Below are positions 1-64,000 of a stretch of DNA of 64,000 bases, in pieces. Within the stretch, counting starts at the first letter, position 1, and every line of letters begins with the position of its first letter. Under the pieces are notes generated by a model. It ran no database searches, had not been told where the DNA came from, and worked only from the letters and a program-made list of their open reading frames with translations. The position numbers and the translations under genes are program-made. Source of the DNA: Eledone cirrhosa (taxonomy: Eukaryota); the NCBI GenBank assembly GCA_964016885.1, contig OZ024755.1:18042001-18106000 (forward strand), given 5' to 3'.

Positions 1-1288
1 CTAACCACTAAGCCATGTGCCTCCACTATTATATATATGTATAAAGCGGAAAATTGGCACAGCCATTAGAACACCAGATAGAATGCTCCGCTGTATTCAT
101 TCCAGCTCTCTACACTGAGTTCAAATCCCACCAAGGTCAACTTTGTTGTTCATCCTTTCGAGGTCAATAAAAAAAGAGTACCAGTCCAGTACTGGGATCA
201 ATTTTTCCTATACACATCTTTCTCACTTCCTCATTCTCTCTCTCTCCTTCACTGGAAGAAATCACCTGTGTTCAGAGAGACCTGGAGAGGAGATGGACTC
301 TGCCAGGGTTAAACTGCCCAAGAAACACCACCATGTGTCATCATGACACCCCTATAACTCCATCATGAGTTACAGGTCCTTACATGACACACTGTATCTC
401 ACTATGTCACCCCTACGACTTTATCAGGAGTTACAGGTCCATACAAGACACACTCTATGTCACCCCTATGACTTCATCAAGAGTTACAGCTCTATACATA
501 CATATGTGTATAAGTCCTGAGATTTTGGTTATATCTGTTTTAATCATTCCTAAATCATCTTAATATAGGGTTTGTTTCTGTGAAGACATATGACTTAGTA
601 ATTAAGGCCCCTTCAGCAGTGTTGTTAATTTTTTGATATACAAGATAATTGTAGAATATTCAACACTAAAATATGTCTGTCACAAGGGCTGTATTATAGG
701 GAAAAAAAGAGTCTATTAAGTGAAGCCATGGGACCTAGAAGTCATAGGGTTGTGAGTTTCATCCCCAGATTGGATGGCACATTGTATCCTTGAGTAAGAC
801 AATTAATTTCATGTTGCCCTAGTTCATTCAGCTGAAAATGAGTACCTGAGACATTTGGAGGTTAAATCTATGATGGAAAATCATCCCATCTGGTAGGGAG
901 TCTTATGCTTTCAGTTGTTTAACCCTTTAGCATTTAGCATGTAAATTGGCCATATCCGGCCAGAATGCTCCTACCTCTTTCTGTTCAAACCGGCCATAAT
1001 CAGCTGCTTATATTTATGTTAAGGTATTGTTCTCAAAATAAATAACATCAAAATCTCGTAGATTCGATATCATGTGGGATAATTTTGTGAGATAAAGTGT
1101 TTATTGTGAACATACAATAGTAAATATAGAGTCATGTAAATGCTAAAGGGTTAATGTTCATAAATCTGAGATAAGTTCTGGCCTTCGTCCACCCTTTGCA
1201 AGAATCAAAGAATGGACGTAGAACTTAAGATTCTCTCTCATACACTATTTAAACTTTATATTCAATCAAATTATACATAAACATACTA

Positions 1289-1645
1289 TCATCATCACCA
1301 TTTTACGTCCATTCTTCCACGCTAGCATGGTTTAGACAGGTTGTCCTGTTGTGGGCATTGCCCAGTCGACTGACCTTGTCTTGCTCATATGGGAGCCCTT
1401 CCTAATACCAACCTCATTTACAGTGAGTGGTGGGTGCTTTTTTGCTGTGGGAGGGGGTGGGGGCATATTGTCTATATGCTTCAGCTTCGGCTTGTACCCG
1501 TGGGAAGTAAGTCAGGTCTTCTGTATTACTGCATGACGCCAGAGATCACGGTCCTTTGAGAGGTGCAATTGGGTAAGGTCAGCTTTTATCACCTCATCCC
1601 AGGTCTTCTTGGGTCTCCCCACTCCACAGCTTCCATCGACTTGTC
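1289..1645 (-). mobile_element. RTE LINE 3' fragment
   Basis: Reverse complement of the 6340-6740 copy (GRPKKTWDEVIKADL, 3' UTR, (GAT)n tail). Confidence 0.8.
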
Positions 1646-1902
1646 AACTATATTTTATACAGTGATGGAAATATGAGAAAAAAAATGCTGAGGCCTCACA
1701 GTCCTTGCCTTTTCCCTCCCTTTCCTCTCATTTATGGCATTATAGTCCTCTCCTCTACTTTTCTATACAGCCAGATCTGCCCTTCTTTACCCCTTCCCAC
1801 TACTTAATTTTGTTATTATCTTTTTAAACTGTTTCCTATGTTCCATATCTTTGGTTAATGCTTTAATAAACTTTAAAAATATTTGTTTTGATTTTTCTAC
1901 AG

Positions 1903-1970
1903 AAAAGTACTGGAATATATTCTATTTACATTGCTTTTGGTAGCTGTTTAGGATCACTGGTCCTGGCAAG
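1903..1970 (+). CDS. SLC49A4: SLC49A4/DIRC2-like MFS transporter, internal exon (KSTGIYSIYIAFGSCLGSLVLAR)
   Basis: ttttctacag acceptor and AG|gtataa donor. The phase fits the exon at 6058. The peptide resembles the DIRC2 segment '[21 protein letters not shown]' (recalled, not aligned by tool). Confidence 0.8.
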
Positions 1971-3140
1971 GTATAATCATTTATTACTGATATTAATTAG
2001 CATCTTTTTAATTTCATCCCTAACCTTAACATCACCAGGTTCTGATTGAATGGTTAAGAAGTTTGCTTTACAATCATAGGAGCCCTGTAGAGTAATAATA
2101 GCTTTCACAGAGCTAAGATGCTATTGTAGAGTAATAATAGATTTCACTGAACTAAGATGCTATTGTAGAAAGTGAACAGTCTATGAGTCATGATATACAC
2201 ACATATAAATGCGTGCGTGTGTACGGAGGTGGAATGTCATGTAAGATGAAAACGTAGTACTAAATATAGAGTAATGTAAATGATAAAAGGTTAACTGTGG
2301 GAGGCAACCCACCAACTTCATAGCTACAAGTATCAAACCATTCTGAGATTTCAGATGTAGAAACCTCTTCTACGTCAGCAATGTTAATATTCTGTGAGAA
2401 TGTCACTGACTTATCTTTATTTCTAATAAAAATCATTGCTAATGTAACGGATGCTACTGACCTGTGTAATATTTATCACAGCTTGCTATGTCAGTTTGGA
2501 CAACTGGAAATATTGTTGATCAATGTTTTGACAACCTGTCTTAACCTAATAATAATCCAAACTTTTAAACCAGCTGAAATTATAGAATACTTCTCAGTGA
2601 CAATCACTTTTTATTTCTTCATTAAAACAGATGCAGTGAAGGGAACATGTAGGTTGTCATTTGACCTGCTAGAAATATCAGTTAAATCTCCCTCATATAA
2701 CACATTGAATACTGGCTCTCTCTGGTTCTTATGAAACCCATTATTAAGGGCGGTGAATTGGCAGTATCAGTAGAGGGTCGGACGCCATGCTTTCCAGCTT
2801 ACTTACGTCCCTTTACGGTCTGAGTTCAAATCCCGTCGAGGTTAACTTTGCCTTTCATCCTTACAGGGTCGATAAAATAAAGTACCAGTAATTTACTGGG
2901 TAATTGCTGGCCTTGTGCCAAAAGTAGAAACAATTATTAAGGGTTCTTATTTAACACTTTTGATACCAACCTGGCTAAAACTGGCACTGGTTCTATGAAA
3001 CAAAACCACCAATTATAAAGAATTCCTACTTAGATTAAAATCTTCAAACATATTTTATGTTACTATCTTTGTGATAAAATGATTAACAATTGTAGTTAAC
3101 CTCTAAAAATTCTTCAACAACTCTTTAGCATTTACATTAC

Positions 3141-4530
3141 ATGGCAGAAAGGATATTAGCACAACTAATTAGAGAAAGGGTCAAACTAGATGAGATGCAG
3201 TTTGGTTTTGTGCCTGGGAAGAGTACAACAGATGCCCTCTTCTTGGTGAGACAATTGCAAGAGAGGTTCTTAGAGAAAAATAAGCCACTATACTTAGCCT
3301 TTGTTGACCTAGAGAAGGCCTGATAGCGTACCCCGATCTGTCATCTGGTGGTCCCTAAGGAAACTAGGTGTTGAGGAATGGCTTGTGAGGACAGTGTAAA
3401 CTTTGTTCAGAGGTACTCTCAGTAAAGTCAGGGTAGGAATGGAGTTTAGTGAGGAATTCCAGATACAAGTAGGAGTACATCAAGGTTCGGTCCTCAGCCT
3501 GCTCTTGTTCATTATAGTCCTCCAAGCCATAACAGAGGAGCTGAAGACTGGCTGTCCATGGGAACTTCTCTATGCTGACGATCTGGTTCTTATAGCAGAA
3601 TCAGTAGAGGAGCTAGAGAATAAATTCTGGCTATGGAAACAGCAGTTGGAAGCAAGAGGACTGAGAGTGAACCTAGCTAACACAAAAGTGTTGATGAGTA
3701 GAAAAGAGGACAAAATTCTGATTCCGTCAGGGAAATGGCATAAATTCTATAAAATGCACACAATGCAGATCCTGGGTACACAAGAGATGTAGTGGGATAG
3801 CAGGCAAACTAACAGGTAGGGAGAAATATGTATGCAGTAGATGTACAGGGAAATTAGACAGTAGAAGTGGCATTGATAGACACATTTTTCAAATGCAGGA
3901 GGGTGCTATTGAAGTGGTGGATAGCGTCCGGTACCTAGGAGATCAGATTAGCATGGGAGGGGGGGGGGGTTCTGAGGCCATAGTATCTAGAATAAGGACG
4001 GGTTGGAAGAAGTTTAGGGAGCTGCTTCCTCTGCTGACGAAGAAGGGTTTCTCCCTGCGTACGAAAGGCCGGTTATATGATGCCTGTGTGAGGAGCGCAA
4101 TGCTGCATGGTAGTGAGACACGGGCAGCAACTGCAGAGGATATGCAATGGCTGGAGAGAAATGAGGCAAGCATGCTCCGTTGGATGTGCAGTGTAAATGT
4201 GCGTGAACGACCCAGCATGAATGTGTTGAGAGAGAAACTGTGTCTGAGAGGGATAGAATGTAGTGTACGGGAGAGGAGACTGAGGTGGTGGGGACATGTG
4301 ATGCGCATGGAGGATGATCGATGGGTGAAGAAGTGCCAGGAAATGCCAGTTGAAGGAAGACGTGGTAGAGGTAGACCACGAAAAACATGGGCGGAGGTGG
4401 TGAAACTGACCTCAGATCGTTGAAGCTCATGGTGGACCGTGATGAGTGGAGAGATGCTGTGCTGAATAAGACCCGTCCCACCCTTGCAAGCAGGGAAGAG
4501 CGGACGTAAAATGATGATGATGATGATGAT
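3141..4530 (+). mobile_element. 5'-truncated, frameshifted RTE-clade LINE (reverse transcriptase to 3' end)
   Basis: ORF pieces with RT motifs QFGF..GKST, FVDLEKA, GVHQGSVLS, LLYADD and RRLRWWGHVMRM...GRPRKTW. Ends in a (GAT)n tail. Contains stops and frameshifts. Confidence 0.92.
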
Positions 4531-6057
4531 TACTCTATATTTACTATTGTATTTTCACAGTAAAGGCTTTACCTCACATAATTATCTCACATAATATTGA
4601 ATCTATGAGATTTTGATATTATTTATTTTGAGAACAATACCTTAACATCAGTATATATGGCCGGTTATGGCCAGTTTGAACAAAAAGAAGAGAGGGAATT
4701 CTGGCCGGATATGGCCAGTTTAAATGCTAAAGGGTTAATCATCAGAAATACAGTCACAAAATGGTTAAATATCCTCATCCTCATCATCAGGTATTGGTTG
4801 CTCTGAACAGCTTAAATACCAGAAGTGCTCTAATGTTATCCAAGGTTAATTACAGGGAGCCTCTGTAGGATTCAAGCTACAAATACAAAAGGTTGAAACA
4901 AATACAACCAGGCACCCCATCAAGTACTCTAAAGATTTTGCCAGTCCACCACCCTAGATTTGTCAACTTCGAAAGGATGAAAGACAATGTTTACTTCAGG
5001 AGGATTTGAACTCAGAACACAAAGACCCAGAAAAAATACCACAATGTATTTTGTCCGAGGCTCTACCGACTACCAATTTCCTACCTTTCTTAAATATATT
5101 GTCTCTGAGAACAAGAAAGATGGTATGGTCATGATTGGAATGTCAAATTTCTCTCATGTCAGACAACTGTTTTAAAAAATGAAAAAGATACATTGCATAA
5201 TGTAGTCTTAGATACACTATGTCTGCAAAAATAAGGAAGAAGGGATAGCTTATCTAGAATTAAGCAATAACAGACATGCAGTCTGACCCAGTATCTCAGG
5301 CCCCAAATAAACAATTGTAAATGCTTTTAGTAATAAAATACACTGCTGACATATTTCAATTAATTTTAAAAATAAGCCAAAATTTGCAAGGATTTAGTGA
5401 TATACCTAACTTTTTCATTATTAAACTGGTATTTGAAATGTAATTTATATAAACATTATGATGGAAAGTTGAAGTTTAACTCTTTAGCATTTAAACCGGC
5501 AACTCATACTGATGTTAAGGTATTGTTCTCAAAATAACATCAATATCTCATAGATTTGATATTATGCGAGATAATTATGTACAATAAAGCATTTACCACA
5601 AAAATACAATAGTATATATAGAGTAATGTAAAAGCTAAAGGGTTAAATATAAACATTTTAAAACAAACAGCTTATATCATATTACATATATGATATACAA
5701 GTACACATGCACATATATATATATATATACACACAAATATATAATCATTGTCATCATATATTAGCTTTTGATGGTGACATGCATTGAATGGGATGTTACA
5801 GTTTAAGTCAGTTCTTATTTGGAGTTACACAAGAAGATATGTACATATATTTTATATAACGGGCACAACAATAACCTCACTAGTGGTGGGCTCACGATAA
5901 AATGTTCCCAGTATAGTTAGTAAAGTGGTTGGCTCTACCAACATTGTATATGAATGTGGTTTGTCAGTGTATGTATCAAATATAAAAGAAATTATTAGTG
6001 ACAAATATTTGTGATCTTGTCAGTAATACTATGTATCATGCTATTTTATTTATCCAG

Positions 6058-6176
6058 AATATCTGACATGTTTGTCAACTATACCAAAACATTCCTTATT
6101 GGTCTTATCACTATCTCCATTGTACTCCTCACATGGTTTCAGTTGATGTATGAAAATGTGATCCCTTTGACACATG
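6058..6176 (+). CDS. SLC49A4: SLC49A4/DIRC2-like internal exon (ISDMFVNYTKTFLIGLITISIVLLTWFQLMYENVIPLTH)
   Basis: tatccag acceptor and G|gtaagt donor. Open frame is phase-compatible on both sides and encodes a hydrophobic TM helix ending in TWF as in DIRC2. Confidence 0.85.
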
Positions 6177-6199
6177 GTAAGTGAACATTTATAACTATG

Positions 6200-6742
6200 T
6201 AGATAGTAATATACGCGAACAGCAAAGCATCAATGAATTGAGAGAGAGACTGAGCATAAGAGGAATCAAAAGCTGTGTGCGTTGGTATGGACATGTGATG
6301 CGTATGAAGAATGACAGCTGCATAAAAAGGTGCAGAGCACTAGAAGTCGATGGAAGCCGCGGAGTGGGGAGACCCAAGAAGACCTGGGATGAGGTGATAA
6401 AAGCTGACCTTACCCAATTACACCTCTCAAAGGCGATGACACACGACCGTGACCTCTGGTGTCATGCAGTAATACAGAAGACCCGACCCCCCACGGGTAC
6501 AAGCCAAAGCTGAAGCATATAGACAATATGCCCCCACCTCCTCCCACTGCAAAGTGGTCGTGGAGGTGCCATGGAAAAAAAGCATCCAGCACTCACTGTA
6601 AATGAGGTTAGTGTTAGGAAGGGCATCCAGCTGTAGAAATCAAGCCAGAGTCAGCCGACCGGACACTGCCCACAATAGGATAACCCATCTAACCCATGCT
6701 AGCGTGGAAGAACGGACGTAAAACGGTGATGATGATGATGAT
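6200..6742 (+). mobile_element. RTE LINE 3' fragment, inserted about 25 bp downstream of an SLC49A4 splice donor
   Basis: RWYGHVMRM...GRPKKTW peptide, 3' UTR 'ggaagggcatccagctgtagaaa' and (GAT)n tail. Confidence 0.85.
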
Positions 6743-7963
6743 CCAATGGTCAGAGGTGGTGAAAGGACTCTCCAGTATGGCTGAGAATAGGAAAACCCCT
6801 CTAATGCTGGTGCCATCATAAGATGCACCCAATACACCATGTAAAATGTTTGGTGATTGAAGCGTCCTCTCAAATCCCATTCAGTCTAGTGAAGCATATG
6901 ACAACTTCTCTAATGCTGGTGCAATGATAGAATGTACTCAATACACATGTAAAATGTGATTGAAGAGTCCTCTCAAATCCCATACTGTCTCCATTCAGGA
7001 ATGTACTCAATATACTATGTAACATGTTTGGTGATTGAATAGAGGCAAAATGGGATTTGAGAATACTCTTCTGTCTGGTGAAGTAATATAACTTCTCTAA
7101 TGCTGGTGCCATGATAAAATATATCCCAGTAAAGTGGCAGTAGAGATGCCACGATACAATACACCCAATACATCCATGTATAGAAACCATGCCAAATATG
7201 AAATGTAAACCCATGCCAGTATGGAAAGCAGATGTAAAATGACCTTAACCCTTTAGTGTTTAAACTGGCCCAAACCAGCCAGAATTCTCTACCTCTTTCT
7301 GTTGAAACTGGCTGTAACTGGTCGCTCAAACTGATGTTAAGGTATTATTCTCAAAATAAATACTTTCAGAATCTCATAGATTCAATATTATGTGAGGTAA
7401 AGCCTTTATCATGAAAATATAATAGTATATATATAATAATGTGAATGCTAAAGGGTTAAAATGGTTGTTGTTCTGTCGTAAGATGTGATTGAAAGGGTTG
7501 GCACCATGAAGAGCATCTGGCCATAAAACATTGCATCAAAAAGGACCCCATGATGAGTATGAAGCGGGGGGGGGGGGGGCATGGCTAACTTTTGCCCTAA
7601 TGAGTAAAATGGCCTTAGAATATTTGTTGTATTGTCTGGCTCTTGTTCTAGGTCAGTGGATTGGCAGAGCAGAATCAGTAGAGCTTCGGGCAAGATACTT
7701 TACTGTACGTCATTATGGATATTTTACAATCTGAGTTCAAATCCTGCCAAGGTCAATTTTGCCTTTTATCCTTCTGGGGTTAATATAAAGTACCAGTTAA
7801 GTACTGAGGTTGATAAAATAAAATACCAGTCAAGTTCTGGGGTCCATTTAACTAACTTACCCTGCCACCTAAATTGCTGGCCTTGTGCCTAAACTAGAAA
7901 CAAAACTTTCAATCTTCTGTTTTCAGTAAAATTTTGACTCTTTTGTTGTTTGTTTCTTTCCAG

Positions 7964-8146
7964 TTCAGCTGACCATATCAATAACGTTGTCCATGATATT
8001 CCTTACATCAATGTATCCAATTCTTTATGAAATGAGTTCCGAAGCAGCGTTCCCTATTGCAGAAGGGGTTGCTAATGGAGTTATAAACCTTGTCTCTAAT
8101 GCCGTGTCTTTGGTTTTCTTTTTAATTCTTATGATACCAAATATTG
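7964..8146 (+). CDS. SLC49A4: SLC49A4/DIRC2-like penultimate exon (QLTISITLSMIFLTSMYPILYEMSSEAAFPIAEGVANGVINLVSNAVSLVFFLILMIPNIG)
   Basis: tttctttccag acceptor and G|gtaagt donor. Carries the PI.(Y/F)E...E..(Y/F)P..EG motif typical of SLC49/FLVCR-family MFS C-terminal halves. Confidence 0.9.
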
Positions 8147-8887
8147 GTAAGTTATAAAACTATATATTTCACATCATCAATAATGTGTAAACTATATTCT
8201 ACACAATAAAGTGTGTGTGTGTGCGTAACTACAGTTTATTACTATCATCATCACTGTTTAATGTCCATTTTCCATACTAGAATGGGTTAGACTAGTTGAC
8301 CTGTTATGAAACAAGTCAGTCGATCTGGTTTGGTTTCTACAGTTGAATGCGCTTCCTAACACCAACCACATTTACAGCTGGCTTTGTGCCTAAATTAGAT
8401 ACAAATATAACCTAATTCTACAAAACTTCCATGTTTCCTGAAATTCTCCAACACTACACCTTCCTTTAAAACTCCCATCTTTCCCGAAATTCGCCGACAG
8501 TACACCATCCTTCCTGAAATTCGCCAACGCTACACCTGATATCCCCCCCCCCCACCCTCCCAACAAAAAAAAATAAAACACACATGCATGTGTCTATGTG
8601 TACATCATGACTCTTACACTGTTAACTTTCCTGACATTTGTACATTATTCTATGGATTGGCAGTATCAGTAGAGTGTTAGACAACATGCTATGCAGCATA
8701 GAGATAGGCCCTTTATGATCTGAGTTCAAATCCCGCCGAGGTTAACTTTGCCTTTCATCCTTACAGGGTGAATAAAATAAAGGACCAATAATACACAGGG
8801 ATAATTGCTGGCCATGTGCCAAAAGAATTATTCTATGTCCTATACATACACCTTTGATGAGTTGTAGTATACAATAATTTTCATTAT

Positions 8888-9077
8888 GGCGGTGGATTGG
8901 CAGTATCGGTGGAGGGTCGGACGCCATGCTTTCCAGCATAGTTACGTCCCTTTACGATCTGAGTTCAAATCCCGCCGAGGTTGACTTTGCCTTTCATCCT
9001 TACGGGGTCGATAAAATAAAGTACCAGTAATGCACTGGATAATTGCTGGCCTTGTGCCTAAAGTAGAAACAATTATT
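8888..9077 (+). mobile_element. tRNA-derived SINE family 1 (~190 bp); representative of ~20 copies
   Basis: A-box tggcagtatcgg, B-box gagttcaaatcc, central gcctttcatccttacggggtcgataaaataaagtaccag (resembles the Deu/Nin-type core, recalled) and (ATT)n tail. Copies near 45, 2748, 4900(-), 7655, 8654, 10028, 10426, 11575(-), 12370, 17612(-), 17925, 25625(-), 25905(-), 26050(-), 31513(-), 35320(-), 35718, 41820(-), 51600(-), 52368 and 53280. Confidence 0.9.
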
Positions 9078-9126
9078 TTTATAAATACATTACTTTCTGA
9101 TCCTTAAATTTCTTTTATTGTTTCAG

Positions 9127-9248
9127 GAATTTCATGGATGAATTGGACACTGCTATCCTATGTCATTTTAATTCTACCAATCATTTGTTCATTCTCAAGT
9201 AAATTTCATCGCATAGAAATTGATAAGGAGCATTTAGCTCCCGACTAA
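9127..9248 (+). CDS. SLC49A4: SLC49A4/DIRC2-like terminal coding exon ([40 protein letters not shown])
   Basis: ttgtttcag acceptor and in-frame TAA at 9246-9248. SW.NW and R...D motifs match the DIRC2 C-terminus. Confidence 0.9.
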
Positions 9249-9920
9249 ACCGAATCTGTTTGTCAAGGTAGTGGAATCCTAGTCTTACCTCGAAAGTGGT
9301 GGTATATATATATATATATATATATGTGCGTACATGTATATATATATATATATGTGCGTACATGTATATATATATATATATATGTGCGTACATGTATATA
9401 TATATATATATGTGCGTACATGTATATATATATATATATGTGCGTACATGTATATATATATATATATGTGCGTACATGTATATATATATATGTGCGTACA
9501 TGTATATGTATATATGTGTGCGTGCATGTATATATATGTGCGTGCGTGTATATATATGTGCGTGCGTGTATATATATATGCGTGCGTGTATATATATATA
9601 TATATATATATGTGCACATGTATATATATATATATATATGTGCATGCATGTATATATATATATGTATATATATATATGTGCGTGTATATATATATATATA
9701 TATATATGTATTTTTTTTTTTTTTAAAATAGGGGTACACACAGGACAAAGACAATGGAAAAATGGACATATATATATATATACATGTATGTGTGTGTAGT
9801 GTATATATTAATATATTAACAGAGGTGTACAAACCATACATACATCCACAGATTGAACACTTAATACATATAGCAGAGTAATGGATGTGTGTGCGTGTGT
9901 CTGTATGTATGTGTACACAC

Positions 9921-9956
<36 letters not shown>

Positions 9957-12274
9957 ATTTGTGTGAGTGGTTTGCTGTTTATTCCAAGTGTACTTTTCAT
10001 ATTATTAACGGTGGTGGTGGTGGTGGTGGTTTGGCAGAATCGGTAGAGTGTCGGACATCATGCTTTGTGTTCTGAGTTCAAATCCCGCTGAGGTTAGCTT
10101 TGCCTTTCATCTTTACAGAGTTGACATAATAAAGCACCAGTTATACACTGGGGTCAATTTAAACCTTTAGCATTTACTATAGTATTTTCACAGTGATAGC
10201 ACCTCACATATTTATCTCATATGATATCGAATCTATGAGATTTTGATATTATTTATTTTTAGAACAATACCTTAACATCAGTATGAGCAGTTAGTTATGG
10301 CTGGTTTGAACAGAAAGAGATGAGAATTCTGGCCGGATATTGCCAGTTTAAATGCTAAAGGGTTAATCAACTTTCCCCATCCCCCAAAATTGCTGGCCTT
10401 GTGCCTAATGTAGAAACCATTATTAGTGGTGGATTGGCAGTATCGGTAGAGAGTCAGACGCCATGCTTTTCAGCATAGAGTTGCGTCCCTTTACGGTCTG
10501 GGTTCAAATCCCGCCGAGGTTAACTTTGTTTTATCAACCCCCGTAAGGATGAAAGGCAAAGTACCAGTAATGTACTGGGTAATTGCAGGCCTTGTAAGGA
10601 TGAAAGGCAAAGTAATAATAATAAGTAGAAACAATTATTATTATTATTACTTTGCCTTTCATCCTTACGGGGGTCGATAAAATAAAGTACCAGTAATACA
10701 CTGGGTAATTGCTGGCCTTGTGCCAAAAGTAGAAACAATTATTGTTGCTGAAATGAAAAAATATAGTAAAAAGCAGGTGAATGAAAAACTGAGGTGCTTT
10801 GATGAAACATTTCTGATCCATGATAGGTACATTCCTATTTGTGCCTTATTTCACCTAACTCAGAGAAATAAATATCTCAATTGTGCCATATTAACCCATT
10901 GCCAGGCCCTGCGGCTTTCATGTATTACAACCACTTTGTATATTCTGATACTGTCCATAAGAAAACTAACTGAAATTCACTAATACAAATTTTTATGTAT
11001 AAAATGATGATGTATGAAAGTACTTGTCCACTTTCTTTTGTTTTAATATATTTTTAACAAATGAAGCAATTACAATTTTTTATTTCTAAATCATTTTGTA
11101 ATTTATTATCATTTCACATTGTTTAAATTCAGATTTGTTATCAAAAAATGAAAATGAAACAGAAAATTCCAACATAAATTTATTTATATATATTAATAAA
11201 ATATTTGAAAAGTTATGTTTAGAGATTTTTTTGTATGTGTGTGTAGTATGACTTAACACTTTAGTATTTATTATATATGTTATTCTATATATACTATTGT
11301 ATTTTGCCAGTCAGGGCTTTATCTTACATAATTATCTCACATAATATAGAATCTATGAGATTTTGATGTTATTTATCTTTAGAACAACACCTTAATGTTG
11401 GTATGAGTGTCCTGTCATAGCCAGTTTGAACAGAAAAAGGTGACAGAATTCTGGCCAGATACAGCCAGTTTAAATGGACAGAATACAACATGGTGTTTGT
11501 TCAGGCTATCTGCACTTTGAATTCAAAGAATGCAAAAGTCAACTTTGCTTTTCATCCTTTCACAGTCGATAAATAATGGTTTCTTATATAGGCACAAGGC
11601 CAGCAATTTTGGGGGAGGGGAAAGTCGATTAAATCGACCCCAGTGTGTGACTGGTACTTTATTTTATCGACCACATAAGGATGAAAGGCAAAGTTAACCT
11701 CGGCGGGATTTGAAATCAGATAGTAAAGGGCCGTAACTCTATGCTGCAAAGCATGGTGTCCGACTCTCTACCCACCGCCCTCACAGTCGATAAATAATGG
11801 GATTGATTCTTCTTCTATATCTCTTTCACACTTCCTCTCTATCACGTTATCTCTCTCTCATATATATAACGAAGGAAATGTGGTAAGGAACCAGATGGAC
11901 CATAATGCACCAAAGTACTCAATACTTAGGGTAGTAGAGTGGGTAATAGGAACTATAGTGGGGTCCTACTCGTTCCTATATATATATGAGGCAATGACAC
12001 AGGGCCAAGACCTCTAGTGTTACACAGTAATACAGAAGACCCGACCTCCCATGGGTACAAGCTGAAGCATATAGACAGTATGCCCCCACTGTAAAGTGGT
12101 TGTGTCGGTGCCACGGTAAAAAAGCACCCAGTACTCACTGTAAATGAGGTTGGTGTTAGGAAGAGTGTGGAAGAATGGACATAAAATGATGATGATGATA
12201 TATATATATATATATGCACATATACATATATACTATTATATGCAAATACATACATATATATATATATATATATA

Positions 12275-12327
12275 GGGATTCCTGATGATTTCTAAAGAAT
12301 GAAACAGTTCTAGTCCTGTAGAATCTC
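12275..12327 (+). ncRNA. Type I hammerhead ribozyme motif (family A)
   Basis: GGGAUUC-CUGAUGA-UUUCUAAAGAAU-GAAA-CAG(uucuaguc)CUG-UA-GAAUCUC: 7-bp stem I, intact core, stem III and GUA cleavage triplet. Stem II has a non-canonical U-U closure. Confidence 0.75.
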
Positions 12328-12328
12328 A

Positions 12329-12368
<40 letters not shown>

Positions 12369-13463
12369 TGTGGCGAATTGGCAAAGTCGTTAAGAAGTCG
12401 GATAGAATGCTTTACGGTGTTTGTCCCACCTCATAGCGTGCTCTGAGTTCAAATCCTGTTGTGATCAACTTTGCCTTTCATCCTTTCGAGGTCTATAAAA
12501 AAGTACCAGTCCTGTACTGGGGTCGATTCTTCCTCTATAGAAAAAAAATCGACTGTGTTCAGACCTGTGTTCGGACAGATAGATACTAGATAGATAGAAA
12601 GATACGCAGACAGACAGACAGACCGACCGACAAATAAAAAGACAGATGAGTGAGTAGGTGGTAGCATGTTGTGTTCAATACAACATTATCATTTGTAGCT
12701 GAAAGGTAAAACAACTCCATTTTGAATTGAGCTTCTGTAATGCAGAGGAATTAAAGTAAAAAGAAAAGAATTGAAAATGATTTAAACTTCAATAGTAATT
12801 ATTTTAAACTTAAAATGAAAACAACAACAACAAGAAATGGAAGCAGAGGCTCCTATTTGAATAACAGAAGGGAATGTTCCAGACACCTTGAAGCAAATAT
12901 CAATGGTTGCATTGTATTTTGTCACCGAGGCAAATTTATTTCAATTTTTCTTTTCAAATTTGGAGATCGCCAACATCAACATCACCACCACCATTATCAC
13001 ACTGCCACCATCATTATTATCATAATCACCACCATCACCCTCATATCAACGCTGCCACTGTCACCACCACCACCACACCACCACCACCACCACCACCACC
13101 ACCATCATCATCACTACACTATCCTAACCACCACCACCATTGTTTATATGAAGCATTGTGAGATATATAGTTTAAATTGTTTTAGAAAAGCTGGTACAAT
13201 TCGATCTAAAAGTAAGGGGTTGAAAACGAAAGTGAAAGTGAAAGTGAAACAAACAAAACAACAGCTGACATTTTGACTTTATATGTCCTGATATTTCAGG
13301 GTTAAAACTTTTATTCAAATGAAAATAGAATATGATAGTGGTGGTAGTGGTGGTGGTGGCAATGGTGGTGGTAGCAGTGGCAGTGGCAGTGAGCTCCTTT
13401 GTAGAGATATTTGAAGAGAGAATAGTTGTTACATGTGGAGGTTGACATAGTTACAATAGCCCT

Positions 13464-13692
13464 TTAACCCTTTAGCATTTACATTACTCTATATATACTA
13501 TTGTATTTTCACTGTAAAGGCTTTACCTTACATAATTATCTTTCATAATATCATATCTGTGAGATTTTGATATTATTTATTTTGAGAACAATACCTTAAT
13601 GTTTGGATGAGTGACCAGTTACAGTCCGTTTGAACAGAAAGAGGTGAGAGAATTCTGGCCAGATATGGCCGGTTTAAATGCTAAAGGGTTAA
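13464..13692. mobile_element. TTAA-specific (piggyBac-type) MITE, ~230 bp; representative of ~13 copies
   Basis: TTAA|CCCTTTAGCATTTA...TAAATGCTAAAGGG|TTAA. Other copies: 919-1154, 3119-4738 (split by LINE), 5476-5646, 7245-7459, 10159-10366, ~11253-11475, 14828-15030, 25451-26214, 56821-57172, 59494-59709, 61530-61745 and a partial at 2262-2294. Confidence 0.9.
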
Positions 13693-15084
13693 TTCCCAAA
13701 TTTCCTATGTTCTTTTCGGTAGCTTCAGAATGAAGCAAACAAAAGGGTTGTTTTCAGTGACACAGATGATCTGTTTGCAAATCCTTCCTTCGTTAGTGTT
13801 GCTATCAACAGAGAAGTGGTAAACATGAATAACTTAGCAGAGAAAATATTTACGAAGCAGAGATATGGAATCAAGGAAAACAACACTTTGCTTGAGAGAT
13901 AGTTATTCAAGAGCTAGCATGTTTTTGTATCTCCCAAACCACAAAAGTTTTCCTTATGCGTTGTGTGTGTCTGTGTGTGTGTGTGTGAGAGGGGGGGGAG
14001 GGGCGACGAATAGTTCTCCCATGGTTATAGAAAGAAAATAAAATAAAAGTAAAAATAAAAAAACTGGTGGCATAGGGTAGAAAGTGCAGCTGCTATATGC
14101 GTAACTGCTAGGGTCATCTGAGTCATACAAAATAATAGAAACACACACACAGGTATAATTAAATATATACAGTATATATATAACCAATGAGTTATATGGT
14201 TTGTTGATTATTCAACAAAGTTAATTTTACAACAGATTAGAAGCACTCTACAATTTTTATCTGAAGTATCATTAATATTAATAATATTAATAAGTGGAAA
14301 ATATCTTTATAAAACCTTATTTATTTTATTATACGTATTTCAAGGGTACTGACGAAAGCGTACTTAAATATTAGTACCCTTGAAATATGTATAATAAAAT
14401 AAATATGGTTTTATAAAGATATTTTCCATTTATTAATATTATTAATATTATATATATATAAAGTAGTATAGTTAATATAAAGTATTGTGAGATATGTAAT
14501 AAATGATTGATAAGTATTTCAGAATATCGGTCAATACGGTAGAACTTTAGAAAGGGCAAAGGATGATAAATAAAACAAAACAAAGTAATATTTATTTTAC
14601 CCAGTATATTTCAAGGTTAACACCCTCTTTTCAAATGCAAAACAAAAAAAAAAAGAAATGAACGATGTGTTCACTTCAACTGGTTCAAGTGTCTGGATTG
14701 TTCATGTGTGGAGCAGTCATAGAAGCTACTCTGTAGTTCTGATCTATTGTTTATTTGAGACTTATGTGTGTTAATGATTAGAGCTTCTTTAATTCTTAAA
14801 TTCCCCACCATTGCCTCTATAGTACACTTAACCCTTTACCATTTATATATACTATTGTATTTTCTCGGTAAAGACTTTATCTCACATAATATCTCACATA
14901 ATATCAAATCTATGAGATTTTGAGAACAATACCTTAACATCAGTATGAGTGGCCAGTTACAGCCAGTTTAAACAGAAAGAGGTGAGACTATTCTGGCTGG
15001 ATATGGCTGGTTTAAATGCTAAAGGGTTAATGTCTTGATTGTGGCATTTGTCATCCTTTGGACATTTTCAAAAGACAAAAAAAG

Positions 15085-17116
15085 GAGTTAAGGTAGAAAG
15101 GTAAAAAAAGGTAGAGGAAGGAGTTATGGTAGAAAGGTGTAGGAAATGAAGGAGAGGAAGGAGTTAAGAGTTAAGGTAGAAAGGTGAGGAAGGAGAGGAA
15201 GGAGTTAGGGTAGAAAAGTGAGGAAGGAGTTAGGGTGGAAAGGTGAGGAAGGAGTTAGGGTGGAAAGGAGAGGAAGGAGTTATGGTAGAAAGGTAGAGGA
15301 AGGAGTTAGGGTGGAAAGGAGAGGAAGGAGTTAGGGTGGAAAGGAGAGGAAGGAGTTAGGGTAGAAAGGTAGAGGAAGGAGTTAGGGTAGAAAGGTAGAG
15401 GAAGGAGTTAGGGTGGAAAGGAGAGGAAGGAGTTAGGGTAGAAAGGTAGAGGAAGGAGTTAGGGTGGAAAGGAGAGGAAGGAGTTAGGGTGGAAAGGAGA
15501 GGAAGGAGTTATGGTAGAAAGGTAGAGGAAGGAGTTAGGGTGGAAAGGAGAGGAAGGAGTTAGGGTGGAAAGGAGAGGAAGGAGTTAGGGTGGAAAGGAG
15601 AGGAAGGAGTTAGGGTAGAAAGGTAGAGGAAGGAGTTAGGGTGGAAAGGAGAGGAAGGAGTTAGGGTAGAAAGGTAGAGGAAGGAGTTAGGGTAGAAAGG
15701 TAGAGGAAGGAGTTAGGGTGGAAAGGAGAGGAAGGAGTTAGGGTGGAAAGGAGAGGAAGGAGTTAGGGTGGAAAGGAGAGGAAGGAGTTAGGGTGGAAAG
15801 GTAGAGGAAGGAGTTAGGGTGGAAAGGAGAGGAAGGAGTTAGGGTGGAAAGGTAGAGGAAGGAGTTAGGGTGGAAAGGTAGAGGAAGGAGTTAGGGTGGA
15901 AAGGTAGAGGAAGGAGTTAGGGTGGAAAGGTAGAGGAAGGAGTTAGGGTGGAAAGGTAGAGGAAGGAGTTAGGGTAGAAAGGTAGAGGAAGGAGTTAGGG
16001 TGGAAAGGAGAGGAAGGAGTTAGGGTGGAAAGGTAGAGGAAGGAGTTAGGGTAGAAAGGTAGAGGAAGGAGTTAGGGTAGAAAGGTAGAGGAAGGAGTTA
16101 GGGTGGAAAGGAGAGGAAGGAGTTAGGGTGGAAAGGAGAGGAAGGAGTTAGGGTAGAAAGGTAGAGGAAGGAGTTAGGGTAGAAAGGTAGAGGAAGGAGT
16201 TAGGGTGGAAAGGAGAGGAAGGAGTTAGGGTGGAAAGGAGAGGAAGGAGTTAGGGTGGAAAGGAGAGGAAGGAGTTAGGGTGGAAAGGTAGAGGAAGGAG
16301 AGGAAGGAGTTAGGGTGGAAAGGTAGAGGAAGGAGTTAGGGTGGAAAGGAGAGGAAGGAGTTAGGGTGGAAAGGTAGAGGAAGGAGTTAGGGTAGAAAGG
16401 TAGAGGAAGGAGTTAGGGTGGAAAGGAGAGGAAGGAGTTAGGGTGGAAAGGAGAGGAAGGAGTTAGGGTGGAAAGGAGAGGAAGGAGTTAGGGTGGAAAG
16501 GAGAGGAAGGAGTTATGGTAGAAAGGTAGAGGAAGGAGTTAGGGTGGAAAGGAGAGGAAGGAGTTAGGGTGGAAAGGAGAGGAAGGAGTTAGGGTGGAAA
16601 GGAGAGAAAGGAGTTAGGGTAGAAAGGTAGAGGAAGGAGTTAGGGTAGAAAGGTAGAGGAAGGAGTTAGGGTGGAAAGGAGAGGAAGGAGTTAGGGTGGA
16701 AAGGTAGAGGAAAGAGTTAGGGTGGAAAGGTAGAGGAAAGAGTTAGGGTAGAAAGGTAGAGGAAGGAGTTAGGGTGGAAAGGTAGAGGAAGGAGTTAGGG
16801 TGGAAAGGAGAGGAAGGAGTTAGGGTAGAAAGGTAGAGGAAGGAGTTAGGGTAGAAAGGTAGAGGAAGGAGTTAGGGTAGAAAGGTAGAGGAAGGAGTTA
16901 GGGTGGAAAGGAGAGGAAGGAGTTATGGTAGAAAGGTAGAGGAAGGAGTTAGGGTAGAAAGGTAGAGGAAGGAGTTAGGGTAGAAAGGTAGAGGAAGGAG
17001 TTAGGGTAGAAAGGTAGAGGAAGGAGTTAGGGTAGAAAGGTAGAGGAAGGAGTTAGGGTAGAAAGGTAGAGGAAGGAGTTAGGGTAGAAAGGTAGAGGAA
17101 GGAGTTAGGGTGGAAA
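15085..17116 (+). repeat. 25/26-bp purine-rich minisatellite (GGAAGGAGTTAGGGT[G/A]GAAAGG[T]AGA)n
   Basis: Direct inspection: ~2 kb of near-identical units, each containing one TTAGGG. Confidence 0.95.
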
Positions 17117-17460
17117 GACAAACGAAGGAGTGAAGGTAGAAAAGAGTTGAAGGAGTGAAGGTAGAAAAGAGTTGAAGTAGAAAGGCAAAGATAAAGGAAC
17201 ATTTGGCAGTTATTTCTAACAGGTGGAGGTTCGCTAGTCTTACATTCTGACATTTCTGAAATTCTTATTAAAGTGACTGATATATTAATCATTTGGTATT
17301 AATTACTTATAGGATAATTTAATTAGTCGATTCAGTTATATCCTGGTTTTCACAGGAAGTTTCCTATTTCGTCATATCTATCTAAATATCCATATCACTA
17401 TTTCTATATTTAATATATTGATTGTTGCCTACATCCTCTGCTATCTTCTTAGTCTTCTCT

Positions 17461-17524
<64 letters not shown>

Positions 17525-18120
17525 TATACCTACATATATATATACATATATATGTGTGTGTGTATATATGTAAAGGTGTAGATATATATATATATATATG
17601 GATGTTATAAATAATTGTTTCTACTTTAGGCACAAGACCAGCAATTACCCAGTGCATTACTGGTACTTTATTTTATCGACCCCGTAAGGATGAAAGGCAA
17701 AGTCAACCTCGGCTGGATTTGAACTCAGATCGTAAAGGGACGTAACTATGCTGCAAAGCATGACGTCCGACCCTCTACCGATACTGCCAATCCACCGGTG
17801 TGATTATATATAACATCCATATATATATGGATGTTATAAATAATGATATATATATATCATCATCATCGTTTAAGATAGACGTTAAACGATGATGATGATG
17901 ATATATATATATATCATTATTTATAGTGGATTGGCAGTATCGGTAGAGGGTCGGACGCCATGCTTTGCACCAAAGAGTTACTTCCCTTTACGGACTGAGT
18001 TCAAATCCCGCCAAGGTTAACTTTGCCTTTCATCCTTACGGGGGCGATAAAATAAAGTACCAGTAATACACTGAGATAATTGCTGGCCTTGTGCCAAAAA
18101 GTAGAAACAATTATTTACAA

Positions 18121-18650
18121 CATCATCGTTTAACGTCCATCTTCCACACTTGCATGGGTCTGGTCCCACTTAAGGCAAGATTGGTTGTCTTGCTCAGGAC
18201 TGTCTGGCAGGTTTTCTACGGCTGGATGCCCTTCCTAACACCAACCACGTTTACAGTGTGGACTGGGAGGTTTTTACCGTGTTACCTACACGGCCACATT
18301 ACAGCGTGGACTGTGTGTTTTTTTTTTGTCGTGACACCTACACGACCTCATTTATTTCGGACTGGATGTTGTGGTACAAACATAACTTTACATCGAAGGG
18401 GTGGTGTGGGTGGGGTGTGTGTCGTGGGACGGTGGTGTATTTTTGTTAGAGGTGCCTACTGACTGTAGTAGGTTTCGCTTTGTACTTAGGCAAGGCGGGT
18501 CTTCTGTATAACTGTGTAGCGCTAAAGATCTCGGTCCAGTGACATTGTCTTGGAGAGGTGTAAGTGTGTGAGGTCGGAATTTATCAAGTCGTCCCAGGTT
18601 TTTCTGGGTCTGCCTACTCCATGGCTACCGCCCTGCACTTTTTTATACAG
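18121..18650 (-). mobile_element. RTE LINE 3' fragment, 5'-bounded by the (GGAA)n satellite
   Basis: Reverse complement closely matches 38590-39180. Confidence 0.8.
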
Positions 18651-21600
18651 GGAAGGAGGGAGGAGGAAGGAGGGAGGGAGGGAAGGGAGGGAGGAAGGAA
18701 GGAAGGAAGGGAGGAAGGAAGGAAGGAGGGAGGAAGGAAGGAAGGAAGGAGGAAGGAAGGAAGGAAGGAGGGAAGGAAGGAAGGAAGGAAGGAGGGAAGG
18801 AAGGAGGGAGGGAAGGAAGGAGGGAGGGAAGGAAGGAAGGAAGGAGGGAAGGAAGGAAGGAGGGAAGGAAGGAAGGAGGGAAGGAAGGAAGGAAGGAGGG
18901 AAGGAAGGAAGGAAGGAAGGAGGGAAGGAAGGAAGGAAGGAGGGAAGGAAGGAAGGAAGGAAGGAAGGAAGGAAGGAGGGAAGGAAGGAAGGAGGGAAGG
19001 AAGGAGGGAAGGAAGGAGGGAAGGAAGGAAGGAAGGAGGGAAGGAAGGAAGGAGGGAAGGAAGGAGGGAAGGAAGGAAGGAGGGAAGGAAGGAAGGAAGG
19101 AGGGAAGGAAGGAAGGAAGGAAGGAAGGAGGGAAGGAAGGAGGGAAGGAAGGAGGGAAGGAAGGAGGGAAGGAAGGAGGGAAGGAAGGAGGGAAGGAAGG
19201 AGGGAGGGAAGGAAGGGGGGAAGGAAGGAGGGAAGGAAGGAGGGAAGGAAGGGGGGAAGGAAGGAGGGAAGGAAGGAAGGAAGGAGGGAAGGAGGGAAGG
19301 AAGGAGGGAAGGAAGGAGGGAAGGAGGGAAGGAAGGAGGGAAGGAGGGAAGGAAGGAGGGAAGGAAGGAGGGAAGGAGGGAAGGAGGGAGGGAAGGAGGG
19401 AAGGAAGGAGGGAAGGAGGGAGGGAAGGAGGGAAGGAAGGAGGGAAGGAAGGAGGGAGGGAAGGAAGGAGGGAAGGAGGGAGGGAAGGAGGGAAGGAGGG
19501 AGGGAAGGAGGGAAGGAGGGAGGGAAGGAGGGAAGGAGGGAGGGAAGGAGGGAAGGAGGGAAGGAAGGAGGGAAGGAGGGAGGGAAGGAGGGAAGGAGGG
19601 AAGGAGGGAAGGAAGGAGGGAAGGAGGGAAGGAGGGAAGGAGGGAAGGAAGGAGGGAAGGAGGGAAGGAGGGAAGGAGGGAAGGAAGGAGGAGGGAAGGA
19701 GGGAAGGAGGGAAGGAGGGAGGGAAGGAGGGAAGGAGGGAAGGAAGGAGGGAAGGAGGGAGGGAAGGAGGGAGGGAAGGAGGGAAGGAGGGAAGGAAGGA
19801 GGGAAGGAAGGAGGGAAGGAGGGAAGGAGGGAAGGAGGGAAGGAAGGAGGGAAGGAGGGAAGGAAGGAGGGAAGGAGAGAAGGGAGGGAGGGAGGGAAGG
19901 GAGGGAAGGAAGGAAGGAGGGAAGGAAGGAGGGAAGGAAGGAGGGAAGGAAGGAAGGAGGGAAGGAAGGAGGGAAGGAAGGAAGGAAGGAGGGAAGGATG
20001 GAAGGAAGGAGGGAAGGAAGGAAGGAGGGAAGGAAGGAAGGAAGGAAGGAAGGAAGGAAGGAAGGAAGGAAGGAAGGAAGGAAGGAAGGAAGGAGGGAAG
20101 GAAGGAAGGAAGGAGGGAAGGAAGGAAGGAAGGAGGGAAGGAAGAAGGAGGGAAGGAGGGAAGGAAGGAGGGAAGGAAGGAGGGAAGGAAGGAGGGAAGG
20201 AGGGAGGGAGGGAGGAGGGAGGGGGAAGGAGGGGGGAAGGGAAGGAGGGAGGGAGGGAAGGAAGGAAGGAAGGAAGGAAGGAAGGAAGGAAGGAAGGAAG
20301 GAAGGAAGGAAGGAAGGAAGGAAGGAAGGAAGGAAGGGAGGGAAGGAAGGAAGGAAGGAAGGAAGGAAGGAAGGAAGGAGGAAGGAAGGAAGGAAGGAAG
20401 GAGGGAGGGAAGGAAGGAAGGAAGGAGGGAAGGAAGGAGGGAGGGAAGGAAGGAAGGAAGGAAGGAAGGAAGGAAGGAAGGAGGGAAGGAAGGAAGGAAG
20501 GAAGGAAGGAAGGAAGGAAGGAAGGAAGGAAGGAGGGAAGGAAGGAAGGAGGGAAGGAAGGAAGCAGGGAAGGAAGGAAGCAGGGAAGGAGGGAAGGAAG
20601 GAAGGGGGAGGAGGGAGGGAGGGAAGGAAGGAAGGAAGGAAGAGGGAAGGAAGGAAGGAAGGAAGGAAGGAGGGAAGGAAGGAGGGAAGGAAGGAGGGAA
20701 GGAAGGAGGGAAGGAAGGAGGGAAGGAAGGAGGGAAGGAGGGAAGGAAGGAGGAAGGAAGGAGGGAAGGAGGGAAGGAAGGAGGGAAGGAGGGAAGGAAG
20801 GAGGGAAGGAAGGAGGGAAGGAGGGAGGGAAGGAGGGAAGGAAGGAGGAGGAAGGAAGGAGGGAAGGAAGGGGGAAGGAAGGAGGGAAGGAAGGAGGAAG
20901 GAAGGAGGGAAGGAAGGAAGGAAGGAAGGAGGGAGGAAGGAAGGAAGGAAGGAAGAAGGAAGGAGGAAGGAAGGAAGGAAGGAGGGAAGGAAGGAGGGAA
21001 GGAAGGAGGGAAGGAAGGAGGGAAGGAAGGAAGGAAGGAGGGAAGGAAGGAAGGAAGGAGGGAAGGAAGGAGGAAGGAAGGAAGGAAGGAAGGAAGGAAG
21101 GAAGGAAGGAAGGAAGGAAGGAAGGAAGGAAGGAAGGAAGGAAGGAAGGAAGGAAGGAGGGAAGGAAGGAGGGAAGGAGGGAAGGAAGGAGGGAAGGAAG
21201 GAGGGAAGGAGGGAAGGAAGGAGGGAAGGAGGAAGGAAGGAGGGAAGGAAGGAGGGAAGGAAGGAGGGAAGGAAGGAGGGAAGGAGGGAAGGAGGGAAGG
21301 AAGGAGGGAAGGAAGGAAGGAAGGAAGGAAGGAAGGAAGGAAGGAAGGAAGGAAGGAGGAAGGAGGGAGGGAAGGAAGGAGGGAAGGAAGGAGGGAGGGA
21401 AGGAAGGAGGGAGGAAGGAAGGAGGGAGGAAGGAAGGAGGGAAGGAGGGAAGGAGGGAAGGAAGGAGGGAAGGAGGGAAGGAGGGAAGGAAGGAGGGAAG
21501 GAGGGAAGGAAGGAGGGAAGGAGGGAAGGAGGGAAGGAAGGAGGGAAGGAAGGAGGGAAGGAAGGAAGGAGGGAAGGAAGGAGGGAAGGAAGGAGGGAAG

Positions 21601-22958
21601 GAAGGAGGGAAGGAGGGAGGGAAGGAGGGAGGGAAGGAGGGAGGGAAGGAAGGAAGGAAGGAGGGAGGGAAGGAAGGAAGGAGGGAGGGAAGGAGGGAGG
21701 AAGGAGGGAAGGAGGGAGGGGGAGGAAGGAGGGGGAGGGAGGGAAGGAGGGAGGGAAGGAAGGAAGGAGGGAGGGAAGGAAGAAGGAGGGAGGGAAGGAG
21801 GGAGGGAGGGAAGGAGGGAGGGAAGGAAGGAAGGAGGGAAGGGAGGAAGGAAGGAGGAAGGAAGAGGAGGGAAGGAGGAAGGAGGGAAGGAAGGAAGGAG
21901 GGAAGGAAGGAAGGAGGGAAGGAAGGAAGGAGGGAAGGAAGGAAGGAGGGAAGGAAGGAAGGAGGGAAGGAAGGAAGGAGGGAAGGAAGGAGGAGGGAAG
22001 GAGAAGGAGGGAAGGAAGGAAGGAAGGAAGGAGGGAAGGAAGGAGGGAGGGAAGGAGGGAGGGAAGGAGGGAGGGAAGGAGGGAGGGAGGGAGGGAAGGA
22101 GGGAGGGAGGGAGGGAGGGAGGGAGGGAAGGAGGGAAGGAAGGAGGGAAGGAAGGAGGGAGGGAGGGAAGGAGGGAGGGAGGAAGGAGGGAGGGAGGGAA
22201 GGAGGGAAGGAAGGAGGGAAGGAAGGAGGGAAGGAAGGAAAGAGGGAAGGAAGAGGAAGGAAGAGGGAAGGAGGAAGGAAGGAGGGAAGGAGGAAGGAGA
22301 GGAAGGAGGAAGGGAAGGAGGAAGGAAGGAAGGAAGGAAGGAAGGGAAGGAGGAAGGAGGGAAGGAAGGAAGGAGGGAAGGAAGGAAGGAGGGGAAGGAA
22401 GGAGGGAAGGAAGGAAGGAGGGAAGGAGGGAAGGAGGGAAGGAGGGAAGGAGGAAGGAGGGAAGGAAGGAAGGAGGGAAGGAAGGAAGGAGGGAAGGAAG
22501 GAAGGAGGGAAGGAAGGAAGGAGGGAAGGAAGGAAGAGGAGGGAAGGAAGGAAGGGAAGGAAGGAAGGAGGGAAGGAAGGAGGGAGGAAGGAAGGAGGGA
22601 GGGAAGGAGGGAGGAGGAAGGAGGGAGGGAATGAGGGAAGGAGGAGGGAAGGAGGAAGGAGGAGGGACGGAGGGAGGAAGGAGGGAAGGAAGGAAGGAGG
22701 GAGGGAAGGAAGGAGGAGGGGAAGGAGGGAGGGAAGGAGGGAGGGAAGGAGGGAGGAAGGAGGGAGGGAAGGAGGGAGGAAGGAGGGAGGGAAGGAGGGA
22801 GGAAGGAGGGAGGGAAGGAGGAGGGAAGGAGGAAGGAAGGAAGGAGGGAAGGAAGGAAGGAAGGAGGGAAGGAAGGAAGGAGGAGGAAGGAAGGAAGGAG
22901 GGAGGGAAGGAAGGAGGGAGGGAAGGAGGGAAGGAAGGAAGGAGGGAGGGAAGGAAGG
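18650..22958 (+). repeat. (GGAA/GGAG)n purine microsatellite, ~4.3 kb
   Basis: Almost exclusively G/A on the + strand. Confidence 0.97.
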
Positions 22959-23158
22959 NNNNNNNNNNNNNNNNNNNNNNNNNNNNNNNNNNNNNNNNNN
23001 NNNNNNNNNNNNNNNNNNNNNNNNNNNNNNNNNNNNNNNNNNNNNNNNNNNNNNNNNNNNNNNNNNNNNNNNNNNNNNNNNNNNNNNNNNNNNNNNNNNN
23101 NNNNNNNNNNNNNNNNNNNNNNNNNNNNNNNNNNNNNNNNNNNNNNNNNNNNNNNNNN
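22959..23158. other. Assembly gap (200 N)
   Basis: Run of N. Confidence 0.99.
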
Positions 23159-25180
23159 GAAACGAGGGGGAAAGGGTGAGGGGAAAGAAGCGAGGGGGAA
23201 AGGGAGAGGGGAAAGAAACGAGGGGGAAAGGGTGAGGGGAAAGAAGCGAGGGGGAAAGGGAGAGGGGAAAGAAGCGAGGGGGAAAGGGAGAGTGGAAAAG
23301 AGAGAGGGGGAAAGAGAGGGGGAGAGGGAGGGAGGGAGAAAGGGGGGAAAAGAGCGAGGGGGAAAGAGCGAGGGAAAGAGAGGGAATGGGAAAGAGGGAG
23401 AAGGGGAAAGGGATGCGGGAGGGAGAAAGGGGGAAAGGGAGAAAGAGAGGGGGAAAGGGAGAGGGGGAAGGGAGAAAGGAAAGGGGGAGGAAAGGGGGAA
23501 AGGGGGAAAGGGGGAAAGGGGAAAGGGAGAAAGGGGGAAAGGGAGAAAGGGGGGAGAAAGGGGGGAAGGGGGAGGGGGAAGGGGGGAAAGGGAGAGGGGG
23601 AAAGAGAGAGAGGGGGAAAAGGAGGGAGAAAGAGAGGGGAAGGAAGAGGGGAAGGGAGAGGGAGAAAGGGAGGGGAAGGGAGAAAGAGAGGGGAAGGGAG
23701 AGAGGGGGAAAAGAGCGAGGGAAAGAGATAGAAAGGGAGAGGGGGAAAGAGATAGAAAGGAGAGGGGGGAATGGGGGGAGAAAGGAGAGGGGGAAGGGAG
23801 AAGGGAGAAAGAGAGAGAGAGGGGGAAGGGAGAGAGGAAAGGGGAGAGGGGAAAAGGGAGAGGGGGAAGAAACGAGGGGGAAAGGGAGAGGGGAAAGGGA
23901 GAGTGGAAAAGAGAGAGGGGGAGAGGGGGAAAGAGAGAGAGAGGGGGAAAGTGAGAGGGGGAAAGGGAGGGAGGGGGGGGGAGAAAGGGGGAAAAAGCGA
24001 GGGGGAAAGAGCGAGGGAAAGAGAGGGAATGGGAAAGAGGGAGAAGGGGAGGGGGAGAAAGGGAGAAAGGGAGGGGGAAAGGGAGAGGGGGGAGGGGGAA
24101 AGAGAGATAGAAAGGGAGAGAAAAGGGGAAAGGGGGGAAAGGGGAAAAGGGAGATGGGGGGAAGGGAGAGGGGGAAAGGGAGAGAGGGGGAAGGGAGAGG
24201 GGGAAAGGGAGAGAGGGGGAAGGGAGAGGGGGGAAGGGAGAGGGGGAAAGGGAGAGAGGGGGAAGGGAGAGGGGGAAAGGGAGAGAGGGAGAAAGAGAGG
24301 GGAAGGGAGAGGGGGAAAGGGAGGGAGGGAGAAAGAGAGGGGAAGGGAGAGAGGGGGAAAAGAGCGAGGGAAAGAGATAGAAAGGGAGAGAGAGGGAATG
24401 GGAAAGAGATAGAAAGGGAGAGAGAGGGAATGGGGGAGAGAGAGGGAATGGGGGAGAGAGGGAGAAGGGGAGAGGGAAAGGGGGAAAGGGAGGAGGGAGG
24501 GGGAGGGAAGAGGGGGAAAGAGAGAAGGGAGGGAGAGGGAAAGGGGGAAAGGGAGGAGGGAGGGGGGAAGGAAGAGGGGAAAAGAGAGAGGGGAAAAGGG
24601 GGAAAGGAAGAAAGGGGAGAGGAAAATGGGATAAGGGAGAGAGGGGGAGGGAGGGGGGAGAGGGGGAAGGGAGAGGGGGAGAGGGGGAAGGGAGAGAGGG
24701 AAGGAGAGGGGGAAAGGGAGAGAGGGAAAGAGAGGGGGTGAAGGAGAGGGGGAAAGGGAAAGGGGGAAAGGGAGAGAGGGGAAAGGGAGAGGGGGAAAGG
24801 GAGGGGGAGAGGGGGGAAGGGAGGGGGGAAAGGGAGGGGGAGAGGGGGGAAGGGAGGAGGGAAAGGGAGAGGGAGAGAGGGGAGAGGGGGGAAGGGAGAG
24901 GGGGAAAGGGAAATGGGGAGGGGGAAAGGGAGAGGGGGAAAGGAAGAGGGGGAAAGATAAAAAGGGAAATGGGGAGGGGGAGGCGGAGAGGAAGAGAGGG
25001 AGAGGAAAGGGAGATGGGGAGAGGGAAAGGGGGAGAGGGAAAGGGGGGAGATGGAGAGGGAAAGGGGAAGAGGGAAAGGGGGAATATGGAAAGGGGGAGA
25101 GAGGTAGAGGGGGAGAAATGGAGAGGGATAGGGGGGATATAGAAGGGAGAGAGGGGGGAGGGGAGATGGAGGGGGGGGGG
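23159..25180 (+). repeat. GA-rich low-complexity satellite (GGGAAAGGGAGA-like)
   Basis: Purine-only strand with irregular higher-order repeats. Confidence 0.95.
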
Positions 25181-26470
25181 TTATAATGGTTTAACTCGAA
25201 ACCACTAAGAGCGAACATGAAACCAATGCATAGTGACGAAGGTCCCATCTTCCGACCACCAACCTATCTAGAATAAGGACCAGATACTACAATATCGACA
25301 GCTCTACAATATTTAGCAGAAAACCCCTGAGAAATTGACGCGGGGTGGATGTAAATGTCCTGAAGAAGCAACTGGGTAGTCTTCTGTATGGGAAGCTAGA
25401 TTACGGCAAGAAATACAAATGAGGACAACAGTATCTAACTCTGTAATTTATTAACCCTTTAGCATTTAAACCGGCTATATCCAGCCAGAATCCTCTCACA
25501 TTTTCAAACCAGCTGTAACCGGCTGCTCATACTGATGTTAAGGTATTGTTCCCAACATAAATAATATCAAAATCTCATAGATTTGATATCATATGAGGTA
25601 AATCCTTTAGCATGAAAATATAATATAATTGTTTCTACTTTTGGCATGAGACCAGCGATTACCCAGTACTTTATTTTATCGACCTCGTAAGGATGAAAGG
25701 CAAAGTTAACCACGGCGGGATTTGAAATCAGAATGGCAGGGGCCGTAACTCTATGCGTCAAAGCATGGCGTCCCACCCTCTGCCGATACTGCTAATCCAC
25801 CGCCCTTAAAGAACGTTAAACTGAGATTGAACCCCAGACCAGGATCACCGCCGTCTCTAACACATACCATTAGACCACAGAGACGGCTATAAAAATATTA
25901 TATATTTGTTTCTACGTTAGGCACAAGGCCAGCAATTAACCAGTGCATTACTGGTACTTTATTTTATCGACCCCGTAAGGATGTAAGGCAAAGTCAACCT
26001 CGGCGGGATTTGAACTCAGATCGTAAAGGGACGTAGTAAATATAAAGTAATTGTTTCTACTTTAGGCACAAGGCCAGCAATTGCCCAGTGCATTACTGGT
26101 ACTTTATTTTATCGACCCCGTAAGGATGTAAGGCAAAGTCAACCTCGGCGGGATTTGAACTCAGATCGTAAAGGGACGTAGTAAATATAAAGTAATGTAA
26201 ATGCTAAAGGGTTAAAGGCCAAACAAGTTTAGGAGATCTATGAAACGTGAAGCATTAGTAATAGCGGTGCTCCATGTATGCCCTGACATGTACCTTGAAC
26301 TCCTGATGTTACTCACCTCAGTTTATCTCTGCCATTCTCATTACAACATTACTCCCACTCATCTTCAGCTCTCACCCCCACCCCACCCCACCCGCCATAC
26401 TCTTACACGACTGATACATTTAATTAGTTTTAATCATGACGTCCCTAGATATTTTAATTTGTTTTTATAT

Positions 26471-26501
<31 letters not shown>

Positions 26502-27172
26502 CATAAATATATACATATATATACATAAATATATACATATATATACATAAATATATATACATATATATATAAATACATAAATATATATATATATATACAT
26601 AATATATATAAATATATACATAATATATATAAATATACATAATATATATATATATATACATAAATATATATATATATACACAATATATATATATATTCCC
26701 ATCTTGACGTTATAGTCGCATATATGTTATAGAATGCCGTTAGCTTCTTGCTAAAACAATCTCTATACCTCTCATTTACATAATATATATATATACATAA
26801 TATATATATATACATAAATATATATACATATATATACATAAATATATATATATACATAAAAATATATATATAAATACATATATATACATACATTTATATA
26901 TATATATATATACATACATAAATAAATAACTTGTGTATATTTATATATATACGCACATAGAAATATATGTAAATAATCTAGATAATTTTAACGATTTAAT
27001 TGCATTTTGTTTAAATTTTAGTGGAAAACAGCAAAAGCAAACAAATCTATCTTGTAAAGATAAGTGTACAACAATATTATCTATAAAGAATCTATAATAT
27101 ACATACATATATGTTTATATATATATATATATACATATATGTTTATATATATATATATATATATACATATAT

Positions 27173-27217
<45 letters not shown>

Positions 27218-27218
27218 T

Positions 27219-27271
<53 letters not shown>

Positions 27272-27345
27272 GGAAAAATTTGAACAGGAACAAAACAGAG
27301 AGGCAGTACAACGAATGTTTATTAATTTCACGCTTTGGAGGTGGG

Positions 27346-27380
27346 GAACGACGTTTCGGGCATAAGCCCTTCCTCAGGTG
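27346..27380 (-). ncRNA. Minimal Penelope-type hammerhead motif (family B variant)
   Basis: Minus strand CAC-CUGAGGA-A-GGGC(uuau)GCCC-GAAA-CG-UC-GUU, inside a ~250-bp unit flanked by (TA)n. Confidence 0.6.
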
Positions 27381-27701
27381 AGAAGTGTGTGGGAACAGAG
27401 TTCAAAGGGTGTGTAGGGGAGTGGTGGAGAGACATATAGCGAAAGGAAACGGTGCGAATGAAATTAAAAATAAAAGTAAAAATAGAACATGATCAAAATA
27501 CAAGGAATGAAATAAAATTAAATATATATACATATATATATACATACATATACATACATATATGTTTATATATATATATATATAAATATATGTTTATATA
27601 TATACATATATGTTTATATATATATATATTATATACATATATGTTTATATATATATATATATACATATATGTTTATATATATATATATATACACATATGT
27701 T

Positions 27702-27736
<35 letters not shown>

Positions 27737-28139
27737 TTATAAATAAATATATATATATATATATATATATTTATAAATATATATATATATATATATATAC
27801 ATATATTTATAAATATATATATATATATACATATATGTTTATACATACATATATGTTTATATATATATACATACATATATGTTTATATATATATATATAT
27901 ATATAGATAGATATAGATATATTGGCGTTGTATGTTGTATTTAATTTTTTTTTAATACAAAATCGTATGGATCTTTATTTTTTAAGTCTTTTCTGAAATA
28001 GGAAGTTTGTATTTTCAAATATTGATTCTTTAAATCGTTTATAATTCAATGAGACAAATATTTTGGTGCGTAGCTTCGTGGTTAGTGCGTTGAACTCTCG
28101 ATCATAAGGTCTTGAGTTTCATTTCCTGCTGATTTACAT

Positions 28140-28835
28140 GATAGGACTGGGCTCCCTGTTATTTAAACACCCAAGAAACCTCCCGTGTAATGCAATCTCA
28201 TATATAGGACTGGACTCCTCATTATTTAAAGATTCAAGAAATCTCCTATGTCATGCTACCTCGTATATAAGGCTAGACTCCCTATTATTTAAACATTCAA
28301 GAAACCTCCCGTATCATGTAACCTCGTATATAAGGTTAGACTCCCTATTATTTAAAGATTCAAGAAATCTCCTATGTCATGCAACCTCGTATATAAGGCT
28401 AGACTCCCTATTATTTAAACATTCAAAGAACATCCCGTCTCATGCAAGTTCATATATAAGGCTAGACTCCCTATTATTTAAACACTCAAGAAACCTCCCG
28501 TGTCATGCAACCTCGTATATAGGACTAGGCTCGCTATTATTTAAATGCCCAAGAAACCTCCTGCCTAATGCAACCTCGTAAATAAAGCTAGTCTGCCTAT
28601 TATTTAAACATTCAAGAAACCTACCGCGTAATACAATTTTGTATATAGAACTAGGCTCCCTATTATTTAAATAGCCAAGAAACTTCCTGTATAATGCAAC
28701 CTCGTATATAAGGCTAAACTCCATATTATTTAAACACTCAAGAAACCTCCTGTGTAATGCAATTTCATATAGAGGACTAGGCTCGCTATTATTTAAATAG
28801 CCAAGAAACCTCCTGTATAATGGAACCTCGTATGA
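28140..28835. repeat. 60-bp minisatellite, ~11-12 units
   Basis: Unit ~ gcaacctcgtatataaggctagactccctattatttaaacattcaagaaacctcccgtgtcat. Confidence 0.92.
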
Positions 28836-30404
28836 AGCCAACTAAACTTTATATAGGTGAGAGTTGTAAATTTCATTTCAAATATTTAGAAGACGCAGAC
28901 ATGACTTCACAATCGTGATGTTTCGAATTCAATCCCACTGCATGGCAATTGGGTAAAGTGCCAGCAGATAACCTTGGGTGTGAGTAAGATAACCTTGGGT
29001 GTCGGCCAAACTCTCGTCGTTGAAGTTTGAATAAACCAAAATTATTTGGAAACCAAGAGGATGGAGTGGAGCTATAATTCAAATGTCCAGCCTTCTTACA
29101 TATTATTTCACACTGAATCTCCCTGAGAATTACGTTAAGAGTACAAGTGTCTGCTTACACATCAATTCACCAGTTCAATATCGAATTCAACAAAGAATTG
29201 ATCAATATTTAGAAGAATTCTTTCATTTTATTGTTGTTGTCGGTGTTACTTATACAGAGTGGGATATAAATATCTGCGACATCAGAGCTCTTGTTATCCC
29301 CCCCCCTTTCTTTTTTCTATATTTCCCTATTCTTTCTTTCATTTTGTTTCCCAGCCTTTTTTGTTTCTTACTAAATTTTATTTCAAAAATAAACATCTAT
29401 ATGGATATAAAATATATAAGCACGATTGTAAAAGAAGGAAAGTATACAAAGCCATTTTATAAAAATATCTCCCACATTTTGAAGGAGTATAAAAAAAAAA
29501 AAGATGTGCGAGATCTTTATCTCTCACTCTGTATAACGTAAGTTAAAACTGAAGTTGATGAACTGAAAATCATCTAGCTACATACAAAGCTAGTGCTTGG
29601 GTATTTAGGGTCGTGGGGCTGGCTCTACAATAAGGGCTCCCTTTACCAGTTATCTAAGCTCTTCTCTCCCTCCCCAAAATATAATTTAGATTTACAGTTT
29701 GGGAAACCGACAGACCTAGATTTTGAAACTTGTTGAGTTCCTGAGCAAGACATTTCATTCCACGATCCTGCTATTGAAAGGACTTAAAGCATCTGTCATT
29801 AAAACACCGCAGAAACCTCCCCTAAAATCGAACCTCGTTGGAGGCCAGTTAAGACTGCGCCGATGGTGTGAGCTGTAAATTTCGTTATTGCATTACGTGA
29901 AAACGCAGGAGGGAGTGAGGGATCACTCACTCACTCACTGAGAAAGAGAAGATTCTCACAAAGAGGCGGAGAGCGGCAGATAAACAACTGCCAAAATAAA
30001 TCTTTATTCCATCTAGCAATGAAACACACACACACGATACCAATATAGATATGTTTCTTTATTTGCCACAGGGGCACAAAAGAAGGGGCCAAATACAAAG
30101 GGGGAAGTTTACATACAATAAAAACGTGTAAAATACTATCACAAATGCAATTGAAAAATTAATCGATTTTCCCCAATAGGGGGAGACATTACATATGGGT
30201 AACACATACCCCCGAAAAAATGTGCAACCCTCATCTCCAGGAGTATGAAGAGTGAGTACACGATACCAATATAGATAGAAAGGGAAATAAACGGAGAGTT
30301 AAAAGGAATGGTGAAGAGAAGGTTTGGGAGGCGATGAAGAAATAGGAAGGAAGAAATTATGCATTTTACAATTTCTTTGACGGCAGTTTTAATTAAAGAA
30401 CGAC

Positions 30405-31305
30405 CGCCGCCACCATCGCTACCCACACCACCCTCACCAATACCAACGGCACCATCATCACAACCACCATCTCTACCTGCACTAACCTCACCAACATCAC
30501 AATCGCCATCACCCTCACCAAAATCACCATCACAATCACCACCACCACCAAAATCACCACCATCAAAACCACCACCACCACCACCACAACCACCACCACC
30601 ACCACAACCACCACCACCATCATCATAGTATTAATTCTTACGTGGAGCCAACAGCCGTAGATTAATCAGCTTTTGTTTCGTTGTAATCCCATTATTTAAT
30701 GATAATTTCGCCAGGATAAACAAACCATTGTTGTTGTTGTTGTTTAGCGATGGTGGTGGTGGTGGTGATGATGATGATGTTGCTGGCGATGGTGATGTTG
30801 CTGTTACTGTTGTTGGTCTTGGTGGTGATGATGATGCTGTTGGTGGTGGTGGTGGTGGTGGTGGTGATGTTACTGTTGCTGGCGGTGTTGTTGTTGTTGG
30901 TGATGGTGGTAGTGATGTTATTGTTGGTGTTGGCGATGTTGCTGGTGATGGTGATGGTGGTAGTGATGTTGGCGATGTTGCTGTTGGTGGTGATGTTGGC
31001 GGTGATGATGTTGGCGGTGGTGATGTTGTTGGTGGTGATGTTGTTGGTGGTGATGTTGTTGGTGGTGATGATGATGATGTTACTGTTTTTGTTGTTGGCG
31101 ATGGTGGTGGTGGTGTTGGCAATGGTGGTGGTGGTGTTGGCCATGGTAGTGAAGTTATTACTGTTGTTGGCAATGGTGGTGGTGGTGTTGGCAATGGTGG
31201 TGGTGGTGTTGGCAATGGTGGTGGTGGTGTTGGCCATGGTAGTGATGCTATTACTGTTGTTGGCGATGGTGGTGGTGGTGTTGGCAATGGTAGCGATGGT
31301 GGTAT
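30405..31305. repeat. (CAC)n-rich tract followed by an oppositely oriented (GGT/GTT/GAT)n tract
   Basis: 30405-30627 is CCA-rich and 30730-31303 is GGT-rich. Confidence 0.9.
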
Positions 31306-32364
31306 GCCCAGAAACAGACCGGATCTTAAAACCGGACAACACTAACAGACCAGAAACCTGTTTTCATGGCTCAGCTGAGGCTCGTTTCATTTCATAGCAG
31401 CTATGACTTCAGTTTTTAGTTTCTCGTAACAATTATTTTACCCGTCGGCCAGTCTGCCCTTGGGACCATCTATACAATAATAAATTGCTATTACGATGGC
31501 AATATATAAATATTTGTTTCTACTTTAGGCACAAGGCCAGCAATTACCCAGTTCATTACTGGTACTTTATTTTATCGACCCCGTAAGGATGAAAGGCAAA
31601 GTCAACCTCAGATCGTAAAGGGACGTAACTATGCTGGAAAGCATGGCGTCCGACCCTCTACCGATACTGTGTCGTTGTATAAATAGACGAATGCTTGATA
31701 TGCTCTCATATGTTTGAAAGCTCATTGATCGAGTGACATCCGGTTTGACTTCATACTAGTAATATGCTATGGTTTATTCAATAGGCTACACCAAGAAGGA
31801 TCCCAACTCGGGTTCCGTATCAACAATTAAATGGTTCCGTGACGGCATGGCCGATTTCAAGCGTACTTATTACTAGCATTGGGTGGTGAAACCGTTTTAG
31901 CGTCCATAATGTTACATACATCTGTTGAATAAGAAAACGTTAAGAAAACCCTGGGGTTACACCCTTCCCTATCCTTAGGCTTTGTGTCTAATCAAACTAG
32001 ATAAATATTAACATTTTGTATTGATACACAACCAAATGAGGAATATAAACGATTGATTCAACCTCTTTAAATCCCCGGTATTTATTCTATATTCCCAAAT
32101 TGGTTCATAGAATAAGTATCGGCCATTTAACGGACTCGGTTCATTCATTTATTCAAATAAAGAGCAATGATAACGTTAATGGTTAGAATAATAACAATCT
32201 AAATTAATCATTTCATTATTGGCCAAAAATGGCCTATATATATATATATATATATACGTGTGTATGTATGTATGTAATTAAAAAGTAAACAGAAATAACA
32301 AAGTAAACGACACAGTACAATGAAGAAAGATAGTAGTTTAACGATAGAAATAGCAGGAAAAGAG

Positions 32365-32400
32365 TTTTGACGTTTCGGACACTGGTCCTTCATCAGAAGA
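32365..32400 (-). ncRNA. Minimal Penelope-type hammerhead motif (family B)
   Basis: Minus strand UCUU-CUGAUGA-A-GGAC(cagu)GUCC-GAAA-CG-UC-AAAA. Confidence 0.65.
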
Positions 32401-32506
32401 TCGAGTTAGAAACAGAAGAGGAAGGAACATGGAAAAATTGAGAAAAAATGGTGAGAAAAAACACGCTTGCTTGTTCAGTCAGCCATTTTGGAAACTATAT
32501 ATATAT

Positions 32507-33390
32507 ATATATGAAAAACATGGGGAGAAGAATACTGCATGGTTGCACATGGAATACATATTATAAAATTAGTCCCTCATCAGTGATTTGCCAACGATCA
32601 TCGGTATTTCATCGCATTAAAAATCATATACCTCAGGTTGGTGCGAGCAATAACTAAAATAAGCTATTGGGACAAGTGAAACGCGTAAAGCGAGTGAGAC
32701 AAGTAAACAACATAGGAGGAAAAGCTAACCGAAGATGGGAAGAAAAACAAGCAACATGGTTATCGGATCAGCATAAGCTGGGTGAATATCATGAGCGCTC
32801 AGGAAACAGACCTTTCGCTGTGAAGGGGATGTGAGAAAGAAAGAATCCCTCTCCTAGCGAACGGGAGGAAGTGAGAAGGGGAGAAACAGAGAGTGAATGA
32901 GTGGAAGTGCGAGGAGGAGGTCAGTCGAGAGAAAGTGTTAACTGACAGAGGGGACGAAAGAAGGTAAGAGAAACAGAGAGAACAGGGGAGCAGTAAGAGA
33001 AACAGAGAGAACAGGGGAGCAGTAAGAGAAACAGATAATCGCAGTTTAGGTAAATATATGAAAAATATGGGGAGAAGAATACTGCATGGTTGCACATGGA
33101 ATACATATTATAAAATTAGTCCCTCATCAGTGATTTGCCAACGATCATTGGTATTTCATCGCATTAAAAATCATATACCTCAGGTTAGTGCGAGCAATAA
33201 CTAAAATAAGCTATTGGGACAAGTGGAACGCGTAAAGCGAGTGGGACAAGTGGAACGCGTAAAGCGAGTGAGACAAGTAAACAGCATAGGAGGAAAAGCT
33301 AACTGAAGATGGGAAGAAAAACAAGCAACATGGTTATCGGATCAGCATAAGCTGGGTGAATATCATGAGCGCTCAGGAAACAGACCTTTC
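32507..33390. repeat. ~300-bp direct duplication (32507-32815 and 33054-33390)
   Basis: Near-identical copies ending in ...gagcgctcaggaaacagacctttc, adjacent to the 32365 hammerhead motif. Confidence 0.85.
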
Positions 33391-34225
33391 ATATACTACA
33401 CTTGCAATTGAAACAGTTACAGTCTATGTGGAGATGTACATAAATATATATGTGTGTGTGTGTGTCTGAGTCATTGTATGTGTCTACGTGTGTCTGTATT
33501 TGTGTGAGTGTCTTTCTCTGTCAGTGTGTGTCTGTGTGCTTCTCTGTATGTGTCTGTCTGTGTGCTTCTCTGTCTATGTCTGTATCTGTGTGTGTGTGTG
33601 TCGGTGTGTGTGTGTACATCTGTGTGTCTCTAGTTGGCATTGGTGGTAGCATCGATCCTAACTAAGAATAATTTAAAAGAAATAAAATGAAGTGAAATTT
33701 TTAATATTCAGTCTTTCCACATTCCAAAATTTAAAATAACCCAAGGCAAAAATATTTTATACTACGTTATGATATATTAGCTTTAACCGACTTTCAAAAT
33801 AATGTATAGTGTTAGGAACAACAAAGGAACCTCATTAATAGAATCAGTAATAAGCTCCAAATATGGGAAGGGAGATTCTAGCAAATGCCTCAGTCAGTGT
33901 TTTACGCCATTGTTTGTCTTCATATTATCTCGTCAACATTGTCACATCAAATAACCTTTAGAGTTACCCGGGAATATTCTTGAATTCTTTCTCGAAAAAA
34001 AAAAAGCAATAAAAGCATCATACACACACACATACATGTACACATGGACGGACACACCCACAGACAAACACACACACCGACACACTAACGTGGTCTGGTC
34101 TAACGGCATAAGGTTGATAAGTGGTTCGACTCCCGCAGACGGTCCTGTTCATCACCCCCACCCCCCATCTTAAGCCGCGTTTATTCTAATTCTAAATGTA
34201 AAATGCATGCATGTATATATGTGAA

Positions 34226-34555
34226 GGCGCGTGGCTTTGTGGTTAGGCTATTCGGCTCACAATCGTAAGGCTGTGAGTTCTATTCCCGGCGATGCGTTGT
34301 GTCCTTGAGCAAGACACTTTATTTCACGTTGCTCCAATCCACTAAATTGTCAAAAATGAGTTGTACCTGTAGTTCGAATTCAAATGGCCAGCCTTGTCAC
34401 ATTCTGTGTCACACTGAATCTCCCCGAGAACTACATTAAGTGTACGCGTGTCTGTGGAATGCTCAGCCACTTGCACGTTAATTTCACGAGCAGGCTGTTC
34501 TGTTGATCGAATCAACTGGAACACTCGTCGTCGTAACCGACTGAGTGTCTTCCGT
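34226..34555 (+). mobile_element. tRNA-derived SINE family 2 (CORE-like body)
   Basis: tRNA-like head ggcgcgtggctttgtggttagg...gagttctattccc followed by tgtgtccttgagcaagacacttt. Related fragments at ~730-860, 28066-28130, 28900-29160, 54750-54830 and 62200-62340(-). Confidence 0.75.
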
Positions 34556-34688
34556 GCATGCATGTAAGTATGTATGTTTATTGACTATACCAGTCATTGA
34601 CACGAGCAACGCAGTTCATTGAACTCCAATAACAACAGATAAGATCAATTATTCGACAATAGTATGCACCTTTCTGGATTTTATAACC

Positions 34689-35680
34689 AACTAGCAGTGG
34701 TACCCGGGATAAGGTATTTTGGAAGGCGGGCCGCCAACAGACCTAATCATGGAAAAACTGCATGCCTGGACAATATGTAAAGAAAATAAACCGAATACTC
34801 TGATGGCTAGATAATCTTTAAGATTTTACTCGATGAAGCAGGAAAAATGCAGGTTTTCACCTAATGCGAGCCCTAGGGGATCAAGAAAATGAATTTTCTT
34901 TTATGTGCATCATATGCCTTGAAATTTCGGGAAAATAGGCTAGACGTAAGGCCTCAAAAAATCCCTAAAAAGCTGAAAAAATGAAGTTTTTCACCTAATG
35001 CGGGCCCTAGGCCATAAACAAGTTGGATTTTCTTTGCTCACGGTATGAAAAAGAGACTGACTAATACATAGTTACAATTTCAAGGAAATCGGTCTGACGT
35101 AACGCCTCAAAAAAACCCCCTAAAAACCTGAAAAAACGCAGTTTTTCACCTAATGCGGGCCCTAGGGGAGCAAAAAGTTGAATTTTTTATGTGCATAACA
35201 CTCTTTGAAACATAAATAATACACATGGAAAGTTTGAAAAAAGTGGGTTGGGTATTCAAACTCACACACATCCTCAGGGAAGTTACGTAATGCAGACAGT
35301 CAGACATACAGACAGATATTATAATTGTCTCTACTTTAGGCACAAGGCCAGCAATTACCCAGTGCATTACTGGTACTTTATTCTATCGACCCCGTAAGGA
35401 TGAAAGGCAAAGTCAACCTCGGCAGGATTTGAACTCAGATCGTAAATGACGCGACGTTATATGTGTGCATCTATCTATCTAAGAATTATAGAGAGAGATC
35501 GCTAAATCGCCTAATGCGGTTCCTAGGGCATTGAAAATTTGAAATTTCTTTTGCTCAGAACACTCCCTGAAACATAAGTATTACATGTGTAAAGTTTGAA
35601 AACAGTCGGTTGGGTGTTTCTTGAGTTTTAGGGATTCAAACTCACACAAACAGACATCCTCAGTTTTATATATATATAGA
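34689..35680 (+). mobile_element. Helitron/Helentron-associated non-autonomous element (DINE-1/HINE-like) with internal tandem repeats and a nested SINE
   Basis: Starts aactagcagtggtacccg and ends acagacatcctcagttttatatatatagat. Four copies of a cctaatgcg...ctagg-containing unit. SINE at 35320-35447. Confidence 0.5.
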
Positions 35681-36474
35681 TAATACATTTTGGTACGATG
35701 TACATAACCCATTATTTTCGCCGAGGTTAACTTTGCCTTTCATCCTTACGGGGTCGATAAAATAAAGTACCAGTAATGCACTGGATAATTGATGGCCTTG
35801 TGCCAAAAGTAGAAACAATTATTTTCAACATGTTGACGCATATGTGTATGTGCGCGTGTGTATATGTAGATTGCATACACAAGTGAAGTGAATGTTAGAC
35901 GCTTTTTTTCTGTAGTTTCTCATCATCCCTTCCTTCCCCCAGTCATCTCTAGTATGTGATGGAAGGACGGAAGTCGCTCAAATTTATATATAGATTGATA
36001 AATCTCATTTGGTCACATCACATTCCATGAGAATATTTTGGTCAGCACTTGAACCTTTCAGCTGACCCTCGTACTACTCTCTCCACCAACAACGGGTGAA
36101 AAATAAAATAGAAACATAGAAATATTTTATTTTTATTTGGTTTAACATACAGAACAAGAAAGCAGTATTGGAAAGGACTATAAATGCTATAAATAATAAG
36201 AAAAGGAGGGGAAGTGCAAGGACTACTAGACAAAAGAAGAAAGAAAGGGGGAATTGGAGAGGGTGACAAACTCTACACCTAGGTCAGACTGGTGTTTCGG
36301 TTGCACCCTGTGGACAAAATGGCAAAAGCATTTCCGCGGACAATAGAAACTATTTTTGAAGACAGTAAAAAAAACGTAAAGAATTCTTGAATTAAACTAA
36401 TGATCCTCAAAGAAGAATTGAGTTCAATCAATGAGAAACTCGGTTTTCAGAAAAGAATAGTTGAAAGAAGATAT

Positions 36475-36934
36475 GACACTGGTTTGTTTTTGTCTGTCAG
36501 CAAGCGGTGAACCCCGCCTACAGTTCCTCCCGTCATTTATATCCGTAAAGTGACTAAAGATTAAAACAAATGTAATATATTTACGGTTAGGGTTAGTTGT
36601 TAGGGTTAGTGGTTAGTTGTTAGGGTTAGGGTTAGTTTTTAGGGTTAGTGGTTAGTTGTTAGGGTTAGTGGTTAGGGTTTGTTTTTAGGGTTAGTTGTTA
36701 GGGTTAGTTTTTTGGGTTAGTTGTTAGGGTTAGGGTTAGTGGTTAGTTGTTAGGGTTAGTGGTTAGGGTTAGTTGTTAGGGTTAGTGGTTAGGGTTAGTT
36801 GTTAGCTTTTAGGGTTAGGGTTGAGCTAAACATACAGAGAAGAAAAATATTGTGATTTCACTTTACGGATATAAACGACGGGAGGAACTGAGACGCAAAC
36901 TTTCACTTTTGACAGACAAAAAGAAACCAGTGCC
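36475..36934. mobile_element. MITE with ~80-bp TIRs and internal degenerate (TTAGGG)n; possibly Merlin superfamily
   Basis: TIRs gacactggtttg...atccgtaaagtga / tcactttacggat...aaaccagtgcc and 8-bp TSD gaagatat (36467-36474, 36935-36942). ggttag repeats at 36585-36823. Superfamily inferred from GGCA-type end and 8-bp TSD. Confidence 0.85.
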
Positions 36935-37659
36935 GAAGATATATTAACAAAAAACTTCAATTTATAAAGATATGAGGGAGGAAATTAATAAACTTTATTA
37001 AGGCTCACCAATAAAGACATAGATTCATTCTGGAGAAAAATATGGGTTGTGTACACGTGTATATAATGTGTACATATAACTCAAAACATATAGATCCACA
37101 CATGCTATAACATCCATGTCTTTACACACAAAGAATACATGCAGACATGCACACGTATTTATCTAGTTCAAAGGTTCTCAACGGGGGGGGGGGGCATATG
37201 CACCCCCAGGGGGCGTTTCGGAACTCCAGGGGGGCGTTTGGGAGCAAGGGGCATTAGGGGGGGCGTTTGGAGCTTTGGGGGCACTGGAAGACTCTTTACT
37301 TTGGTAAGTTTTATGAGCCATATTTGTATGTCTTTGAGACAGCCTGTGTGAATGCATTTGAATGAGCATGCAGACAGCATAACTATGGTCTGACCGCAGC
37401 TGTGAGCAGGCGTGTAGGTGTGTTTAGACATTAACCGTCAATTGAGATCCTAAAAATGGAAAAACCCACAGTCAACTGGGTCAATGAAATTCAAGTGCAG
37501 CCAATTAGAATCTTGTCTATCCATCACTGATAACAATGTATTTCATGTCTGAAATTATTGACTCAACCGTAACAAGTTAACACTATGTAGATCTATTTTA
37601 TAAATAATATTACAAATAAAAAAAACAAAAAAAAAACAAAAAAAAACACAGAAACGCGT

Positions 37660-38060
37660 AGCACATACAACACATAATCAGATAATACACACATCTAGGA
37701 CCACATACAACACATAAGCAGGTAATACACACATCTAGGACCACATACAACACATAAGCAGGTAATACACACATCTAGGACCACATACAACACATAAGCA
37801 GGTAATACGCACACATCTAAGACCACATGCAACACATAAGGAGGTAGCACACACATCTAGGACCACATACAACACACAGGCAGGTAATACATACATTTAG
37901 GACCACATTCAACACTTAAGCAGGTAATACAAACATCTAGGACCACATACAACACATAATCAGGTAATACATACATCTAGGACCACATGCAATACATAAG
38001 CAGGTAATACATACATCTAGGACTACCTACAACACACATCTAGGACCAAATACAACACAC
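37660..38060. repeat. 40-bp minisatellite inside the hAT element
   Basis: Unit ctaggaccacatacaacacataagcaggtaatacacacat, ~9-10 copies. Confidence 0.92.
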
Positions 38061-38069
38061 ATTGTATCA

Positions 38070-39983
38070 TGTGCTACAGACGACGTAAGAGCAATGGTTG
38101 GCCAACATAAGGGTTTCGTCACTCTTCTGAAGAGAGGAAATCTATCTGTATTTGTTGTTCATTGTGTCATTCGTCGACAACACTTGGCTGCGAAGCCACT
38201 GAGCAAGTCCTTGCAGTCATCAATTTTATCAAACGGCATTCCCTCAATGAACAAATTTTCCGGCAACTGTGCCAAGATAATGACGAAGTACGTGCAGAGG
38301 ACCTGCGCAGACTGGAAAGGAACGAAGCATGCATGCTCCGTTGGATGTGTAATAGTAATATACGTGAACGGCAAAGCATGAATGAATTGAGAGAGAAACT
38401 GGGCATAAGAGGAATCAAATGCTGTGTGCAGGAGAGGAGGTTGCATATGTAATAGTAATATACGTGAACAGCAAAGCATAAATGAACTAAGTGAGAAATT
38501 AGGAATAAGAGGGATCAGATGCTTTTACTTGAGAGAAGACTACGTTGGTATGGCCACGTGATGCGCATGAAAGACGACAGCTGTATAAAAAATTGCAGGG
38601 CGATCAAAATTGATGGTAGTTACAGAGTAGGTAGACCCAGAAAAACCTGGGACGATCTGATAAATTCCGACCTTACACACTTGTACCTCTCTAAGACAAT
38701 GTCACTGGACCGAGATCTTTGGCGCTACGCAGTAATACAGAAGACCCGCCTTGCCTATGTACAAAGCGAAACCTACAGTCAGTAGGTGCCTCTTAACCAA
38801 ATATACACCCAATCCACTACCCCTACCCTATCCTCCCACCAACACCACCCTCTCTCTGTAACGTTGGTACCACAACATCCAGTCCAAATAAATGAGATAA
38901 TGAGATCAAGATCGTGTAGGTGTCACGACAAAAAAAAACAAAAAAAAAACACAGTCCATGCTGTAATGTGGCCGTGTAGGTAACATGGTAAAAAGTTCCC
39001 AGTTCCACACTGTAAATGGGGTTGGTGTTAGGAAGGGCATCCAGCCGTAGAAAACCTGCCAGATAGTCCTATATGAGCGAGACAAGGTCACCCGACCTAA
39101 CTTGCTTCAAGTGGGACAACTCCCGTCTAACCCATGCTAACGTGGAAGATGGACGTTAAACGAAGATGATGATGATGATGATGAATTCGTCAAGTTGCTC
39201 CTTCATAATGAAGTGAGGTGGCTTTCAAAGGGCAAGTGCCTTACTCACTTCTTTGAACTGTTCGACTCTATCATTGAGTTTCTGCGCGGACGCAACACAG
39301 AACTGTACAAGAAAACCCTCGATGTGAGGCAAAACTGAGCCTACCTCACCGACATCTTCGACAAATTCAATAGTGTCATTTTGGCTTTGCAGGGGAAGAA
39401 GATCACCTTGCTTCAAGCAAGGAATGTTGTCAAAACATTCCTGGCCAAATTGAATGTCATTGAAAGGAATCTTTGTTGACGGGAATTCTATAATTTTCCT
39501 AGCGTCGCCAATGTTCAAAACATTGTAAGCGATGACCAACTCCAAATTTATACCGCTCACCTCCGTGCGCTACAAGACAGCATGAGAGAACGGTTTGTCA
39601 AGCTTTTGCCAATGTGGATAGCAGATCCCTTCACAGCTAACGTCGATGATTTGGACGTTATATTTCAGGAAGAATTCATTGAACTTCAAGCAGATGACAT
39701 GATCAAAATTAGATTTCCCAAAATAGGTGAACCCCTTTTTTGGATGCAAGAGGAAATTCAGCGTCGATTTCCACACCTACATGCAGAGGCAAAGAGATTT
39801 GCTCTGCCTTTTCCAAGCTCATACTTAGTCAAGAGGAGGTTTGGTGCTGTTTCCAGACTGCACAGTAAGGCTCGCAACCGCTACAATGTAATTACACGTG
39901 GAGATCTCCGGCTACATCTAACAAAAATCCAGCCTGACGTCAAAGAGTTAGCTAGACTCCATAAAGTTCAAGGGTCCCATTGA
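38070..39983 (+). pseudogene. Disrupted hAT transposase (SCAND3/ZBED8/GTF2IRD2-like family)
   Basis: ORF fragments at 38094, 38162 and 39582 plus the 39183-39330 frame. Disrupted by stops, frameshifts and a LINE insertion. Confidence 0.85.
38296..39182 (+). mobile_element. RTE LINE 3' fragment nested in a hAT transposase
   Basis: LERNEACMLRWMC and RRLRWYGHVMRM peptides, internal ~100-bp duplication, (GAT)n tail. Interrupts the transposase reading at ...QDNDE / EFVKLLLH. Confidence 0.88.
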
Positions 39984-41604
39984 AATGAGGTCAAAGTTAA
40001 AGTAAGTTGATTTATCTGAAAACTTGGATATGCTATTGTTACAAAGCAAACTAACAATTTTTTTATTTGTAGTTGCAGTCTGACTGGACTGGAAACCATC
40101 TACTACAATTCACTTACTCATTTGTTGTATATATTTTACCATTTACTAATGAATATACCCTCTTACGTGGTCATGAAAACCCTCTTCCGTGGTCTCTAAG
40201 CTCACAAAGCAGAGCGGACATCAACATTTATTCTGTCCGTTTCATTAAAGGGAAAACTGGAAAGCTTTGAAATTATATAATTGCCACTTTCTTCCAGATA
40301 AGAGCACTCTTTGGATAGACAAAGTTGCTCTTGTATAAATGTTCAAAATAGTTGGTATCGCCTGGTGGGAATATAACAAATTCAACTGGTCCTTATTCAT
40401 AAAAAAGAACATTTATGTTCCTTTTTTTGAAATTTATATATTTCCTTTCAAGGAATGTATTTATACTCTCAGCTGCCTGCAATGGTATCTTTGGAATATT
40501 GTTAATCAATTTTTTAGTAATCTACAAATATCAACAAATCAGTAGTCTATTGAAAAATGGAAAAATAGGGGGGGGGGCGCGTTTCGTAATTTCGAGGGAC
40601 AAAAGGGGGCGTTTGGCCTAAATGGGTTGAGAACCTGTGATCTAGTTGATGTAGTCTATATTCAAATGAAAGAGACCTGTTTCTATGTTAAAAATTGATT
40701 TTCTCTCTATTGATGAAAACTTATAAGATAGTAAAACCAGAAGAACATACGTACATACATATTTACTCTTTTACCTGTTCCAGCCATCCGGCTGAGGTCA
40801 TGCTGGGGCCCCGATATCTCCGGGTGTATTTGTCACTTAAATCATAAAAAAGAGGGGGAAACATTTATGAATAATAAATAATGTGTGTGACTCATCAGAC
40901 AAGTGGGTAGCCTATTAAAAGCACTGAAGTATGACACCTTCACACCTCAGTGGTTTCATTGACGTTGAACAAAGTTTTGGCGCAAAACGAACCTTGTTAT
41001 GCAGGTCTCCAGTCCATGATAAAGTCGCTGTTGTGGCCGCTTGCAGGGCAGACGCTACCATTAACCCTGTAGCATTTAAACCGGCCGTTTTACTGAGGTC
41101 AGAGCATGAAGTGTATTTGGGAGAATGGGGCGTATAATTGGGAGAAAGGGCGCACATTGTAAAGCTAGCCCGGGACGCGAAATACTCAGGTGCTGACCCT
41201 GAATACCGCGATAAATATAGGAGTCCCTTATACTTTACACCTGCCATTGAATATAAATTGACCCTAGTATTTATCTATAGAACAGTTAACATAAACAAAA
41301 CAATCGTGCGATCTATATCAGGGGGTCTCCTGCCAGTTGGTTTTGTTCGTAAAATCTGACCAACGATTCTTTCCTGAAACATTCTGACCAACGATTCTTT
41401 CCTGAAACATTCTGACCACATGTCTGTAATATCAGAGCTGTGATCTCTCAATTCGGAATATATCGATTTCCTACTTTCCCTGTCACCTTCTCTGCATGAA
41501 ATCGGCAAAGTGTTCAGACCTGGAGAAGGATGGGTTTAAATGCCAGAGACACGACGTGTGCCAAAACGGCACAATACGCCTCTATAAGGAGCTTATTTTA
41601 TATA

Positions 41605-41667
<63 letters not shown>

Positions 41668-43029
41668 GAAAAGTATAGAAATTATTGTGAACAAGAAGCC
41701 AACAGTATTCCATAATATATAAGTGACTATAGCGTCAAAACGGAAAAATAGTTAACGTAAGATGGGAAAATAATTCAAACTCAATATATATATAAAAAAA
41801 AAAATTAATAATAATAAAATAATTGTTTCTATTTTTGGCACAAGGCGATTTTACATAACTGATCAGATCGCCTGCGGTACTCACGCAAGGGCTATGGCCC
41901 TAAACGTAAGGAATCGATATAACTAATCAGATCACCCTCTGTACTAAACTGGAACTATTTTATCGGTTGCGGAAGGATGAAATCCTCAGCGTGATTTGAA
42001 CTCATAGCGCAAAAAGTGCGCAATTAAATACCGCAAAAGTATTTTGTTCGCCTGAAACAAATAAATACCAAATTTTTCTACAGATATTATTAGAGTATGA
42101 TAAATGTGATGGAAAAAGAAAAAAAAAAACGTTCATGCATTTTCTATCGAGATGAGAAAGAACTAAATGATAGATTTCTGGCCGGGAAATGAAACCAGAA
42201 TCTCCGAGTTCACTTGTTGCACTTCGGCACGACTAATGACATACTAATTTCTTAAACAACCTCATTGTTATTATGTTTAAATTAATGAGATTTCGTGAGC
42301 ATATTCAAAAGGTGAAGCTTAATGTGCCCGTCATTTTACCATTAAAAAATAAAAAAGATGGTAGTGTAATTTAACTGCTATTTCTAGCAGATCGAAGTAA
42401 TGTCGCTGAAGCTCAAATCTTTAGTCACGACATACTCTCAGATTTGAACGAATTTTATTCCTATCCCCTTCATCGTATTGAGTACTTTCACAATTAACTG
42501 TACATATCCGAGTGTATACAATTCTTTATGTATGTATGTATGTATGTATGTATGTATGTATGTATGTATGTATGTATGTATGTATGTATGTGTGTATGTA
42601 TATATATACATTATATATATATATATATATACACACACACAAACGTACATACACACATTGATATATCTAAACGATTATATGGAAAAAAAGAACCGTTCAT
42701 GTGGAAATGTGTATGTTCCGCGCAATTCACCGAAGAACGTACGAAACTATTATCAATCGCTGAATTAAATTTTATATAAATTGTAATTTTTTTTTTATTG
42801 AAAATAGTTTTATAAATCGATATACTCTGTCCACATTGATATAAACCATTGTTTGTTACTGTTTTTTTTAAATTAATAAATAACTGAAAGCAGATGAAAA
42901 GGGTGGAGTTATATTAAAACGGAGGGAAAAAAAAGTAAACAGTATCCAATATGCAGCGTATGAATACATATGAAGCATTTGAAACTAGCTTAATCAATGT
43001 AGTATTCTTCTATCAGCCGTCGTGTTAAC

Positions 43030-43233
43030 ATGGGTTCTTTCTTACTGTCGCCAAGTTCTGCGAGCCCTGGTGCTCGTAGACTTGAAATTGACAGGAACCA
43101 TTTATCTCCTAATTCCACACCACATACGTTGGCAACTACCGACAGTAATTGGCATATATTTCCTCAACAAAGTGAAAGTAACGATAAACGACTTAAAGAC
43201 ATTCCACCTCAATATGATGATGTTGTGACCGAG
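43030..43233 (+). CDS. SLC34A: Putative first coding exon of SLC34 sodium-phosphate cotransporter (MGSFLLSP...DIPPQYDDVVTE)
   Basis: ATG at 43030, 68 open codons and a perfect GAG|gtaagt donor. Phase 0 matches the exon at 44295. An upstream ttcttctatcag acceptor (43016) suggests a further 5' UTR exon. Assigned by phase and position, not by homology. Confidence 0.6.
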
Positions 43234-43359
43234 GTAAGTATAAAACTGATTCATTATTCATATATATATTTTTTTTATCACATTTGAGCTAGATTTTTTA
43301 GATATATAATATAATTTATAGATAAAAACAAAAAAGAGAAGACAAAACAAAGATACCTA

Positions 43360-43372
43360 TATATATATAATT

Positions 43373-43415
<43 letters not shown>

Positions 43416-43566
43416 ATTATATAATTATATATATATAAATATTATATAATTATAGATATATAAATTATATATATATAATTATATAATATATATATATATA
43501 TAAATTATATATATATATATATATATATAATTTATATATATATATAATTTATATATATATATAATT

Positions 43567-43599
<33 letters not shown>

Positions 43600-43970
43600 T
43601 TATATATATACATATATATATAATATATATTATATATATATATAATATATATATAATATATTATATATATAATATATATATAATATATTATATATATAAT
43701 ATATATATATAATATATATAATATATATTATATATTATATATATAATATATATATATAATATATATAATATATATTATATATATATAGTATATAATATAT
43801 ATTATATATATAATATATATTATATATATAATATATATTATATATATAATATATAATATATATTATATATATAATATATATATAATATATATTATATATA
43901 TTATATATATAATATATATATAATATATATTATATACTATATATATATAATATATATAGTATATATACAT
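43360..43970. repeat. (TA)n-derived AT-only tract
   Basis: Direct inspection. Similar tracts at 9303-9710, 26465-26930 and 27095-27905. Confidence 0.95.
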
Positions 43971-44294
43971 ATTCTCTATTGTCAATATTATCTACGTATA
44001 AATATATGTTCTCTATATTATATATGTTATATATTTCGAGATTAAAAAAACGCAACATACATTTTTGTCTTGTTTAATATATTATTGCGTTTTGCCCTGT
44101 ATTTATAAAGTTTTCTGTTTTCTCTTTCATTATTTTTACAGATTAGTTTCTTTTTTTTTTTTTTAATATATATATATTTTTAAAAAAACTATTATGAAAT
44201 AAAACGTATATTATATTATATTTTATTTACATGATTTATATAATGTGTTGTGAAGTGGTGAGAAGCTGTTAATCTGTGATCATAAATGATGCAG

Positions 44295-44541
44295 GTACCG
44301 GCCAAAGTGGTTCCTGCGCCGGGTGAGGATGTAATTGAGGTTCCTGCCCTGGTCGACGAGTGCCCCCCCGAGTACAGCGTCAACGATCCCCTGAACGTGG
44401 ACAACGATGTTTTGACAAGTACACAGCCGCAGGTACTGAATCCTCGCCCATTCTTGGAAAACGGCACCGATCAAGACGACGACGACGACGCGTGGGGTAA
44501 TGCTGGGGACAACGAACCAGATGAGGGCGTAAAATATAATG
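44295..44541 (+). CDS. SLC34A: SLC34 N-terminal exon (VPAKVVPAPG...DDDDAWGNAGDNEPDEGVKYN)
   Basis: GC-rich coding island among TA repeats, with a gatgcag acceptor and G|gtgggt phase-1 donor. DDAW...GVKY resembles 'DDPW...GIKWSE' preceding TM1 of SLC34A2 (recalled). Confidence 0.7.
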
Positions 44542-44799
44542 GTGGGTAAATCAAAGAAAACCCCCAGCTCATTTGACCATATATATATATTATAGATATA
44601 TATATACGTTATCTATATAAAATAATCTACACAAAAAAAAAAAAAAAAAATCGATCTGTCTAGCACTATTTTCATTGATTTTTTTTTTTTTTTTCAATTT
44701 CATCTTTTAGCTTCTACAGATCATATAATATAATGCTAACGGCGAGCTTTCGTAACTGGTAGACAGAATGTAAACAATGAAATCGACCATATATATATA

Positions 44800-45038
44800 C
44801 ATACATTATACATACATCACATCATACAAGCATCATTTATACACAACTCTTACCATACATTTATATATACGTGGGTATATATATATATATATATATACAT
44901 CACATCATACAAGCATCATTTTATATACAACTCTTACCATACATTTATATATACGTGGGTATATATATATATATATATACATCATACATACATCACATCA
45001 TTTATACACAACTCTTACCATACATTTATATATACGTG

Positions 45039-45083
<45 letters not shown>

Positions 45084-45185
45084 CATACATCACATCATTT
45101 ATACACAACTCTTACCATACATTTATATATACGTGGGTATATATATATATATATATATACATCATACACACACATGGGTATATAC
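44800..45185. repeat. Tandem repeat of ~75-85 bp with variable (TA)n spacer, 4 copies
   Basis: Unit catcatttatacacaactcttaccatacatttatatatacgtgggta(ta)n. Confidence 0.85.
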
Positions 45186-46044
45186 ATAGAAATGTCGATT
45201 TCATTTACATATATTCCGTCAACTCTTACGAAAGATCGCTACAACTATTATTTCACGGGTAAAAGTCCCTGCTTCTAACTATTATTATTATTATTATTTT
45301 GCTTAGTTATATATATCTATATAATAATAATAATAATAATAATATAATCTCTTATTATAATACATTTAGAGGAGACATCAATGGGAAAGCGAAATTTATG
45401 ACGTAGCGTAAAGCTTTCTTAACACCATAGAAACCTATTAGTTCAAGTTTAATTGCTTTAATTACAGTAATAATAGCAATAGAACTAATAATTTCCTTAT
45501 TAGCAATAAGAGTGATTTCACATAGATTTCACTAAAACAGATCCCATAAAAGTAACTACATATGGTGCTAGGCAAAGTTATAAAAAAAACGAGGGAAGGA
45601 GAATGGACGTATACAGATAAACAAAATTTACTAAAACATGGAATAAAGTATAAAATTATTTATTATAAACACATCTATTAGCACAAAATATAATAATATA
45701 AGACATAATATATTTATTCTTCCAGTCATAATATTAATACATAAATAGCAATAGTTAAAAAAGTATATATATATATATATATCCCTATAACATCACGTGC
45801 TTGGTCTATATATAACCAATTTAGGGAACAGTGTAATGATATAGCAGAAGCCGGCAAAATGAACTAAAAGACCCCCCCCCCCCACCTTCCTCTTTACTTT
45901 TCAATGCCGTCGAATGGATTTTAGCGGCAAATGTCTTTCTCCCTCTTTTTCAATCGGCTAAATCGAAAGTGACACCAACTTACATTCCTCACGGCAACAA
46001 TCTTATCTTTCAAGTGTGTGTGTGTGTGTATATATATATATACA

Positions 46045-46097
46045 GGGATTCCTGATGATTTCTAATGGGTGAAACAGTTCTGGTCCTGTAGAATCTC
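46045..46097 (+). ncRNA. Type I hammerhead ribozyme motif (family A), sense in SLC34 intron
   Basis: GGGAUUC-CUGAUGA-UUUCUAAUGGGU-GAAA-CAG(uucugguc)CUG-UA-GAAUCUC. Confidence 0.72.
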
Positions 46098-46144
46098 ATC
46101 TATATTAAAACTATATATATACATATATATATATATATATGTAT

Positions 46145-46210
<66 letters not shown>

Positions 46211-46739
46211 TATAGAGGAACAAGTATCACCCCGACGGCAGAGTTCAAGCCGTTTCGACGGCTATTTCTGGACTGAGTCCATGAGTCCAGAAATAGCCGT
46301 CGAAACGGCTTGAGCTCTGCCGTCGGGGTCATACTTGTTCCTATTACCCACTCTACTACCCTAAATATTGAGTACTTTGGTGCGTTATGGTCCATCTGGT
46401 TCCTTACCACAATTCCTTCGTTATATATATATATATATATATATATGGGCGTTTAACGTTTCTTTCGTTTTAAGTTGCCACATGTACATAATCAGACAAC
46501 GAAATTATAAAGATATTAATGAATAGAATGAAGAAACAACGCTACCTGATTGATCTGTAAAAAAGTAAACTATGATTGATTCATTAGTAATACAAAAAGG
46601 CTTAAAATTAAATTGTTTGATGTTGATTATGGAAAATTATTGATAAAAATATGTTAAATGGAATTATCGATCGGAGAATTGTCTACATGAAACGAATGAT
46701 CGCATATATATTTATATATAATAATATTTTATATATATA

Positions 46740-46790
<51 letters not shown>

Positions 46791-47883
46791 GAATATAATG
46801 CTTTTTTATGTCTCGTGGTTCAACATGTTATTAATGCCCATATTATCATTGTACCTTATTGTATACATAAATAATACATAATGCACATGACGTTTGAGTA
46901 TTATTGTCACCGATTTCCATGCGTATATATATATATATTATATACATATATACTATACCTCTGGTAATGAGGTAATTATATTGTATTGTTTATTATACAT
47001 TAAATTTTGCTCTGGTACTTACATAGAGCACTCTTCACTCCTATGACTTTTTCAATTTTCAACGGAAACTTCAATACTTATATATACTATACTATATATA
47101 TATTATATACTATATATACAGAGAGAGAGGGATGGATGGATGGATGGAGATCTAGAAAGATATACGCGTATAATGTGTGTATGTTATATATATATGTATG
47201 TATGTTGGCAGATATATTTATATCTAAGAGAAAAAGAAAACTGCATATTTCAGCTTCATATTACAATTTCCCCTTAGATCTATCTAAATCCAGAAATGAA
47301 TTTTTTATGACGTGTAATAATTGAAACTGGAAAAGTAAAGGAAACGTCTGTACAACAATAGAAAAGTGTTGTCCTTGAGTCATATATTTCAAAAATATAT
47401 TTATTCGAAACACATTCAGGAAAAGAAATAAAAAAAACAAACACTTGAAGTACATGTAACACTCGCGTGTCCTCGAGCCATATATTATTTATGCTGATAT
47501 GTAATGTACATTTATGTATCTAATATACATGCTTATATGTAATATACATGTACATATGTAATATACATGCTTATGTACTATACATGTTTATATGTAATGA
47601 ACATGTATATATGTAATGTACATACTTATATGTAATATACATCTATGCGTAATGTACATGTTTATATGCAGTAAACATGCTTATATGTAATGAACATATT
47701 CATATGTAATGAACATATTCATATGTAATCTACACCCTTACATGCGTTAAAGGATATGCATATATATATATATATACACACACTCATGCAATATATGTAT
47801 TAAAGCCGACACGAGCCCATTAGCAAATCAATATATAGATATAATAGGGGACTATTTTGAGTTTTTAACTCAATATATACTTT

Positions 47884-47966
<83 letters not shown>

Positions 47967-48274
47967 TGTGCGCGAATACATCCGCATTCTCATCCCCATG
48001 TTTAACGGGAAACGAAAATCTATGGGATGAAGCTTTCAATGACGTCAATTGTCTTAAAATTTGCTTTGCTTCACAACACCAATCTCGCCCTAAACCAGTC
48101 TTCTTTACCTAATCTCTTATTCATTCATTCTGTCTATCTCCCATCCTTTTTTTTCTTTTTCTCACATTAATAATTATTTTCTTCTAACTTTCCCTCCATT
48201 TACTACTGTATGAGACCGGTCTTCTGTTTCTAAAACACTATATGTAGATGGCATGACAAATGTGTGTGTGTGTG

Positions 48275-48321
<47 letters not shown>

Positions 48322-48521
48322 ATGTATGTGTGTGTGTATCCCGGGTTCAATCGGGGGTAACCACAGTAAGGTACTCAATACATAGAATATGTACAATATT
48401 TAATACAGAAATGGCTTCTACGGGGCTAGAACCGTTTCATTCGATATATATATAGGAACGAGTAGGACCCCGACGGCTGAGCTCAAGCCGTTTCGACGGC
48501 TAATTCTGGACTCCTATCCGC

Positions 48522-48556
<35 letters not shown>

Positions 48557-51500
48557 TGTAATAAACAATAAGCTCTGTAACCTACATAGAGCACTCTTTT
48601 TTCCTATACCTTTCCGACGGAATTACTTCATTCACACACACACATATATATATATAGGAAAATGTTTAACCCCTATTACCCACTCTACTACCCTAAGTAT
48701 TGAGTACTCTGGTGCGTTATGGTCCATCTGGTTCCTTACCACATCTTCGTTATATGTATATATATAAACAAATCAAACAGGATTTACGAAGAATGTACTT
48801 ACATTCTTTTCAAATTATCTCCTGATTTAATGTGTGATATGTTTATATATGTGTCATTCGTTTTTGAATTTATAAGATAGGAGCTCGGAATTTTTGCTTT
48901 GAGCGTCCTTTTACGCGGTATGGTGCGTGTCAGCAATTTGCGCAGACACACCATTATTTATTTTAGTAATATATAACGTAAATCTGATCTTTATTAATAT
49001 ATTTGTCACTCTTATACAGTAGTTGTAATGTTTGGTTACTTACAGAAGACTAGTCATCTTATAAAATGCTTTCTTTCTACAAATATAAATGAATGAAATC
49101 GTACTAATAATTTAATACACGCTTGTAGTATTGGTAGAGCTTTATCGAGCCATTTAACTTTTGCATAACCCCCCACATACCCAATTGTATCATTCTTATA
49201 AAACAACGTGTTTTACTAATTATATTGCAGTATTTAGTTTTGTTCCTCTGTATTCCTAATTAAAATTTCACTAATGCCGATATAAAATAAGTATTAGTAA
49301 TTAATGTTCAGAATATACCATCTACTTGGCGGAATATATCTTCCTCTCATCAAAATGGCGCAAACCGGTCTCGAATTTTCTTTTATAGACATATACACTG
49401 TTTTATCTCACGCCACTAATGTTTATTTCAGAAAGGCATTTTCTATTGCTACATTTAATTTTTCTCACTATACATTTGTGTTTAGTTGAAAGAATACTTA
49501 TATATTTTACTATTAGTTGAGAATCCCGTGGAGGGCAATTTGCGGTTTCGATCTCAATTAGATCTATACTCCTTCATAGTTAGCTAGTGCCCTTGTGAAA
49601 GTCGCCGTCTGACTTCCTCCCTATTTCTATAGCCAATCCGAGGCTTTGTGTTTAGGTGAGAAATCGATATATTCGTCTGGTGTCTGTCTTGTTGAGAAAA
49701 GTGTTTCAAGGGATCCATTGATTGAATATATATATATATACATACATAGTTTAGTATTCAACATTAAATAAAAATCAGTCGATAGTATCATTTTATTTAT
49801 TGATCCCGACTTAATACGTGGATCTTTCTTATACACTCTCCTCTGTTTACAACATTATATAAACACCCGCCTACTTCTATTTATGTTATTTTTCTAAGTA
49901 CGTCGCAAAACAAAATGTAATCGATATTTTCTATCTCAACACTAAATATACATCCTGTTCCTATGTATTTCTCGTCTTTCTGTTGCTTTATTTGTTGTTT
50001 TTATTGTTTAAAATGTCCATTCTATCAACTTAAATATGGATTTTATTATTTTCCCTCCAAACCGACCTTTTCCCTCGCATTTTCATCTGGATAAACGTAA
50101 ACTGCGTATTTCAAATGTAAGGGTAATTTAGTGGAAACAGATTTTTTTTATCACTATGTTAAATCCCTCTCAAATCAATTACTCAAATCGTGTACATATA
50201 TTTTATTTTCAAATATTAATGTTATATCTTCGCTGGCACTTAACACCTGCGTGTAGGTGGTGTACAGTATTAAGAATGGAATTTCACTTAGGTGGTTTTA
50301 TTTTATAACTAGCTTATACAAACGAAGCTAGTTAATTAGATATTTAAACTATGTAATAGTAATTTTGTAGGAGAAATCCTAAGGATATATAAATATTTCG
50401 AAGTCTGGGAATATTCTTTAAATTGCTTCTCTCCCCCATTCCCAAAATAGCCATGTTTATTAATTTCAATTCACATATCACTAAAGATGGCTATAGTGTT
50501 TTCTAGGTCTTAATGCGTAGTTTCTACATGTGTCCACTGAATTCGATAGCTAAAATATATATATTAGAAACATTACAGAGAAGATCGACGAACTAAATTA
50601 GTCAGATTCGCGCGTTTGGATCCGTCTGTGTTTACGCAATTAAAAATCATTCCACTTGTAGAATTATTCCAGACCAATATCAGGGTTCGAGATATTACGT
50701 ATTTTAAATTATTGAACATTATTTTAAGAGGAAGGAAGAAAATTATCAGTTATTTAAAAGTAGTATGTCTAAAAATCAATTTGAATGCCCAAGACAGTAG
50801 GGACTGAAAAGGGTGTGTTTCAGCTTTGATATTGAAATCTCATCGATGTCGATTTCACCTTCAGCCTTTCAAAACAAACCCTCGATCAGTGACATGACTA
50901 TCTTCCTAATTACACCATTTCCTGCTTTGAAATTAGTTGGAATTTTTTTTTATTACCGACTTTTCATTTTAATCCAATGAAAAGTCATTTTATTAGCTTC
51001 AGTTAATTATTATATAATCCTTTCTTACGTGAACCTAACATAATCTTTTGCGATTAAATTACTCCCCATCCTGTTAAATTAATAGCTTATCTATTTCAAA
51101 CCATATCCATACGCACATATAATGCATGCCTTTTAAAGGAATGGTCTCATAATACAAGCCAATCCTTTAAAACATACAGGCAAATATAAAATGTTTGTGT
51201 ATTAAATGAGGAAAGTATTTTAAACTCTTTGACTTTACTGTTGCTGTTCGAACATTCTTTTATATAATATAGATATATAAATACAAACATTTATGAAAGC
51301 CTCTTTGTTAAAAACTGAATAATTAACTTCATTTATGAATTAAAAGGTACGCGGGAATATTTAGGCGCCTATCTCCCGTCTATGCTACTTAGGCAAACGG
51401 GCTCACCCTTAATCTAGAGTCGCCACGTGTTGCTTACCCAAGCAAATAAAGTAACATTGCGCGGTCGCTCAAACCACATCCTACTGTCTTTATTTTATTT

Positions 51501-52109
51501 TGAATGGGACATTGTGCTCTTTATTAACTGATTGCTGGGCTCCTAGGTTTCCAGGGATTTCGGGAGTGGTAGGGTTCAGTCCACTAAGCCTTATATATTA
51601 ATAATTTCTATATTTGGCACAAGGCCAATCATTTTTTTTTTTTTGCGGGGGAAGGGGGGGGGGGGGTCGGTCGATCGATCATATCGACTCCTGTACTTGA
51701 CTGATACTTTATTTTATCGACCACGAAAGCATGAAGGGCAAATTTTACTCTGGCGGGATTCGAATTCAGAACGTAAAGAGCCCTAACTATAATGTCGCAA
51801 ATCATTGTCCGACGATCTAACGATTCTGCCAATCCAGCGCCTAGTAAGCCTGATAAATAATAATATGACCCTTGGATACATTGAATAATGGATCCCCAGA
51901 TAAATATTTCTGAAAACAGAACGTGGTGGTCAAGGATGGAAATGTCTACTTAATTAACAAGCTAACAAATAGTAGTTTATCGTAGCAACAACGCTCAATA
52001 TACCGGAACTACAGTTTAATATCTCCAGACACTACCTGCTAGCCTTTGTTTCCTCTATGTTTTCAATACGAGCCCCTTCGCAAGATCGGCACCTCTCCAG
52101 CCTATCTGA

Positions 52110-52200
52110 GGAAGGAGACACGCGAGGTGGGGTGGCTGTTGCAGCGGGTGTCGTTGGCCATTGTTCGCGGGAATGCTTTTGCGGTCTTGTTCGCGGGACG
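52110..52200 (+). mobile_element. CRE-like non-LTR retrotransposon C-terminal remnant
   Basis: Peptide REVGWLLQRVSLAIVRGNAFAVL matches the QR.S.AI.RGNA motif of RLE-type (CRE-like) elements. A second degraded copy lies near 53430-53485. Confidence 0.6.
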
Positions 52201-52861
52201 CAGCCACCGCACCCTAGGCCCAGAGTCCATTCATCCTCCCCCATCCCGTTTTTTTTTTCTTTCGATATTTTCCTATTTTCATCGTTACTTTGTTACTTCC
52301 ACTTGTTTTGTGGGAGTTCACTTCTAACGCTGTCTTTAATATCATTACTATCAAAATAAAACTATCATACGATCTGAGTTCAAATCCCGCCGAGGTAGAC
52401 TTTGCCTTTCATCCTTACGGGGTCGATAAAATAAAGTACCAGTTATGCACTGGGTAATTGCTGGCCTTGTGCCTAAAGTAGAAACAATTATTATTGAAAT
52501 TTTGAGATGTAGTTCCGAACGTAAAGATTACGATTATATTGATGAAATTAAAATAAATATTTATAATGAGATCTTTAATTATCTCATACAAAATAAATAT
52601 TTATAATGAGATCTTTAATTATCTCATACAAAATAATACAGCCAATTATCCACAGAATACAATATAGTTAGCACTCCAAACGTTTAATTGGGAATATACT
52701 CCGGTATTTCCTGTTTGTTGAGTGACTTGGAAATTGGTCGGAGTATCGCTAATAGCTTTCTCCGTTTCTGTTATTATGTAGGTAAACAGGAATAACAACA
52801 CAATCGGTACAGTATATGGAAGGGATATATTAGGTTAACGCTTGATATAGCAGGAAGAGGG

Positions 52862-52897
52862 TCTTAACGTTTCGGACGCTAGTCCTTCATCAGAAGA
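52862..52897 (-). ncRNA. Minimal Penelope-type hammerhead motif (family B)
   Basis: Minus strand UCUU-CUGAUGA-A-GGAC(uagc)GUCC-GAAA-CG-UU-AAGA, with palindromic AACGUU in place of stem III. Confidence 0.7.
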
Positions 52898-53826
52898 AAG
52901 AATGAGAAATAAGATAGATTGAGGAGACAGGCAGGTTGGAATTGGAAAAAATGTCTTTAGATAAAAATAATAGGTCTATTCATGTTGACATCTCTTGTAA
53001 AACTGTTGGTGCTGGTGTTTTGTGTATGATTTATTTGTTTAGAAAAGTGGATGATGGAGCGCGTATATATTTTCGCAATTCATAGTTATTGAAAATAAAC
53101 CTGTTTAAATATTATTTTTTCATTTGCCACAAGGGCCGAAATATTTATATAAAGAAACTATTAAAAGTATTACATTATTCTATTATTTTAATACGTGTTC
53201 TAGCCGACAGGCTGGGGCCATGCTGGGGCACCGCTATTAAACATATTCATAATCTAGATGAATAAAAATGTCATTAAAATGAGTTCAAATCCCGCCACGG
53301 TTAACTTTGCCTTTCATTCTTACGGCGTCGATAAAATAAAGTACCAGTAATGCACTGGGGGTAATTGCTGGCCTTGTGCCAAAAGTAGAAACATTATTAT
53401 TATTATTGATATGAGCCTGTCCTAGGAAGGAGAGTCCCCGCGAGGTGGAATGGCTGTTGCAGGTGTTTCTGGTCATTGTCTGGAAATACTTTTGGCTGAT
53501 TTTTCCTCGGGTGCAGCCAAATCCCCGCCCCGACTTAGATGTAGAGCCTGTCACTCTCTCCTTCCGTGTTCTTAAAAATCCTTGCCTTTTCTACTCATTT
53601 ATGGCATTTATAGTACTTTTCTATGCAGCCAGATCCATCCTTCTTTATCCCTTCCTCCCATTTTTTCATAAATTAATTACAGTGGTAAAAAACAAGATTA
53701 CTATTACTTTTTAAAGGATTACTATGGTTGTTCAGCAGACTAGAACCACAAACTGTGATTAGGAAAATCCCAGACGTTAAAGAGCACCATGACCCAGTTA
53801 GACATTTTGTGTGATATGATATAGAC

Positions 53827-54163
53827 CAGCAGTTGCCAACCGGTAGTCTGCAGACTTTATTTGAAATTTTTATGTTTTATTAATAATAAAACAAATAATA
53901 TTTGGTTAAAATATATTTCATAACACTCCTAAAAAAATGTTTCTCCTCAATAAAGAAATAACATCCATGAAAATATTTTACTCGTATGTATCATCTATCG
54001 ATAATATGACACACGTATACTTCAGTATTGTTTAATAAAATGGTAGTTCTATGATCATTATTTTACAAATGTATTTATCTTTAAAAAAATCATATTAGTG
54101 GTCTGCAGGATGTAAAATATTGAATTTAGTGGTCTGTGAGATTCGAAAGGTTGGCAACCGCTG
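53827..54163. mobile_element. hAT/Charlie-type MITE
   Basis: TIRs cagcagttgccaacc / ggttggcaaccgctg and 8-bp TSD atatagac on both sides. Confidence 0.88.
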
Positions 54164-54919
54164 ATATAGACTATACAAACACATGTATTCACATGTACAC
54201 TTTTCCATGCTGGCATGGGTTGGATCGGTCATCAGAAAAAGTTTAATAAATCAGAGCTATTGACTTCTCAGACGAGCTGGTGCCGAGGTGGGGTGTGGGG
54301 CATAGGGGTTTTATTTTACATTGCATAACTTTACAGCATGAATTTTCTCATGACACTGGTATTAAGGAAGTTCTCATGTCCTTAACACAACAGATTAGTA
54401 TTTTCAACCCATTGAAATATGGTTTTGCCTTATTAATAACCAATGTTGATAAGTGACTATTTTATGGATTTCTTTATCTAGTGTTGTGTTTGTAGTAGAG
54501 AAACCTAGTGTTGTGTTTGTAGTGGAGAAACCTAATATTCCCATGGGCTGAGATATATTTCTGTTCTATACAAACATGATACATCTTATTATTGACACAC
54601 TCAATATCCAGAAATAGCCAGCCATGTCATTACCGTTTTTACGTCTGTTTTCTCACGCTTGCACGAGTTGCATTGGTCCTCAGTAATAACATCTCACCCC
54701 TCTTTGTATTGCTCACAATTTTATTACTGTTCTTCTAAATGTAAGTAGAGGGGCGTGTGGCTTAGTGGTAAAGGAGTCGGACTTATGATCATAATGTCAT
54801 GGGAACAGTTCCTGGGCTGGGTGTTTTGTGGTACCAACATAACTTTACATAACATATATACATACACACACACATCAATACTCATCCTTTTCCCTTTTTA
54901 GAGGGTTTTAAACCCCACT

Positions 54920-55125
54920 ATCAGGGTCGGCTGGTTGGTTTTTCCATGTTACCAGCATGACCACCTTACAGGGTGGGCTGGCTGGCTGGTTTTTGCCATG
55001 TTAACAGCACGACCCCCTTACAGGGTGGGCTGGGTGGTTTTTCTCATGTTACCAGCACGACCACCTTACAGGGTGGGTTAGGTGGTTTTTCTCATGTTAC
55101 CAGCACGACCACCTTATATAGGGTT
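54920..55125. repeat. ~48-bp minisatellite, ~4 copies
   Basis: Unit cagggtgggctgggtggtttttctcatgttaccagcacgaccacctta. Confidence 0.85.
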
Positions 55126-55487
55126 GACTGGGTGCTTGTTTCGATGCCACTAAAATAGCCACCTTACGGCATCATCCTTTTTACATCCACTTTTCCATGC
55201 TTGCACAGAAATACAACAATGGTTTTTTGTATTTCTTCATTCCATACGTCAGATCAGTCTTTGTCGTGAAGCAAAGTAGTTTTCAGAATAGAAGAGGTGG
55301 TGGTGGTGAGGGCGGACATATTTGGGAGCCAAGTGAATAAGGAGAATTCTTATCTTGAGCTAAAATATTCAGTTCAAAAGTCTTTAAGTATGAATGAAAC
55401 GGTATATTGAGAGAACAACTATGATCTAGTCTGCAGAAGATAAGAAGCACAATTAATCACTGTATGAAGGTTTGTAAAATATTTATT

Positions 55488-56681
55488 GACCACAGATATG
55501 TCCAATTACTCTCTACTGGTATTGACCACAGATATGTCCAGTTGCTGTCTACTGGTGGTCACCATAGATATGTCCAGTTGCTGTCTACTGGTGGTCACCA
55601 CAGATATGTCCAGTTGCTGTCTACTGGTGGTCACCACAGATATGTCCAGTGGTGGACACCACAGATATGTCCAGCTACTGTCTAGTGGTAGTGACCATAG
55701 ATATGTCCAGCTACTGTCTAGTGGTAGTGACCATAGATATGTCCAGCTACTGTCTAGTGGTAGTCACCACAGATATGTCCAGCTACTGTCTAGTGGTAGT
55801 GACCAGATATGTCCAGCTACTGTCCAGTGGTGGTCACCACAGATATGTCCAGCTACTGTCTAGTGGTGGTTACCACAGATATGTCCAGCTACTGTCTAGT
55901 GGTAGTCACCACAGATATGTCCAGCTACTGTCTAGTGGTGGTCACCACAGATATGTCCAGCTACTGTCTAGTGGTGGACACCACAGATATGTCCAGCTAC
56001 TGTCTAGTGGTGGTCACCACAGATATGTCCAGCTACTGTCTAGTGGTGGTCACCATAGATATGTCCAGCTACTGTCTAGTGGTGGTCACCATAGATATAT
56101 GTCCAGCTACTGTCTAGTGGTGGTCACCACAGATATGTCCAGCTACTGTCTAGTGGTGGTCACCACAGATATATGTCCAGCTACTGTCTAGTGGTGGTCA
56201 CCACAGATATGTCCAGCTACTGTCTAGTGGTGGTCACCACAGATATGTCCAGCTACTGTCTAGTGGTGGTCACCACAGATATGTCCAGCTACTGTCTAGT
56301 GGTGGTCACCACAGATATGTCCAGCTACTGTCTAGTGGTGGTCACCACAGATATGTCCAGCTACTGTCTAGTGGTGGTCACCACAGATATGTCCAGCTAC
56401 TGTCTAGTGGTGGTCACCATAGATATATGTCCAGCTACTGTCTAGTGGTGGTCACCACAGATATGTCCAGCTACTGTCTAGTGGTAGTCACCACAGATAT
56501 GTCCAGCTACTGTCTAGTGGTGGTCACCACAGATATGTCCAGCTACTGTCTAGTGGTGGACACCACAGATATGTCCAGCTACTGTCTAGTGGTGGTCACC
56601 ACAGATATGTCCAGCTACTGTCTAGTGGTGGTCACCACAGATATGTCCAGCTACTGTCTAGTGGTGGTTACCACAGATATG
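55488..56681. repeat. 36-bp minisatellite, ~33 copies
   Basis: Unit gtcaccacagatatgtccagctactgtctagtggtg. Confidence 0.95.
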
Positions 56682-57002
56682 CTGCAATCAAACTGTCTAG
56701 CAAAATCTGGTCAACACAGCTCTGGAATGTTATGAATATAGTAGCAAGAAAGCAAGCTGTAAATTCTTGGGACTTTTCTCAGTAATATGGAACAATATGC
56801 TCCATAGTTTCCACAGAATTTTAACCCTTTAGCATTTGAATTGGCCATACCCGGCCAGAATTCTCACCTCTTTCTGTTCAAACAGGCTCACACTGATGTT
56901 AAGATATAGCTCTCAAAATAAATGACATCAAAATTTCATAGATTCGATATATGAGGTACGGCATTTCCCATGAAAATATAATAGTAAATACAAGAGTATA
57001 TA

Positions 57003-57050
<48 letters not shown>

Positions 57051-57414
57051 TATATACTCTTGTATTTACTATTATATTTTCATGGGAAATGCCGTACCTC
57101 ATATATCGAATCTATGAAATTTTGATGTCATTTATATATATATATAGAGTAATGTAAATGTTAAAGGGTTAAAGATACTTTTATCAAACACAAAGGCAAT
57201 AAAGTAATTTTTTGATAATAATTGTGGCATTTTCCTTTGTGTTACTGCTAGAATTGGCAGAGCAGTTAAGATGTCATTACATATCTAAATAGATGTGCAT
57301 TTGTAAATTTTAAGATGTGTGTGTATAGAAACGGCAAGAGCTCATCCATCAGACCCTGTCTCTCTCTAATATATTTACACTTCATTATCCTAAGTACTGA
57401 GTTATCTGTTGAAT

Positions 57415-57873
57415 TTTTCTATTCTAGGGTGGGTAAAATTCCCCAAGATCCATGGACGAGCTCTCTCCAGCGGTCTCTGTCTCTCATTATTGCTGCCATG
57501 TCCTGCGTCTCCAACAGACCCGTGTCTGACCTTAGGGCATCAACATACGTTAACCTTGGTCTTCCTCTTCTAGTGTGTCCATGTAAGGGCTCCCACAGGA
57601 GCACTGAGTGCAATGTCAACTCTGCATGTCCAGCTAACCTCAGTCTCCTCTGTGTCACTTTTGAGCTGACTTTTGGGAGGCTCCCATACAGCTCTGAGTT
57701 GTTCATCCTCAGTGTATACTGATTAATGTTCAGAGCCATCCTCAGCATTCTCATGTAGCACCCATCCACCATCTGAGTGCCACAGCTTGAGATCGGTGTG
57801 GATGTCGGACCTTCGTAAACACCTAAAAATCCGCCTCTTCATTGCTGTAGTGGAGTCTGGGCTGCTGTACGGG
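57415..57873 (-). mobile_element. RTE-like LINE (second family) with inverted 5' segment and 10-bp TSD
   Basis: Minus-strand ORF DGCYMRMLRMALNI...RRLRLAGH...RGRPRLTY. The plus-strand 57778-57873 segment encodes the upstream LKIRLFIAVVESGLLYG. TSD tctgttgaat at 57405-57414 and 57874-57883. Confidence 0.82.
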
Positions 57874-58452
57874 TCTGTTGAATAATGGTCAAATTCTGAT
57901 CTCTATATATTTATATATATATTTATATATAATCATTGCCACACAGTAGAGGTAGACCGAGAAAGACCTCAGCAGGGGTGGTGAGAACTAACCTCTCATC
58001 ACTGAGACGCACAGAAGAGATTACTAAGAAACACTGTGAGTGGAGGGGTGCTGTGCTGTGAAGAACCTGTCCAACCCATGCAAGCGTGGAAAAATAGACA
58101 TAAAAATGATGATGAATCATCACCATTGCCATTTTATGTGTGTGTGTGTGTGTGTATATTTCTTTTCTTCTTTGCTTTGTTATTGAGGTGAAGTGAGAGG
58201 ATCAGAACTTCATTGTGATAGGATGAGCAATCTGGCTTTCAAGAAGTCTTTGCTCTGTTGAGGCTTACTTGGCACTAAATCCTACAAATAGCATTGCTTA
58301 GCTGAACATTAGGCATAGAATAAATATTCTTGGTTCACAGAAAAGAGGCTTGTTTAAACAATCATTTGATTCTTGATATGCCAATTATTTCAACATATTT
58401 CATTAAATATCAGGTGTTAAACAATATAAAGTTGTACATACATATATACATT

Positions 58453-58490
<38 letters not shown>

Positions 58491-58706
58491 TACACACACA
58501 CACATAACATACATGTATACATCACAAATATATACATATTTGTCTATGAAACCACTTGGTAATGCATAAATATGTCACTGCTATTATAGATAGGTTCAAT
58601 TTCCTGATTATGTGATGTGTTGATTGCTCTTTTCTTTCGTTTGTACTCCTACTATATATATAACCGGTGTTATACGGTCTTTAAAGCGATGATATACACA
58701 CGTATA

Positions 58707-58925
58707 TATAAGTGGATGCTGAAAAGTTCCTGGCTTTGGGTAAAAAATTATAGAGGAAGATGAGTTAATTATAATTTTATTCAACATACTCCCCTCCCAG
58801 ATTCACACACTTATTGCAGCAGTCCTTCACTTTTTCTAAACTCTGTAAAAAGAATTCAGAAGGTTGGGCCTCCAACCAGGCTTCTGTGATACCTTAAAGC
58901 CAGGAGCTTTCCAGCACCCCTTGTA
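58707..58925. mobile_element. mariner-type MITE
   Basis: ~30-bp TIRs (tgctgaaaagttcctggcttt / aaagccaggagctttccagca) with TA flanks. Confidence 0.75.
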
Positions 58926-59078
58926 TGTGTCTGTATATATATGGTCTATGCTTTTACAAGCGCATTGATGGATGTTGCCTTGACACCATCAAATGTCCAG
59001 TTGGTGTCACCCCCCCCCCCTCCTCATGTCACAACAAAGAACTATTTTCAAGTATTCTTAAAATATTATCCAAACTAT

Positions 59079-59337
59079 TTAACCCTTTTGTTATATTTTT
59101 AATGAAAAACACTGCCTGTGATTTTCAAATTAGTTTTTAAAAAAAGATTAAGGAGGGATTTAGAAATAAAACTAACTTTTTCATTGTTAATCTAGTGTTT
59201 GGAACATAACTTAATAAATATTCATAAATGAAATTATAATGGAAAGTTTTTAGATAAATATAAATGCTTTAAAATAAACAGCTTTTTATCATATAACTGG
59301 GGTCCGTTTCAAGCAATTCGATACCAAAGAGTTTAAA
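59079..59337. mobile_element. Second TTAA-type MITE family (degenerate)
   Basis: ttaacccttttgtta... / ...gataccaaagagtttaa. Related ends near 2950-3000 and 5330-5480. Confidence 0.45.
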
Positions 59338-60155
59338 ATATAGTTTGTAAAATTTACTAAATATTATTGGATACTCTTTACTTCAAATCCATGAGCTTAG
59401 ACCATGTTTGGCCACTGCTATTACATATATTATGTATATTAACTAGATAGTTAAAATAATGGACACATTACTTCTTAGCATCGTACTGTGACTTTAACCC
59501 TTTAGCATTTATACTGGCCATATCCAGCCAGAATTCTCTCACCTCTTTCTTTTCAAACTGGCCATGACTGGCTGCTTATACTGACTTTAAGGTATTGTTC
59601 TCAAAATAGATAACATCAAAATTTTGTAGATTTGATATTATGTGAGATAAAATCTTTACCACAAAAATACAATAGTAAATATAGAGTAATGTAAATGCTA
59701 AAGGGTTAAAGATAGGCAAATTAATAAGAGATTCCTTGAATATCCTTACTGAAATTAGTTACTATACTCCCCTTAGTTCTTGGGTTGATGGCTATATTAT
59801 GGTCAATATTAGAACTCTCATGGTGGTGGTAATAGTGATAGTGGACAATTTTTATTTAAAGTTAAATTTACACTCATTTTAATATAAAACCTTAAATATT
59901 CTCATATCTACATCTTCCATTTTCTCATATCTTGAAACATCTAATATCAAAATAGACATTTTGATTTATTTTTTTACTTTCTTTCCATGCAATGTTTGTA
60001 GTTTCTAAAGAAAGAAGATCTTTGCTATTGTTTTCACTTCTAATTATGATTATAATTAGCAATAATTAAAGACTTGAATATCACTGAGTCTCTTCATTAG
60101 GAGTACATTTATTCCAGTAGGAATCTTGATGCACATGTGTATGTGTTTATTAATT

Positions 60156-60194
<39 letters not shown>

Positions 60195-60303
60195 TATACA
60201 TGATGTTATTAAGCAAAGCCTAGTAAGACCATTATTTCAATTTTACTAGTACTCCAGATTTCAAAGGAAATAAGTCTTACTAGTCTTTACTTAACATACA
60301 TAC

Positions 60304-60340
<37 letters not shown>

Positions 60341-60342
<2 letters not shown>

Positions 60343-60438
60343 GGGTGTCTCCAAAGAATGTATACAAACTTCAACAGCATTCTAATAAACATTGCCTGAA
60401 CAACTAATCTAAGTGTATACACTTTTGGGGAAACCCTG
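60341..60438. mobile_element. Tc1/mariner-type mini-MITE
   Basis: Imperfect TIRs cagggtgtctccaaagaatgtataca / tgtatacacttttggggaaaccctg, inserted in a TA tract. Confidence 0.65.
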
Positions 60439-60909
60439 TCTGTGTGTATATATATATATATTCACACACACACACATTTTATGTATACATATACTATGTC
60501 TCTGAAAAAATATACCTATGAGACCATAAACTTCTGAAAATTATCTATATCTACAAAGTCTTCTGCCTTAGATCTACACTAATTGCATGTATACCATTTT
60601 TGTCTTCATAATGTCCTCATTATATATTACCTGCTTTACAGGTAAGTACGTATTCAGAGTCAATCTTCTCTCATGTTTTATATGATTTTATAGTTGTACA
60701 GAAATCTGTCAATTATGTTCCTTTTGAATTTATATATATATATATATATATATACACATACATATATATATACATACACACACATATATAAATATGTGTA
60801 AGATAACAAAAAGCTGTAACAGGTGGTGAGATGTGAGATTTGTCAAACCCGTGCCAGCATTATATATATATATCACATCGTAATCATGATGGGTTTATCA
60901 CTAAGATGT

Positions 60910-61115
60910 TAGAGGACGTGTCTTGTACATTACATTTAGAGGACGTGTCTTGTACATTACATTTAGAGGACATGTCTTGTACATTACATTTAGAGGACAT
61001 GTCTTGTACATTACATTTAGAGGACATGTCTTGTACATTATTACATTTTGAGGACATGTCTTGTACATTACATTTTGAGGACATGTCTTGTACATTACAT
61101 TTAGAGGACATGTCA
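60910..61115. repeat. 27-bp minisatellite, ~7 copies
   Basis: Unit gaggacatgtcttgtacattacattta. Confidence 0.92.
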
Positions 61116-62557
61116 TATATTCCACATTTGACATCGTTTCTGCTGTTGGCTACTTTTACTAGCAACATCCACTTTAGTGTGCTGGTTGTATTTTACTGTG
61201 GTACCAATACTAAAAAGGTTATTATGTTCCTGGTTGAACTATAGATTCCTCTTAAAGCTTGTCTCCAGATGTGTGCCAACCACTTTATACAATGTATTGA
61301 TTACATTTTATGATTGACACCAGCACAAGTATGTTTGCTATATATTACAAGACCAAAGAGTACTTACTACTTCAGTTCATTCATAGCAAACATGAAGAAG
61401 AAGTTAAATAAATAGAAGACTCATGTCTGAATTAGCACACAATGCGCTGTCCTGCAATTTCAGTATGTGCAGACCTGCCCAACCCATGCAGTACATAAAG
61501 GCAGACAAAGTACTTTTGTTGATAATATCTTAACCCTTTAGCATTTAAACCGGCCGTATACGACCAGAATTCTCTCACCTCTTTCCGTTCAAACTGGCTG
61601 TAACTAGCCACTCATACTGATGTTAAAGTATTGTTCTCAAAATAAATAATATCAAAACCTCATAGATTCAATATTATGTGAGATAAAGCCTTTACTGTGA
61701 TAATACAAGAGTAAATATAGATTAATGTAAATGCTAAAGGGTTAAGACAAGTGTCATAGTTAAGATCCATGTATTTTGGAAAAGAAGACGTAGTACTTTT
61801 ATGCTGATAATATCTTAAGACAAGGGCCATAATTATGACCCGTGTTGTGTAGAAAATCAGACATAGAATTTATGTTGATATCTTAAGTCAAGTGTCATTG
61901 TTAAGAAGTTAAACTACCAATAAAAAAAAAAATTAATTCAGTCAATGAATCAAATTTTTTGACAGATTTCTATTGAATAAATCTGTGTGTGTCAAGTTGA
62001 AATAATTTGACTGATGTGGCCTGATGATGTTAGAAATGTCATTATTTTTACATTGCTTTCAATCTTAATATTCATTGCTTTAGTTTTTCAGTTTCTAATA
62101 TAATAATTGTTTTATTTCAGTCTCTCTTCTATTGCATTAAATAGAAGTATCATAATATATATATATATGTATATATATAGTGTGTGTGTGTGTGTAAACA
62201 TGTTGTTGGACCTCTATCATTTCCAATGACAAACGCTCCAGTTGGTTCAATCGTTGGAACTGCCTGTTCATAAAATTAGTGTGTAAGTAACTGAGCATTC
62301 GACAGGCATATGGCCCCTAACCACTAAGCCACACCTTCACAACCATATATATATGTATGTATTTATGTATGTATGTATGTAAAAAGTAAACAGAAATAAC
62401 AAAGCTAGTGACACACTATATTGAAAAAATATATTAGATTAAATAACAGGAAAAGTTTTAATGCTTCGGACACTAGTCCTTCATCAGAAGATAGAATTAG
62501 AAATAAAAGAATTAAGATAAAGAGTGAGAAGAGGAAGGAATGAAAAAAATGTCTAAT

Positions 62558-62995
62558 TCCTTCAAAACATCTAGAGATGTTACATAGATGTAAACATATA
62601 ACTCCTTCAAGACATCTAGAGATGCTACACAGATGTAAACATCTACTTCAAGACATCTTGAGATGCTACACAGATGTAAACATCTACTTCAAGACATCTA
62701 GATATGTTACACAGATGTAAACATCTACTTCAAGACATCTAGAGATGTTACACAGATGTAAACATCTACTTCAAGACATCTAGAGATGTTACACAGATGT
62801 AAACATCTACTTCAAGACATCTTGAGATGTTACACAGATGTAAACATCTAATTCCTTCAAGACATCTAGAGATGTTACACAGATGTAAACATCTACTTCA
62901 AGACATCTAGAGATGCTACACAGATGTAAACATCTACTTCAAGACATCTTGAGATGCTACACAGATGTAAACATCTACTTCAAGACATCGAGAGA
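62558..62995. repeat. 41-bp minisatellite, ~10 copies
   Basis: Unit cttcaagacatctagagatgttacacagatgtaaacatcta. Confidence 0.92.
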
Positions 62996-63578
62996 AGTTA
63001 GACATGTCTATTTCTGAAACTGTGACTAAATCACTTTTAACATTAAAAAAATCCCACCCAAAATACAGTTATGTCTGAGTAAGATACGGCACAGCCAGCT
63101 GGCTAGACTTGTCCCATGACATGGGTGACCCATCTAACCCATGCAAGCATGGAAAAATAGATGTTAAACAGTGATGATGATATTCATATATATACATATA
63201 TACATACATACAGTCTTTAGTTTGTTTTAGCCATCATGAACTAGGCCATGCTGGAGCACTGACGTGTATGTGTGTGACTAAATGCATTTCCGTGAATTCT
63301 TTACATGAATAGAGGCTTTTGATCTCTTAGATTCAAATGTTAGTGTGACTGCAATTTATTATTATTATTATTATTGTTTATATTTATGCTTGTCTCTCTT
63401 TTTTTTTTTTTTTTAGATACTAATATTTTTTCTCTTCTTTCTATTTTTTTTTTTTTGCTTTTATTGTATGTGTGTATATAGTGTAAAATAAGAGTGTTGC
63501 AGAGGTGTATATTTTTTTGGCCTTGCTCTATAATAATAATTTTTTTTTTTTTTTTTTTTTTTCTGTTTTCTTTGTCAG

Positions 63579-63719
63579 ATCTTGGTACGAGAGGCAAGGT
63601 AATACGTATACTGCTGATTACGTTGAAGGTAGTCGGTGTCCATGCCTTCCTTTACACATTCATCATATCACTCAACCTGCTTAGCCAATCATTCAGGCTT
63701 ATTGGTGGCAAAACTGCTG
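63579..63719 (+). CDS. SLC34A: SLC34 (NaPi-II) TM1 exon (DLGTRGKVIRILLITLKVVGVHAFLYTFIISLNLLSQSFRLIGGKTAG)
   Basis: Long poly-T tract plus tttgtcag acceptor, and G|gtaggt donor. 'FLY.F..SL..LS.(A/S)F.L.GGK.AG' is the SLC34 signature. The gene continues beyond the window. Confidence 0.9.
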
Positions 63720-64000
63720 GTAGGTTTTTACTTCATATAACAAATATAATTAGCAATTGTCTAGAGATTGATTATTGGTAAAGATCTGAGGGACATTGTT
63801 AAAATATGACATCAGTGAGAAAGGACACAACAATAACAGCAACAACAAGAAATTATTTTTAATAGAGATAAAAGCAACTTTCTTAAACTGTTTGGACAAA
63901 TCAAACACAACTTGTGATCTCTAAAATCTGGAAAGTATGAAACCTGGAGAGACAAGACCTTAAACTGGTCTCTATGACAACCATAGCCAGAAAGCAATGA

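Follow-up and report, generated by a model that had tools for sequence, protein, structure and literature searches.

The small hammerhead ribozymes dispersed in (TA)n microsatellites along a 64,000-nucleotide stretch of DNA, here called the window (G000:C15:18,042,001-18,106,000 of a 3.0-Gb assembly), were found to derive from the pseudo-LTRs of an element that is autonomous, encodes RT/GIY-YIG and retains many open frames in this genome. Judged from its sequence, the element is a new Hydra-type Penelope-like element (PLE) family, very large and young, with at least 17,000 copies. That it is the parent of the short copies (stubs), and that these have two 3' ends, lie at (TA)n sites and mostly form back-to-back pairs in which a short arm adjoins a long one, is virtually certain. 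In two families, A and B, the stubs start 30 nt after a TATA or TATA-like box, which suggests that they are cDNAs that reached an mRNA cap; it is thus fairly probable that they are integrated copies of the capped 5' end of the PLE's own mRNA.

Hammerheads of the window and their parent element

A motif scan of both window strands bore out the two type I hammerheads named in a preliminary description of this DNA (12275-12327 and 46045-46097), which are exactly the complete ones present, and confirmed a third, minus-strand copy as a 3'-half hammerhead ending at 48443. The complete copies have a 7-bp stem I, CUGAUGA, a 3-bp stem II, GAAA, a 4-bp stem III and GUA, that is, the CUGANGA, GAAA and NUH core with three helices in type I order. 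Beneath the 3-bp stem II of this family A hammerhead sits a U.U mismatch, a common arrangement in related elements. In the window copies, two 5' G's that are not native to the element supply the outermost pair of stem I. In copy 1 the A of GUA is at 12320, after which the cut is predicted. The 27-nt 3' half of the family A hammerhead has 17,196 exact matches in genome G000 and a reversed-pattern control has 0, so the motif is not a product of chance. The Rfam hammerhead search proposed in the preliminary description gave no match among the 150 of 170 window rows listed, where the output was microsatellite-driven miRNA noise only, and a focused scan of a full-length element copy likewise contained no hammerhead.

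Table 1. Family A and family B features of the window and the adjoining (TA)n tracts
Feature	Position	Strand
Family B tail fragment with remnant of inverted short arm	11868..11979	-
(TA)n target tract, 5' side of family A stub 1	12198..12274	.
Family A stub 1: two non-native G's, hammerhead to 12327, 8 nt of PLE downstream; short-end class, without inverted partner	12275..12335	+
(TA)n target tract, 3' side of family A stub 1	12331..12364	.
Family A stub 2: 5' start as in stub 1, short end at +15, three A>G changes private to it	46045..46112	+
(TA)n after family A stub 2	46112-46214	
Family B inverted stub pair: short arm minus, long arm plus	46215..46422	+
Sister-subfamily stub: hammerhead 3' half and full tail, long-end class; stem I 3' strand GAAGCC	48337..48443	-
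Family B short-end stub, half hammerhead	48452..48513	-
Family B tail fragment	48672..48760	+

The preliminary description had taken these copies for units of about 55 nt, forming a non-autonomous, ribozyme-centred family of mobile RNA. The units proved longer, as the match to the parent runs to 12335 in copy 1 and to 46112 in copy 2, while copy 3 spans about 105 nt, down to 48337. Genomic copies continue 3' into a tail of about 85 nt and 5' into about 450 bp of unique sequence followed by a TG/TA microsatellite, past which an RT/endonuclease frame was found at L091 and L092. ORF, UTR, microsatellite and hammerhead are joined at these two loci, and the inverted form occurs at L093 and L094. 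Within the window itself, tblastn detected no PLE ORF. A protein search of the genome scored 105 close copies, most of them without stops, and 16 loci were picked from these for their frames of 753-811 codons. All 16 carry the hammerhead and tail directly upstream of the ORF, which upholds the link to Penelope-like elements drawn earlier, and 12 of them have the hammerhead again, in the same orientation, after the 3' UTR. The tail lies in the 5' UTR, with the first ATG about 180 nt after stem I. Copy 1 (12277-12335) shares 59 nt, at 100% identity, with the pseudo-LTR/ORF junction of the long-ORF copy L107; together with the pseudo-LTR location of the same hammerhead in an autonomous element, this identity leaves a separate mobile RNA family without support. 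The sister subfamily, to which copy 3 belongs, has 13,157 matches.

Counted from the first Met, the protein (P0002) is 714 aa long and carries YRDDG and YIG motifs. A DKT motif and a CxCx5C linker are present in 16/16 long-ORF loci, as is RWR in place of RWK; inspection of P0002 by eye identified CxxC and CxH in the endonuclease and no CCHH. Pfam GIY-YIG scored below the cut-off (E=0.016), and a PDB sequence search with the ORF alignment retrieved nothing. The assignment to the Hydra type is based on the agreement of these RT/GIY-YIG motifs with the Hydra-clade description, and the element also has a hammerhead at its end and inserts into (TA)n. Its length exceeds the "under 3 kb" of that clade, a value given as typical, not diagnostic, in the part of the source covered (PMC8557442): the ribozymes are 4.5-6 kb apart, or about 3 kb without the microsatellite, because the 3' UTR holds a long TG/TA tract of 1.5-3 kb that varies between copies (L107-L122).

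Compensatory change preserving the structure was found in stem I, where A-U to C-G between subfamilies is real covariation, and loop II is variable above a conserved stem. The two examples offered in the preliminary description did not survive comparison with further copies. Copy 2 (46045-46097) differs by three A>G changes that are private to it among 316 copies, of which it is the sole one with two or more A>G. For the stem III change of copy 3, the double change is no commoner than under independence (10 copies genome-wide, about 16 expected), and in the first 100 sister copies listed the 3' strand alone was changed in 6, the 5' strand alone in 2 and both in 0; covariation of stem III was therefore rejected. 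The three private changes of 46045-46112 are all A>G and might thus be the trace of A-to-I editing of a single template; that such editing generally underlies the variation among copies was rejected, with 15 A>G against 38 T>C over the 316 copies. By fold prediction, the catalytic fold of the monomer is not the minimum-energy structure and represents about 0.1% of the ensemble, and a two-molecule fold via loop III is predicted.

Other repeats accompany these elements, and a SINE resemblance points to an octopod cephalopod as the probable host. Further, unrelated hammerhead families were noticed at L072, L093, L094, L113, L025 and L050, some with U.U at the stem II base. The window also contains fragments at 3400-4423 (+) and 57419-57838 (-) that we take to resemble an RTE-type LINE reverse transcriptase, a purine-rich satellite region (25/26-mer, GGAA and GA-rich) that spans about 10 kb at 15190-25127 and includes an assembly gap, and a 167-codon frame at 39480-39983 (+) that presumably resembles the C-terminus of a hAT-type transposase.

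Ends of the stubs in families A and B

Family A was sampled through the first 100 listed 27-nt matches, 97 of which were used (two in the full-length L109 were left out and one was not recovered). The sample covers one arm of chromosome 1, paired arms in it are not independent, and it needs an exact 27-nt match across the cut site, so that cDNAs of cleaved RNA are invisible to it. Native upstream sequence is kept in 34/97 copies; the others are stubs, 10 of them solo and 53 with an inverted partner. In about two thirds of the sample the copy is a stub of 60-140 bp that lies in (TA)n and, in most cases, belongs to an inverted pair. The described preference for (TA)n was corroborated, since copy 1 lies between TA tracts and 93 of the 97 copies have a TA tract within 130 nt. 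Measured after stem I, the 3' ends cluster at +8 (13), +15 (22) and +84/87 (30), and one short and one long arm are combined in 18 of 22 inverted stub loci. Tails starting near the cleavage site (+46) number 2 of 146, in a sample biased towards ribozyme-bearing copies. Head-to-tail tandems of 150-450-bp units, as in retrozymes, were not found among these copies: those in the window are solo and the sampled stubs solo or inverted. Elsewhere, L304 (G000:C1:67.88 Mb, minus strand) is retrozyme-like: over 221 bp, a unit of hammerhead, tail and ORF start is repeated head to tail as a trimer. Forward matches exceed reverse ones by 2,100-3,000, an imbalance confined to patterns in which native-upstream copies are counted as well; it hints at a large tandem array in one orientation.

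Between the two 3' end sites the tail forms a hairpin, ACUC/GAGU, present in 33/37 family A and 21/25 family B tails. It recurs in 24 of 31 tails of metagenomic relatives (shuffle mean 0.7), there mostly as GCUC/GAGC, a true compensatory pair relative to ACUC/GAGU, and its sequence conservation makes it a candidate RT-binding element. Across Hydra-type elements, in the tails of families A and B and at loci L307-L385, the conserved hairpin ends ATT/ATC-GAGCAC, lies about 40-70 nt past the cut site and shows G-C/A-U covariation.

The 5' edge of family A is sharp. With +1 as the first base of stem I, 61 of the 97 sampled copies start at -1 or later, and a break falls within -1 to +3 in 31 of the 67 copies reaching +3, compared with 6 of 36 over the 40 nt that follow, and the edge has a shoulder to +25. 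Genome-wide, 13,596 copies reach +2, and three further native bases are retained in just 7,063. Position +1 sits 30-31 nt downstream of TATAAATA, within an Inr-like CCAGATT, and the TATA is found at unchanged spacing in two diverged subfamily copies. The consensus spacing from TATA to transcription start is about 30 nt, on which basis the spacing of +1 is called promoter-like. There are 4,318 non-native 5' junctions; by hand count of the first 100 listed, A+1 is retained in 55, with a G before it in 40 of these, and the GG start of the window copies occurs in 9 of the 100. Hammerheads were found in 52/79 loci of metagenomic relatives; one was kept per locus, and once two doubtful calls as well as near-duplicate and short-flank loci had been removed, 43 remained and clustered to 36. 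In 9 of these 36 distinct relatives a TATAWA precedes the core by 34-43 nt (shuffle mean 1.2), an interval chosen post hoc and from which TATA is absent in the other 27.

Family B, the end of a second Hydra-type PLE also present in the window, has 52,348 genomic matches and served as an independent test of the start-site idea from family A. Its core is a U3-A8 hammerhead with a loop II of about 38 nt that holds a TATA-like box and an Inr. A parent with a 710-codon frame is located at L305, and family B loci were noticed outside the window at L224, L071 and L305. Among 81 of the first 82 copies listed, 17 were classed as long, four of them by eye. In the other 64 the first base falls on, or shortly past, a TCAGT/TTAGT site that follows TATTTAAATA by 30 nt. 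This start falls inside loop II, not at a helix edge, so that a transcription start is favoured over a helix boundary as its cause; both arms of the window pair (46215..46422) begin in the loop, and family B stubs are half ribozymes. A G precedes +1 in just 10 of 36 non-native family B junctions (natives removed by eye).

Proposed origin of the stubs

According to the cap-ended cDNA reading, a TATA/Inr promoter in the pseudo-LTR would make the first base of stem I the transcription start, and the RT/GIY-YIG protein would nick both strands of a (TA)n target. Priming would be internal, at the two sites flanking the conserved tail hairpin, comparable to that of an anole PLE in vitro. On promoter-initiated RNA the RT would arrive at the cap after 60-140 nt, and two such cDNAs would be joined head to head. 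ORF-bearing insertions would arise from read-through RNA of tandem copies only, in line with the tandem requirement of PLEs as discussed in the covered part of PMC2377424. The copied RNA would be mostly uncleaved, and cleavage would probably take place in a ribozyme dimer or with the aid of protein. Against this reading speak a possible origin of the extra G of family A by snap-back onto stem I, the low share of G at family B junctions (10/36), the shoulder of the family A edge, the 27 of 36 relatives with no TATA in the post hoc interval and the TATA-less promoter of Drosophila Penelope.

A broader proposal, to which we give slightly better than even chances, is that most Hydra-type PLE insertions are integrated "strong-stop" cDNAs joined head to head, and that the family B ribozyme is gated by the position of the start site. 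The cDNAs would be primed from opposite target strands at sites flanking the clade-wide tail hairpin. In family B the promoter would lie in loop II of the U3-A8 hammerhead; promoter-initiated RNA would thus have just half of the ribozyme, and only read-through RNA would self-cleave. Such a scheme, if true, would account for the inverted ends of PLEs, their need for tandems and the abundance of naked hammerheads.

The sharp edge might instead be set by RNA or cDNA structure acting on long transcripts of the same PLE, through RT stalling or snap-back on the stem I complement, with the TATA spacing incidental. We regard this as rather unlikely. The family A edge does coincide with the stem I boundary, and several junctions can be read as 1-3-nt snap-back extensions, which would also give the extra G; yet in family B the edge falls within loop II, at no helix boundary and 30 nt past a TATA-like box, the TATA keeps a fixed spacing in diverged subfamily copies, and TATA is enriched in the relatives. 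A random origin of the edge, by 5' truncation or later deletion, or as an artefact of sampling or assembly around microsatellites, is very improbable: PLEs are typically heavily 5'-truncated (PMC8557442, part covered) and the flanks here are of low complexity, but against it stand the excess of breaks at -1 to +3 (31/67) over the adjacent 40 nt (6/36), the similar drop in the whole-genome counts (13,596 to 7,063) and the repetition of an edge in family B.

The stubs could also be a self-propagating, non-autonomous retrozyme-like family that uses the PLE protein in trans and is transcribed from stubs or tandems. Stubs outnumber longer copies (63/97 lack native upstream sequence), six solo copies have exactly the GG start of the window, the 221-bp trimer at L304 and a strand imbalance of 2,100-2,700 matches provide or hint at tandem sources, and the part of bioRxiv 10.64898/2026.07.22.740005 covered derives animal retrozymes from PLE pseudo-LTRs. 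This origin is nevertheless improbable, as the stubs lack upstream promoter-like sequence, and the single ones among them have one ribozyme and form no tandem. The 5' junctions of the stubs are heterogeneous, with the GG start in 9 of the first 100 non-native ones listed, and stubs share the variants TAAA and TAAT of loop II with longer copies.

Tens of thousands of stubs constitute an in vivo map of where PLE cDNA starts and stops, a natural experiment. If the stop is the cap, the origin of the inverted and tandem ends of PLEs becomes directly testable, and start sites could be predicted from the genomic stubs with no need for RNA data.

Comparison with known systems

That dispersed hammerheads come from truncated PLEs, and that Octopus has Hydra PLEs, is already published. 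Single and opposite-strand hammerheads were ascribed to probable truncated PLEs in the covered part of PMC4209133, and the covered part of the PMC8557442 supplement lists Hydra-1_Obim, a PLE of the Hydra clade from Octopus that has a hammerhead and targets (TA)n. What is possibly new is the sharp start of the stubs at 30 nt past a TATA box, in many cases preceded by an extra G. The literature covered contained no text tying PLE stubs to a transcription start and no description of the tail hairpin, either of which subscription papers and supplements may hold. In Drosophila, the Penelope promoter is TATA-less and internal according to the part of PMC2377424 covered.

Like the Hydra clade and Hydra-1_Obim, as far as the covered text describes them (PMC8557442), the element has a single ORF for RT plus a GIY-YIG at the C-terminus, a hammerhead and (TA)n targets, and its protein is congruent with that of Hydra-1_Obim motif for motif by eye (DKT, CxCx5C linker, CxxC, CxH). 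It is a different family, distinct in its hammerhead sequence, in having RWR and not RWK, in its clear pseudo-LTRs and at least 17,000 copies, and in the 4.5-6 kb between ribozymes with a microsatellite in the 3' UTR. With the minimal metazoan PLE hammerheads (PMC4209133, covered part) it shares a pseudo-LTR ribozyme, mostly dispersed singles and opposite-strand pairs, a weak monomer with a predicted dimer and, in family B, the U3-A8 core variant; unlike them, it has a 4-bp stem III with an 8-nt loop and a short stem II with a U.U base. Truncation is not tied to the transcription start in the covered parts of that paper.

The PAc element (a Poseidon PLE of the green anole; PMC11167929, part covered) shows in vitro two internal RT starts that bound the tail, AT-rich targets and extension on both strands of an uncleaved RNA template, much like the pattern of stub ends found here. 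PAc belongs to another clade, the tail is here about 70 nt long and lies in the 5' UTR, and cap-terminated stubs are not described in the text covered. Animal non-LTR retrozymes, in the parts of PMC7229834 and bioRxiv 10.64898/2026.07.22.740005 covered, resemble the stubs in being small, non-coding and PLE-related with a type I hammerhead, and an axolotl retrozyme, too, reportedly has a U.U at the helix II base. Retrozymes form 150-450-bp head-to-tail tandems and circular RNA; the window units, unlike them, are fragments of 60-140 bp, solo or inverted, whose sequence is identical to that of an autonomous element.
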